DNA of 63,028 bases, the filler included, from Stramenopiles sp. TOSAG23-2 (lineage: Eukaryota): assembly GCA_900128395.1 (NCBI GenBank). It is 10 parts of 10 records of this genome, joined end to end, with 100 filler letters (N's around TTAATTAATTAA, not from the genome) between each part and the next. Parts side by side here need not be neighbours in the genome. Positions count along the whole stretch, not along the records: positions 48,002 to 54,730 come from LT650414.1; 9 more parts are not named here. One strand, written 5' to 3'. The notes under the pieces are model-generated. The model was not told the DNA's origin. It did no database searches and saw only the letters and a list, made by a program, of their open reading frames with translations. Both the position numbers and the translations under genes were made by a program. Each line of letters starts with the position of its first letter. Positions within the stretch are counted from its first letter, which is position 1. Below are positions 1 through 63,028 of the stretch, piece after piece.

Positions 1-411
1 TTTGAATACTAAATAATTTACTTAAACTTTATAAATCATTTTTGATTTGGGATGTTAATGAATGGGGGGTAAAAGAAATTTATATATCATAATATATGAG
101 TAAGAGAACATTTTATATATGAGTTTAAGAGAAAATTATATATATATTATATAAATAAAATATATTTTTATATAAAATGTTCTCTTACTCATATACTCGT
201 ATGATATATATTATATATGCATATATATTTAAAAATGAGTATCATATCATATGCATATATGATATGATAAGAGAAATTGCATTTTAAATATGTACTATGA
301 TACATATATGAAGATTTATAGCGGCATTTCGCCGCTATGTATGTTGGATAACAATAGTTTACTTTTTCATCTTCCTCCTCCTCCTTCTCCTTCGTATTAT
401 TATCACTATTA

Positions 412-548
412 CTACGTACCTGTTGATTTCGTTGTTGCATCCTCCTCATCATCGCCATCTTCTTCAGGGGCAACTGCATCACCTGCTTCAATTTCTTCTT
501 TTTTTAATTTTTTTTCTGTATCTAATTCTTCTTTTTTCATTTTATTGA
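412..548 (-). CDS. Possible short acidic coding segment or exon (MKKEELDTEKKLKKEEIEAGDAVAPEEDGDDEEDATTKSTG)
   Basis: Coding-like acidic peptide on the minus strand. The + ORF 290..616 reads as its antisense shadow. It is preceded by a ttttttAG acceptor-like site and ends at GGTACGTAG (stop or donor). No other exons were identified. Confidence 0.3.
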
Positions 549-1225
549 CTAAAAAAGATGTTATGAAATACAATCAATTGGAAAGTTCACATAATATAGA
601 TTTGCTAGAAGGTTAGATTATGATACTCAAATACAAATAGAGACATTATACACAGCATGGAAGCATTTACTACAAGGAGATTGATAGGCACAAGTACAAA
701 AATGAAGGAATTTACGGCTGTCAGCCGTAAATTTATTTATTAGAGGGATATATTTTTATTTTTTAGGTGTCGGTCTCACGATATTATACGTACTTGTTAG
801 TATATATATAATGATAGTCAAGATGATTCTTAGAAAAAAACCTAATGCAAATCAAAGAAGTCAAAAAAAAAAATTGAAAATAATAATATGGGGGGATTAT
901 TTTAAAAATAATGTATACAGAGTTTATTAATATATATTTATATGCAGCGACAGAAAGTATAGATGTATATATGTATTTAATACATATATACATATATATA
1001 ACCATCGTTTAATTATAGTAATATAGAACAAGTTTTTTATTTGTGATACGAATATTAATTTGCGTATAATTGTATATTATTTTCATTTTGTAAATATATA
1101 ATACAATATTTTTTTTGTAGCAATATTTAAATTATTATTATTGTTATTGGAAATTATTTTGTCTTTTTTCTGTTTAATATATATATATATATATTATCGT
1201 TTATTTTTTTTGTAAATACGTTATC

Positions 1226-3158
1226 ATGATACTTTTGATGAAATATAGTGTATTTATAAAATGTTTTATCTTTCTTAGCTTGTTGTTAAGTAGTCCTATA
1301 TTGGTTGTCTCTACATCGTCTTTACGACATCGTAATAAAGTGAACCAAAAAATAAAAGGAAATTGTGATTGCGAAACACCTCTTGTAAATCTAGCTTTGG
1401 CTAATCATGCACGCGAAAGTTTGAAGTTAAAACAAAAAGAAAGAAACGATGTCGACTCTATGCCTAATATGGGTCTATTGCAACCTTTAAATTTTCTTGA
1501 AATGAGTTGCGATGAACGTTGCGAATTGCAGAAAAAAGAAGCTGAAAAGAATGGTAACAGTTTTTTAGCTGCCGAAGGTTCTGCAACGAATGATAATACC
1601 GCTGAGAAAAATGCTGTAGATGCTCCTGCAAAAATAGAAAACGAAAAGAAGGATGATAACTCGGCAGAAACAGTTGTAACAACCACCGCAAACCCTGGTT
1701 TGGTCGAAAAGGCAGTCAATAAATTAAAAGCCTATGCTGGTTTAACGGGGCGAGACAGATCCGCGTTAAAAGGCAACCCAGTTAGTGGCAGTGATTTCAA
1801 TCTTGATATGTTGTCAAAAGCTAGCTTTGCTGCACATGCCGCATATGAAATACGAAGTATACCTCCTGGTTTAAAGCTATTATCAGGAGGAACAATTACA
1901 GTAGATTACCCAGATGAATTAAGGTAAGTTTTTATTTACAAACATTTTTGGTCTTAGTCTGCGTCGTCAGACTCTTTCTCGTTTCTCGTATTTTGGTCTT
2001 AATATAAATAGCGAGTATATTCCTCCCTATAATATTTGGGCTTATGCCTCTTCTCTCAAAATATTCTTAATATATGTATTATATATTTTAAAATATTTTT
2101 TCACTAACCACACAATTAATCATACTAATATCCTTGCAACTTATAATTTAATGTTGTTTATCTATTACAGAAAAGGATTCGTAACAATGGAATCCACAGC
2201 GCATGTAAAAATTTTTAAGGATTCAAACGAGTTTTGCTATGTAGGGTATAGGGGAACTGTCAAGCTTCATGATTGGATGGTAAACTTGTCTGTGAATGGT
2301 GAAACTATAAAGCGTGTTGTTCTTGGTGGATTGGCAGGTGGTATTGCTGGTGGAGTGGTCGGTGGTATAGCAGGCACAATAGCTGCAGGGACAAATAGTA
2401 AAACATTGGAAGGTGGTCGATCAGATACAGGCCAATGTGTACATCAAGGATTTTATGACCACATGAAAGTGAGTTACGAACGAGTCTATAAGGTATTGAA
2501 AGATAACGGCTGTGAACCAGCCCAGATAGTCATTTCTGGACATTCGTTGGGAGGAGCAGTTGCAACGATCGCAGCAGCTGAAGGTATGGGAAATTATTTG
2601 TATACACTTGGCGCTCCAAGAGTATTTTGCGAAACATGTCCTTCGAAACTAAATAATGTGGATTCACATCGGTTTGTAAATGGTGAAATATTAATAGATG
2701 AAGAAGATGATGATGATTATAAGGAAATATATGACGTTGTCCCTCAGACTCCTTTGGTTCACCAAAAATTTACTCATTGTTCAACAAAATCGTATCGGCT
2801 GTTGGAAACTGTGACAAAGAAGAAAGCACCCGAAACTGACAAGAAACCTTCGCGAAGAAGAAGGAGGAGCAAACCAAGGCCAACAACTACTGAATTTACA
2901 GCAAACGAAATTGCTGCAAATAAGCCTGAAATGAAAGCTGGTGTTATAGTCTCTCGAATAACAGACGACATCGGTGGTTTCCTTGCTATACATGATGTCA
3001 ATCAATATATAGAAGCTTTATGTAAAGTGATTGAAGCTCCATTAATGTCATCTGAATATTGCAAAGCATTAAATGTTAAAATGGATAAAGATACAATTCC
3101 ATTTGAAGAGAAACTTGGAAAAGGGAATGGCAGTAGCAGTGTTGATGATGATGAATGA
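1226..3158 (+). CDS. Secreted class 3 lipase (Lipase_3), two exons 1226-1923 and 2171-3158
   Basis: N-terminal signal-peptide-like hydrophobic stretch. Intron 1924-2170 (AG|GTAAGT...cactaac...tattacAG) joins the two ORFs in frame. Motifs YVGYRGT, VHQGF, GHSLGGAVA (nucleophile elbow), YTLGAPRV, DVVP and a C-terminal His. Confidence 0.88.
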
Positions 3159-4343
3159 TGTTGTTACGACCAGGAATAGCTGCCAATAGTAAAAAAAGAC
3201 TAAAATATAATATACTCTTTATATTATAAGTAAAAGTTTAAAATCTTTTTACAAATAGAAATATTTTTTCTCTTGTGTTCCTCTCTCTCAAAAATAAATG
3301 CACCCTCTCTCTTCTCACATCTCGTGTTTTTTATATAAATTTTATAATATTATTTTTTTACTCGTATCATATTAATTTAAAATAAAATAACAACTTCCGT
3401 GCGAACATTGCCCTCTTATCATCCATCAGTGCTATCCTATCCGCCTTTTTGATATATGACCTACGAGCACTTGCGAAGAGTTTGGGCTTATACGATTCAT
3501 GATTAAAAAAAATTTACGAATAAATTGAAAAAAAAAACAAAAAATATTTCTGCTTCCCCTGTCGGTGGATTTTATTTTTAATTTATAATATAAATAAATA
3601 AAATATAACATGTCATACGCGTGTAATTTTAATTTTTTGCGATAGTAAGTATTTCTATACCCATGACAATTCCTCTAGACAGGGAGGGTTAGGCTCTAGA
3701 TCATACTCTCTCAAAAGAATTATTTTAAAAATTAAATACGTTCGTTTATAAAATAAAGTAATTTATTTTATTACCATGCATTGGCAATTTTTAATTGCTT
3801 TCTCACATCCACCAATAGATTCCATTATGGCATTGTTGTTTTAGTTGTCATATAGCCCCCATACCCAATGGGCACAGTACACACACACACGCTTTTGGTA
3901 CGGCAACTTTTGCTGACATGGACTGCAAAACCAATCGCCAGCCGGAAATTGCTGTACCACCCCATAACAAGCTTGGTGAACTGCAACTGATATATTATTT
4001 CAATTATATACAATGTTAATACTTGCTTGTAATACTCGGCCTATTTGATTTATTACGTGAAAACAAATATCATGAAGTGCGTCATGAAATTAATCGCAAC
4101 AATAAACCTCAAAGTATACCAATAGTACTGCAAGAAATGCCAAGTTTCAATAATGTGAGTTTGCCAGTGGTAAAACCAACAGCATTTAATGATAATGTCA
4201 TTCAAGTAGAAGAACTGTTGAAAGGCTTGCTATTAATAATAACTATTAATAATACCTATTATTATTAATAATACCTGGCCAGCTGGCTGCCTGGCTGCAG
4301 GGTGGCACTTTTCTAAAATGGAGTTATGAGTTTTCATGACATT

Positions 4344-4491
4344 TTTTATTTATAAAAAATGAAATCACAAAATCCTTTTTTGAAATTCATTTACATACAA
4401 ATATCCGATTATTATTTTGTGAAATGGCATATCTATCTAGTAATTTATTTATAAAAAATGAAATCACAAAATCCTTTTTTGAAATTCATTT
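4344..4491. repeat. Direct repeat of about 48 bp, two copies (tttatttataaaaaatgaaatcacaaaatccttttttgaaattcattt)
   Basis: Copies at about 4344-4392 and 4444-4491, read directly from the sequence. Confidence 0.85.
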
Positions 4492-4798
4492 TTTGATAAA
4501 ATTTCGTTCCCATCCTTGCCAGTACAAACTACAAACATGGTATGATATAGGTGGAGGTAAAATAGTATATAGTTAAGCGTACTTAGTTTTTATATTTTTT
4601 TAAATTATATGCCTAATGAAAACATATTACTATTTTAAATAAACTCAGCTAAAGTCGTGCTCTTTTTTGTAACTTTAATTTGGAAGCGTTATTTTACTTT
4701 TTTTGTGAACCATGTGCGTAAATATTAAATAATAATGAATATTGATATGATTAGTATGCATATCATATTTAATGAAAGATACGGTTCGTAATTAAAAT

Positions 4799-6777
4799 TT
4801 AAATTTCAGGAACGATTCCTCTACCTTGAAATACAATTTGCCCAAATACATTTACAAGTGAAAAAATATCATTACTAAAAGGTAATAAACCGCTTCCAAG
4901 TATTTCTTTTGAAGTGACAGCTGCAATATCATAATCTTTCATGTCATTTAATCGCTGTTCTGTATTACATTTAAAATATTCTTCGATTGCATTTGATATG
5001 TAATTGTATGAATTGAAATTGGCGTCATTATTTCTTAAATATGCTGGTAATGGTGGTGCTAAACATGGTAATGTGTCAAAATCAACTTTTGGTTGTAATG
5101 TTTCAATAAACTTAGTATGCATTGGTTCGCACATCATATATCCCATATCATCATTGTTGCTATTCACATCACAATAAAAACAATGAATTAATCCATATGA
5201 TATCCCACAAAAAAAAAGAACGGAAAATATATATACCATCATGTACATGGTTTCTATCGAAATATTATGGTGTGATAATAATTCAAATAATTCCATGCAA
5301 CTATTATTGATTTCATCCATTTGAATATTTATTCCTTGATATGTATCAAATACTAACTCAATGGAAACTTCTTGCATATTGTCAATCGTATCATATATAT
5401 ATGGTATGACTTTCTCTTCAATTGATGGATATATTCTATTTGAATAAACATCTTGCATATTTTGAACTAAATGCTGAAAATCAGTACATGGTGATGGTAC
5501 ATTCTCATCATCACCACTACCATTATCATTTTTTTCCTGATGTTGTTGGATACCATTTATGCTAAGATCTTCAATCATTTCTGTATTATAAACAATTGGT
5601 ACGCTACTATTCGTGGTATCATCTTTATCTATGGGTTGTTGCTCTATGTTTTTAGTGCTTTTCTTCCTATGGCTATTAGATCTTCTTTTTCTTCTGCTTC
5701 TATTTTTGTCATTAGAACCCAGATTGTTTCTTGCATTGGTATTATCATGTAATGGCGAAAAAATCTCTGAAATATTCAAATTCAATACATTTTGAAAAGT
5801 TGATGCCGTACTAGCATTTAATCCATTATTATTGTTTTCGTCGTTTTCAATATTATTACTATAATTTAAATCCACATTTTCCATTTCCGGAACTACTTCA
5901 TTTTCCATTTCCGGAACTACTTCATTTTCTATTACAATATTATTTTGATTTTCATCATTATTATTTGTTTGAATAATACTATCACGACTAAAATCTACAG
6001 ATTGATCCATTTGACCATCCTCTTCCTCTATATTACTCATATTATTCATCATAAAATACTCATCATCGAAATCAAGTCTACCACCATGAAATTCTTCATC
6101 GTTACCTGTTGTATTACTATTCTCACTACCATGATTATTTTGATAACGAAATCCAATAGAACCAGGTGTCATCGATACACGTCTGGCTAATGTCAATCTT
6201 CTATTACTGTTATTGTTACTGCTATATCGTCCCCTAGCGCCACTACCAAACGTATTTTTATTTACGGATGATGGTGATCCAAGCATTGGTTTGTTTCGTA
6301 CTGTCAGTGGTGCGGCCATTCTTCTTAAAGCTTGTTTCGATGATGATCCAACTGGTATTCTTCCATCATTGTTTCCATTTGCCACATCGTGGTTGATTCC
6401 AGCAAAATTATGTGCTAAACTATAATCATATTCAGGTGTTAGAAATCTAAAAACACTTGCACCTACTTTGATAATATCGTTATTTTTTAAAGGGAAATAG
6501 GCATGTATTGGCACTTTTTTCCCATTTACTTTACATCCATTTGTACTATCTAAATCTTTTAATTGCCATTCAATACTTCCATCGTATACATTTATTTTAC
6601 GTTCCAAAATGCAATGTTTCGAAGAAACTTCTTGATCAGTAAACAATTCAACAGCGCCATGCAACGATGTAAGTGCAGATGCAGATGCATGTTGCACATC
6701 CATCGATGCGCGCCCGATGCTAATCAACATCGTATCTTTCGTGATATTTGTTTCGAAACCTCTGTGAGGACCTGAAT
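4799..6777 (-). CDS. FHA-domain protein with Asn-rich linker and one predicted TM helix (5' truncated)
   Basis: FHA motifs IGR, SSKHC, LKDLDSTNG and LKNNDIIKVG. Hydrophobic segment YMMVYIFSVLFFCGISYGLI. The frame stays open to the contig end. Confidence 0.8.
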
Positions 6778-6877
6778 NNNNNNNNNNNNNNNNNNNNNNN
6801 NNNNNNNNNNNNNNNNNNNNNTTAATTAATTAANNNNNNNNNNNNNNNNNNNNNNNNNNNNNNNNNNNNNNNNNNNN
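6778..6877. other. Artificial contig linker (44 N + TTAATTAATTAA + 44 N)
   Basis: Six-frame-stop spacer, identical at all nine junctions. Confidence 0.99.
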
Positions 6878-7273
6878 CTAATACTCTACAAGCACAGGTA
6901 GGTTTCTATCCTTCCAACATGTTCGAACGTTGAACGCGTTGGACGCCGGGCTCATTCGACAACGGTGAGGTTGTCAAAGTGAAAGATCCTGTTGTGAACA
7001 ACAACCGGTAACTATCCGGATAAAGATCTTGAAGTGCACGGTTGTGGCAAAAATATATATATAAATAACACTTTATATATTATCTAGATTTTAAACCATC
7101 AATATATTTATACGTCGTACGCATTATCATATGCATACATGTTTATACGAACGTACAATATCATATCATATGTATGCATATGATACTATATATACATATA
7201 TATTCATATATATGCATATGATATGATATATATATATACATGTATTAATTAAATATATATGTATATGGGCATT

Positions 7274-10200
7274 TTATGTCTGCAAAGGTTCATTTTGTGG
7301 CGCAAAGGCAACGCGATAGCGGGGCAAATCAGTGTAATAATGCGATCGTAGAACATCAAAATTTGCGTTCCCTTGATGGTTTAAGTGTAGATATATTCTA
7401 CCAGTCAATTGATCGCTGCGCGTGATACTGCGAGTCAACCATTCGCTCATCGATGCCCGGTGCAACTCAGCTGCAGCACGATGAAATACGAGCAACGATT
7501 TTTCTCGTGTATTTGGAACGATCAATGGCACCATATTTTCGCAAGGGTAATCTTTAGCACGGTCAATAATTACAATGCCATTTTCTTCATGCTTCCCTTC
7601 CATTATAGCAAACAGTAACCGTGGTCGTGACGGATGCTTTGTATCATAATATATAGTAAAAAAAGCTCTCAAGACGTTTGACACCATCGTAAGATGTGTA
7701 TTAAACTTTTCAGGGCGCAAGAGTAGTAATTCAAAGTACCTAGATCCTACATTTTTCGGATTTGATATGGTCTCGAGAAGTCTACTTTTTTCTGCTGGAT
7801 TTGCAGGCAAAGCGGCATTAGAGACTTCGGCATCGTGTTCCCAGTTTTTCATCGCCACATCGTCGCTTTGAAAGAAAAAATATTCTTTTCCTTCATACGG
7901 CATCATGCTTAAATAATCTTCCAGATGTAACAATACTTCTTCAAACGTTAATTTTCTCATTTCATTTCCTCTGATTTTTTCAAGCGTGTCCATTGCCAAA
8001 AAAAACTCACCAAGGTCACCACCCGGTGCACCCATGATACCATAACGCGCACGCCCATCAAAATCAGAAAAGAAATGTTTACTAATTACTCTGAATGGAA
8101 CCGTCCTAGGATTTAGTAATTTTCCCGATGAAGTTATTACTGGCAACAAGGCGTTTTGAAAATCACCCACACCACCTCCAATGCTACCAATAATAGACAG
8201 GATTTCATCTGCATTCGATATTGCCCTTTCGTAATCATCAGGAGATGCATTATTCATCCCTGGGCCATCTGCGCGGACGGTCATTGCAGTCACCGGGCAT
8301 ATGTAACGATTTGACAGATCAATTTTATTATTTAGATTAACTTTGTTTTTAATATCACTTGGAACATGACAAATTGTACAGCTTTCTCCACCATTTACTT
8401 TATGCTTACAATTTCTACAGCAACAAGGATGTGACATTACTACATTTTTTAACTTATTGTTTTGTGGAAAAATACGAACTTGCGGAGTTGAACTTTCACC
8501 TTGTACGCTACTGCTACTTCGTGCACTACTGCCATTATTTATCTTCCTCATGTCTTTGTTCATATCTTTTGTATCAGTGATATCTTTCTTCATGACTTTT
8601 GTATTGAAGATGTCTTTGTTCATATTCTTGGGTGTACTAGAATAATTGTTGGTGGATGGAACCAGCACGGTTTCCTCACGAAATCTCAAAGTTTTATGAG
8701 CTTTACCATTATATGCTTTTGTTACCTTTTTCTTTTCGTTCTTTAGTGTTGCCCCAACGCCTTTAACAATGGTGTTGCTGTTAATATCTTCTTTCAGTTT
8801 TTGAGCGTCCTTCAAGCTATTAATAATGTTTGATTGTTTTAGTGTTGCACCCTTCAGCTTTTTGAAAACTTTACCTATTGCCTTTCTTGAAGTTGCATTT
8901 TTAGCGAAATTTGAAATAGCTTTTTTTCCCTCAAAAGGCAAAGGCGCGGCCTTAGGTGTATCTGATTGCGCAATTGCAGTTATGTCGATTTTTTCTTTGT
9001 CAGATTTGCAAGGATCTGGGGATGGCAAAGTAAAAAACCCAGTTATTCCAGCCATTTTTTTGTCGTTCAATGATAACATTTCACCTGGATTCCTGTGATT
9101 CCTTTTACATAAGTTATATTCTTCAGAATCTTTGCTAATCACCTTGAATGACAACGTATGTTTTTCTGAGTCAGATGGCAAAAATGATTTACTAAATGCA
9201 CGAGCGTCACAAAAACGTACACATTCCGCATTACACGAATCGCCATCTTCATTACTACTTGCTAAAACAATGTGCCACGCGTGTTGCCAGTGTTTTTTTT
9301 CTTCGCTTTCCGTATACATGTACTCGTCTAAAGTATTGCTTGGTGAATTAACACACGGTCGTATGGACTCAGGTTTTTCCATATTCTCACAATGTGTTTC
9401 AGGGACTTGTCTCAAATCAACTTTCGATATGCATTCAACAATTCGCTTTTGTTCAGATGGACAACCTTGACAACGACCCCATTTAGCCTCTAAATCGGTG
9501 TGGATTGTACAATCTCGACATTGACTCAATGTGCGAGCGAAAGTTTCGTGCCTGGAACCTAAAATGGACGAAATGTTGTTAACATTGTAGCAACCGCGAT
9601 ATTGTCCATATGGGTTCCAAACGCATTCACTAGTCGTGCATTTCACACATGATCGGCATGTGTGGTATGGGCAAGATTGATTGCGAATTGGCTCAAACGA
9701 ACGAACTCTCCACTCGTATCCCTTACATATAATATTTTGAAAGTTGTGATGCAAGGAGGGTTTGCGGCTGCTACTCATACCCTTTAAATGGATATTTCGA
9801 ATTGTCGACATGCCAAAATGGCGATCGTTTGGAGAACGAGGGATCCATTCATTATCAGACGTCCAGGATCCAGGCAATAAATTGTGATTTATACTTTCTG
9901 ATAGAACTACCTCAAATCGCACCCCACCACCAGTTGTTTTGCTACCTTCATCATTTTTTTTGATGTTTTTTGACTTTCTTGAAAATACTGAAAGTATCTT
10001 TTTCCATGGTTTATTTCCCCTTAAGCTTAATCCAGCCTTTTTCGCGTCATATATTTGTGTTTTGCTTGCGAAACCATTCGCATTTTCTTCCAACAAATTC
10101 ATCTGCAAAAGTGCATTTCTATGTTTCCTATAAATTTCCGAAACATGTTTGAACGTTTCAATTGCCTGCTGCATTAGATTCCCGTAGCCTTCTAACAATG

Positions 10201-13200
10201 CTGACAGCTCTTTGGTAATTTCCTTGCTTCTATCTGCTTTATCACGTTCGTCAATTGAGGATGACTTGTACAAAACATAGGCAAGACGCCATAATTGGGC
10301 ATCGTTACGTAATTCTTTTCTAGCTTTCAAGAAAAAATCTACACCAGTTTCGGTAGACATTAATACATCCATCAAAATCGTTGCTTGTTTACCTTCAGCT
10401 TCCATTTGATTCAGCAATCCTTTAAAAAAATGATCGTTTGTCCGTTCTATTAATATTCTTCGTTGCTGGTCGTTACCTTGTTGATACATACTGATAAGTT
10501 TATCATACTTTTTTGGATAATCAGTTTTGACCCTGGCAACTTTGTTTAAAATTTTGTTTATAGGAGTTTCCGGAAAGTCCGTCAAACAGTCCTTGTGAAT
10601 GCAAGTGCTCCATTCGGAAACATCCCATTTTGCATCAGTATATTTGGCATGACATCCGTTATTTGCGATCCCACATAAATTGGATAAGTTCAATTGCGGA
10701 AATCCTTGATTGGTATTGTAGTGTCGAGAGTAAGTGAAATCATTTTCCTTTGTATCTAAGTGAATATGCTGATTTGTAACAATAGGAGGTTCACGAGCCA
10801 TCTCCATGAAACTTACGATGCCCAACTTTGGAAACTTAATCATCTTTTTGATTGAAGAGGATATGCTCGACACTTTTCCTGAAGTATTTGGATTCTCGCA
10901 CTGAGACGTGTCATTCAATGTAGTCCAAACTTGATAAGCATTCTCGATTTCACAAATGGGATCAGTCATTGCAATTTTCTTATCCGAGCATAACTCTTTG
11001 ATCCTCCACCGCTTGCAGGGTTTTTGTTTTACACAATTTCTTATGTACTGTGGCTTTTGGACTTCGGTACAATATGCATCCGGCACTATGATTTTTTCTT
11101 TCGAACTTTTTTTCACGTAACAATGGATTGCTCTTATTTGAACGCCTGGATCATCTTTTGGCCCACACGGCTTTTTACACATGTCATTAACATTAAAATC
11201 ATCAGAGAAAAGTATCTGTAGCTGGTTTCTCATTTCGCCCAAAGTTTTACCAAAATAAGCACCTGGAGTCTTTTTGACGACATTTTTAATTCTTTGTATC
11301 GGCAACTGTTTCTCTACTTTGTTGGTAATATCTGATATATATTGCCTAAGTTCTTCTTCCAGACTTTCTTTTCCATGAAATAATGCATGTAATTCAGACA
11401 TAGCCTCAAAAGTAGATTCTTCATGGTTTTCCTCAACAAATTTCGAAATGGTTATGACAAATCGACTTACAACATTATTGAAATCTGATAAAGAGCTTCC
11501 CGACATAGATTTTTTCATAATCTTAATTATTTCCATAAATCCACGATCGCTTACCGCTCGTAAAAAGTGCAAAGAACAGATATTATTCATATTTTCTAAC
11601 GAAAAAACCACACTCGTAAAACGTTTATTTTGATTCCCAAAAATGCCATTGATCTTTTGATAAAATATTGAATGTTGATTTGTTTTAATTTCATCGAAAT
11701 TCTCAAACCGTTGCGTAATTAATTTTACGTAGGCATCGAAACCAATGGGATTTTCTAAGAATAATATGTACGTCAGCGATACAAGAGATTGAATGTACTG
11801 TAAATTTTTTCTTGAATGACTGTTGCTTGATGAAAAGCAGACACTGCTTTCAGAGGAGGAATAGTAACCCGAGCTGACACTTGCGTTTGACATTCCTTCC
11901 TCTAAATCAGATTGGCAATTTTTGCTACTTTCAGACTTTTTCCAAACTTCTTTCACAGAATCAAATTGTTCACAAAAAATAGTTCCAATACAAGTATTGG
12001 CATCGCATCCAGCTGACCATCGATAGCAACCATTGGCTTGTTCCCCCTTTTCTCCACCTTTTGGGCATACAGTGGTGACCACAGGAATACTATCATTTTG
12101 TTCTTTACACAAATCGTAATTATAGATCGATATGCTTTCTTTTGTTTTATCATTTATTTGCAAACATTGTAAAGTGCGATGTTTATGTGAATGTTGCACA
12201 ATACCCGCTATAGGATCACAAATCGTGCAGGGACTCCAATCCGTAGTTGTCCATACATACCGTGAAGAATTGACTGGAAATATACACATTTTCGCTTCAC
12301 GTTGTGACGGCCGTCCGTTATCTTTTAATGTTCGATCATACTTGAATATATGCCAATCAGATGGATGCCCTGTGTTGGCAACATCATCTAAAATTCCCTC
12401 TGAAATATATTGTCCTGTGACTTGAACACTTTTATCACTTTGCATGCCAATGATATCAGCATTATCGTCAGCCAATTTGTCACAGACACTCTCATTTTGT
12501 GCAATCCATGGAAGATTTCCGGTAGATGTTTGGCATTCGGTTTCCACAGCAGTATTTTGTCCATCACAAATGGCTTTTGCTCGCCATCTTGAGCATTGGC
12601 AACTTTTTCGAAGTAAGGGCGCATCTTTAGCATTACCCCCACAGGCATTGTCACGATCATTCCCATCAATTTCTGTCTTAATATTTAAATTCTTATCAAC
12701 TCTAATACATGCGATTTTTCTTGTCTGAAAGGCATGTGGTGTGCAACATGGTGTCCATGGAGAAGTTTCCCAATAGTATTCGTAGTCCGGCTTTCCACAA
12801 ATTTTTTGGGAATCTCCATTTGGGAAATAAGATCTTGGCTCACAACTAGCAACATCAAAAATTTCTGTAGTTCCCCATTTTTCATCTTGCCCCCCTTCCT
12901 GTGGGTTGGGATATGCATGATGGGTGTATATATTTTTTGGTTTACATTTAGACACGAGGCAGGACTTTTGGTCACGAGCTTTGGTCCAATTATTTTTTAT
13001 CAATTCTTCCTCGCAAATATTTGCCAATAACACTTTTCCACGTTTACATACTTCATGAGTTTTCCATCTCACACACGGACTATTAATCTTGTCTTTGGTA
13101 CATTCCCCTTCAATTGCTGGTTTCACCATAGCAGGATCAGAAGATAAGCATTTCAAATCACTGACAATTTCTCGACTAGTTTTTGTTCCATCTTTACATT

Positions 13201-13653
13201 CGGCAACGCAAACAACTGTTCGTTTTTTCTTTCTACCTTCATTTGGAGGCCCACATTTAGTTTCATTACAGCCAGACCAGTCTGAGGTATTGAATTTGTA
13301 TTCACATGTAGATTTGCACTTATTAGTTTTTTGACACGAAAATGTTGGTTTGCATCCTGCTACGTTTCTAAATATTTGGTCACCCAGTTTATTTATTTTC
13401 TGTTCCACAGAATTACATTTAAAAACATTTGGGCTAAACTTAGTTGCAATGTGCATTTGATTTTTTAAAAGTCTCTCAGAAGCCTGTATTTCCAGAAACG
13501 TAGAAGATGGTGGTGAGTTTTTCTGAATTTCTTCATATGGACAATGTTCAGTACATTTCTTTTCATCGACTTTTATCCAATTGCTTTTGCTAGCTTGCTC
13601 CTCGCAAATTGCATACATTTTTGACTCATCATTTTCACAATAAGATCGGAAGG
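7274..13653 (-). CDS. Very large Cys-rich protein with ADAMTS-type TSP1 repeats, a PSI-like module and a C-terminal degenerate carbonic-anhydrase-like domain (5' truncated)
   Basis: ORF of more than 2114 aa, open to the contig end. Repeated WxTSxWSxC...RxVxC motifs. PSI-like CPYHTCRSCVKCTTSECVW. C-terminal FSDFDGRARYGIMGAPGGDLGEFFLAM. Confidence 0.8.
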
Positions 13654-13753
13654 NNNNNNNNNNNNNNNNNNNNNNNNNNNNNNNNNNNNNNNNNNNNTTA
13701 ATTAATTAANNNNNNNNNNNNNNNNNNNNNNNNNNNNNNNNNNNNNNNNNNNN
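13654..13753. other. Artificial contig linker
   Basis: N44-TTAATTAATTAA-N44. Confidence 0.99.
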
Positions 13754-14367
13754 TTCATCATATGTAACATTATTTTCACCAAATTATTTAATTATATAGT
13801 TTTAAAAAACTGGATTATAATTTGTAACTCTTTGTTGAAAATATTATATATATATACACTCTTGAATAGAAATTCCACACACTACAGTATGTTTTTTTCT
13901 TTTAGAGCACGATGATTGCAATTAAAAATATTCTTTAGAGACTTTTTTAATAAAATCTCATATATGAAAAGAATCTTCCACATCATTTCAACTTGTTTCA
14001 TCTATACATCTATATTATTTATAAAATATAATTTTTTTAAGAAAGAAGGAATTTTTGGGCCAATTTATTTTTTTCTAATAATAAGTAGTGCTGTGTTCCT
14101 GTTATTTTAAATTTATGATCTTCCGTAGCAGCCCGCCCCCTTTTTTCTGTCTTCTCGTCTATCTATATTGAAGGAAATACTGATGTGATGAAAAGGTGCA
14201 AAATGCAAAGCAGCGAGGCTATTATATAAGGAGGCACTCGACGACTTAGTATTTTAAAGAGATGTGTAAATGTGTTTAATTATTATTTCGCGTATATAAT
14301 AAATATGTAAATTATTTATAATTTAAAAAAATCAAATTCAACCTCAGTAGCTTCACAGGGTAAAAAG

Positions 14368-15906
14368 TTAATAAACAAAAGTTGCTATTGAATGTGGTAA
14401 TAATGTAGTAGTTGCTACCCCATGTGATGGATCTTCCAATGTTACATCGAGTGGTCCATCAAATGGATTCATAGCTATTACAACCGTTTTACCATTCGGT
14501 GTTTTCATTGCAGTGGCAATTACTGCATTTTCATTACTAGCATGTAAACCAATTCTTACAGATCCTCCTGGAACATATTTTGAGACATGTCCCATATAAT
14601 AATAAAATATTTGTGGATATAATTTTCCATCTTGATATATTACCATAGAATCACTTCCACATTTTACTAACTTTTCACACAAGCCTCCAGTCGGATCTGC
14701 ATGTGACGGAGCACCAAATTTATCTAATAACAAATTCCAATCAATAAAACCAACAGACCAATTATTCAAATCACCAATAATTTCCATCCCATAATGTTCC
14801 CCTTTCTTCCACTCTGGTACATTATATGTGCCAGTCTTTTGCCTTGCACTGGTACTTTCCGTGGATAACAATTTGAATTTAGGAAATAACTCGTGTGTCT
14901 TTGCTAAATTCTCAAAATATGGACCAGTATACCAATGAAATGCAGTGCCCCATACATATTTTGCACTTTTTGGATCTCCTAAAATAGTTTGAGCCCATTC
15001 GACGATGTGATCTTTATTGTGATCATAAATTAATACATTGACATCTGGGTGGTTTGATTCCATTACCGGTCCAAGATGATTCATTAAAAATGCTTTTTCA
15101 GTATCTGGAGTAAAATGCATACCTTCATATACGATATTACCAGTTTGTGCTTCTGGTTCGTTTTGAATTGTTATTCCCCATATATTAATATTATTTTTTT
15201 TATAAGAATCAATATATTTTGAAAAATATTGAGCCCATGCTTGTTGAATTGTAGCGTCGTCCTTTAACACGCATGTCCACGGCCCTAAATCGCAATTCAT
15301 ATGGTTATTTTTCTTCATCCATGCTGGTGCACTCCATGGAGATGCAACAAACTTAATACTCGCATTTGCTGCTTTAATTGCACGTTGTATGAAAGGTATA
15401 ATATGCTCTTCATCATGTGAAATATTAAAATTTGTTAAATTAACATCTCCTTTTACATCATCATAATTATAATATTCCATAGAGAAATCACAACTACCAA
15501 TTGTTAAACGACCCATATTATATTTCAATCCAGTTTCTCCAAAATACATTTCAACTAATTGATCTTGTAAATTACTTGGCATCGAATCAAACACATGCGT
15601 AGAACTATCAGTAAATGCACCGCCGAATCCTTCAATTTCTTGATATGTAATACTTTGATTAATTTTCAACGTAGTTGCATTATTATTATTAGTTTTTGTT
15701 TGAGCACTTTCCTCAATTTCATTGTTGTCTTTTGATTTTTTATTAAAATGAAGCGGTTGTTGAGGTGTTAATCTAAATGTAGTATTTTCAGCAGTTAATA
15801 TATACGATATTTCATCGTCAGCAGCAGCAGCATTAATTGCTGCAACGTATATAAAAATGTATGAAACTAACAATAGGATCATCGCAGTTCGTTTTGTTAT
15901 TATCAT
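14368..15906 (-). CDS. GBA: Glycoside hydrolase family 30 glucosylceramidase (GBA-like), secreted or lysosomal
   Basis: Signal peptide, YQEIEGFGGAFTDS, IGSCDFS, ASPWSAPAWMK, QNEP (acid/base), AFHWY, STE (nucleophile), DWNLLLD and YYMGHVSKY. Confidence 0.92.
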   Translation of the reverse strand: MIITKRTAMILLLVSYIFIYVAAINAAAADDEISYILTAENTTFRLTPQQPLHFNKKSKDNNEIEESAQTKTNNNNATTLKINQSITYQEIEGFGGAFTDSSTHVFDSMPSNLQDQLVEMYFGETGLKYNMGRLTIGSCDFSMEYYNYDDVKGDVNLTNFNISHDEEHIIPFIQRAIKAANASIKFVASPWSAPAWMKKNNHMNCDLGPWTCVLKDDATIQQAWAQYFSKYIDSYKKNNINIWGITIQNEPEAQTGNIVYEGMHFTPDTEKAFLMNHLGPVMESNHPDVNVLIYDHNKDHIVEWAQTILGDPKSAKYVWGTAFHWYTGPYFENLAKTHELFPKFKLLSTESTSARQKTGTYNVPEWKKGEHYGMEIIGDLNNWSVGFIDWNLLLDKFGAPSHADPTGGLCEKLVKCGSDSMVIYQDGKLYPQIFYYYMGHVSKYVPGGSVRIGLHASNENAVIATAMKTPNGKTVVIAMNPFDGPLDVTLEDPSHGVATTTLLPHSIATFVY

Positions 15907-16604
15907 TTTTTAAATAATTTTAAATATTTTAATAAATTTGTAATTTTCAAATTGCAATTATAAAAAAAAAAAAAATATTGAAATATATATATATATAGTA
16001 AGTATATATCTAATAAAAGTAAACAATATATATGGGAAATAGCTATAATATTATATACAGCTAAAAATCATGCAAAACTATTAAACTTTTTATTTTCCCA
16101 TGTAAAAATTATAATTGATGTTGACATCTGTATGGCACTAACTTAACTATATATGTTTTGGAAGAATAATTGAATGGATACGTCAAAGTTATGGGGGGTT
16201 AGACGAGTTTTCAATATCATATAAGGTATAATGATAATGATTTGTGTTATTAATAATAACCTTATTAATAATAAGTCAATCACAAAAAGCTAATTTATTT
16301 CTTCTTCCGGACACATTTTTTAACGATTTTACACACCCATTATTTTATATATATTTATATGAACCACATGGGATATGGGATGTGAATGGATGCGATAGAT
16401 AAAATTGAAAATACGATATAATATTTAATTTGCACTGTATATATACCCTGATTACATCCATTTGTTTTTCAATTTTCGTTGTAGTTTTGGTTGTGTTTCA
16501 TATTGATATTATAATAATATAGATTTAAATATTAATATTAATAATATATTAGGATATTATTTAATATATTATATTTTAGATATTATTTTGTAAGGAAAAA
16601 AAAA

Positions 16605-17009
16605 ATGGAAGAAGAAAAAACAAATGATAATATACGTCATTTATTGTTAAAAGAAATTAATCATGTGTTATGTAATTCAGTGGAATTGGATCACGATATT
16701 ATGGAAATGGAAGCAAGAAGAGAAGCATTAAGGGTGGAAACATTGAAAATGAATGAATTATTGCAACAACCATCATCGTTGCATTATTTACATCCAAAAC
16801 ATCATGTAAAAAAGAAAGATAATAATAATAATACCAATAATAATACTGAACATGTAAATAATAACAAAATGAATAATAGACAAGAAGGAGGAAAGAAAAA
16901 TTCATCGCCTACAACAAAAACAACAACGACGACGACAACGACAACGACAAAAACAATGAATACAAATAATTATAATGATGGAACAAAAGGGACAAATCCA
17001 AGAGAGTAA
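16605..17009 (+). CDS. Small hypothetical protein, coiled-coil N-terminus with Asn/Thr low-complexity tail
   Basis: ATG in an A-rich context, host-like codon usage, 134 aa. No family recognised. Confidence 0.5.
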   Translation: MEEEKTNDNIRHLLLKEINHVLCNSVELDHDIMEMEARREALRVETLKMNELLQQPSSLHYLHPKHHVKKKDNNNNTNNNTEHVNNNKMNNRQEGGKKNSSPTTKTTTTTTTTTTKTMNTNNYNDGTKGTNPRE

Positions 17010-17177
17010 AGACGAAAAGAGTATATATATAGACATTAATTTTTATTTAAAATATATAAAAATAAAATGCAATTAAAAAAATCAAAAATATTATTTTAAA
17101 AAATATAAAAATATGAATATATGCATTATTTTTACACGTTCGTACATTTTACACAAAAACTTAATTTTTTTTACACT

Positions 17178-20117
17178 TTAACGACGATAATAACGATGAG
17201 CTGCTATACCCAGACCACAAACCAATAACAAGAAATATTGTATCCGATGTTTTCGACGTCTACAATTCAAACTATCTTCGAAATTTTTCTCCTCTTTTTC
17301 AACCTTTGTATTTGCACAATGTATATCTAACCATTTTTCAGTTTCATATAAGCAGTGCAATATGCTTTCTCTAGCTCGATATCCATGTCCTTCTTTCGGC
17401 AATAATACTAATTTCGAAATAACCCCTTTGCCACGAAGTGCACTAAACATTCTTTTGCTTTGATCAGGATATGTACCACTATTCTCATCTTCATCCCCGT
17501 GAATTAAAAGCAAAGGACTCATGTTGGAATTTACATTCATAAAAGGGCTCATTGCATTATAAATCGATGGCGCTTCCCATAATGTACGCTCTTCGCTTTG
17601 GAATCCAAAGGGGGTTAAAGTTCTATTATAAGCACCGCTTCTGGCAATTCCACATGCAAACAAGCCTTTAGCATGTGCTAGAAGATTAGCCGTCATAAAA
17701 GCTCCATAGGAATGCCCACCAACGCTAATACGATTTCTATCACCTACTTTCATAGTATCGCAAACATGATCTACAGCAGCACGAGCGCTTGAAACAAGTT
17801 GTGGGATGTAAGTATCATTTGCAGTAGTTGCATCGCTTTCATCCTGACTCAAGATCGGCATTGCTGGGCCTGATAGAACAGCATAGCCTAACGACAACCA
17901 TAACAATGGACTTGTTGGGTAAATTCGACTAAAACGATATGGGCTAGTTCGTAATTGGGAAGCAGCACTTTTTGATTTAAATTCACGTGGATATGCCCAG
18001 AGTAAAAGTGGCAATAATTTTCGTTTCGGATCTTCCATATTGTATCCTGGTGGCAAGAATAATGTGCCATTTAACTCAAGGCCATCATAATCACGAACAT
18101 ACTTAATTATTTTTTTTTCATACCCTTTAAGTGATGGATATGGATTTGTACGGAATGTTAAAGCATATTTATTGCTATTACAAAATCCAACATCAACAAC
18201 CCCAGCACTAATATTTTTCAAATCTATATCATATAAATATATATTTGCCGGGTTTTCAGTAGTTTCACTTGATACTATTGCACGTATTTTATTCGGATTT
18301 CGATGATATGCAGATTTCCCAGGATTAGATGGGATAAGTTTCAAAATACGTTGTAACTTTTTATTTTCATGATTTGACATCCAAATTCTTCTTGTATAAA
18401 ATGGCGATTGGATTTTCTTTTTTTGATATTTGTCTGGTTTGTTACAATTATTGCTATTGTTCTTCTTCCCGTTGTTTAAAGTACTTTCCTTTAAATATAA
18501 TATATCAAGATATGGAACATTTCCTATGGAACTACTGCCAGTTGAATTTGATAACATAAGCGCCATGCCATCTTTTCCAACTTGAATAGGTGTGACTGAA
18601 CCGTGTTTTGATGTTGTATACATTATCCTCCCGACAGCATTATACTTATCTTCATATGAACCTTTGATTAGTATACGTTTTGTTTTTAATTTTAAATTTC
18701 CAGTAAATGGATCTTCTTCAAAATAACACAGTGTTTTAACTTTTTGTTTTGTTCTCCACCAACTTTCAGTTAAAATACCAATTAATCCATTTTCAAAAAT
18801 ATCTAATCCACCCCATCTTAGCTCCGTTTTCACAAGTTCAAACTCATGTTGAAATAAATCTTTTTCACTCATGTATGTTATAACATCTCGAAATTTAATA
18901 TTTTTTTTACTTGCATCTCCACCATCTAATGCCTTTACTGAAATAAGCAATGCTGGATGTCCTTCACTCCAAAATGAAAAGCGCTTTCCAGTTCGGCAAC
19001 TATTATGAGCAATAGGAATTTTATCTGCAACTTCTAATTTTTCAACTTGTTTAACAAATGATAAGCTAGAGTTTACTTTATCATATTTAAAAATATTAAT
19101 TTCCTTTGCAAATCTATAGTATGGTACCATACGTGATGTTTCCGTATATCGATTAATTTTAAAAAATGTACTTGATGGGCTTACAGTACAAGCACAGTAT
19201 AAGCCAGCTTCGGAAACTACTTTTTTCTTATATTTCAATTTTCCTTTTACATACATGATGGAAACTAAAACAAAATGTGATGTCCCGATATAATTGAATA
19301 ATTCTTCATCATATTTTGTTTGAATTAAATCTTGATAAGTTCGAACTTTTTTCTTTGCAGTTGTATTATGTTCTTGGACTTCCGGTCCATCTGGTACCGT
19401 GGTAGGTTCTGGAAAGCTTGTTTTTGCATATGTTGCAACACTGCATAATAATTGACGATCATTGATCCAACGAAATGGACTGCAGAGACTAGCATTTAAT
19501 GGCAAACCATCTGCTGAAATATCTAAAGGCCCAACAACTTCTTTTTTACTTGGGTTTGCAAGGAATAACCGTAAACCTGGAATTGAACCATCTTTTGGTT
19601 GGGTATATAACCTGCAAAATGCTATTAAATCACCATTCTTGTTCCATGATTTATATCCAAGCATCACTCTAACATCGGTATCTGTAGAAATGGTATTGCC
19701 TGAAGCATTATTATTGGCATTGTCATTATTATTAGGTGGTTGAACGGGAGAAGCTATTTGCATACGAAAAGCATGTGGTTGTTGTTCACTTACGTCGCTT
19801 TTTGCCTCCCAAGAATCCGATACATCGTTATTATTTACTTTTAAATTTTCATCTAATGGAGGCAATTCTTTAAAGGAAACGCCTGTATAAAATGAAAATC
19901 GTGCTAAACTTCCTGTAAAATATTTAGATAAGCGTTTGCCAGCAACTTTAATTTCCTTTTGTGACACTTCTTCAATGGATTTTAATGGTGGGTTGTCCCA
20001 AAACGAAAGGAACTTGCCATTAGGAGAAATTCCTAACGATGCATCTTTTGGTGTATCAACAATATCTACTACACATGAAGAGGGCAAACAATATTTTCCT
20101 TGGATATTTGTATCCAT
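17178..20117 (-). CDS. Peptidase S9 (S9D, glutamyl endopeptidase CGEP-like) with a C-terminal hydrophobic tail
   Basis: RTYQDLI, LWAYPREFKS, GGHSYGAFMTANLLAH, ARSGAYNRTLTPFGFQSEERTLWEA, HGDEDENSGT and EGHGY. Confidence 0.92.
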   Translation of the reverse strand: MDTNIQGKYCLPSSCVVDIVDTPKDASLGISPNGKFLSFWDNPPLKSIEEVSQKEIKVAGKRLSKYFTGSLARFSFYTGVSFKELPPLDENLKVNNNDVSDSWEAKSDVSEQQPHAFRMQIASPVQPPNNNDNANNNASGNTISTDTDVRVMLGYKSWNKNGDLIAFCRLYTQPKDGSIPGLRLFLANPSKKEVVGPLDISADGLPLNASLCSPFRWINDRQLLCSVATYAKTSFPEPTTVPDGPEVQEHNTTAKKKVRTYQDLIQTKYDEELFNYIGTSHFVLVSIMYVKGKLKYKKKVVSEAGLYCACTVSPSSTFFKINRYTETSRMVPYYRFAKEINIFKYDKVNSSLSFVKQVEKLEVADKIPIAHNSCRTGKRFSFWSEGHPALLISVKALDGGDASKKNIKFRDVITYMSEKDLFQHEFELVKTELRWGGLDIFENGLIGILTESWWRTKQKVKTLCYFEEDPFTGNLKLKTKRILIKGSYEDKYNAVGRIMYTTSKHGSVTPIQVGKDGMALMLSNSTGSSSIGNVPYLDILYLKESTLNNGKKNNSNNCNKPDKYQKKKIQSPFYTRRIWMSNHENKKLQRILKLIPSNPGKSAYHRNPNKIRAIVSSETTENPANIYLYDIDLKNISAGVVDVGFCNSNKYALTFRTNPYPSLKGYEKKIIKYVRDYDGLELNGTLFLPPGYNMEDPKRKLLPLLLWAYPREFKSKSAASQLRTSPYRFSRIYPTSPLLWLSLGYAVLSGPAMPILSQDESDATTANDTYIPQLVSSARAAVDHVCDTMKVGDRNRISVGGHSYGAFMTANLLAHAKGLFACGIARSGAYNRTLTPFGFQSEERTLWEAPSIYNAMSPFMNVNSNMSPLLLIHGDEDENSGTYPDQSKRMFSALRGKGVISKLVLLPKEGHGYRARESILHCLYETEKWLDIHCANTKVEKEEKNFEDSLNCRRRKHRIQYFLLLVCGLGIAAHRYYRR

Positions 20118-20518
20118 ATTTTTTAAATACTATTGTATATATATATATATGAATGACACTAGATATTAGTTGTTTGTATAAAATGAATTAAATTATACAT
20201 ACATACATGAATATATATGAATATATATTTATGTATTTTTTTTAAAGCTTTTTTTGGACGGAAGAATCGAAAAGCACAAAAAACTAAAACAACTTTTTTT
20301 TTTTCCATTTTTTCCATTTTTGTTTTTTAGAGTTGTCTCCATTAAAGGTGGCAAATGAAGTAATTTAAATTTAAAAAAAAAACATTTTTATTATTTTTTT
20401 TCCAGCCGTGTTAGCCTTTTAGTATTTATTAAGCATTACTATCCTCTAGGCGTGATTCGTAATCCACATAATTATGTGGTTTTATAGCATAGACACATCA
20501 CTAAAAAAGAAAAGAAAT

Positions 20519-20618
20519 NNNNNNNNNNNNNNNNNNNNNNNNNNNNNNNNNNNNNNNNNNNNTTAATTAATTAANNNNNNNNNNNNNNNNNNNNNNNNNN
20601 NNNNNNNNNNNNNNNNNN
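20519..20618. other. Artificial contig linker
   Basis: N44-TTAATTAATTAA-N44. Confidence 0.99.
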
Positions 20619-21000
20619 ATTTTACAGGATTGACATCAAAATGACGCCTTGTTTTGTACAAAGAATCTCGCCTTTTTTTTCGTCTTCCAGTTGAACTATT
20701 ATTCGAAGAATCTGAAGGCCGTACAGGCTGTTGATATTTTTCGTTATTACTACTGTTATTATCATTTGTTCTTAATAAGACATTATATCCACGTGCTTTA
20801 TAAAAATTGGACATTCTATGAGAATGTTTTACATTGGATTTGTTACGTTGACTTGAAATTGTTGGCTTTGATGGTATCCGTAGATCACTTTGTTTCATTG
20901 GTATTACATTGTTATTATTATGGTTATTATCGCCAACTGCTCTTGGCAATATGATACCACTTTTCACGTTCTTTTTATTTACAACATTATTATTATCATT
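20619..21000 (-). CDS. Internal fragment of an Asn-rich hypothetical protein with no start or stop visible
   Basis: Coding-like reading frame that runs off the contig end. No ATG or acceptor before it meets the + strand fragment at about 21001. Confidence 0.5.
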
Positions 21001-21002
21001 AT

Positions 21003-21203
21003 ATAGAGGAAGAAAAAAAACAAAAAGAAGAAAAAGATAGCGGTAATAGTAGTAGCAGTGATAGTGATGATGATGATAAAGGTCCTAAAGAAATTTTAAG
21101 TAAAGAAGATATTGAAGATGAAGAAATTATGATACCGTTTGATTTGCAAAAAGATTTAGCTGCGATTCATTTTGTTGCTGGCTTTAATAGATTTGGAAAG
21201 TGA
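21003..21203 (+). CDS. C-terminal fragment of an acidic protein (IEEEKKQ...DLAAIHFVAGFNRFGK*)
   Basis: 67-codon open frame ending in TGA at 21201-21203. Not in the ORF track because it has no start codon. Confidence 0.5.
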   Translation: MEEEKKQKEEKDSGNSSSSDSDDDDKGPKEILSKEDIEDEEIMIPFDLQKDLAAIHFVAGFNRFGK

Positions 21204-21777
21204 GAGATTCAACTCTTTGTGTATTCTTAGAAAAGAATAATGCATAGTGTGTTAAAACGTGTAAATCCGATTATATGTACTCGTGTATTATATTTTAAAT
21301 GCATACGTACAACGAGTGAGCACGAAAGGTATAATATACCCATGCTTGTAGAGTAGTAGAGAGTGCAGACGTGCATTAGAGAGCTTTGCTAATATGCATT
21401 ACGAAGTATCAATATAGATATATCTTATATGCATTATATACGTTCGTACGAACGTATATACATATTATAATTTTAATTTGCCTCGTTGTCTTCATCACTG
21501 CTTTCTTCCTCCGAACTTTCCTCTTCTGAACTTTCTTCTTGAACTACTCGTAGATTTAGATTCGTTAGATGATGAATTAAATTCAATCCACGTGGCTCTA
21601 AACGTTTGCAGAATTTTAAAATTTTAGTACGAGCATGTGCTTTTTTTACCCCAGGACTTTTTTTCTTCTCATACGGCGGGCATCGAAGCATTATTTATTT
21701 AATGTAAGCAATGCAATTATAACATCGCTTGCATTGTCAGAACTTGAGAAATTTTGTATTGCTGTATCCATGTCTTT

Positions 21778-22509
21778 CTACTTCTTAATCGTCTTCATTT
21801 TCTCGGATGCATCTGAGGCGTCGCTGCTACTGCTGCTGAACATGTTGTCCAATTTTTCCGAGTAGAACCATGTGAGGCGAATGACTTCCGCTTTCGTTGT
21901 ACTATCCTTTTCCACGGCGTCCTTGAATTTTTTTTGGACTTTGAAGAACCATTTTTTCTTTTCGTGTTTGCCCGTGTCGACAATTCGGAGCGTCGCCATT
22001 TTCGTCGGTTCGTGATTCGCGATGTACCACAGAGGAACCGTGTCTAGATTGGTGAAAAAGGGATCGTAGATGCCACGGCTCTCGTGGTCACCCGGGAGCT
22101 CAATAAAGGCATCGTCGTACCGAACGGGCAAATCGTACCGTTCGCGGAACAGCAACCATTTGTAACGTGGCGCAACGACCATGTCTCCTAGTGGAATTAA
22201 CGTGGGTTTTCGGTTCCAGGCCCGAATAAATTTGGCACGTTTCTTAGGATCCGAGGGCACGTGGACACGCAAGCCCCGCCCAATTTCGATACCCGAGCGC
22301 GTTTCCGGGAAAATCTCAACATGCCACGTCAACTTGTCGTTCAATTGCACGACGTCTCCGTACTGCCAATTCTTGCGCAGCGGTCCCGTGTCCATGCGCT
22401 CCACTTGCACATGTTCACCGTCGTCTGTGAAAACTCCCATCTTCATCTCTCCGAGTGGAGTGAGGTACTGACCAAGCGTGTACAGAGGATTGCCTCCTTT
22501 TCCGCACAA
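21778..22509 (-). CDS. GC-rich ORFan of about 243 aa, possibly foreign or degenerate
   Basis: Long open frame with many G/C-ending codons, unlike host genes. TTG start, with the first in-frame ATG about 21 codons in. No family recognised. Confidence 0.5.
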   Translation of the reverse strand: MCGKGGNPLYTLGQYLTPLGEMKMGVFTDDGEHVQVERMDTGPLRKNWQYGDVVQLNDKLTWHVEIFPETRSGIEIGRGLRVHVPSDPKKRAKFIRAWNRKPTLIPLGDMVVAPRYKWLLFRERYDLPVRYDDAFIELPGDHESRGIYDPFFTNLDTVPLWYIANHEPTKMATLRIVDTGKHEKKKWFFKVQKKFKDAVEKDSTTKAEVIRLTWFYSEKLDNMFSSSSSDASDASEKMKTIKK

Positions 22510-22772
22510 TCATCCGTCTTATTTAAAACACCTACAATAAGTGCAGCATTTTGTCTAGGCTCAGCAGTGATCTGAGACTACACTATTTGGTTACTGTTTA
22601 TTCCAGCTACTATATTAAGGATTAAGGTAGTTCACAAGAAGATCACATTTATAATACTACGCTAGATATATAGAAATCGACATATATATATTTACCCTAC
22701 CTGCAATAAAAATATTTCACTGCGATGATGTAATGTACATATGGAATATATTATTTAGAACAAATTAAAAAC

Positions 22773-23985
22773 ATGACAGCCATTGGAAAAAAGCGATCAT
22801 TACGAACGGCTAGTTTACGAAAAAAAAAAGCAACAACAACAACAAATAATAACAAAAAAATGGCAATGGTTGAGATTCTTTCGAAATATAATGAAGATGT
22901 GAAAAAAATATCACAAAATATAATAAAGAAAAAGAAAATTAATTTTGGATTTCGGTTCAATACATTCCATGCAAAAATATCTTTTTACATTGTACCAGTT
23001 TTATTAACACTTGCTGGGTTAATTTTTATAAAAAATCATGAAAGCCAATATATCTTTTATGAAACTTTAGCAATTTTAAGTTGTGTGTTATGTACAAGCG
23101 TATTATTATTATGTGGAATTTGGGAAATACTTTCATATTATTTGGCCTCGCCTGTTCCTGGGCATCGCTTGCAATTTAAAAAAAAAGATCCACCTATGTA
23201 TGTTAAAGAATCTATTGAAACGGTGGTATGCATTTATATTGTTGCATGTTTTATGACATGGCCAATAACACAAATACGCCTTGGTCAAACAACAGCATTC
23301 AAAGATACTCTAAAAGAATGCGTCCCAACATTGTTTGAAAGTTTTCCAATAATTGCATATCTTGTCAAAGTATTTTTAACTCTTTTGATAGCAGATACGC
23401 ATACGTTTTGGAAACATTACTTTTTACATAACCCAACATTTTATGTATTTCATAAGAGTCATCATAAGTTTCATAACCCTTCAACATTCGCATGTTTTGC
23501 GATACATCCTGTTGAAGCCGTATGGACGTTCTGGCCAATATTGTTGATATGTGTCCCTGAATTATTTTTTAAAGGTTTTATGGGACTTTATTTACCAGTT
23601 CATTTACCATTTCTTGGATTCTTCAGTTTGTTGAATCTATATTTACATTGTGGTTATAGTGTTCCATTTTTGGAATGGTTATTACCAAAGCTATGGATCA
23701 ATACGAGTAAGTAAAAATGTTTTTATGCGTGACAACAGAAATATCCAACTAACATCATCCTTTCATTTTAATTTCTTTTTAATTTGTACGTATATAAATG
23801 ATTATTTGTATCATATAGGTGAATGGCATAATAAACATCATGAATTAAGCATAACACATTTCGGTGAAATGTTAACAGTTTGGGATTATATTTGCGGAAC
23901 ACATACCGGTAATTGGAGCAAAGCTAAATATGAATCACAAATTAAAAAAGTTATCAAAGGTAAAGGTGGTATGGATGATAAATGA
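22773..23985 (+). CDS. Sterol desaturase / fatty acid hydroxylase superfamily protein, exons 22773-23706 and 23819-23985
   Basis: His boxes HYFLH, HKSHHKFH, YLHCG and HNKHH, plus WDYICGT. Intron 23707-23818 (GTAAGT...aactaac...tAG) restores the frame WINTSEWHNKHH. Confidence 0.88.
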
Positions 23986-24316
23986 AATATATATGATACG
24001 TATATATATATATATATCTACGTGAGAAAATGATACCGCGGATGAAAGAGAGAATTTTTTTTTCTAATATGACATAAATATATTTTTTAATCAATCATCT
24101 TTTAGTTTGTTTATTGTATAATACATCTTATACCACAACATGAGTATATAGTACTTGTATCATACTAAAACTACATATATATATATCATAGTATTCGTAA
24201 TATACTAATAATATTTATTTAATATTAATAATTACAATTCAAATCTCAAATAATAAAATACACACTCACATAGTACAATACAAAAAACGCAAATAAAACA
24301 GACGGAAAAAGGCAGT

Positions 24317-25003
24317 ATGTCGTCATTAAATGCAAGGACACGTCATGCGGAACCAGTATATTTAAATATATACGATTTATCGCCTATGAATGATTATATA
24401 TATGATATCGGTTTTGGTTTTTATCATTCTGGAGTTCAAGTGCATGGTGACGAATGGACTTTTAGTACAAGTGGTGTTTTTTATCATCGTCCACAACAAG
24501 CACCAAATGTGAAATTTCGTACCCAAGTATTGTTAGGCACTGTAAACTACACCTCATCCAAGGTAAAAGATATTATTAATTCATTGCGGGATGATTTTCA
24601 AGGTGAAAGATATCATCTTTTAAATAATAACTGTAACTGTTTCAGTGAAAGGATATCTATGGAATTATTAGGCAAACCAATTCCTGGATATGTAAATAGA
24701 TTAGCAAATATTGGTAGTTCTGTATCATGTTTGATACCAAAAAGTTTATTAGGTGATTCTCCGGTGAATGAATCTTCTTCTAGTAGCAGTGGTGGCGGAT
24801 ATAGAAGAATCAATAACCGAAATAGTGGCATTAGCATGGCATCTTTAGGAGCAGGAATGACATTAGGTGGTGGCAGTAATAACAATAACAACAATAAAAA
24901 CAGTTCAAATAATAATGCAGCAGATTTACGAGCAAAAAGATTAGCTCGATTTCAAAATAATAATAATCATAGTATTGATAACACGTCGATGAATAGTGAG
25001 TGA
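24317..25003 (+). CDS. DESI2: PPPDE/DeSI family deSUMOylase/deubiquitinase (peptidase C97, DESI2-like)
   Basis: VYLNIYDL, FYHSGVQVHG (catalytic His), YHLLNNNCNCFS (catalytic Cys) and IPGYVNRLA. Confidence 0.9.
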   Translation: MSSLNARTRHAEPVYLNIYDLSPMNDYIYDIGFGFYHSGVQVHGDEWTFSTSGVFYHRPQQAPNVKFRTQVLLGTVNYTSSKVKDIINSLRDDFQGERYHLLNNNCNCFSERISMELLGKPIPGYVNRLANIGSSVSCLIPKSLLGDSPVNESSSSSSGGGYRRINNRNSGISMASLGAGMTLGGGSNNNNNNKNSSNNNAADLRAKRLARFQNNNNHSIDNTSMNSE

Positions 25004-25301
25004 AAAAGCAAAAAACTCTTTTTTAAAAAGAGAATAGCATTATTATATATCCGTGTGTAAAATTGTCATCATATGATTCGTGTAATATTTATTTTTATAA
25101 AATTTTTTACGGTTCGTATTTTATTTTTTTTTATCTAATGTCGAAGATCCTACTATCAAGTCTAAAATGCACGTGTCTGCACTCTAATACACTCTAATAC
25201 AAGACCACTGAATAGGTTTTCTTCCCTCCGCAGTCCAGCTTTCTTCGCTGCACACTCTCCATTAAAAGATTATATATGTGTGTATATAAATTTCGTGCCT
25301 C

Positions 25302-26664
25302 TCAAAAGGTATTTTTACTTTTAACACCACCGATTCTCAAAGCACCGATCCATTTAAAATGCTCACCATTTTTCCAGATACCTTCTCTCCATTTACCATT
25401 TGCATATCGTATAATACCATTGCCATGCCGTTTATTTTTGATAAATTCACCGTCATATTTCGTCCCATCGTCCGTCAATTCAACACCACGTCCATGCCGA
25501 ACACCATATACCCATTGGCCAGTATAAACATTATCCGTACGACTAACATATTTCCCAACTCCATGCATGAAATTATTTTCCCACATACCAACATATAAAT
25601 CACCATTTTTCCATTCAAATGTTCCTTTTCCTTTACGTAAATTGTTTGCAAATCCACCCTCATAATGCCCAAATCGAGTAACTAGTTTACCTTGCCCATG
25701 AAACAAACCATCTTTAAAATCACCTTCATAGCGATCATTATTTGGCCACGTTTCAACGCCATAACCCGATCTTTTCCCACCCTTCCATTCACCTTCATAA
25801 ATGCGTCCTTTATTAAAAGTATATTTACCATGGCCTGCGCATGTTATAATATACACATAAATATATCATGTATTTATTTATTTATTTGAAATTTTGAGTT
25901 AGTGCATATGTTATATATATATTACAGTTACAATAGTTTCACTTACCGTCGCGTAATCCGTTTTTAAAACTACCTACATAACTGTTACCACCTGTCCATT
26001 TGATCTTACCTTGGCCATGCCGTATACCACTAGCCAAATCACCTTTATATTTTCCTTCATGTCCTATAACCTCAACACGCTTTATTTTTGCTTTTAATAT
26101 TGCTTTTCGTGATTTTGGTTTTGTAGCATTTTCCCTAGCTTTTTCTATTTCTAACTCTGTACCAATCGATATTGCAGATATTTCTTGGGATATCTCTTTT
26201 GAATTATCATGTGGTTCTTTACCAATTGCTAGTGATGGTTGTTCAGATATCGCACCTATGGATATTTCTTCATTTATTTCATCATCATTTTTATTTACAT
26301 TGTCGTCGTTAGCATTTTCATCTTTTGCTATTGTCTTTTCTTTATCGTTGCTATTAGTGCTAGTAGGCTTCTTTTTTACAGTAGTATCATCCTTTGTTTC
26401 TATAATGTCCTTGCTAGTTTTAGTTTCATTATGTCTGCTAGTATTGCTAGTATCTACAGGGTTTTCGTCAGTATGGTGTTTCTTCTTTGAATGTTTCGTA
26501 TGTTTTTTCTTCGGTTTATGCGGAGAAACTTTGTGATCATGTTCTTTTTTACCCTGACTAATTGTGGTTTCATTATTATCATCAATGTGCTTTTTAGAGT
26601 GTTTATGTTTTAAATGGTGTTTTTTCTTATGTTTCTTGTGATGATGTTCTTCTTTTGACGCCAT
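25302..26664 (-). CDS. MORN-repeat protein with His/Lys-rich N-terminus, exons 26664-25947 and 25834-25302
   Basis: Repeated YxGxWxxGxRHGxG MORN units. Intron 25946-25835 (G|GTAAGT...cactaac...gcAG) joins the frames as GLRDGHGKY. Confidence 0.88.
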
Positions 26665-27375
26665 ACTGAATGTAAAAAGAAAAATATGAAATATTGAAGT
26701 GGAAATGTTTAAACAAAATTAATAATATGTATCTTAACTAATATGTGTTATCAATTTATATAGATGTATAGATATTCAGTTATACTGTAGTATAGGTTAA
26801 AGAAAAAGCTGGTTGTGCTTTTGTTGTGCTTTTATTATTATGTTATTATAATATGATGATTTATATTGTTGATGATGATGATTATTGTAATACTACATGT
26901 GCCTGGCATGGCACCATGCATATTATAATATAGCGTTATTAATACCAGGTAACGGCACCAGAGCACCAGAGCCAGCTTTTGATAATATTAATATTATTAA
27001 TACCGATTAATTCCGATTACCAGGATTACCGATTAACCTGGAACGTGACTCATCAATAGCGAAAATAGAACACCTTGTGTACAGTGTAATAGTAACGTAG
27101 TATTATAAGCTGTAACCTGTAACACTGTAAATAAAACACAACAACAACAACAACAATGCCTGGAATGATGATTTCATGAGTCATCTGTCATCAACAAAAA
27201 ACCATCAAAGCTAAAGCCACAGCACACAGCAGCAGCCACCATGATAATGGATATAATACCTGGAATAGTATGATATATATAATCCAACACTAATATTACA
27301 TAAATTAAATGTAAAAGCTCTCCATGGCAATATATTATAACGATTCATACACTATTACCTTGAAAAAATATTATT

Positions 27376-27475
27376 NNNNNNNNNNNNNNNNNNNNNNNNN
27401 NNNNNNNNNNNNNNNNNNNTTAATTAATTAANNNNNNNNNNNNNNNNNNNNNNNNNNNNNNNNNNNNNNNNNNNN
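27376..27475. other. Artificial contig linker
   Basis: N44-TTAATTAATTAA-N44. Confidence 0.99.
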
Positions 27476-29367
27476 CGGCACCAAAAGAAGAAATAAATGG
27501 CACAAAACAAGTGATGGAAAATAATAATGAGTTAGGTAAAGATGCAATAGAAATGGAAAATGGAAAAGAAGAACCAGTTGTTGTCGATGTAAAGCTTGGT
27601 GTAGAAAGTAATACGTCAACACCTGAAAACTTTATCAAAAGTGAGAATGGAGATAATCAAAAAGAGACCGCAGTAGACAATGCTGAATATGATGAAGTAA
27701 AAACATCAGTTTTCATAAATCAAAAACCGGGCGGTACAAGTACAGCTCAAAATTTGATTTACAATGCAGTAAATAATAATAATGATAATGATAATAATAA
27801 TGAAACTACAACCAACGTTCGTGTTACACAATCGCCTGGTGGTAACAGTACATTAGACAATTCAATGTCAGGTGAAGCTATTGATTTTAAGACTGGTGTT
27901 GTTATAAACCAAGAACCGGGCGGTACAAGTACAGCTCAAAATTTGATTTATGATAAAAATGTGAAAGACAGCAATATAGATGATATTGATGAAGATGGTT
28001 TCTTAATAGTTGGTAAGGAAAGTGTTACATCATCTTCTGAGCAATTATCTCGCGACATCAAGCCGCAAAAATTAAATTTTCAAGCTGAGGAAAAAATTGA
28101 TGGCAACGCAATTGTTGCAAAGAAATCTACTCTTGATCACGATGCGATTGCTAGTGCATATGCAGATGCATATATAAATGCAATGGATGTACATAGCAGC
28201 GGTATGGGCAATGTCCTTGGTAATAAAAATACAAATTATCAGCTTAATACAATAGAGCAACAACATATTTTCGTCGCAAACGTTGGTATTAGTGATGTTA
28301 TGGAACGGTGTGTTATTCGACCTGTCATGCATCAATGCACACTTATTAATAAAGCATGTGTGTCTTTTTTCATGAAGAACTTGAAATTGAACCGCGTGTT
28401 AGAATATGTACATGATTTTCTTTTAATGTCAAAAGGCCATATAATGCAAGAATTTATACAAACGGTTTGGAAAGGGTATGCAAATCCTAATGCACTTACT
28501 AATTGGTCCTTAGAAGGCAATATAAACAGAGCATTTTTAAATGCATACACGACATATAATTACAATAATAATGAATCTCTTGGAAGTATTGCATATCATT
28601 TTGTTGAAAGCAATTTTAAATATGAAATAGTATGGGAAAACCGTCTGTCTTTACAAAATATTAATGCGTACGATCTACATTGTCTTGATCATGTAAAACC
28701 AACGTTGAATATTACATGGCCTTTAACAATGGTAGTAACAGAGAAAAGCATAGGGCGCTATAGAAGAATACACACCTTTTTGCTACGATTACAAGTGGTA
28801 AGGCAAACATTATGTGAATCATGGTTAAACGCAATGAAGATTAGACGTTCATCCAGTAATTTGAACGATAGCTTAAACTTGGAATCGATAAAACTGCCTC
28901 ATTTATGGTATGTGTATCAACAAAATGTAGATCATTTTGTGAAAACATTTTCTAATTATATTGTATCGGATGCAATAGAATCTTTGTGGTACAATTTTTA
29001 TGATAATATTGGTGGCGTAAATGCTAAGAAGATGGATGATATTTATATGTTTCAAGAGACGCATGAAGAATTTACAATACGTTTAATGGAACGGACTTTT
29101 GTTGATAATATCAATATGATGAAAGCAATTAATGAGCTGTTATCAAGAGCAATAAGCTTGTCACACATGGTACAACATGTTTCGTCATCTCGATATGATG
29201 TAGATAAAGATAGTAAAGGGCAAGATATTATAGAGATAGAAAAATTGAAAAGTGACTTTGATGGTTTTCTAAAGACAAAAGAAATTTTCATACAAATGTT
29301 GAAAGAAATGTGCAAAGGACGAGGGATGGTGTTTTGGGCTAGAGATTTATTGAATAAATTTATTTAG
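27476..29367 (+). CDS. TUBGCP6: Gamma-tubulin complex component, GCP6-like C-terminal half (5' truncated)
   Basis: GRIP2/Spc97-98 features: LINKACVSFF, HDFLLMSKG, WPLTMVVTEKSIGRYRRIHTFLLRL and HFVKTFSNYI. These follow a long disordered insertion typical of GCP6. Confidence 0.75.
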
Positions 29368-29683
29368 TATTCTAATAAGTACGAATATAATATTACAAAT
29401 TTTAGCATTTTTTACTAGTACTTAGTACTATTATATTACTTACAGCTTTTTTTCAAAACACTCTATTAATACCTGGATGGTACTATTACTATAATTCTAA
29501 TATAATAATATTATCAGTTACTTTTTTTTTTTTATTGTTGTTGTTTATTATTATCAATACAACCAATATTCTTTGTTTCTACCCATAACTCAAGTGACAA
29601 AATACTGGCTGATTGTAGGCAATACGATAGAAACATTACAAGCAATATTAAATCATATAATTTTCCGATATAAAAGAAAGAAA

Positions 29684-31840
29684 ATGGGAAACGGCGTATC
29701 AAACTTAGAACGCTTCGTAAAAAATGGTATTATAAAACAAAGCGAGGTAGATGGTGCATTGGAAATATTACAAGAAACTGCTCTAAAAGATGAGGATGCT
29801 AGTGATATTACGGACTGGAGACAAGGGGTGGAAGAGTTAAAAGCGATAAGAGGTGCTATTAAAATATTGGATATAGCATACGATGAAAAGCAAGCGCAGC
29901 GAGTCCGTAAAAAAGTCTCGAGTGGTAGCACTCATTATAAGCAATTTAATTTTAAGGAAACGATTAATAAGCGTTATTCAGTTAGACGTAAAGCAGACCG
30001 CAAACGACGAAAAATATTACACATACTAGTCTTTCCATTTATTGGTAGGGACATGACAACCATAAGAGATTGGCGAGAATGCTATTGTGTTTGTAAAGCA
30101 TGGCGAAATCTTTTGACCGATGATAATTTGTGGAGGAGGAGATTAGTTTATTTACAGCCGAGACCCCTACATTTAAGCAAACGTATGTTTAATTTAGATG
30201 AATATCATTCATATGCTGATAATAATGACTTGGAAATAGAAGGTGGGCACAAAAGCGATAAGTATATATGGAGTCCATTATCGTATAGAAAGTTGGCTTG
30301 TACGAAGTTGGCGCTCATGGTTTGTGATGCAGATAAAGATGATCATTTTGAATGGCAATGGGATAAAGAAATAATGTCCATACATTGTTTGCATTTAGTT
30401 GCCATTTTAACAAATTACGATCCAAATTTAAAATGTTCTATCTTAGGAGAACATTTTGACACAATAGCTTTTGGAAAAGGTGGGTATAGACAACAATCGC
30501 ATATATTAAATATATCTATTATTTCTGGAGTAATTGAATTTCCCAATTTGAAATCATTATTAGATGTGTATTACAATAGAGAAAAAGAAGGATCAAAAAC
30601 GAATGCGATGGATATAAAAGATTTTGAAAGGCTTGAAGAATGTGTTAATCACTTATCCATATTTGAGCGACATCCTACTCATCATCATCATGAAGATGAT
30701 AATCACTCTGGTAGGACATATAAATACGAGCTATTGCCAATGATTAAAGTTTTAGGTGAAACAAAAGCATTTAATGAAATTTATTTGTTGGTAAAAACAA
30801 TTGATGAATATACTAGTGCTGCATCTCAAGAAAAAACTTTTCAAAGTCCACGTACACGATATGATGATGCACCAATGGTATCTAGAATATCATTTTCATT
30901 TGAATTACTGTCACAAACTATGAAGTCATTTGTCTGTAGAAATCAATGGATCAAGTTAACGTGGTTTGGTGAAAATGCAGCATTATCATCATCCTTTGGT
31001 ATAGGTCATCATGGTCATCACATCGGCAAAGAATCGGCTGGTGACATCTTTGGACTAGCGATGAAAGAAAAAATGAATGTACAAAAACATCTTAGAGCAT
31101 TGCCATCATTAAGAAAGATGTACGACTCTTTAGACTCATCTCAAGCCCAATTTGCTTATCTGCAAGATGTTTTTGCTTTAACTAATCAACATGGGGAAAT
31201 TTTTTTCGCGATACATGTTAAAAGTGCAAATGTATTCTTACCACGAACAAAGACCACAACAATTCGTTCAAAACAATTACGTACAGAAATGGAAGAAGAA
31301 GAAAAATGGGCCAAATCAATAGAAAAAACAAGTCTATGGAATAAATTTATACAAAATGAAAGTCAAAGTATACGATTAGGATCTAATACTAGGAGTAACA
31401 TTACATCCCAATTATTTCATAGTATAGTAATGGAAACTACGAAATATGAGATTAGCGGCATTACTTCTGGTAATCGTCCAGTGAGTAGAAAACTAATTGA
31501 TGATCGTTGGCATGATGCAAATATCCTTGCATTTGCACATGGATATCTCGTAAAAAATTATAGAGGTGAAACTGGTGTTTTAAAAATCAGTTCATTACAT
31601 TTAACATATCGGATCAAATATGATAAAAACATTGAAGTGAAGCATGAAGAAGGAGAAAATGAAGAGGAGGAAGAAGAAGATGCGATCGTGGACGCAATAG
31701 AAGATGCTTTGGCACATACTAATATTGCTGTTGTTGATGATGATGAAAAGGCTGGTCATTTTCAAACTTTAATGACAGGAAAGATATTAAATTATAGACT
31801 TGAGCATCATAAAGTCGAAGAAGGAAGTAAGACGATTTGA
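29684..31840 (+). CDS. Hypothetical protein with an F-box-like motif and a putative N-myristoylation start (MGNGVS)
   Basis: First in-frame ATG at 29684. ILHILVFPFI...CYCVCKAWRNLLTDDNLWRR resembles an F-box. Confidence 0.65.
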   Translation: MGNGVSNLERFVKNGIIKQSEVDGALEILQETALKDEDASDITDWRQGVEELKAIRGAIKILDIAYDEKQAQRVRKKVSSGSTHYKQFNFKETINKRYSVRRKADRKRRKILHILVFPFIGRDMTTIRDWRECYCVCKAWRNLLTDDNLWRRRLVYLQPRPLHLSKRMFNLDEYHSYADNNDLEIEGGHKSDKYIWSPLSYRKLACTKLALMVCDADKDDHFEWQWDKEIMSIHCLHLVAILTNYDPNLKCSILGEHFDTIAFGKGGYRQQSHILNISIISGVIEFPNLKSLLDVYYNREKEGSKTNAMDIKDFERLEECVNHLSIFERHPTHHHHEDDNHSGRTYKYELLPMIKVLGETKAFNEIYLLVKTIDEYTSAASQEKTFQSPRTRYDDAPMVSRISFSFELLSQTMKSFVCRNQWIKLTWFGENAALSSSFGIGHHGHHIGKESAGDIFGLAMKEKMNVQKHLRALPSLRKMYDSLDSSQAQFAYLQDVFALTNQHGEIFFAIHVKSANVFLPRTKTTTIRSKQLRTEMEEEEKWAKSIEKTSLWNKFIQNESQSIRLGSNTRSNITSQLFHSIVMETTKYEISGITSGNRPVSRKLIDDRWHDANILAFAHGYLVKNYRGETGVLKISSLHLTYRIKYDKNIEVKHEEGENEEEEEEDAIVDAIEDALAHTNIAVVDDDEKAGHFQTLMTGKILNYRLEHHKVEEGSKTI

Positions 31841-32423
31841 GTGTGTTGGTACGAAAAGTATATTTTATAAACACTTTTGTATGCGCACATGTGTGTACGA
31901 AGTTCGTATTAAAAGACTTTATTTTATTTTATATATATGCATATATATGCCATATTTAAAATGATATTGGCGTGCGTCTCCCCGTCGTATGATATGTTTT
32001 CATATTTTATTAATTTTTATATTTTTTTTAATATTTTTTACAAATTAATAATTTAAATAAAATATTTTTTTAAAATAAAAAATTTAATCTCTCACTTATC
32101 TTCCTTTAGCTCTCACAATACTGTATAAGCGTATCATATCATATTAAGCATCATACACTGTGTAAATTAGGTTAGATTTTAACCATCATATTATATATAT
32201 GCACTGTAATATCATATTATTATCATATGATTGATATACATATTCAACAGAATCTTTTTACTATCATATGCATATGTATACATGTTAATCTTCTTCTTTT
32301 TTTTTTCTTATTCTTTTTGCTGTTCCTTCTTTTTTCCTTATCATACCTCGTATTATCCTTATAAAATAGAAAAGCATACTTTCAATACTTCTCTAAATCA
32401 CAAATTCTATACACAATAAACAA

Positions 32424-33581
32424 TTACGCACTAAAACGATTATTGCGTTTTCTACGACGTTCAGCTTCTTCTCTTGAGACTTTTTTCTTTTTTTTATTTG
32501 GCACAACCACTTTTCTTCTTCTGTTGTTATTGTTGTTGTTGTTGTTGTTGTTTCTGTTGTTTCTGTTTCCACCGCTTTTAAACGTACCCCTATTGTTATT
32601 GTTACGATTGTTATTGTTACGATTGTTGTTGTTTGGTGTTCTGTTACGATTGTTGCGATTGTTGCCACCACCATTTGCACGTTTTCCTGGTGTATTGACA
32701 CGACGTCTTTTGTTGTTGTTGTTTCTGTTGTTGTTGTTGTCGTTTCTGTTGTTGTTGTTGTTTCTGTTTCTGTTTCTGTTGTTGTTGTTGTTGTTGTTGT
32801 TTCCGCCATCACGTTTACGTTTGTTCTTTGCCTTGTTGCTGTTGTTGTTGTTGTTATTGTTTCCTTTTTTCTTGTTGTTTTTTGCCGGTGTTTTTTTGCC
32901 TTTATTTTTTTTACCACCTGGTAATACAACGCTAAGGCCACTTGCCAATTTAAAGTTTTTTTTGCCTTTTGGCACTTTTGGAGTCTTTTTTACTTTTGGA
33001 GTCTTTTTTGCTTTTGGTGGCTCGATTCCAAAACGTTTTGCACGTCTCAAAAGTTTTACTTTTTCAATCAAAGGATCAACATAACCAAATTCTTCAGCTC
33101 TTGCAACACGTTTGTCGTATTCTTCATCTGTCATATCTTCAGGTTTTACTTTCTTTGACTTTGGTGCTTTAGCAACTGGAGCTTCCGTTCCAAAACGTTC
33201 TGCGCGCGCTTTAAGACGTTCAAATTCTGCTGCCTCATCGTCCAAATCATCAGTCTCTGCATCATCCTTTTTATCGCTTGCGCCATCGGCATCATCGTCC
33301 TTCGCTGCTTTCTTTTTTGCTGCTGCTTTCTGCTTTGCTGGCGCTTTCTTCTTTGCTGGCGTTTTCTTCTTTGCTGGTGCTTTCTTTGGGGATTCCTCTT
33401 CGTCCTCCTCCTCTTCAACAGCATCTCCAGCTACCTCATCGTCACCAAGTAACTCAGCATCCAAAGCTTCTTCCAAACGTTCAATTAAAACAGCTTTCAA
33501 ACCAGTAGCATCAAGATCACGATTTTTTAATTCTTCGCGTAATTCTGCTACTTTCAATGCACGTGGGTTAATATCAGACAT
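32424..33581 (-). CDS. SAP-domain ribonucleoprotein, SARNP/Tho1/MOS11-like, with Asn/Arg-rich tail
   Basis: N-terminal SAP domain LKVAELREELKNRDLDATGLKAVLIERL. Repeated RAERFG / RAEEFG / RAKRFG motifs. Confidence 0.8.
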   Translation of the reverse strand: MSDINPRALKVAELREELKNRDLDATGLKAVLIERLEEALDAELLGDDEVAGDAVEEEEDEEESPKKAPAKKKTPAKKKAPAKQKAAAKKKAAKDDDADGASDKKDDAETDDLDDEAAEFERLKARAERFGTEAPVAKAPKSKKVKPEDMTDEEYDKRVARAEEFGYVDPLIEKVKLLRRAKRFGIEPPKAKKTPKVKKTPKVPKGKKNFKLASGLSVVLPGGKKNKGKKTPAKNNKKKGNNNNNNNSNKAKNKRKRDGGNNNNNNNNRNRNRNNNNNRNDNNNNRNNNNKRRRVNTPGKRANGGGNNRNNRNRTPNNNNRNNNNRNNNNRGTFKSGGNRNNRNNNNNNNNNNRRRKVVVPNKKKKKVSREEAERRRKRNNRFSA

Positions 33582-34231
33582 AATTTATATTTATTTTTTT
33601 TTTGTATAATGTTTTGTGTAAAATATTATTTATTTAAAAATGTTGAATATATATATACGTAATTGTAAGTGACAACAAATTATTATATATATATGTGTGT
33701 GTGTGTATTATTAAATTATTTTGTTTTTAATTGAAAAAAAAAAAAGACAAAACGTTATATAATTGTATCTAAAAAGAAGATGATTGAAATATTGTTATGA
33801 AATTATGAAAACAAAAGTTTTCTAAATATACACATGTGTTGAAGGACATCATTATCATTTATTTTATTGTAAATATTTACAATAAATTATTCTTCTTCAT
33901 TCAAATTATTTTCTATATAAGTTAGGGAGTGCAATTAGCATGTAAATATAATAGGGCACTTGATTCTTTTTTATTCGTTTCTATACGATTATTATTTCTT
34001 GGTGGCAATTCGACGGCTCTGATGAAACGATTTTTCCTCCCTATCAAATTGTCCCAGCCCGGCCACAGCGTCTAAAATATACTTGAAAGGGACATTAGAA
34101 TACCAGTACTACCATATCAAATATCAAAGCACGCCAAACGCCAAAAAAAGCTGATCCTTCTGGCCTTCTGGGCCTTCCCGTCCAGGGCTTTGGCCAGTGT
34201 AAAAGGGGGGCGCGAAGCGGGAAAAAATACC

Positions 34232-34331
34232 NNNNNNNNNNNNNNNNNNNNNNNNNNNNNNNNNNNNNNNNNNNNTTAATTAATTAANNNNNNNNNNNNN
34301 NNNNNNNNNNNNNNNNNNNNNNNNNNNNNNN
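34232..34331. other. Artificial contig linker
   Basis: N44-TTAATTAATTAA-N44. Confidence 0.99.
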
Positions 34332-34333
34332 TG

Positions 34334-34774
34334 AATGGCTACAGACATGATATGACATTGAAAGAATACGTGAGTCAAGTCGGTAGAGATAGTTATGGTA
34401 ATGAAGTTGCACCTTTAATGATAGCTGCATCGAACGAAAATTTCCAACTAGTTCAATATTTAATTGAACAAGGTGAAGCTGATCCAAATATTGCACGTAG
34501 TAGTGGAATGAATGCATTACATTTTGCAGCAATGTGGAACAGAACGACTACTGGGTTGATTCAATTCTTATTAAATCTTATGACAATTGATAGTATTAAT
34601 AAAGAAGACATTGATGGAGAAAATCCGTTGGATACTTGTTATGAATTTAATCGTAGTTCAATTCGCCAAGAAATCATTGCACTTTTACGTTCAAAAGGTG
34701 GAATTGCAAATAAATATGATGAAAATGGCAATCGTATAGTAGATTCTTCAGATGAAGAAGATGAAGATGATTAA
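34334..34774 (+). CDS. Ankyrin-repeat protein, 3' part (5' truncated)
   Basis: APLMIAA, ADPNIARSSGMNALHFAA and NPLD. The frame is open to the contig start. Close paralog of 61127-61556. Confidence 0.85.
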   Translation, partial: NGYRHDMTLKEYVSQVGRDSYGNEVAPLMIAASNENFQLVQYLIEQGEADPNIARSSGMNALHFAAMWNRTTTGLIQFLLNLMTIDSINKEDIDGENPLDTCYEFNRSSIRQEIIALLRSKGGIANKYDENGNRIVDSSDEEDEDD

Positions 34775-35144
34775 AAATTAAAAAAAAAGAAGAAAAGTTT
34801 AAAAAGAAAAGAGGCATGCATGGTTACATTATATTATGATACTTTTCGTTAAATGAAAAAATATAAAGTTATACGCGAGTAAAATCTAGATCTATCAATA
34901 GATCCTACTATTATATCATATCATAGTTCTATGATAATATTAATATCATAGTGAAGCTCTATCATTATATGATAAAATAAAATAAAACGCATATTATATT
35001 GAGATTTAATAATTTTTTTATATATATAAAATTTGTTATACACTCTCTCGGTAAAGTGATAAATATCGTAAAACGTAAAAACATTTTTATTCTCCATCAT
35101 ACACAACACACACACAACCCAAAAACACAACCCCGACACCAAAA

Positions 35145-38100
35145 TCAAACCTCTGCATTGTAAACAACTAAACCAACTGTTTCCGTACCAACTTTTGCTA
35201 AATTACAAACCGTACAGATTGTACCCATGAATTTAGGATCATAACTAGCACCACAATATGGACATGAAATTGGTAATGGTTCACGTCCACGTGGTAATGG
35301 TATGAAGCTTCCTGCACAAATTAAAAAATTATCTTGTGGATTGTAACTGATTTTCATTGCATTTCGTCCTTCCTTTTGTGACATTTGCACTACTTTTTTA
35401 GCATTTGATATCATTTTTGCATTATTTGGATTTAAATCTAAAAGTCTACGTGCAAAACTTTCCGCAGTGACATAATTTTTAGCTTTATATGCTTGTGTCA
35501 TTGCTAATTTCAATGCTAACAATGTATGTTTCGATTGCAAATCACAATGTGTTAAATACGATGCTAATTCCAAACCACGTTTTGGATCTTTCGTTTCTTT
35601 ACGTTTTTGTGTAATCGTAGTAGCAAGGATGTATTCACGACATATTGCTAATAATTCTTTCACTTCTCGCTCTTCCGCTCTAGAACTAACTACGACTAAT
35701 GGTGCTTTATGCAAAACGGATAGGAAAATATTTTTTGCATCGGAAAATTTACCAGCAACAAATGCTTTATATCCTGATTTAATATCACGTGTTAAATTCT
35801 CTAAACGTATTGCTACACGTGGCAATGAATTATTGGATCCTGTATCACCAGAACGTAAGAAGAAATTTGATGGTGGTGGTCCACCAATGGACATTGGCAT
35901 TGATGCGGAATTGCCTTGATATACACTTAAAAATGCATTACGTAATGGTTTGAAATTTACTATACCAATTTGCCTATTCAATAATTTCATGGCGGTAGTA
36001 AATGAACCAGCAGCTGCATGGTCACCAGCTAAACTGGAATTATCAACCCAACTAACAGATGCTTTTTTACCTGGATTTGGAGCAACATATATTCCATTTG
36101 CATCCATTCCATCATCATTACCACCGTCACCATCGTCAATATCGCTACCAAATGCATCATCATCATCATCTCCAAATAAATCATCATCATCATCATCACC
36201 ACTTCCTGCACCCCAATTATCTGCTTCCATATCCAAATCACTATCATCATCCAATCCATTTGACATGTTACTTTTATTTTGTGAATCTTCCTCATCCCAT
36301 ACTTGCTCTGCATCTGGTGTATCTTCCTCATCATCTTTTCCTTTCACTGCAGCGGCAAATACGTCATCTCGCACTGCAATTTCCGGCCAATTTGTACATG
36401 CTCTTGAAATTGGCGTTGGTGGCATTAACAATTGTACGTTTGAAGCATCTGGTACAGGTGCTTCTGCACTTTCCAAACGTTGTTTTAAACGTGTTGCATC
36501 TTCCGTGAAACCATGTGATTCTGCTAATAAATATGCTAACGATAATTGGCCAACTTCCTCTAATATACGTACACGTTCTTCCACATCGCCTAAATACAAT
36601 GCATTGTGAAAACGTGACATAACATCATTCCGCATTTGAGAAATTTTCAACATTTTTTGTAAATATGGTATATTTCCTGTTATTAAATATAAAAACGATA
36701 GACGTTCAAAATTTTTCGCACGTTGATAGGATAATTCCACCACTTCATGTTTACCTTGTTGCAATGCAGCAACACCTAATTTTTCCCAACATTCTAAATC
36801 ATCCACCGCTTTTGCACTTTCCGTTGCAACTTTGATATCCCCACATTCCAATGCTAATTCAAAACGTGTTTTTTCATCTTTCACGAAATACAATGCAACT
36901 TGTGGAAATCCTTTTTTCGTTAAATATGCTAAAATGGCTTGTCCACACATATGTGATTTACGAACGATGCGCATGACATCTCTGTATCGCTCTTTAATCA
37001 ATGCTAATTTAAACAATGCTTCCGTCATATCTAATTTCAAGGCTCTTGGTTTCCATTCCCTATCCAAGCAAAATAACACGCCACGGAAAACTTTTGTTGC
37101 ATAAATGCATCGATTCATCGTACGTATCAATCCATTATCACCATTGCTTAATGTATATTTAATATGCGTAGTAGTACTATAAATGAAAATATTATTTTCA
37201 TCCCATTCACCACTTTTCACTTTCACCGCTTCAGTTACTTGGCATAATAAACGCAATTGCTTATCGCAGATGGTAATGTTATTTTTACTTAAAAATGCTA
37301 CCATGGTATAATCGTTGTTCCATATGCAATATTTCACTTTCGGTGCTTGTACTTGTGCCAATATTTTACGTGAATTGTTTTCAAATAAAAGCAATTTATC
37401 TTCTTTACGTAAAATAATACGACCACTTGTACCGGCAAAGAACATTCCATCAATGCCTTGCTCCGGTGTTGAAAACCGTTTGGTTAAATCATTGTGTAAA
37501 TTTTTAATTAATATATTATTGGATTTATCCAATACAGCAATACGATTTCTTGCAACAAAGACGGCAGCCATTCCACTACCTTTACGTGGTTCAATTTCAC
37601 CACTACCAGCACCATTTTTTGGAAATGTTACTAGTTCATATGTACCGCCTTCCATCGTACTCCATACAATCACATTGTTTTCCGCTTGATTTAATGCATT
37701 GATTTGCAAACTATATGGTTTCGATCCTAAGATACTTGCACTGGTGGAACGTCGTAAATTAACAACTGGTACATCGCGTTTTGATGGGAAATCATAGATA
37801 CGTAAATACCGATCTTTCACGTACATCAATTGCCTATCCCTTGATGCATATGCAGGTCGTTCACGTTGCAATTTGAAGACCATCATCCCACTATCATGCC
37901 CAGCAGCTAATAAATTTTTCGTTGGATGTGCAGATAATATCCAAAAACGATCATGTTCCTTACGATATGTAAATACAGCTAAACGTTTGCTAATATCCCA
38001 TACACGTATACTACGATCTTCACTATTACTAATGATTAATTCTTCTTTTGGGTGAAACAAAGCGGATGAGACGTTATTCGTATGCCCCCGCATTGTATCT

Positions 38101-38994
38101 ACCTCCCATGCTTTTGTTTCATTCATTCTCCATAATTTTACTTGACGATCATCTGCACCACTAATGACCAATGGCAAAGTAGGATGAAAAGATGCCCAAT
38201 TTACACCACGATCATGACCTTCTAAAATATATTTCACTACTGCATCACCAGCACCAAATAATTCAGCATTGACACGTGAGCTAACTTTGGAACCAATACC
38301 ATTGGATGTAGGTGGGCCATTCATTGGTGGGCCATCCATATCCGGTATCCCATGCACCGTTTTCTTACGTAAACCTGCTGTATCCCATACACGTACACTT
38401 TGATCCAACGATGCACTTACTACTAAATCATCAGTTGGATGAAACGATGCACACATGACATAATGATTATGTCCAGTCAATACAGCAATGCAACTGCGTG
38501 ATTGCCAATTCCATATGCGTATGGTTTGATCATCACTTGCACTTACGATCCATGGATGTTCATTATGAAATGAAACGGTACGTATGTAATCTAAATGTCC
38601 TAATAAAGTAAATAAACAACGTCGTACTTTATGGTTCCATATTTTAATTTTGTAATCATCCCCACCAGTAACAAATAATGGTTGTACTTTATGAAAATCA
38701 ACGCCACGTACTGGACCATCGTGTTCATCAAAGGTATCTAATAATACTTTCATATCGTAATCCCTGCGTGTTTTGTATATAGAGTGTGTTAGATATAAAT
38801 TGTTTTATTAATAATAATAATAATATAATACATGTTGGTGGTTTTTATCCCCCCCCCCATTTTATTTAAATAATATAAATTACTTACCATAATTGTACAG
38901 CACCATTATGCAACGCAGCTAATATCCATGGTCTAATTGGATGAAAGGATAGGCCTTTGACACGATTTGATTTGGATTCAAATTTCGATATCAT
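35145..38994 (-). CDS. COPA: Coatomer subunit alpha, exons 38994-38888 and 38763-35145
   Basis: Exon 1 encodes [25 protein letters not shown]. Intron 38887-38764 (TG|GTAAGT...gcAG). WD40 repeats ([24 protein letters not shown]) and a C-terminal CPYC...CTVC. Confidence 0.97.
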
Positions 38995-40033
38995 CTTTGT
39001 TGTTATCGTATTGTTGTTATTAGTTCATACAACAATCACTTTGCAACACACACACACACACTTGTTTCCTTCATCTATTTCTATCTATATATATATTTTT
39101 ATAAAATATAAAATAAATCTCGATGGAGATATAAGGGATCGAGTAGTATAAACTATTAATATTATGGTTATATAAAATGTTTATTACTTGATTCATATAA
39201 ATAGAAATAAGGAATTGATTTACAGGTGAATCTATAATATATTACATTAATTCATTTTATAATAAGTTATAAAGAATGTCTTTGAGGTGAAACTTTTTTT
39301 AATACTACTAAATCCATTTGATCATATATAGAAATATATCTTGTTCGTGTATTTAATATATAAATAGTATGTATTATACATGATTAAAATATTAATAATG
39401 GTATGGTATGTAATTATAAATATCCGATAAATCAATCCATCAATCCGATACTCCATCAAAATCGGTGGTTTTGGGAGGTGTGTGGGGAGAATACATGGCA
39501 ATAGCAGTGATGTACATGGAAATAGCACTGTGATGAACCATAAAACCATAAATTTTGGATCACAAAATTCATGATAAAATGTCAAATATCAAAAATATCA
39601 CTTTTGTGGTTTGGATTTTGGTATTATCTATACAAAATTTCCGCATAAAAACTATAAAACAACAACAATGTTTCAATATTATAATTAATATAGTGTTATA
39701 ATATTAATAGTGTTAAAAAAATGCACTTGTTTTTTTACTCTTTTTTCCCATATTTTTTAATCAATAATAGTGTTAAAACATTGTTGCACTTTTTTTTGAT
39801 CTTTTCTATCTATATCTATAAATCAATAAAAGATATGATAAACACAAGAACACACAAGAACTTTTATACATATACATACTCTGTAATACATATAGTATAA
39901 TAGAAAGTTATAATAGAAACTATTAAATAGCAAAAAAAACTAATAGCAATTTCTCGATTTACAGTGACGTTTCATAAATAAGATTACTTCGTCAAAATTA
40001 TTAAGCATCTTCTTATTGTTAGATACGAACATT

Positions 40034-41072
40034 ATGGACGAACGAGTTCAAGAACTTGAAGCACAGAGAAAAGAATTGGAAAGACAACGAAAACAAAACA
40101 GAGATGAGTTACGTCTTGCGAAAAGTAAGCAAAAAAAACCAATGTCATATTATATTAAAAATACACTTATCATCTTGGGTATACTAGGATATTTGTATAT
40201 CATGTATGGCCCGTACGATTTGAAGCAAAAACTAGCATTGTGGGTAAAACCAAAACATGTTGATCCAAAAAAATTTCAAAATGTTGTAGAAGCTGGTGGT
40301 TTGTTGCTCTTAGGATATATTTTACGTGTCCTTGATCAGCAAATAATTCAATTTTTAAAAGATACAATTTGTTTATGTTTTTGTCATCAAAAATTTAATA
40401 CATCGGATTTGAAAGATCAATTACTTGGTAGTGGTATTGCTACTATGGTAGTAGTAGTAACAGTTTCGAACNCAATTACTTGGTAGTGGTATGGCAACTA
40501 GTGATAGTACTAGTAACAGTTTCGAAACTGATTCAAATGCTGTTACAAGTGATATTTTAACTGCATCGATTATCTATGAAAAAAGAACAACATGGGAACA
40601 AGCACGTTGTAAATTAATGCATACTGAATGTCAAGCATATGCAATTTCCATCTTTCGTTTAATTTGTATTCATTGGTTTCAACCAATATTTTATTGGATT
40701 ATTTTTATCGCATATCAAGATAATTTAGATAAGAATCAATTGGTATATGGATATATAGTTGGTATACGTGAAATTATATATATTATGTTAACGTTAGTAT
40801 GTTTAAACGTAAATCGAGCATATCTATTAGTTGATGTTGTTGGAACATGGAATGAAAGTAAATTAGATTTTATTACATATGTATTTGCACCTGAAAAATT
40901 TATTTATTTATGTCTTGATATGAAAAAAATAGATGTTGGTGGTATTGATTTATTTTTGTTTATTTTAATTGTATTTGATTTGTTTGGTATTTGTGCACTT
41001 GTAGCTGCAATTGAAAATGGTATAACACCACCACTGTTGATGATCGGATATACAGTGACGACGATTGGTGGT
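40034..41072 (+). CDS. Multi-pass membrane protein of unknown function, broken at a single N (40472) and 3' truncated
   Basis: Two consecutive hydrophobic ORFs separated by an N flanked by a duplicated segment of about 54 bp. Confidence 0.55.
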
Positions 41073-41172
41073 NNNNNNNNNNNNNNNNNNNNNNNNNNNN
41101 NNNNNNNNNNNNNNNNTTAATTAATTAANNNNNNNNNNNNNNNNNNNNNNNNNNNNNNNNNNNNNNNNNNNN
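41073..41172. other. Artificial contig linker
   Basis: N44-TTAATTAATTAA-N44. Confidence 0.99.
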
Positions 41173-41350
41173 ACGGTGCAATAATCGCCAATTAGTAGGT
41201 GTGTTTTTTAGTATACTAATTTTTAACTGTGTTGTTTGTACTTAGGTATCCGTCTCAGAAATTTTTTTTTTGTTGTTTTTTTTGATGTTTTATTGATAAA
41301 GTACACGAAAAATTCAATTATAAATAGTGTTATTTTAATTGACGAAAATT

Positions 41351-41376
41351 CCGTGCCGAAATGCATTTCGGCACGG
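41351..41376. repeat. Perfect 26-bp palindrome CCGTGCCGAAATGCATTTCGGCACGG
   Basis: Self-reverse-complementary, read directly from the sequence. Confidence 0.95.
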
Positions 41377-41494
41377 CAAAAAAAAGCGTGTGCCACCTAT
41401 ATCTTTTGTGCTAGACACTACCAAATATATTAGCATGGAATTACAGGGGCGTGTGCCATGTAAAAATTATATCCCCACTATGAGTTATAAAAAT

Positions 41495-42697
41495 TTATTT
41501 TTTATATTCACTTTTGAAAATCGTATCTCTAAGATTTGTTCTTCTCACTGTATCCGCTGCAAGACCAAATTTTGCATTTAATGGTTTTACATATTGACTA
41601 TCTTGACCAATTAAACTAATACCACATACTCCAAAATATGCATGTAATATATCTGGGGGTGCACCAGGAACTTTACCAAAACCACCAAAACGTTTATGTT
41701 GTGTATGTTTTAACAAATAATTTCTTAATTTATTTTTATTCAACATATTCAACCATTCTTCGCCTAACATTTGCAATGTCCCACCAATCCAAAAGGAATA
41801 ACATGTATCTGGTAATTTATTACACCGCCCTTGCATACCTGCAGGTTCTACTTCAATATTTTTAACTTTTCCTTCTTCCGCCATTGAATTATTTTCATAA
41901 TAATAAACTTGACGTCGTAAACACCAGCGTGCTAATTTACTTTTTTGTTTCTTTGTCAATATATCTAATTTACCAAGTAACACTAAGGATGCAATTGCTG
42001 TGTAACATGCACCACCATGTGATTCTTGTCCTGGTAATAATCCAAATCCACCATCATAATTATAACATGACATTATAAATTGTAATGCTTTATCTACGTC
42101 AAAAACAGTATTATCAAATCCTAACATGACTGATATGACACATGCACAATATACAAAACGCATATCACTTTCGCTACCAGCAAATGTTGCAACAAATTTA
42201 CCTTGTTTATCTTGTAGAGCAGATAAAGATACTTTAATAGCATCTCGTTTTACCCGAGATAAATCATCACCTAATATCAATAAAGTAGCAATGGATGTAT
42301 ATGTCATTGCTATGTGACCATGCAAATTTTTATTTGCCGCCCTACTACTCCTAGTATCATTTGCTTGAAAATAATCACCACCTAAAAACGTCCCACCAAT
42401 AAAACCAGAATGTTGCCAAAATTCAATATTATTATTATCCTTGTTATTATCACTATTATTATGAGGTGCAATTTGTAAATTATATATCCAATCTATAATA
42501 TGTTGTTTACTTGGAATCTTATCTATAGCACCTAAAAGATCTAATGCGGAGACACAAAAATAACATAATGTCAAACGGTTTGTTTCTGCACCGGTGTAAG
42601 CCTCAGGTAGTAGTTGCAAATTATACATAAAATATTTTATCGAACGTGGTATATCAAATGATATTTGATTATTAGTATTATCTGTTGTAGTAGCCAT
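41495..42697 (-). CDS. PGGT1B: Geranylgeranyl transferase type-I beta subunit
   Basis: NRLTLCYFCVSALDLL, GHIAMTY, LGDDLSRV, ESDMRFVYCA, PGQESHGG, QGRCNKLPDTCYSFW and PDILHAY. ATG at 42697. Confidence 0.92.
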   Translation of the reverse strand: MATTTDNTNNQISFDIPRSIKYFMYNLQLLPEAYTGAETNRLTLCYFCVSALDLLGAIDKIPSKQHIIDWIYNLQIAPHNNSDNNKDNNNIEFWQHSGFIGGTFLGGDYFQANDTRSSRAANKNLHGHIAMTYTSIATLLILGDDLSRVKRDAIKVSLSALQDKQGKFVATFAGSESDMRFVYCACVISVMLGFDNTVFDVDKALQFIMSCYNYDGGFGLLPGQESHGGACYTAIASLVLLGKLDILTKKQKSKLARWCLRRQVYYYENNSMAEEGKVKNIEVEPAGMQGRCNKLPDTCYSFWIGGTLQMLGEEWLNMLNKNKLRNYLLKHTQHKRFGGFGKVPGAPPDILHAYFGVCGISLIGQDSQYVKPLNAKFGLAADTVRRTNLRDTIFKSEYKK

Positions 42698-42731
42698 GTT
42701 TATAATGTATCTTCTCTTTGTCAAAATTAAT

Positions 42732-42775
<44 letters not shown>

Positions 42776-42953
42776 CAATGTATTTTATGAATATGTAAAA
42801 TTTAATATTATCAATATAATACAAATATGATTTAATGTTTATACAAAAGACAGTGTTTGTTTTGTACAAACGGTTCGTATAATCTATATTCAGTACGAAG
42901 TGGCTCGGTATGATGATTTGAAAAATAATTTGTTTATCATAATATCCCTTGCA

Positions 42954-43263
42954 TTTGTAAAAATGAGAAGAAGGATTTAGATTATGTGCTTATTATATTA
43001 TTTAGTGGATTTCAAAATGGTAGTTAATTTAAGTACCAATTTAGTATACTAATTTATATATATTTGATTTGGAGGTATTGTGGATATTACAAACAATCGG
43101 ATATTCTTAGTATATTCATCAAAATAACTATTGGATATTTTTGGATTTTTTGTAATATCGTAATACCTCTCTATCAAACATACATAAATTAGTATACTAT
43201 ATTAGTACTTAAATTAAACCCGGTTTTGAAATCCACTAATAATCCTTCTCATATTTTTACAAA
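42954..43263. mobile_element. Imperfect long inverted repeat (foldback/MITE-like), arms about 120-145 bp
   Basis: The left arm tttgtaaaaatgagaag...ttagtggatttcaaaa...ttaatttaagtac..ttagtatactaatttat...gaggtatt..gatattacaaa matches the reverse complement of about 43144-43263. Confidence 0.7.
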
Positions 43264-43498
43264 AGGATACACGGTACGGTATAGGTATACGGTAATATAA
43301 ATGCACAAATCAAATCGCACAATCATCACATCAAAAAGAAGTTATATATATAAACAATATCCACATAATTCCAATTCATCTAGTCTATGGCTTACACTTC
43401 TTTTATTTTACTTTAAAATCAATTGTATTAAAAATTTTTTTATATTAAAAGTATCGTATGTGTAAAACAAAAACCATTTTAATAATATATTTGTAACA

Positions 43499-44278
43499 AT
43501 GTCATCAACCTGGGCAAGAAATGTAATACACCGCATTAACCCTAAAATTTCTGATATCTTTCGTTCCTACCAACCACGTGAAGTAGTGAAAATGAAAACA
43601 CCAAAGGAAACGCATGTAGTTAGGATTGCATTGACTGGTGGTCCATGCGCTGGTAAATCATCTGCTGTTGAAAATATTGTAAAAAAAGCGAGGAAAGATG
43701 GTTTCGATATCGTTGTTGCACCAGAGATGCCTACGTTAATTTTTAATGCTGGAATACAAATGCCACAAGAATATGATAAACAATTTACATTTGCTTTTCA
43801 ATCTTCAAATGTTGCGTTGCAACTTCAGTTGGAAAGGTCATTAACAAATATTTGCGCCAGTACAAGGAGGCCAACGATATTGGTATACGATAGAGGAATC
43901 ATGGATTCAAAGGCATATATCGATGAAGATGGATGGGAAAAAGTAGTACAATATATAGATCATAGAAGTAGCAATCGAATATTTAATGAAGAATATATAT
44001 TAAAAAGATACGATGGTATAATACATCTTGAAACAGCAGCAAAAGGTGCAGAAGAATTTTATAAAAATGGTTGGACTACTGATGATATGGGAAGAAAAGT
44101 CTTTCGTAAAGAAACACCAGAAGAAGCATGTAAGATGGATGATATTATGATTGAATGTTGGAAAAATCATTGGAAACATTTTATTGTAGACAATTTATCA
44201 CATAATTCATTTGATGAAAAATTAAATGCTGTGTCAAAATGTGTAATGAAAATTGCCGAGGAAAAACATCCAAGATAG
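43499..44278 (+). CDS. P-loop NTPase, AAA_28 / TTD14 (TRPL translocation defect 14)-like
   Basis: RIALTGGPCAGKSS (Walker A), DRGIMDSKAY and RYDGIIHLETAAKGAEEFY. Confidence 0.85.
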   Translation: MSSTWARNVIHRINPKISDIFRSYQPREVVKMKTPKETHVVRIALTGGPCAGKSSAVENIVKKARKDGFDIVVAPEMPTLIFNAGIQMPQEYDKQFTFAFQSSNVALQLQLERSLTNICASTRRPTILVYDRGIMDSKAYIDEDGWEKVVQYIDHRSSNRIFNEEYILKRYDGIIHLETAAKGAEEFYKNGWTTDDMGRKVFRKETPEEACKMDDIMIECWKNHWKHFIVDNLSHNSFDEKLNAVSKCVMKIAEEKHPR

Positions 44279-44582
44279 TTTTATATATTATATATACGAA
44301 CACTGTTATACAGCGAGGTATAGTGTGTAAAAAAAAATATGATATAATATGATGTTAATGTATACTGTATTACTGTTATCAAGATAAAATATGATATATA
44401 TGCATATTTTAAAATATACGCTTCGTATAAAATATTTAGTCCCTCTTTAATTTAGAAAAGGGAGAGTTAATATAATATCTCATTACAACATCTCATTAAC
44501 TGACACACTCTGAAACACAACTCGCATCAAAAATTACACTTGTTCTCGCCTTGCATATGTGTGTAATGAATATTTTATTTTT

Positions 44583-45431
44583 TTATTCATTGGTAAATGT
44601 AGCAGCACGTTTATTAACAAATGCATCCATTCCTTCTTTTTGATCTTTTGTTGCAAATGTACTGTGAAATAAACGCCTTTCATAATTCAAACCTTGATCC
44701 AATGGCATTTCATATGTAGCATTGATAGCTTCTTTACACATTTTTGCAGCAGTTGAACTAAATGCAGCGATTTTAGATGCTTGTTCCATGGTTTTATCCA
44801 TCAATTCATCCCCAGCAAAGACACGTGCTGCTAATCCACTTGATAATGCTTCATCTGCACCAAACATATCTCCAGTTAAACATAAATCCATTGCACGTGC
44901 TTTACCCATTGCTTGTGTCAAACGTTGCGTACCACCACAACCTGGAATAACACCTAATGTAATCTCTGGTTGGCCAAATTTTGCTTTATCACTTGCATAT
45001 ATTATATCACATTGCATTGCTAATTCACAACCACCACCTAATGCAAAACCATTTACAGCGGCAATGGTTGGTGTAGCAATACGTGTTAAATCAGTCCAAA
45101 ACTGAAACATATTTCTATGATATGCGTCAACAAAAGATTTATCAGCCATTTCTTTAATATCAGCACCTGCAGCAAATGCTTTACCACTTCCAGTAATAAC
45201 AATACAACCGATATTTGGATCTTGGTCAAATCCTTTTGCTGCATTATTTACTTCATGTATCAAACCATCACATAATGCATTTAACGCTTTAGGTCGATTT
45301 AATGTTATAACACCTACACGGTCTTTTGTTTCCACAATTGTAAATTCTCCTTGTGTTGCTGCAGATGAGAATAAACGTGTATTATTTGGCTTTTTAATAC
45401 ATTTTTTAATTACATTTCTTAATAATGCCAT
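44583..45431 (-). CDS. ECHS1: Mitochondrial enoyl-CoA hydratase (crotonase)
   Basis: Basic presequence, LNRPKALNAL, AFAAGADIKEM, ALGGGCELAMQCD and FGQPEITLGVIPGCGGTQRL. Confidence 0.96.
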   Translation of the reverse strand: MALLRNVIKKCIKKPNNTRLFSSAATQGEFTIVETKDRVGVITLNRPKALNALCDGLIHEVNNAAKGFDQDPNIGCIVITGSGKAFAAGADIKEMADKSFVDAYHRNMFQFWTDLTRIATPTIAAVNGFALGGGCELAMQCDIIYASDKAKFGQPEITLGVIPGCGGTQRLTQAMGKARAMDLCLTGDMFGADEALSSGLAARVFAGDELMDKTMEQASKIAAFSSTAAKMCKEAINATYEMPLDQGLNYERRLFHSTFATKDQKEGMDAFVNKRAATFTNE

Positions 45432-45872
45432 CTTTTTTGTTTTCTTATAGTATGGTTTTTTTCTTTATTATATAGTGTTGAGATTTAAATGTATAATAAA
45501 TTTTATCATTTATAATATATAGTGTTTATGTACGTGTGATTATCAATTCCTACTATTATTATTAAATATAATACTAGTAAATTATATGTTAATGTATGTA
45601 TCATATATTAATATAACTATGTTCATGTTCTATTAATTAATTAATTAATAATTAAATGGATCCATAAATGATAATTATCCCGATATTTAAGTGTTTTATA
45701 CCAAGTATATATCGTTTAAAAAAAACAGCTACACAAGAATACTCGTATTATAAAATGTTGTACGACGTACACCTGAGATGCTTTTTAAAATTTTTTTAAA
45801 AAAATATATATATTATATATAAAAAAATATAAAACACTGATGGTTAACCTCTCCCATCCCCCCATTTTCTTT

Positions 45873-47228
45873 TTACTCCCACTTTGCAATGACATCTTTC
45901 TTTTTATTTAACAATGTTTGTCCGCCTATCCAATATTGTTCTTTTGGTAAACCTGTTGTATCATCTGCTAAATGTATATTATTATCTGCTGACATTGCAC
46001 CATCACCAACCCGTGTATGAATAAATTGTTTCACACTATCTGTTGTATTTAAATATTTTGTACCTAAAATCGTTTTGCACCATTTCAAAAAAATATTTTC
46101 ATCTGCATCATAATCTATTTTCTTTCCTCCTCCTAAATTTGCGATTTGTAATATTGTATCATCAAGTGAACTAACAATTCTACCATTAGTAGAAGATGGA
46201 AAACTACTTAAAAGTCCTTTTAATAATGTTGGTACATTATTTTTCTCAACAAAAATAACAGCATTTGGACCAGCATCAAATGTATATGCAGCGACAATTT
46301 TACCACACGATTCATTGTATTTATGCACTAATTGTATAATATCACGCGATACATCATTCATGTAAAATATAGGTGGAAAACTATCTAAACATGTTGCATG
46401 AAATTGGTTACTATCTTGCATTGTAATACGGCCAAATGTTTCAAAATCATTATTTAAGTATGCTTTTTCAATTTCATTTAAACGCTCATCAACAATGCAT
46501 TCTGCTCGATGTTTTAATAATTTGCTTGTTTTTACACTAGATGCCATCCCGCCTGTGCTACCGACATCTTTCTTTTTATCACTAACTACACAAATTATAG
46601 CTTCCATATTTTTCCAATCACTTTTCTTTGCAACTTGAATTGCAATACTATCTGTACCATCTGCTTTTGATCCCATATCCCATTTCACAAAACCACTATA
46701 TAAACTTCTACATGCACTACCAGAACCTTGACGTGCAATCGTAGTCAATTCACCGTTAAATGTTTCCTCGATTTGAAATAGATTTGAAAGTGCATGTACC
46801 ATACAAGCATAACCAGAAGCAGATGATGCCAATCCTGCTGCAGTTGGGAAGGTATTGTATGAAATTATATGTACACCATATGTTTTTAATTCATTAGCAG
46901 TTATTGTTGTTGTCTCATTAATAATAATATCTTTATTAGCTCTTTTACGTATTTCATTTAAAACTTTTTGCACACGTTTATTATTTTCCGGATTTTCTTC
47001 ATTTCCATTTAACCATAAACGATCTTTTTTAAATGTCTTGGATGCGGTAACAGTGGTAACAGTTCTTAAATCATCCATGTCAAGGGTTATGCTGACGGAA
47101 GAGTTAATAGGTAAATTTAATGAAGTATCACGTTTTCCCCAATATTTAATACATGCAATATTAGTAGGTGCATATGATGTTGCTTTTAAAATTTCATTAG
47201 TATTATTATTTTCCATCATCGTTGCCAT
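45873..47228 (-). CDS. MVD: Diphosphomevalonate decarboxylase
   Basis: APTNIACIKYWGKRD, FPTAAGLASSASG, ARQGSGSACRS, DSNQFHATCLD and AYTFDAGPNA. Confidence 0.97.
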   Translation of the reverse strand: MATMMENNNTNEILKATSYAPTNIACIKYWGKRDTSLNLPINSSVSITLDMDDLRTVTTVTASKTFKKDRLWLNGNEENPENNKRVQKVLNEIRKRANKDIIINETTTITANELKTYGVHIISYNTFPTAAGLASSASGYACMVHALSNLFQIEETFNGELTTIARQGSGSACRSLYSGFVKWDMGSKADGTDSIAIQVAKKSDWKNMEAIICVVSDKKKDVGSTGGMASSVKTSKLLKHRAECIVDERLNEIEKAYLNNDFETFGRITMQDSNQFHATCLDSFPPIFYMNDVSRDIIQLVHKYNESCGKIVAAYTFDAGPNAVIFVEKNNVPTLLKGLLSSFPSSTNGRIVSSLDDTILQIANLGGGKKIDYDADENIFLKWCKTILGTKYLNTTDSVKQFIHTRVGDGAMSADNNIHLADDTTGLPKEQYWIGGQTLLNKKKDVIAKWE

Positions 47229-47901
47229 TGTTTATATATATTTATTTGGATATGTATATATGTAAGCATATAATTTTGATATTTTTTTTTTTGTAATATA
47301 AATAATAATGTTGTTTCCTTTATTTATATACATATGGCCTTATTTAAAATGTATATAAATATCTAAAAGTTGAAGAATATCTATTCTAATTATAATATAT
47401 AATAATGGTTTAAAAATTTGTGGTATAATAAAGCCGAAGAGAATAATTATAATATCACCTTACTAGTAACCTTTACCTTACCTGGTAATTTACTAATTCC
47501 CTGCCTCGTTATCTATGGGTTTCAAACTTTAAATTAAGTATATAATTTCTTAAATATTTAAGTATAATAAAACTTACTATAATTAGTATATTTTTTACTA
47601 TCTAAATATAAAATTGTACTGAAGTCTGAATAGATAACAAAGGGTTAGGCCAAATTAATAAAAAGGTATGTAAATTCGTTTTTAGTGTGAAATAACACTA
47701 ATGACATTTGATCATTAGCTTAAGTATACTCTTTTTTATACCAAAAAAACGCACGGCGTTACATCCCGTATTGACGGCCATAATGAAAAGTGATAGGAAT
47801 TGAAATGTCACGCTTGGCTATATGGAAATACCATTAGCGTTTTGTCGCCACCAATTAGGCCGCAATAGCAGGTAAATTGTCGTCAAAATAGTGCTGTGAC
47901 G

Positions 47902-48001
47902 NNNNNNNNNNNNNNNNNNNNNNNNNNNNNNNNNNNNNNNNNNNNTTAATTAATTAANNNNNNNNNNNNNNNNNNNNNNNNNNNNNNNNNNNNNNNNNNN
48001 N
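47902..48001. other. Artificial contig linker
   Basis: N44-TTAATTAATTAA-N44. Confidence 0.99.
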
Positions 48002-48002
48002 T

Positions 48003-51000
48003 ATTGTCCATCAACAACATGAGATTAGTAGACTGAACACATTGATACGCTCGTTAAAACAGGATTTGCCGCAGCTAGATGATAATAATAATAACCATCG
48101 CCGATTATTAATAAAAAATGAGCCAACATCAAAAAACGAAACTTGTGAAAAGGAAGAGAAATTATCACAAGAAACAATAATTAATGAAATAAAAATAACT
48201 TTATATAGTGCAATAATCATACTTTTTGGAATTGTTGCTGTAAGTATTTGTTTCGAGAGAACAGAAGAAGTTGCAAGAGAAAATACCAAAGATAACTTTA
48301 AGCAATTGCTACAAAATGTATTTTCTGAATTAACAGTACTTGGGTTCATAGGATTATTGATGTTTGTAATAACAAAATTTGGGAAAGAGTCATTAAATGA
48401 ATTAGCTGGAAATCCAAAAAATGGATTGTTTAAACATGATTGCTTTGAACATTGTGGTGAATTAATATGCCCTGAAAATCCTTTTATTGAATTAACTGAA
48501 ACGGTCCATATGATATTATTTGGCACTATGTTAATATTTTTAGGAAACACTGCAATTACATATTATTATGGTACGAAAATTTTTAATAAAGTCAGTCAAT
48601 GGGAACAATATTGTTTAGCACATACAGCAGAAAATGCGAAAAAATTAACAATTGACGCGAAGCGTTGCAAGGACGAAGCGTATGGTAATAGTATATTTGA
48701 TTTTATATGTCGTTGCAAATGTATAAATTGGAGAGAGAAAAATCTAGAATATACAGCTCAATTGCAACGCTATAAATATATGGCAATACGCAAGAGCTTC
48801 ATTGCATGTACAAATTCTAAATTGACAGCGAAAACGAAGCAGCATCAATTGACTGCTCATTTTAATTTTTCTTTATATTTACAATATGCATTAGGGGAAC
48901 AAATATCAGCAATGGTTGAAATATCCGCAGATAATTGGCTAGTATTGTTTTTAATACTATCCACTATACTTTTAATCAATGTAATTATTGCTGAAAGCGA
49001 ACATCGCCAAGTGTTAATGACTATACTTATTGTTGCATTAGGTTATATATCAGCATTATTGACGTATCTAGTAAAATTGAAATTGAAAGGCATTGAAGCC
49101 GCTGTGATGCCGTATTCCCTTGGAAGTATTGATAATAATTTCAAGACATCGCGTGTTAGGAATAATAATACTATGAACAGGCCATTATTGGGGAAAAAGC
49201 TTAGCCGAAGATTATCTATTCGCTTAACTGAAAGTGATTTTTTGTCTGAAATGAAATTAGATGAACATGGTAATCCAGTGCTAGCCCATTTAAATGCAAA
49301 TGATTTTGTATATGAACCAAATTACAAGATGAAGAACAATGGTATATTTGATGATGATGTCGAATATGAAACTACTTTTAAAATTTGCTGTAATTGTACA
49401 TTTTCAAAGGAACGGATTATTGCCTATTTAAGAGTAACACAAGTATTACATGCATTATACTTTGGTATTTTTTTTATCTTGATCCTTCCAAACATGCTAA
49501 GTTATTGGGAAAAACAACATAAAGGACATGAAAGTGATGAGGATGTTGATGATTTTAACAACATTTGGAATGTTGTATCATTTGCTATTTTATATATTAT
49601 TCCATTGATAGGTCAAACATACGGACTTGAAACTATTTTATTGCATATTATATATGTAGGTAACGTGGAATCGTTGACGGTGGAAAAGAACGTTGCACAG
49701 ACATTACGAGTTATGAAATCAAAACGAGCGTTGCAAGTTTTACATAATATTTCCTGTTTCATGTCCTACATGGATGATGTTGGAAAAGAATGTCAAAAAA
49801 CGTTTATGAAGATACCTTTGTTGGACGGGTTAGACGAAGAGCATGTAAAAGCCATCATGCTAAGCTGTGAACCGGCTGTTTTTAGAAAAGGTGCAAGTAT
49901 TATCAAACAAAATGAAAAGAATCCGAGAGGTTTATATATTATTTGTTCGGGTCAATGTGATGTATTTATTAATAAAATGAAAGTAAATAGTATAGGCATT
50001 GGAGAATACTTTGGTGAAGTAACTTTAATAACCGGAGGTGGTGCAACAGCTAGCGTGACAGCATCAGACTTGTGTATATGTATGTTATTAGATAGAGATA
50101 CCTTGATGAACTTATGCCCATCATTATTTAGAGAATTTGTTGAACGCAAGAAAACACTGAAACGAACAGATACACAGATTATATTGCGTCAAATGGCATA
50201 TCAGAAACATCAAAATATTGATAGTATGCGTGACATATTGACATTAAAACGTATGCCACATCCTGTTAATCCTGCTAGCCAAATTGCAAATGAGAAAAAT
50301 CTCATTTTACAAGGACCTCTTCAAAACATACAAGAAGAAGACATTGGTAGTAAAGTTCAAAAATCGACTCCAACTCCCCTTCGAAAAAAACGAAGGCGTA
50401 GTACGCACTTTGGTTGGTATGAGGAACCTGGTGGTATTCGTTACTTAAAAGGTTCTGTCATGGAAATCAAGAAAGAAAAGTCTATTGACAGTGCAATACA
50501 ATTTAATCGACGATTAGCGTTGCTAGATACTTTTAATTTGATTAATTCAAAGGATGATACAATAGAAGAAGATGAATTAGTATCCTTCTTGATCAACTTG
50601 TTCCCAAAAGAATCATCGTTGAGTGCATTTTACCGCTTACAAATTACATTGATGATAAAAACTATTGATTTAGACGGTGACGATACTATAGATAAGTATG
50701 AGTGGTTTGAGTAAGTTTTCAAATGTTTTCTATCTTTACTAACGTTAATCATCTATACCAATCCATATATGCCTAACACATCTGACTTATATTAATTAAA
50801 ATACGATAAAATCATTAGACTAATGGTGCCAATCGTGGAGAAAGAAGAAACTGAAAGTTTAGCTGAGGAAGTTTTTGAGAAGGTATTTAATATATTAGAT
50901 TATGATGGTGGTGGTGATATTACAGTTTCAGAATTTAGAGATGTATTGTTAAAAATCGGTTTGAACATTTCTTATGAAGAAGTAAGAGAAATCATAAATG

Positions 51001-51074
51001 AACACGATGATAGTGGTGATGGGTTGATGGATTTAGAAGAATTTGTTCATATGATGAAAAATCAAATTTGGTAG
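48003..51074 (+). CDS. MLO-family multi-TM protein fused to a cNMP-binding-like domain and EF-hands, exons 48003-50710 and 50819-51074 (5' truncated)
   Basis: MLO motifs SICFE, SELTVLGFIGLL, VHMILF, QWE, YMAIRKSFI and FNFSLYL...VEISADNW. CNB-like LYIICSGQCDV...GEYFGEVTL. EF loops DLDGDDTIDKYEW, DYDGGGDITVSEF and DDSGDGLMDLEEF. Intron 50711-50818 (GA|GTAAGT...tAG). Confidence 0.8.
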
Positions 51075-51554
51075 AGTGTGTCAAGTATTTGTACGATTGA
51101 TGTGGTTGTGTCAAATATTTTTTTAAATATTAAAACAATCAAATATTTGATAGGCATATTACTAAGTATTAATAGTATAGTAGTATATACAGATTTCATA
51201 TTTCAACTGCTATACTCATACAATACAGTATTTTGCACTTTTCACAACTATGGAAAAGCAAAAAGACCTCCTGCACTCTCCTCGATAAATAATTGACCAA
51301 CATTACTTAGTATAATAAAACATCAACAATATATAAATACCAGGTAAGTACTTACCAGGTACGTCTATACTATTACATATTTGAAAGTAGTCTCGTCTAT
51401 ATATACATTCCTACAGATCAAACTGCAATATAATACAATTTTCTAAAGACATTACCAAAAGTACTTTATCCATACATAAAGTATAAAGTAAAAACCAAAA
51501 CCTAATTTATATTTTTTCATTATCTCTAAATAAAGTTATAACACAAACTCGACA

Positions 51555-52778
51555 ATGGCATCATTAACATTACAACAAAAGAAATTAATTACAGAATTAA
51601 AAAAGCATGAAAAAACTCATGTACAAAATGAGATTGATAAATGGTTTCCAATAGCAGAACATAGAACAGATGATTATCATGAGTTTAAAAAATGTTATTT
51701 ACAAACTGTAGAGACGATAAATTTGCAGGAAAATGCAAAAAAATCCAATAAATCAAAGTCAGGAAAGGTATCATCACTACTAGAAGAATCCAATGAAAAT
51801 ATGTTACGCGCTGAATTCATAGATTCACTTGAGTTTGTTAAAAAAGATGCAAAATTGTTTTCAATAGTAAAATTTAAACCTCCACATGGTAGAAGCTCAA
51901 AAAGTCTAGACCAGATGAATGATGAAGATAAATATTGGTATAACGTTAAAGAATCAAACAATAACAAGAAGAAAAAGGAGCAGAAGAAGAACAAGAAAGA
52001 ATACAATCCATATGATCCATTTACTGCTTTTATTTATGAAACATGTAGTTTGAAAGAAAAAGCTATTGATAGGATTGGACACCCAATAGGAAATTTATAT
52101 GAATATATGGTTGCAAAACATATTAAAAAAAGTACTCATATCAAATGTATTAATTGCGAAGCCACGAATCGTAGTATTATATGGAATGGTGGTTCGAGTA
52201 CATCTTGGCAAGATTTAATATGTACGGATTGTGGTGCTTTTTATGAAATAAAAGCAAAGAAAACATGGTATGAAAATTTTATGCCTCGTGAGAAAGCAAT
52301 AAATAGGTGTTTAGCGCGGGATGTTAATGGTGGAAGCTACTCTCGATTTAAAGAACAAAAAGGGGAAAAAATCAACCATTTCCTTGTAATAGTTGACCGA
52401 GGAAAGTTAACACAGAACAAGCATCAAGTATATTGTTATAAAATTTTAGATGTTTTTCCGCGTTTAAATGAAAAAACTTTTGCAAAATGGAAAAGAGATG
52501 GAAAAAAAGAAGATTATCAAATGACATTAAAGTCCAACATAAAAGTTGATTTAGATAGTGAGCAAAAATGGTTTAAATTGCCAAAATCAGAGTATACCGA
52601 TCCAGAAAAAAAATTGGACGAAATAAAAGCAACATTTTTACAGGAATGGTTAAATGCTAAATTTGATGCAGAGAACAACAACAACAACAACAACAACGAA
52701 GCAAGTGATACAGAAGTCCTTGGGAAGAAGATTGAGAATTTAAACGTAAAAGATAGTTGGGAAGAAGATTGTGATTAA
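51555..52778 (+). CDS. Putative DpnI/Dam-replacing-like zinc-finger PD-(D/E)XK nuclease
   Basis: GNLYEYMV...CINC...WQDLICTDCGAFYEIKAKK...NGGSY...NHFLVIV has the same motif order as the DpnI catalytic domain. Confidence 0.65.
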   Translation: MASLTLQQKKLITELKKHEKTHVQNEIDKWFPIAEHRTDDYHEFKKCYLQTVETINLQENAKKSNKSKSGKVSSLLEESNENMLRAEFIDSLEFVKKDAKLFSIVKFKPPHGRSSKSLDQMNDEDKYWYNVKESNNNKKKKEQKKNKKEYNPYDPFTAFIYETCSLKEKAIDRIGHPIGNLYEYMVAKHIKKSTHIKCINCEATNRSIIWNGGSSTSWQDLICTDCGAFYEIKAKKTWYENFMPREKAINRCLARDVNGGSYSRFKEQKGEKINHFLVIVDRGKLTQNKHQVYCYKILDVFPRLNEKTFAKWKRDGKKEDYQMTLKSNIKVDLDSEQKWFKLPKSEYTDPEKKLDEIKATFLQEWLNAKFDAENNNNNNNNEASDTEVLGKKIENLNVKDSWEEDCD

Positions 52779-52925
52779 GAAAAATAAAACTCTCTGATAT
52801 ATAATACTGTAGCTGTAGCTATGATATCATATACCTCTGACATTTAAAGAAAAAATAAAATATACCTAATATTAGAAATATTATATTAAAAGTCTTTTTT
52901 TATTTAAAAAATATTTACAAAAATT

Positions 52926-54455
52926 TTACTCAATAACTATACCGCTATGTATTGGCAGCATCATCAACAAAGGTACCATAAACGTACATGTTAAAGTGAA
53001 TGGAATCAGAACATTTTGTTTAACTGTATATGATATTGGATGTAATATATTCCTGGAATATTTTTTTCTATAAACTAGCCATACCAAAAGTAAAACGATA
53101 CTATCCGATATAGACATGATCATACAATAAGTAAAAAAGTTCAAAAAATTAGAATTAATCTGATAATTTGGAGTTAACGTTGAGAAGTAATATACTCCTG
53201 CAATGCAAAATGGTATCAAAATTTCTCCCAAGCTGTTTATAATAAATACGGCAGTATAATATGCACGTTCGTGCATCAGTATTAACTCTGAATCGTGTTG
53301 AATTTTATCTGTTTTCATCCGACACAATTTTACACAACATATTTTTCCTTTATATATTGCATCGTCTTTCCACTTTGCAATGTGCCGACTTCCTTTACTA
53401 CCTGAGTTAATTGCTGATAACATATCCATAATTAAATACCAAATAAATACATCTACCGTCATTGAACTGAAACATAATGTGCCAATTAATGTCCAATACA
53501 TGTGAATGCTTGAAGATACAAATCCTTCTAGAACTGAACTTGAATTTTCATCCTTGATAAATTTTCTCATTATTTTTGGTAACATCATCGGAAGTGCTGT
53601 CTTCCAACTCATTAATAAAAATATGAATATATACTGTAAATAAAGATTGAAAGTAGAGTACAAATTAATGAAAATAATAGCAAATCCCCAGCCAATAATA
53701 TAAGCTATTAAAAAAATAGCTATAAGTCGTAAATGTTTCGTGTTGCGGTTGTAATCATCATGAATAATATTTTCTGATAGATTGTTATCTTCATCATCAC
53801 CATTGGCAATAGCATCATCACTATTAATACCACTTTTTTTATTATTATTATTTACTATACTACGGCAACAAGACGATAAAATAGCTAAAAATATTAATTC
53901 TAAAACTATTGAAACTATCATACCACCTATTGAAAACAAGAAAGATAATGGGATTGGAAAAATATTCAAACTTGCCGATATAATCATATAGAATGTAATT
54001 GATACAAACGCAGAGCAAAGAATTCTAAGGATTATTCGGATCGGACTATATAAGTTTGCAATTGTTTGTCCTAAAAACGATGATGACAGCATACTTCCAA
54101 ACAATTGAATTGCTGTAAATAGTATCATTTGAAGAAGGCCAATATGGAGAAGTATATACATTATATTACTCCCAAGACCCAACGCAGGATCAGCAAGTGG
54201 TAAAGTGACAATAATTACAATGCAAAAGGCGGTCCATAATATAAATGCTATTGGCCATGCAAGCCAATAAAAATCTAACTCTTTATCAGTCATGTCTAGC
54301 TGATCATTATTTGATATTTTTATTTCGAAATCTAAGATAGAATCTCTGACAATATCCTTTTTTTCCTTCTTCATTGGAGAAGCAGAAGAATTATTGATAG
54401 GATTGGAGACCAATAATTTTGTATCTATTTGTATCCTTTCCGGTGAATCTGCCAT
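52926..54455 (-). CDS. Multi-pass membrane protein of unknown function (about 10-12 TM)
   Basis: 509-aa ORF with many hydrophobic segments. No diagnostic motif recognised. Confidence 0.7.
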   Translation of the reverse strand: MADSPERIQIDTKLLVSNPINNSSASPMKKEKKDIVRDSILDFEIKISNNDQLDMTDKELDFYWLAWPIAFILWTAFCIVIIVTLPLADPALGLGSNIMYILLHIGLLQMILFTAIQLFGSMLSSSFLGQTIANLYSPIRIILRILCSAFVSITFYMIISASLNIFPIPLSFLFSIGGMIVSIVLELIFLAILSSCCRSIVNNNNKKSGINSDDAIANGDDEDNNLSENIIHDDYNRNTKHLRLIAIFLIAYIIGWGFAIIFINLYSTFNLYLQYIFIFLLMSWKTALPMMLPKIMRKFIKDENSSSVLEGFVSSSIHMYWTLIGTLCFSSMTVDVFIWYLIMDMLSAINSGSKGSRHIAKWKDDAIYKGKICCVKLCRMKTDKIQHDSELILMHERAYYTAVFIINSLGEILIPFCIAGVYYFSTLTPNYQINSNFLNFFTYCMIMSISDSIVLLLVWLVYRKKYSRNILHPISYTVKQNVLIPFTLTCTFMVPLLMMLPIHSGIVIE

Positions 54456-54730
54456 TGTCTATTCTATTGTTTAATACTGTTATTATTTGTTCGTATATAT
54501 ATAGTCTATTTTAGGTGTGTAATATTATTTTATAATTATAATTTTTATTGTATTTATATTATTCAGATTTTTTGGTCGTCAAAACAGTGTATTTAATTAA
54601 CATGAAAGTGGTGTGGGACGATTTATTAAATTATAATCTTTTTATATATTATGTATTTTACTTCGTGATTACAGGCGACTCAACCTCTCCACACACCTCC
54701 TTATTTTTCTCCAACAAATGTAACCCATGG

Positions 54731-54830
54731 NNNNNNNNNNNNNNNNNNNNNNNNNNNNNNNNNNNNNNNNNNNNTTAATTAATTAANNNNNNNNNNNNNN
54801 NNNNNNNNNNNNNNNNNNNNNNNNNNNNNN
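54731..54830. other. Artificial contig linker
   Basis: N44-TTAATTAATTAA-N44. Confidence 0.99.
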
Positions 54831-55630
54831 GAGACTTGTACTGATATATATACTTAAAATAAATTTTATTCATTTACTTAATTTTTTCATATTTCTAACA
54901 ATTTTATTATTGTACCTTTTTCCAGTTGAAACCCCTACACACATAAACATCAGGGCAGGGAATTATAAGTGCACTTGCATGCTTTTCTGTCCTATTATAC
55001 TCATTCTTTATTTTTTACGCTATACGTACCATCAGTGTTTTATTAGTGTTGATCATTGAGTCCAACGAAAAGAATCTTAATCCAAAAAATGAAATAAAAG
55101 CGATAGTTATTATTAGATACTATAGCTCTAGTTGTTGTTATTTTATTTAAAACAAAAATAATAAATGTACAACAAGTGCACAACTTCAATTACAAATTAC
55201 GTCGACCATACTAGACATAGGGGTACATAATTTTGATACATAAAAAAAAAGTGAATATATATACAATATTACATCGAATGGTCCATTTTATAATTAATCA
55301 TGCAGTCTATGTATGTAGGTGTCATATAAAAAGGCTGTAGAGTGTATTTTTATAACTGTAATAATTTTTATTTTTTGATGAAATTTTCAAAAAAATAATA
55401 AAGCCAGAAACCAGGAAGTAAAAAGTAATTATTAGTGCACCAGTGCACCGCATGCGTGCATACGTGCATACGTGCATACCTGGCATGTAACATATATAAT
55501 GATAAGTATATAAATTTATGAATAACAAGATATTAATACAAATAGAGAAGTATCAAATTGTGCAAATAAAGAAAAAACAACAATTGCAACTTTAAACAAG
55601 TAAAAACAACAGAAAAATTACAACATCACT

Positions 55631-57376
55631 ATGTCTGAAGTAGAAGATAAAAGTGCTCCAGCAACAGCCGATGAGAAAACTCAAATTAAGTGGTACGTAA
55701 GGTGCAAGGTAACACATAAACATGTATATGTACACACACATATAGTATATACTTTTATATTTTCAGTATCTTAGTCAACTAACAATTTTCAAATACATAA
55801 TAGGCTAACACGATGTTTCTTCTTAGCAGCGGTCTGCTATATGTGCACGTATGCTATTGGCTTTCGTTACAGTATCGGATATATTGTTACTAGTACCATC
55901 AGCCCATCTGTTCTTGCTTCGAAAGATCCAAGTATTAACGAAAAATTCGCCACTTATTCACAATTCACTACTACCATTATTTTAATTCAAAGAATTATTA
56001 ACTTGTTGACAGGAACTGCATTAGGGGAATGGGGGCAAGTGATTGGAAGAAAGAAATTGGTATTCATTGCTGTAATTGGATATGCAGTTGGATCGTTAGC
56101 CATGCTTCTTGGATATTTAACAAGTAAACCATATACATGGGAAGAGTGCTACAAACCATGCGAAGCGAAAGTTACAAATGTTACTGGTGGCGGTATTGAA
56201 GCGTGTGTAGCAACATGTGTGACGGAGACAAAGGGCGATGGTAGCCATTTTAATGGCGAAGCATTTTACTGGATTTCACAAGGTATCATTGGATTTTGTG
56301 CACCATTTTCGATCACAGCAAGTTCATTTGCTGTTGACTCTTCAACTACGGAGAAAAGTTTCGTTGAAAACTTTGCATACATGAGAGCATGGGGATACGG
56401 CGGTGGCTTAAGTTTCGGTTATTTTTGGGGCTTAGTTCTGCTTATTGTTTTCTATGTAGGTATGAAAAATACAGCTGCATTTTTAATTGCGGCATTTATA
56501 TTTGGGATTGTATTTGGCCTAATTGGCGTTGCGTTCGCAGGTTTAAAGTTAAAGGAACCACTGAAGGAAGACCAGAAAAAAAAATGTTGCGCTAACCCAG
56601 CTGACTATATGTTTTGGAATTCGTTACTCTTTCCTTTCAAAATGGGCAAATATACATTATTCCTATATTTAACAAATGGCATGTATGCTTTTTATATTGC
56701 TTATTGGGAAAGTACTGCACTTCACTACTTTTTATGGAATTATGGTGTTAGCGTAGTAATGGTATTTATTGCAGTTATTTTGATATTCGCAATGCAATTG
56801 GTTGGAATTAAAGTTTTAGTACCAAGACTTGGATTTAGACGTGCAATTTATTTTGGATTTCCAATTCTTGTTACTGGAGTATCGATTTTGGCATTCACTG
56901 TACGTGGACCAAATGATACTGCAAAATCGCAACCAACCGGATTACTGGTTGTAATTTTCGGTGGTATATGCGCTGCTGGACAAGGAATGGTACAAAGTTC
57001 CACCTTGGCTTTATACAATTCCCAAGGTGGCAAACAAGACACTGGGCCAATTGGCGGGGCATGGAAGACTGGAGAAGCATTCTTCAAGTTGATGGGCTCA
57101 ATTTGTGCTGCAGCATTTTATCCTGGCCATGTTCGTAGAGTTGGTGCAGATTCTTCCATATTACCAGGAATCCATTGGATAATCTTCGGTTTTCCTGCTA
57201 TTATATTATTGATAACTTTTTTCATTGTTGCTGATCAATGTTATGGTGATCTTGCAAAAGAGCAAAAGTATCAAGAAGATGTGATCATATTCGGTTGGGG
57301 TGCAACAGCAAAAAAAGAATTTGACAATGTTGAAACAGCAAAAAATGTCGAAGTAGCAGATTCGATAGATAAATAG
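55631..57376 (+). CDS. MFS transporter (TetA/MFSD14-like), exons 55631-55692 and 55804-57376
   Basis: ATG at 55631. Intron 55693-55803 (TG|GTACGT...aactaac...tAG) is in frame. Motif A-like GTALGEWGQVIGRKK, LKEPL and RLGFRR, about 12 TM. Confidence 0.82.
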
Positions 57377-57547
57377 ATGTACATGTGCAGTTGGTCTATA
57401 GTATATATATAAAAAATTCTCTTACTTATATACATATCAAAATATATGTACATATATTTTGTATATACATATATATTATCATTGAAAATAGTCTATAGCA
57501 TGCTATAACATAGTCATTATAATGTATATAATATGTGTGTATCATGC

Positions 57548-58700
57548 ATCAGGCTACTATTAATATATCAGAAATCAGTCTGAAAATTTCAAGAATATGC
57601 GGGCATTTACAATTTATTAATAATTAATATTAGTTATTAATAGTGTTAATATTATATATATAAATAGTATTAAATAATATGGAGGTATTATTATTACACA
57701 CAGCATTTTTAAAAGCGTGTCGCACACAGTCGAACGAAAATAATTTCCAAATCTTGTTGTTTCTTCAAGTTAATCGAATAATGTTTTTGACACTCTTTGA
57801 CGACAGCCTTTTTCGACAGATTTACTATTAAAGTTGTATAAAACAAAAGTATCTTTAAAACTAAAACTCCTTATTCTACATTCTACAGTCCAACGAAAAT
57901 AATTTCCAAATAATCTTTAAAAAAAATATTAATACTAAATACAATCTTGTTCTTTCTTCAAGTTGATCCAATAAGGTTTTTGACACTCTTTGACGACAGC
58001 CTTTTTTGAAAGATTTACTATGAAGTTGTAGAAAACAAAAGTATCTTTAAAACTCCTTATTCTGATGATGTGTAAGTCTGCACAACTTTAACTTTAACTT
58101 CCACATAATCTATACGGCCACAGGACTAAACCCATGATAGGGCGTACCTTCTACGGCCACGCTCAGTTTATGTACAAGTACAAAAACTGAGCGCAGACTA
58201 ACTATTGACAAGCTAAAGCGTATAAAAGATCAAAGGATCCATTTTGGCATACAGGGGAACAGCATTAAAAAGGTCCTTTTTTACGTAAAATTCCTTAAAA
58301 CTAGTAAAATATTTATGTTAAAGTATGACTTTAGTATACTACTATATATAGTATATTATGTTCAAAATTGAAATTCAGAAATTTGTGTATCAGGCTTTCA
58401 GAAATCTGTATTTTGTCTGAAAATTTCCAGAATATCTTCAAGTTGAACTAGTTTTTGACACTTTGACGACAGTTCTAGACATTCTACAGCAGTCCAACGC
58501 AAGTTATCGTCACTGTTATCGTGTTCTTACGTTCTTACTTCAAGCTGATCCAATAAGGTTTTTGACACTCTTTGACGACATCCTTTTTTGAAAGATTTAC
58601 TATGAAGTTGTAGAAAACAAAAGTATCTTTAAAACTCCTTATTCTGATGATGTGCTCGTCAGCACACAACTTTAACTTTAACTTCCATAATCCATCTGGC
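57548..58700. repeat. Degenerate tandem repeat array (core ggtttttgacactctttgacgaca..ctttttt.gaaagatttacta..aagttgta.aaaacaaaagtatctttaaaact)
   Basis: Copies at about 57760-57880, 57950-58115, 58435-58472 (partial) and 58537-58700. A second shared block occurs at 57548-57600 and 58389-58437. Confidence 0.88.
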
Positions 58701-58878
58701 CATATATATAATCCATAATCTAAATCAAAAAAAACAAGAATAGGCACATATACAAAACAAGAATATAGAGTATTAAAAAAAAGCTATTACAGTAGTCGTT
58801 CACCTATATACATATATATAACACCAATCTATCAGATAATACAAATCAATTAAATTTTACAAAGCTTTTAAAAAAAAA

Positions 58879-59130
58879 ATGTGCGGCACGTATGCAAAAA
58901 TGGACGAGGCAACCAGACGATGCCAGAAAAATTGGGCCATTTTCTTCTATTGGTGTGCAGCAGCATCGTTTATATTCTCTCACTTCTTTATGTATCAATA
59001 TTCCACATGGTATTTGATGACTGGTTCATTTGCACCAAATCGATTTACATCAACGGATCCAAATATTATCCAAAAGATAGCAGATGGAGCTGCATTTATT
59101 GCAACAACAATATTAACTCTTCGTATATAC
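58879..59130 (+). pseudogene. Truncated N-terminal fragment of an MFS paralog
   Basis: YQYSTWYLMTGSFAPNRFTSTDPNIIQKIADGAAFIATTILTLRI aligns with FRYSIGYIVTSTISPSVLASKDPSINEKFATYSQFTTTIILIQRI of the upstream MFS. No downstream exons are visible. Confidence 0.6.
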
Positions 59131-59801
59131 GTAAAATCTGGAAGTATATATATTTTTTTTTTGACTTTTGTTTTTCCATCTTTTTTTTTATATATAGCTT
59201 TAATACATATATGTATGATGTATACGTATGTAAATGTATATAATGTTTGTTTTGTATCAAATTCTTTGTCTCTTTTATTTATTCGTAACAGCAGTAATCG
59301 TCAAATAGTCTTATCGAAGAACGTGTTTCCACTTTTTACAATGTCTAGTTAGAAAGAAGACAACGACTTTATGTTGTTATTTTTCTTTTTTTTGATTTTT
59401 TTTGGTCGTCGTCGTTGTTTTTCAACAACAACAAAGGAGAGGTCTTCTCCTTCTAATTATAATAACTATAATATATATAATATAATACGAAGAAAAAGAA
59501 TAAGAAATTTTAATTTGATTTTTTATATTTTTAAAATAATAACATCTTATTGTGGTATTATTACAACCGTTTGTGTTTTTATGTTTTTTGTGCTTTCGTT
59601 TTAGTTTTTGGAACGCTCTCATCATTATTATTTGTTTATTTTTTTTTTTTTAAAATACATCATTTTGTTTTTGGATTATTCACAACAACCGTTATTATTT
59701 ATTATTATTAAATACAATTAACAATAATACAGAATACGATATACGGACAATTAAATCGGGATTATTGAGGTACATACATACAAACAGATAAACAATAAAC
59801 A

Positions 59802-60884
59802 ATGGCCGTTGCATATCACCATATTGACGAATACGAAGATGTCATGCCAACACCAACGAATGATGTTGAAATATTTCGAAATACTAAATTTTCACAACAA
59901 TGGGATAAGAAAATACATGAAACAATAACACAAACGGAAACAGATCATAGTAAAATAATCAATGATAAAGCATTGACAAAGGAGGAAAAGAAACCAATTG
60001 TATTGCAATATCCAGCATTTAATATGCAAGGTAAACACAATAAATCTAGCACGGAAAATCATAAAGAGAATGAGAAAAAAAATGTCAAAACGGAAGAGAA
60101 AGGGAAGAATAGTAATAGTAATAATAATAATGTAACAATGTCAACTAATAATAATAATAAAAAAGAAATTGAAGAGTGGAAACATGCCTCTCAATTTTTA
60201 AATAAACGTATTAATAATACGACGTTGAAAATAAATGAAAAAAGACGTTTTCTTGTTGGTAGTGCAATGGCGGATGAATACATTCGTCTATGCGATTTAG
60301 TCAAAACAAATGGTGGTAGTAATTTATATCGTCTACGTGGGGATAATCGACCATTACCAACTGAACATTTAACATATGGGGAAGCACAATTAGATAGTTT
60401 TGTGAAAGTATTGCAACGTTTAGATTTACATGCTGGTCAACGATTTTTAGATTTAGGTAGTGGTGCAGGGACATTAGTCATCTTAGCAAGTTTATTTGGT
60501 TGTGAAAGTGTTGGTGTTGAAATCGTACAACATTTATATGAAACGTCTATGATTTTATTAGATCGATGGGAAGAAGGTAAAACTCATAATCCTCCATTAC
60601 CTTTACATTATAATGATTCAAGTAATAACTCACGTTGTCAATTTTTATTGCAAGATATGTTTGAAATTCCATGGAAGGATTATGATTTAATATATGCCTG
60701 TAGTACATGTTATGGTGCACCAATGTGCAAACGTATTGCAATCAAAGCATCTGAGGAGATGGAACGTGGTTTGATATTGTCCGTAAGCAAGCCGTTGTAC
60801 AATTTAAAAGTCATCGATACGATTGAATGTTTGTTTTCATGGGGGAAAGATAAAATTTTTGTTCATGTACCCAGTTCAAATTAG
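59802..60884 (+). CDS. DOT1-like class I SAM-dependent methyltransferase
   Basis: LTYGEAQLDSF, FLDLGSGAG, GVEI and DLIYACSTCY match the DOT1 domain motif order. Confidence 0.75.
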   Translation: MAVAYHHIDEYEDVMPTPTNDVEIFRNTKFSQQWDKKIHETITQTETDHSKIINDKALTKEEKKPIVLQYPAFNMQGKHNKSSTENHKENEKKNVKTEEKGKNSNSNNNNVTMSTNNNNKKEIEEWKHASQFLNKRINNTTLKINEKRRFLVGSAMADEYIRLCDLVKTNGGSNLYRLRGDNRPLPTEHLTYGEAQLDSFVKVLQRLDLHAGQRFLDLGSGAGTLVILASLFGCESVGVEIVQHLYETSMILLDRWEEGKTHNPPLPLHYNDSSNNSRCQFLLQDMFEIPWKDYDLIYACSTCYGAPMCKRIAIKASEEMERGLILSVSKPLYNLKVIDTIECLFSWGKDKIFVHVPSSN

Positions 60885-61126
60885 TAAGAAGGATGAAGAA
60901 ACTAATACACATACTGCTGCGAAGGCTTCACATGTTATGTTAAAGAAATAGAATAGAGAGAGAGGAGGTGGATATTGAATCTCATAGAAAATAGAAAAGG
61001 GGGGGAGGGATCAAGGGTCATATGTGTTCGTGGTTGTCTGCACACTGCTGCACGTAACACATATATTTCAATTTCTATATATATATATATATATAAAATA
61101 TATTTTTTTTAAAATAATTTTGTGTT

Positions 61127-61555
61127 TCAATCATTTAAATCACCATTACCTTTTCCTACAAGTCTACCATTTTCATCATAATAATTTGCTTTTCCACCTT
61201 TTGAACGTAAAAGTGCAATGACCTCTTGGCGAATTGGACTACGATTAAAATGATATGCCCAGTCCAGGGGAGTGCACCCCCCGGACTGCTTCTTATTAAT
61301 GCTATTAAGAGTCATATGAGCTAATAACAATTCAATCAACTCAGTATTTGTACTGTTAATACGTGCTGCCCAATGTAATGCATTCGATCCATCACTATCT
61401 GCAATATTAGGATCAGCTTCACCTTGTTCAATTAAATATTTAACTAGTTGGAAATGTTCGTTCTCTGCAGCTATCATTAAAGGTGTACATTCAACACCAC
61501 GACTATCTGTACCGACTTGACTCACCATATCTTTCAATGTCATATCATCTCTGTT
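61127..61555 (-). CDS. Ankyrin-repeat protein, 3' part (5' truncated)
   Basis: TPLMIAA, ADPNIADSDGSNALHWAA and TPLDWA. The frame is open to the contig end. Confidence 0.85.
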   Translation of the reverse strand, partial: NRDDMTLKDMVSQVGTDSRGVECTPLMIAAENEHFQLVKYLIEQGEADPNIADSDGSNALHWAARINSTNTELIELLLAHMTLNSINKKQSGGCTPLDWAYHFNRSPIRQEVIALLRSKGGKANYYDENGRLVGKGNGDLND

Positions 61556-61556
61556 C

Positions 61557-61656
61557 NNNNNNNNNNNNNNNNNNNNNNNNNNNNNNNNNNNNNNNNNNNN
61601 TTAATTAATTAANNNNNNNNNNNNNNNNNNNNNNNNNNNNNNNNNNNNNNNNNNNN
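61557..61656. other. Artificial contig linker
   Basis: N44-TTAATTAATTAA-N44. Confidence 0.99.
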
Positions 61657-61807
61657 GGAGTTCCCAGTTTGGTCGATTTGACAGATGGAACAAAGACCAT
61701 CCTGTTTTGGCATATTTATAATTTAATTTACGCATATATATATTTATAAAAAAATAATCATATACAAAGCGTATTTAATTATTATGCCTTCGTATTATAT
61801 TAATATT

Positions 61808-62045
61808 ATACCTGAGTTCGGATTCTATATCTGATGTACACAAAACGTTTTGAATCTGATTTGAAAAAAATAACGTCAAATGTGTTGAATTTCCCTGTCA
61901 CTGGACTTGATATGGCACCATACATGTGTCAAAAATGTTGTTGCAAATGGAGATCAGCTAAGATTAATTACATGAATGTTATGGTACGTACGATTTAGTT
62001 GCCTTGTCCACACATGTTGGTAGTTTATCACGCGTATTTTACGAG
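61808..62045 (+). pseudogene. Frameshifted remnant of a ubiquitin-specific protease (C19) C-terminal box
   Basis: KRFESDLKKITSNVLNFPVTGLDMAPYM in one frame, then TYDLVALSTHVGSLS in another. The GHY catalytic His motif is lost. Confidence 0.65.
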
Positions 62046-62646
62046 TATAAATTTGTTTTTATTTTCTGTACCCATGACAATTCCTAATCATACTCTCAAT
62101 AAAAATACTAGTGTTTGAGCCAATAGTCTTTATAAAATCGATCTCACAATATGTGTCAATAACTCCCTATAAAAGGAATTACCGAGATGAGGTAAATCAG
62201 ATGTTTATCAACCCCTTCTGTTGATTGAAAAATACGTCGTAAGGCATTATATGAAGGTGAAGAAGGTTGGGTTAAGAATAAATTGTACCAGGGGTACATA
62301 TATACGTATATATATACGAAGTAAATTTATTGTAATCCTCCCCAAATGCACATTTTAAATGCATTAACCATTACTAATAGGCGCACGTCTTGTAATAACT
62401 GCTGTTTGAGCGTCTCTACACATGTGCAGTTTTAACCCAATTCGAAGTACGAATCATAGCAATATTAAAAATGTATTTCTGTTATAAAGAGATATTTTTC
62501 ATTTCTTTTTTTAATTTTTTATGGCCGACCTCCTCTAAATTGGGCCAGCGAATCGGTGACAGAACCAGGACGAGATTTATGTCTCTTCTTTTTCTTTTTT
62601 CTTCCGGATTTTTCACTACTTGGAGGTGGTTTTATTCCCATTCTTT

Positions 62647-63028
62647 TCAGTTGTTCTCGTTCCATTTTTCTTTGTGAACGTCTTGCTCGTCTCGCTTCTT
62701 CTTCTGCTGTTTGCGCTTCAACTCTATTTTTATCTCGTCTAGATTTCCTTCCTGGTTCAACACCTGTCTGTTCACGTCTACTTCGTCTTTCCTCTCTCCT
62801 AGCTCTTCTAGCTGCTTCCTCAGCCTCATTTCCACCACCTTTTTCTCTTCTACTGCGCCTTTCTTCACGCCTAGCTCTTCTAGCATCGTCGTCCTCCCCA
62901 ACTTCTTTTCGACTGCGTCTTTGCTCTCTCCTAGCTCTTCTAGCCGCTTCCCCAGCTTCACTTCCACCACTTTTTTCATTTCGACTGCGTCTTTCTTCAC
63001 GCTTAGCTCTTCTAGTTTCTTCGTCCTC
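62647..63028 (-). CDS. Repetitive Glu/Lys coiled-coil ORF with LEELG repeats (5' runs off the window)
   Basis: Repeats of xLEELG(E/V)xK(D/G)AVE. The DNA is more GC-rich than host genes. Confidence 0.5.
   Translation of the reverse strand, partial: RTKKLEELSVKKDAVEMKKVVEVKLGKRLEELGESKDAVEKKLGRTTMLEELGVKKGAVEEKKVVEMRLRKQLEELGERKDEVDVNRQVLNQEGNLDEIKIELKRKQQKKKRDEQDVHKEKWNENN

Follow-up and report, generated by a model that had tools for sequence, protein, structure and literature searches.

Modification-dependent restriction enzymes are commonly viewed as prokaryotic tools. A preliminary description of one open reading frame in the genome of Stramenopiles sp. TOSAG23-2 as an intronless, DpnI-like zinc-finger restriction nuclease raises the question of whether a protist encodes such an enzyme and, if so, what it might cut. 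We examined this reading frame within the window, i.e., the whole stretch of DNA analysed here (63,028 nucleotides, filler included), together with its protein family, its viral and bacterial relatives and its predicted structure.

The reading frame and its surroundings

The gene of this marine protist is intact and apparently without introns. All of the motifs previously read from the protein are present, including the poly-Asn tract, i.e., GNLYEYMV (aa 179-186), CINC (aa 198-201), D220-L-I-CTDC (with CTDC at aa 223-226), GAFYEIKAK (with YEIKAK at aa 230-235), NGGSY (aa 258-262), NHFLVIV (aa 274-280) and SNIKVDL (within aa 325-333). Two spacers given earlier as 9 and 16 residues had been miscounted; 11 residues lie between V186 and C198 and 18 between C201 and D220. 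Translated in six frames, the window contains the composite pattern E..CxxC..DxxCxxC..ExK a single time, whereas none of 200 mononucleotide shuffles contains it. The features of the locus are as follows.

51555-52778, + strand: complete single-exon coding sequence for 407 aa, coordinates including the stop codon (ATG-to-stop reading frame)
51555-51845, + strand: N-terminal helical region, aa 1-97 (AlphaFold model, pLDDT blocks 70-96; family alignment)
51945-52001, + strand: Lys/Asn-rich low-complexity loop, aa 131-149 (pLDDT 51-57; shorter in the relative P0003)
52077-52583, + strand: DpnI-like PD-(D/E)XK nuclease domain, aa 175-343 (VIA-align to DpnI; hhalign to DpnI families of viruses and bacteria)
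52101-52103, + strand: E183, equivalent of DpnI E25, within helix 178-192 (Glu in 140 of 145 members with a residue there)
52146-52157, + strand: first CxxC (C198, C201), putative zinc ligands, equivalent to the first CxxC of DpnI (kept in 144/146 and 147/147)
52182-52208, + strand: family-specific loop W210-N-G-G...S-W218 (W210 in 134/149, G212 in 147/150, W218 in 142/150)
52212-52214, + strand: D220, equivalent of DpnI D53, just ahead of strand 221-223 (kept in 147/150)
52221-52232, + strand: second CxxC (C223, C226), in a hairpin between Asp and ExK, as in DpnI (kept in 150/150 and 149/150)
52245-52253, + strand: ExK motif E231-I-K233, equivalent of DpnI E64-L-K66, in strand 229-235 (Glu in 143/146, Lys in 145/146)
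52419-52583, + strand: long beta-hairpin spanning aa 289-343; helix 306-315 and a loop lie between its strands (DSSP of the model)
52674-52697, + strand: poly-Asn tract of 8 Asn, aa 374-381 (only 3 Asn in the 95%-identical P0002)
52752-52775, + strand: C-terminal acidic Trp motif DSWEEDCD, family consensus approximately DDWEDL (pLDDT <50, predicted disordered)

Outside the nuclease domain, the AlphaFold model places a helical hairpin (aa 6-30 and 39-61) followed by a helix (aa 80-97) in the N-terminal region, where motifs of the family alignment lie around "L.EWG" (the query reads IDKWF) and around D90. The acidic Trp motif was found in 43 of the 84 family members having a complete tail. The helical N-terminal region and the disordered acidic-Trp tail probably serve in the docking of partners. 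As read off the protein sequence, the N-terminus does not resemble a signal peptide.

The GC content near the gene (0.29-0.31) lies within that of the whole window (0.28-0.39), which consists of nuclear DNA of a eukaryote and carries long reading frames without interruptions (e.g., for COPI alpha, a gamma-tubulin complex protein, mevalonate-diphosphate decarboxylase and Mlo). Composition and eukaryotic neighbours thus rule out a contaminant or bacterial insert, in agreement with the host-like character first attributed to the gene, and a giant-virus origin of the whole window is ruled out by its cellular genes, among them those for COPI and the gamma-tubulin complex. Promoter and terminator signals were not found above the level of shuffles, using consensus patterns that are bacterial in a host that is eukaryotic.

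Low-depth contigs from metatranscriptomes, in which DNA carry-over is possible, cover parts of positions 51564-52874 (four RNA libraries from three studies, two of the libraries being polyA or oligo-dT selected). These contigs have no joints within this interval, there are none in 51300-51563, and they end near the borders of the reading frame. Gaps in their coverage inside the reading frame were given no weight. Variants among the contigs comprised 13 nonsynonymous and 7 synonymous changes (crude pN/pS of 0.41), i.e., only 20 sites, which are too few to weigh.

Homology of the central domain to the DpnI catalytic domain

Searched alone, the query had no match in Pfam (E ≤ 10), NCBIfam or PADLOC and nothing meaningful in PHROGs or among PDB sequences; LIM-domain and uL13 rows in the latter search were rejected as cysteine or chance matches. 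A metagenome scan with the single protein found no relative, and the full-length family profile gave 0 matches to PDB sequences at E ≤ 10. A homologue search by word index, seeded with the family alignment, recovered at least three proteins, and at E ≤ 1e-3 the family comprises 152 cluster representatives, with a diatom protein in one cluster. It is a large uncharacterised family of eukaryotes, mostly marine ones, where the label "eukaryotic" is based on the window and on two clusters, out of 19 looked up, that contain EukProt, MMETSP or UniRef (diatom) members, the remaining clusters being without taxonomy. The gene is thus one of many and not an isolated case of domestication. Two of its relatives, 95% (P0002) and 57% (P0003) identical, come from independent data sets.

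Sub-threshold matches to Pfam DpnI (PF06044) were obtained for 16 of 70 family members and, in a larger scan, for 29 of 109 at E ≤ 0.01; none of the 109 relatives reached the cut-off of 26.7 bits (best score, 25.4). Profile comparison with hhalign linked the family to a giant-virus clade of DpnI-like proteins (94.6%, E 6.8e-8), to seven bacterial DpnI-family proteins (90.6%, E 1.3e-6) and to a Neisseria Drg-type protein (89.5%), over just 76-84 or so aligned columns reaching as far as the fourth strand. The chain is closed by the viral proteins, which score 31 and 36.4 bits, above the Pfam cut-off, whose profile matches the DpnI structure 4esj (E 1.6e-7) and whose clade aligns with the bacterial proteins at 97.6%. 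Judged by this profile chain through viral and bacterial proteins, the central domain is homologous to the DpnI catalytic domain, as first proposed. By Pfam score, neither the query nor its best-scoring relative is a member of the DpnI/Dam-replacing family.

AlphaFold models of the whole protein (pLDDT 80.8, pTM 0.82) and of the core alone (pLDDT 88.7) both show a core of the PD-(D/E)XK type with the order alpha-beta-beta-beta-alpha-beta. Foldseek placed DpnI at the top for the core model (E 2.2e-3, probability 1.00), and VIA-align superposed model residues 175-341 on DpnI 13-158 (Z 7.9, rmsd 3.7, 138 aligned), scores that are middling (Z <8, Foldseek E >1e-3). In a VIA-align scan of 48,161 chains, independent of Foldseek, named PD-(D/E)XK-type nucleases predominate among the best 50 matches listed, with R.SwaI (Z 7.0) and DpnI (Z 6.9) tied in the lead. 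The models thus bear out the fold expected of a DpnI relative, with DpnI at the top in Foldseek and at or tied for the top in VIA-align. R.SwaI, the Hjc and RecU resolvases, the SPARDA nuclease domain, R.PvuII, R.ThaI and influenza PA share the same core fold (Z 4.4-7.0), but the query has no sequence or profile match to these nucleases and was compared with them by fold.

The nearest named systems are R.DpnI (Streptococcus pneumoniae, Type IIM, PDB 4ESJ and 4KYW) and Neisseria Drg/Dam-replacing (PF06044), with which the query has in common the PD-(D/E)XK core and the order helix-Glu, CxxC, Asp, CxxC hairpin and ExK. The distance from the first CxxC to the Asp is similar (18 residues in the query and 15 in DpnI), and GGS(Y/F) of the query family corresponds to DGAY of DpnI, a hydrophobic fourth strand following in both. 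As in DpnI and PF06044, two cysteines lie between Glu and Asp and two in the hairpin between Asp and ExK. The roles of E25, D53, E64, K66 and the four zinc cysteines of DpnI are described in the excerpted text of PMC3424567. The equivalent catalytic residues and the four cysteines, earlier called intact in the query, are indeed so, and each is kept in at least 96% of the family members with a residue at the column; in the AlphaFold model the catalytic residues are placed canonically, E183 within a helix, D220 where a strand begins and ExK inside the strand that comes next.

A zinc-stabilised binding module that has lost catalysis (a reader or scaffold), or a recently transferred or contaminant gene without function in the host, is a very improbable reading of the locus. 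It could draw on the lack of a direct database match for the query and on the crude pN/pS, with its 20 sites only. Retention of all four catalytic residues in at least 96% of the 152 representatives would be unexpected for a pure binding module; host-like composition, eukaryotic flanking genes, the 95%- and 57%-identical relatives in independent data sets and RNA-library contigs that end near the borders of the reading frame also speak against this reading.

Given the intact conserved residues, the profile links and the PD-(D/E)XK models, the family forms a new, eukaryotic branch within the DpnI lineage and is not DpnI proper. The protein itself, to judge from its sequence and model, is probably an active nuclease. 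In the mechanism that we propose, the central domain (aa ~175-343) would share common descent with the DpnI catalytic domain and would adopt a PD-(D/E)XK fold, with a four-cysteine zinc site interleaved among the catalytic residues. By analogy with DpnI, E183, D220 and E231 would hold Mg2+ and K233 would complete the active site, while the zinc site formed by C198, C201, C223 and C226 would steady the hairpin bearing catalytic residues. The place of winged helix and methyl cleft would be taken by the Trp/Gly loop (W210, G212, W218), the hairpin at aa 289-343 and the N- and C-terminal regions.

Relation to giant-virus proteins

The giant-virus proteins (IMG/VR L001-L004 and L006-L027; BFVD A0A5J6VJS7, annotated "Megaviridae environmental sample", and E5ESH8), with lengths of 190-205 aa, are the closest profile match of the family and, by Foldseek (E 2.4e-6 and 1.4e-5), also the nearest among predicted structures. 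Both clades, eukaryotic and viral, are without a winged helix, as judged by length or architecture. Unlike the query, the viral proteins pass the Pfam DpnI cut-off, have half its length, are without the WNGG..SW loop and show linkage to SUI1 and PCIF1-like genes. Specifically, in 20 of 22 loci the next gene downstream of the viral DpnI-like gene is a SUI1/eIF1 gene, and a PCIF1-like gene (PF12237) is found within 4 kb of the DpnI-like gene in 13 of the 22. PCIF1 is the writer of cap m6Am.

The phylogeny with viral and bacterial homologues that the preliminary description had called for was run as a quick maximum-likelihood tree of the core domain (170 rows, 134 columns), which left out 42 of the 152 family members for an incomplete core. 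A branch with an SH-aLRT of 99 separated 110 eukaryote-type rows from 53 viral and 7 bacterial ones; by this tree, the query family does not fall inside the viral clade, and on these sequences the short DpnI-type proteins of giant viruses form a clade to which the eukaryotic family appears sister-like. Scans of genome contigs found no relative with the viral alignment and only close Neisseria relatives with the Neisseria protein, and tblastn of the viral protein against phages found nothing.

Possible substrates and role

Would the protein, like DpnI, cut double-stranded DNA only at N6-methylated adenine (GATC or ApT), and so target giant-virus or prey DNA or read the 6mA of its own genome? 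Such a true modification-dependent enzyme is possible but doubtful. The characterised relatives, DpnI and Neisseria Drg, need Gm6ATC, and there are no other characterised ones (for Drg, PMC4269198); the catalytic domain of DpnI is by itself methyl-specific (excerpts of PMC4117772). According to the same excerpts of PMC4117772, L129, R135, W138 and G140 form the methyl-adenine cleft of DpnI, GATC is contacted by N48, R126 and R135, and the N48 loop contacts bases. The W210-W218 loop follows the first CxxC and precedes the catalytic Asp, which is the place of the N48 loop, and its two conserved Trp residues might make contacts with bases or methyl groups. Hairpin 289-343, with its family-conserved P302, F309 and W339, keeps a loop between antiparallel strands at the topological place of the methyl-binding loop of DpnI, but its sequence is unrelated. 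Local hhalign alignments stop at about DpnI residue 100 and never reach the cleft, which is not recognisable in the query, and a forced global alignment set W339 on W138 with near-zero confidence; in structural alignments, identity with DpnI is only 14-17%.

The DpnI_C winged helix (PF17726) had no Pfam match in the query at E ≤ 10, while the same search scored DpnI_C at 114 bits in the Neisseria protein; beyond residue 343 the model contains only one long helix and then a disordered tail. Differences from DpnI and Drg thus comprise the sub-cut-off Pfam scores, the eukaryotic host and the missing winged helix on the one hand and, on the other, the W210/G212/W218 loop, an N-terminal region of 170 residues, a longer beta-hairpin insert and the acidic-Trp tail. 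In PD-(D/E)XK enzymes, specificity shifts fast, which also argues against carrying methyl specificity over from DpnI, and the N-terminus unlike a signal peptide argues against digestion of prey DNA. A scan of 34 reading frames of the window found no adenine methyltransferase, so that neither a winged helix nor a partner methylase came to light, as the preliminary description had said. The latter is a weak point against methyl-DNA cleavage, as linkage of nuclease and methyltransferase is not to be expected in a eukaryote and a methyltransferase-free window thus says little.

RNA (e.g., mRNAs) in place of DNA, with cap-proximal or internal N6-methyladenosine perhaps being sensed, is an unlikely target. 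The SUI1/eIF1 and PCIF1-like neighbours of the viral genes and rare RNA-binding fusions are weak hints of it, CCCH fingers (P0008) and a KH domain (P0052) each occurring in 1 of 109 proteins scanned; RNA-cutting enzymes were also among the structural neighbours in VIA-align, i.e., influenza PA endonuclease (Z 4.4-4.9 over model residues 77-359) and tRNA-splicing endonucleases. However, these fusions amount to just 2 of 109 proteins, adjacency does not equal an operon and belongs to the viral clade rather than the eukaryotic one, and the closest relatives by structure and sequence are DNA enzymes. YTH-domain rows in Foldseek (probability ≤0.21) were treated as noise and carry no weight.

Overall, we consider it likely that the predicted activity is that of a metal-dependent endonuclease of the DpnI catalytic-domain lineage, belonging to a large protist family. 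As to its role, our best guess is that it would act in nucleic-acid surveillance during conflicts between the host and foreign or viral elements, with DNA or RNA, modified or not, as substrate. A more far-reaching version, which we regard as quite improbable, is a DpnI-derived nuclease family of protists, common to them and giant viruses and contested between the two, that senses N6-methyladenine in DNA or m6A/m6Am in mRNA, the viral copies acting with the PCIF1-like methyltransferase and eIF1 in sorting viral from host messages. If true, this would constitute a eukaryotic system of modification-dependent nucleic-acid immunity.

A full-text literature search (DpnI-like, PF06044, Dam-replacing, giant viruses) found no description of a eukaryotic DpnI-type family, and the excerpt of the 2012 PD-(D/E)XK census (PMC3424549) lists PF06044 as bacterial. 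A conserved protist family whose DpnI-type active site is intact, together with a viral sister clade, would provide candidates for eukaryotic cleavage directed at 6mA or m6A. It may also offer a handle on conflicts between protists and giant viruses and perhaps new enzymes for the mapping of adenine methylation.

The reading frame and its genomic setting

The 407-codon ORF at 51555-52778 (+ strand of the window) runs from ATG to stop and contains all motifs quoted in the preliminary description, which gave its two spacers as 9 and 16 residues; their actual lengths are 11 and 18. The pattern Glu..CxxC..DxxCxxC..ExK occurred once in a six-frame translation of the window and in 0 of 200 shuffles. 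The composition is host-like, as had been proposed (GC 0.29-0.31 near the gene, in line with the remainder of the window), and the window itself is eukaryotic nuclear DNA carrying long unbroken ORFs, including those for COPI alpha, a gamma-tubulin complex component, a prenyltransferase, mevalonate-diphosphate decarboxylase and a Mlo/cNMP-binding protein. No N6-adenine methyltransferase was found among 34 window ORFs scanned, in agreement with the earlier remark that no partner methylase lies nearby. Further features of the window are:

59802-60884: DOT1-like protein methyltransferase, the sole methyltransferase among the 34 scanned ORFs
48042-50714 (+): weak Mlo-family match and a cyclic-nucleotide-binding domain
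50823-51074 (+): EF-hand pair, approx. 108 nt after the 48042-50714 ORF
7274-13618 (-): unbroken 2114-aa ORF, no Pfam match at E<=0.001
22773-23714 and 23650-23985 (+): overlapping ORFs in different frames, sharing one fatty-acid hydroxylase domain

The second and third of these may represent one gene with a short intron, and their Mlo/cNMP/EF-hand combination (48042-51074) is unusual; the split of the hydroxylase (22773-23985) points to a frameshift or a short intron.

Contigs from 4 RNA libraries of 3 studies (2 libraries polyA or oligo-dT selected) covered parts of 51564-52874, without joints in any of the 4 libraries, and no RNA contig from these libraries covered the 5' intergenic region (51300-51563). 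This is compatible with an unspliced transcript of about the size of the ORF, at a contig depth that is low and from metatranscriptomes that may contain DNA. Contig variants (13 nonsynonymous, 7 synonymous; crude pN/pS 0.41; n = 20 sites, too few to weigh) fell into the nuclease core at only 3 of 20 sites.

Homology to DpnI

We demonstrate for the 407-aa protein (the query) homology to DpnI, a modelled PD-(D/E)XK fold and the conservation of its catalytic and zinc residues. The query had no matches in Pfam, NCBIfam or PADLOC (E<=10) and nothing of substance among PHROGs or PDB sequences. When 1.84 billion cluster representatives were scanned exhaustively with HMMER, 152 were related to the query at E<=1e-3 (34 at E<=1e-10), the conserved stretch being approx. 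query residues 150-350; close relatives include P0002 (95% identity) and P0003 (57%). Among 19 clusters looked up, one includes the diatom Ditylum brightwellii (MMETSP, EukProt and UniRef entries, "Uncharacterized protein"), a second has a EukProt entry, and the other 17 consist of metagenome or metatranscriptome proteins.

Passages of PMC3424567 place the DpnI active site at E25, D53, E64 and K66, with two zinc-binding Cys between E25 and D53 and two in the D53-ExK hairpin. These catalytic residues align to query E183, D220, E231 and K233, and the zinc cysteines to C198/C201 and C223/C226; the alignment and the conservation across the family bear out, at the sequence level, the earlier reading of a putatively intact site. 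In an alignment of 70 members, C201, G212, D220, C223, C226 and K233 were invariant.

Conservation among the 152 family members (counts over members with a residue at the given column)
E183: 140/145
C198: 144/146
C201: 147/147
D220: 147/150
C223: 150/150
C226: 149/150
E231: 143/146
K233: 145/146
W210 (family-specific): 134/149
G212 (family-specific): 147/150
W218 (family-specific): 142/150
W339 (family-specific): 118/126

PF06044, the Pfam DpnI family, matched members only below its cut-off (16 of 70 members; 29 of 109 at E<=0.01; top score 25.4 bits against 26.7). Giant-virus contigs in IMG/VR carry query-related ORFs of 190-202 aa that exceed this cut-off (31 and 36.4 bits), and a profile of 21 viral proteins matched the DpnI crystal-structure sequence 4esj (E 1.6e-7) across Glu, both CxxC, Asp, FELKSK, DGAY and NFFFL. 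The profiles compared included a Neisseria Drg-type protein (PF06044, 260 bits; DpnI_C, 114 bits) and 7 bacterial DpnI-family proteins chosen from 13 matches in 401 genomes searched.

Profile-profile comparisons (probability; E-value; aligned columns)
Family vs viral clade: 94.6%; 6.8e-8; 84
Family vs Neisseria Drg-type protein: 89.5%; 2e-6; 70
Family vs 7 bacterial DpnI-family proteins: 90.6%; 1.3e-6; 76
Viral vs bacterial: 97.6%; 3e-12; 102

Local HMM cross-searches of small databases were consistent with these comparisons: of the 152 family members, 129 were matched by the viral HMM at E<=10 (query, 28.6 bits), and the family HMM in turn recognised the Neisseria protein and 37 of the 39 viral ones. 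The proposed phylogeny with bacterial and viral homologues was computed as a quick ML tree of the core (170 rows, 134 columns; 42 of 152 members omitted for an incomplete core), in which the family branches apart from both, 110 family rows being split from 53 viral and 7 bacterial rows (SH-aLRT 99).

The whole-protein AlphaFold2 model, with the family alignment as input, had a mean pLDDT of 80.8 and a pTM of 0.82; the core model (aa 152-352) reached a pLDDT of 88.7. E183 lies in helix 178-192, D220 before strand 221-223 and ExK in strand 229-235, and the hydrophobic NHFLVIV forms the next core strand, a modelled secondary-structure order which gives the canonical PD-(D/E)XK layout. This fold, whose absence the preliminary description would have taken as a refutation, was present in the models, and the suggested Foldseek comparison ranked DpnI first in the PDB for both models (core model vs 4kyw_A: E 2.2e-3, probability 1.00, TM 0.42; next family, probability <=0.54). 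VIA-align, whose Z values for the models are middling on the tool's own scale, placed model residues 175-341 on DpnI 13-158 (Z 7.9, rmsd 3.7 A, 138 residues). When 48,161 chains were scanned independently of Foldseek, the best 50 rows were mostly named PD-(D/E)XK-type nucleases, R.SwaI (Z 7.0) and DpnI (Z 6.9) being tied at the top. The predicted fold class of the core is secure, and particular closeness to DpnI rests on Foldseek and the sequence profiles. Two viral predicted structures in BFVD, one a "Megaviridae environmental sample", were nearer to the query than DpnI (Foldseek E 2.4e-6 and 1.4e-5).

Departures from DpnI and the viral neighbourhood

As noted earlier, no winged-helix domain of the DpnI type is evident in the query: Pfam did not find DpnI_C in it, and past residue 343 the model consists of a single long helix followed by a disordered tail. 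In aa 80-152 (51792-52010), modelled at a pLDDT of only 51-70, helix 80-97, strand 102-107, helices 115-119 and 123-127, strand 128-130, a Lys-rich loop and strand 150-152 follow in an order that resembles winged-helix topology, N-terminal to the nuclease. According to passages of PMC4117772, the DpnI methyl cleft (L129, R135, W138, G140) and the GATC contacts lie in a long loop joining two antiparallel strands. At the topologically matching place, between strands 289-303 and 326-343, the query carries a loop with a modelled helix (306-315), but the sequence of this loop is unrelated; the local alignments of the family with the viral, Neisseria and bacterial profiles stop short of this region, and forced alignment through it carried no confidence.

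The N-terminal region of the query is common to many members. Of 84 members whose tail is complete, 43 share a conserved C-terminal acidic-Trp motif (52752-52775; approx. DDWEDL, often followed by SDSD), which is predicted to be disordered and fits W-x-x-[LIVMF] in 24 of the 43; it presumably resembles short docking motifs, e.g. of LIR or W-acidic types. Domain fusions are rare: P0008 has several CCCH zinc fingers C-terminal to the nuclease, P0052 a KH domain ahead of it and an IQ motif behind, and P0018 and P0094 have IQ motifs.

In 20 of 22 viral loci (L006-L027; e.g. L020:3989-6234, of which L021 and L022 are near-copies), an SUI1/eIF1 gene lies directly downstream of the DpnI-like gene on the same strand (gap 31-488 nt), L017 and L024 being those without it, and 13 of 22 have a PCIF1-like gene (PF12237, NPPY motif) <=4 kb downstream. 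On the upstream side, even the best-conserved neighbour is shared by no more than 10 of the 20 distinct loci. From its SUI1/eIF1 and PCIF1-like neighbours, the viral nuclease may be tied to mRNA or translation.

Mechanism and substrate

The enzyme would cleave phosphodiester bonds in an Mg2+-dependent manner: E183, D220 and E231 would hold the metal, K233 would complete the site, and the zinc would be structural. The invariant W210/G212/W218 loop, which sits at the position of the base-contacting N48 loop of DpnI, and the long hairpin might read the substrate; the tail with its acidic-Trp motif and the N-terminal helices might dock a partner. Of the preliminary interpretation, the fold, the DpnI lineage and the intact active site stand; methyl-adenine dependence stays conjectural. 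Methylated DNA, the substrate of DpnI itself, is a possible but rather improbable target, RNA, to which the viral neighbourhoods may point, is slightly less probable, and the enzyme may act on something else.

Literature searches on DpnI-like proteins, PF06044 and Dam-replacing enzymes, giant-virus context included, brought up no account of a DpnI-type family from eukaryotes. The DpnI passages of a 2016 BioEssays review of eukaryotic adenine methylation treat only DpnII-system methyltransferases (PMC4738411), and a 2012 PD-(D/E)XK census, where it covers PF06044, describes that family as bacterial and patchily distributed (PMC3424549). The query enzyme is a new eukaryotic form of DpnI-type enzyme.
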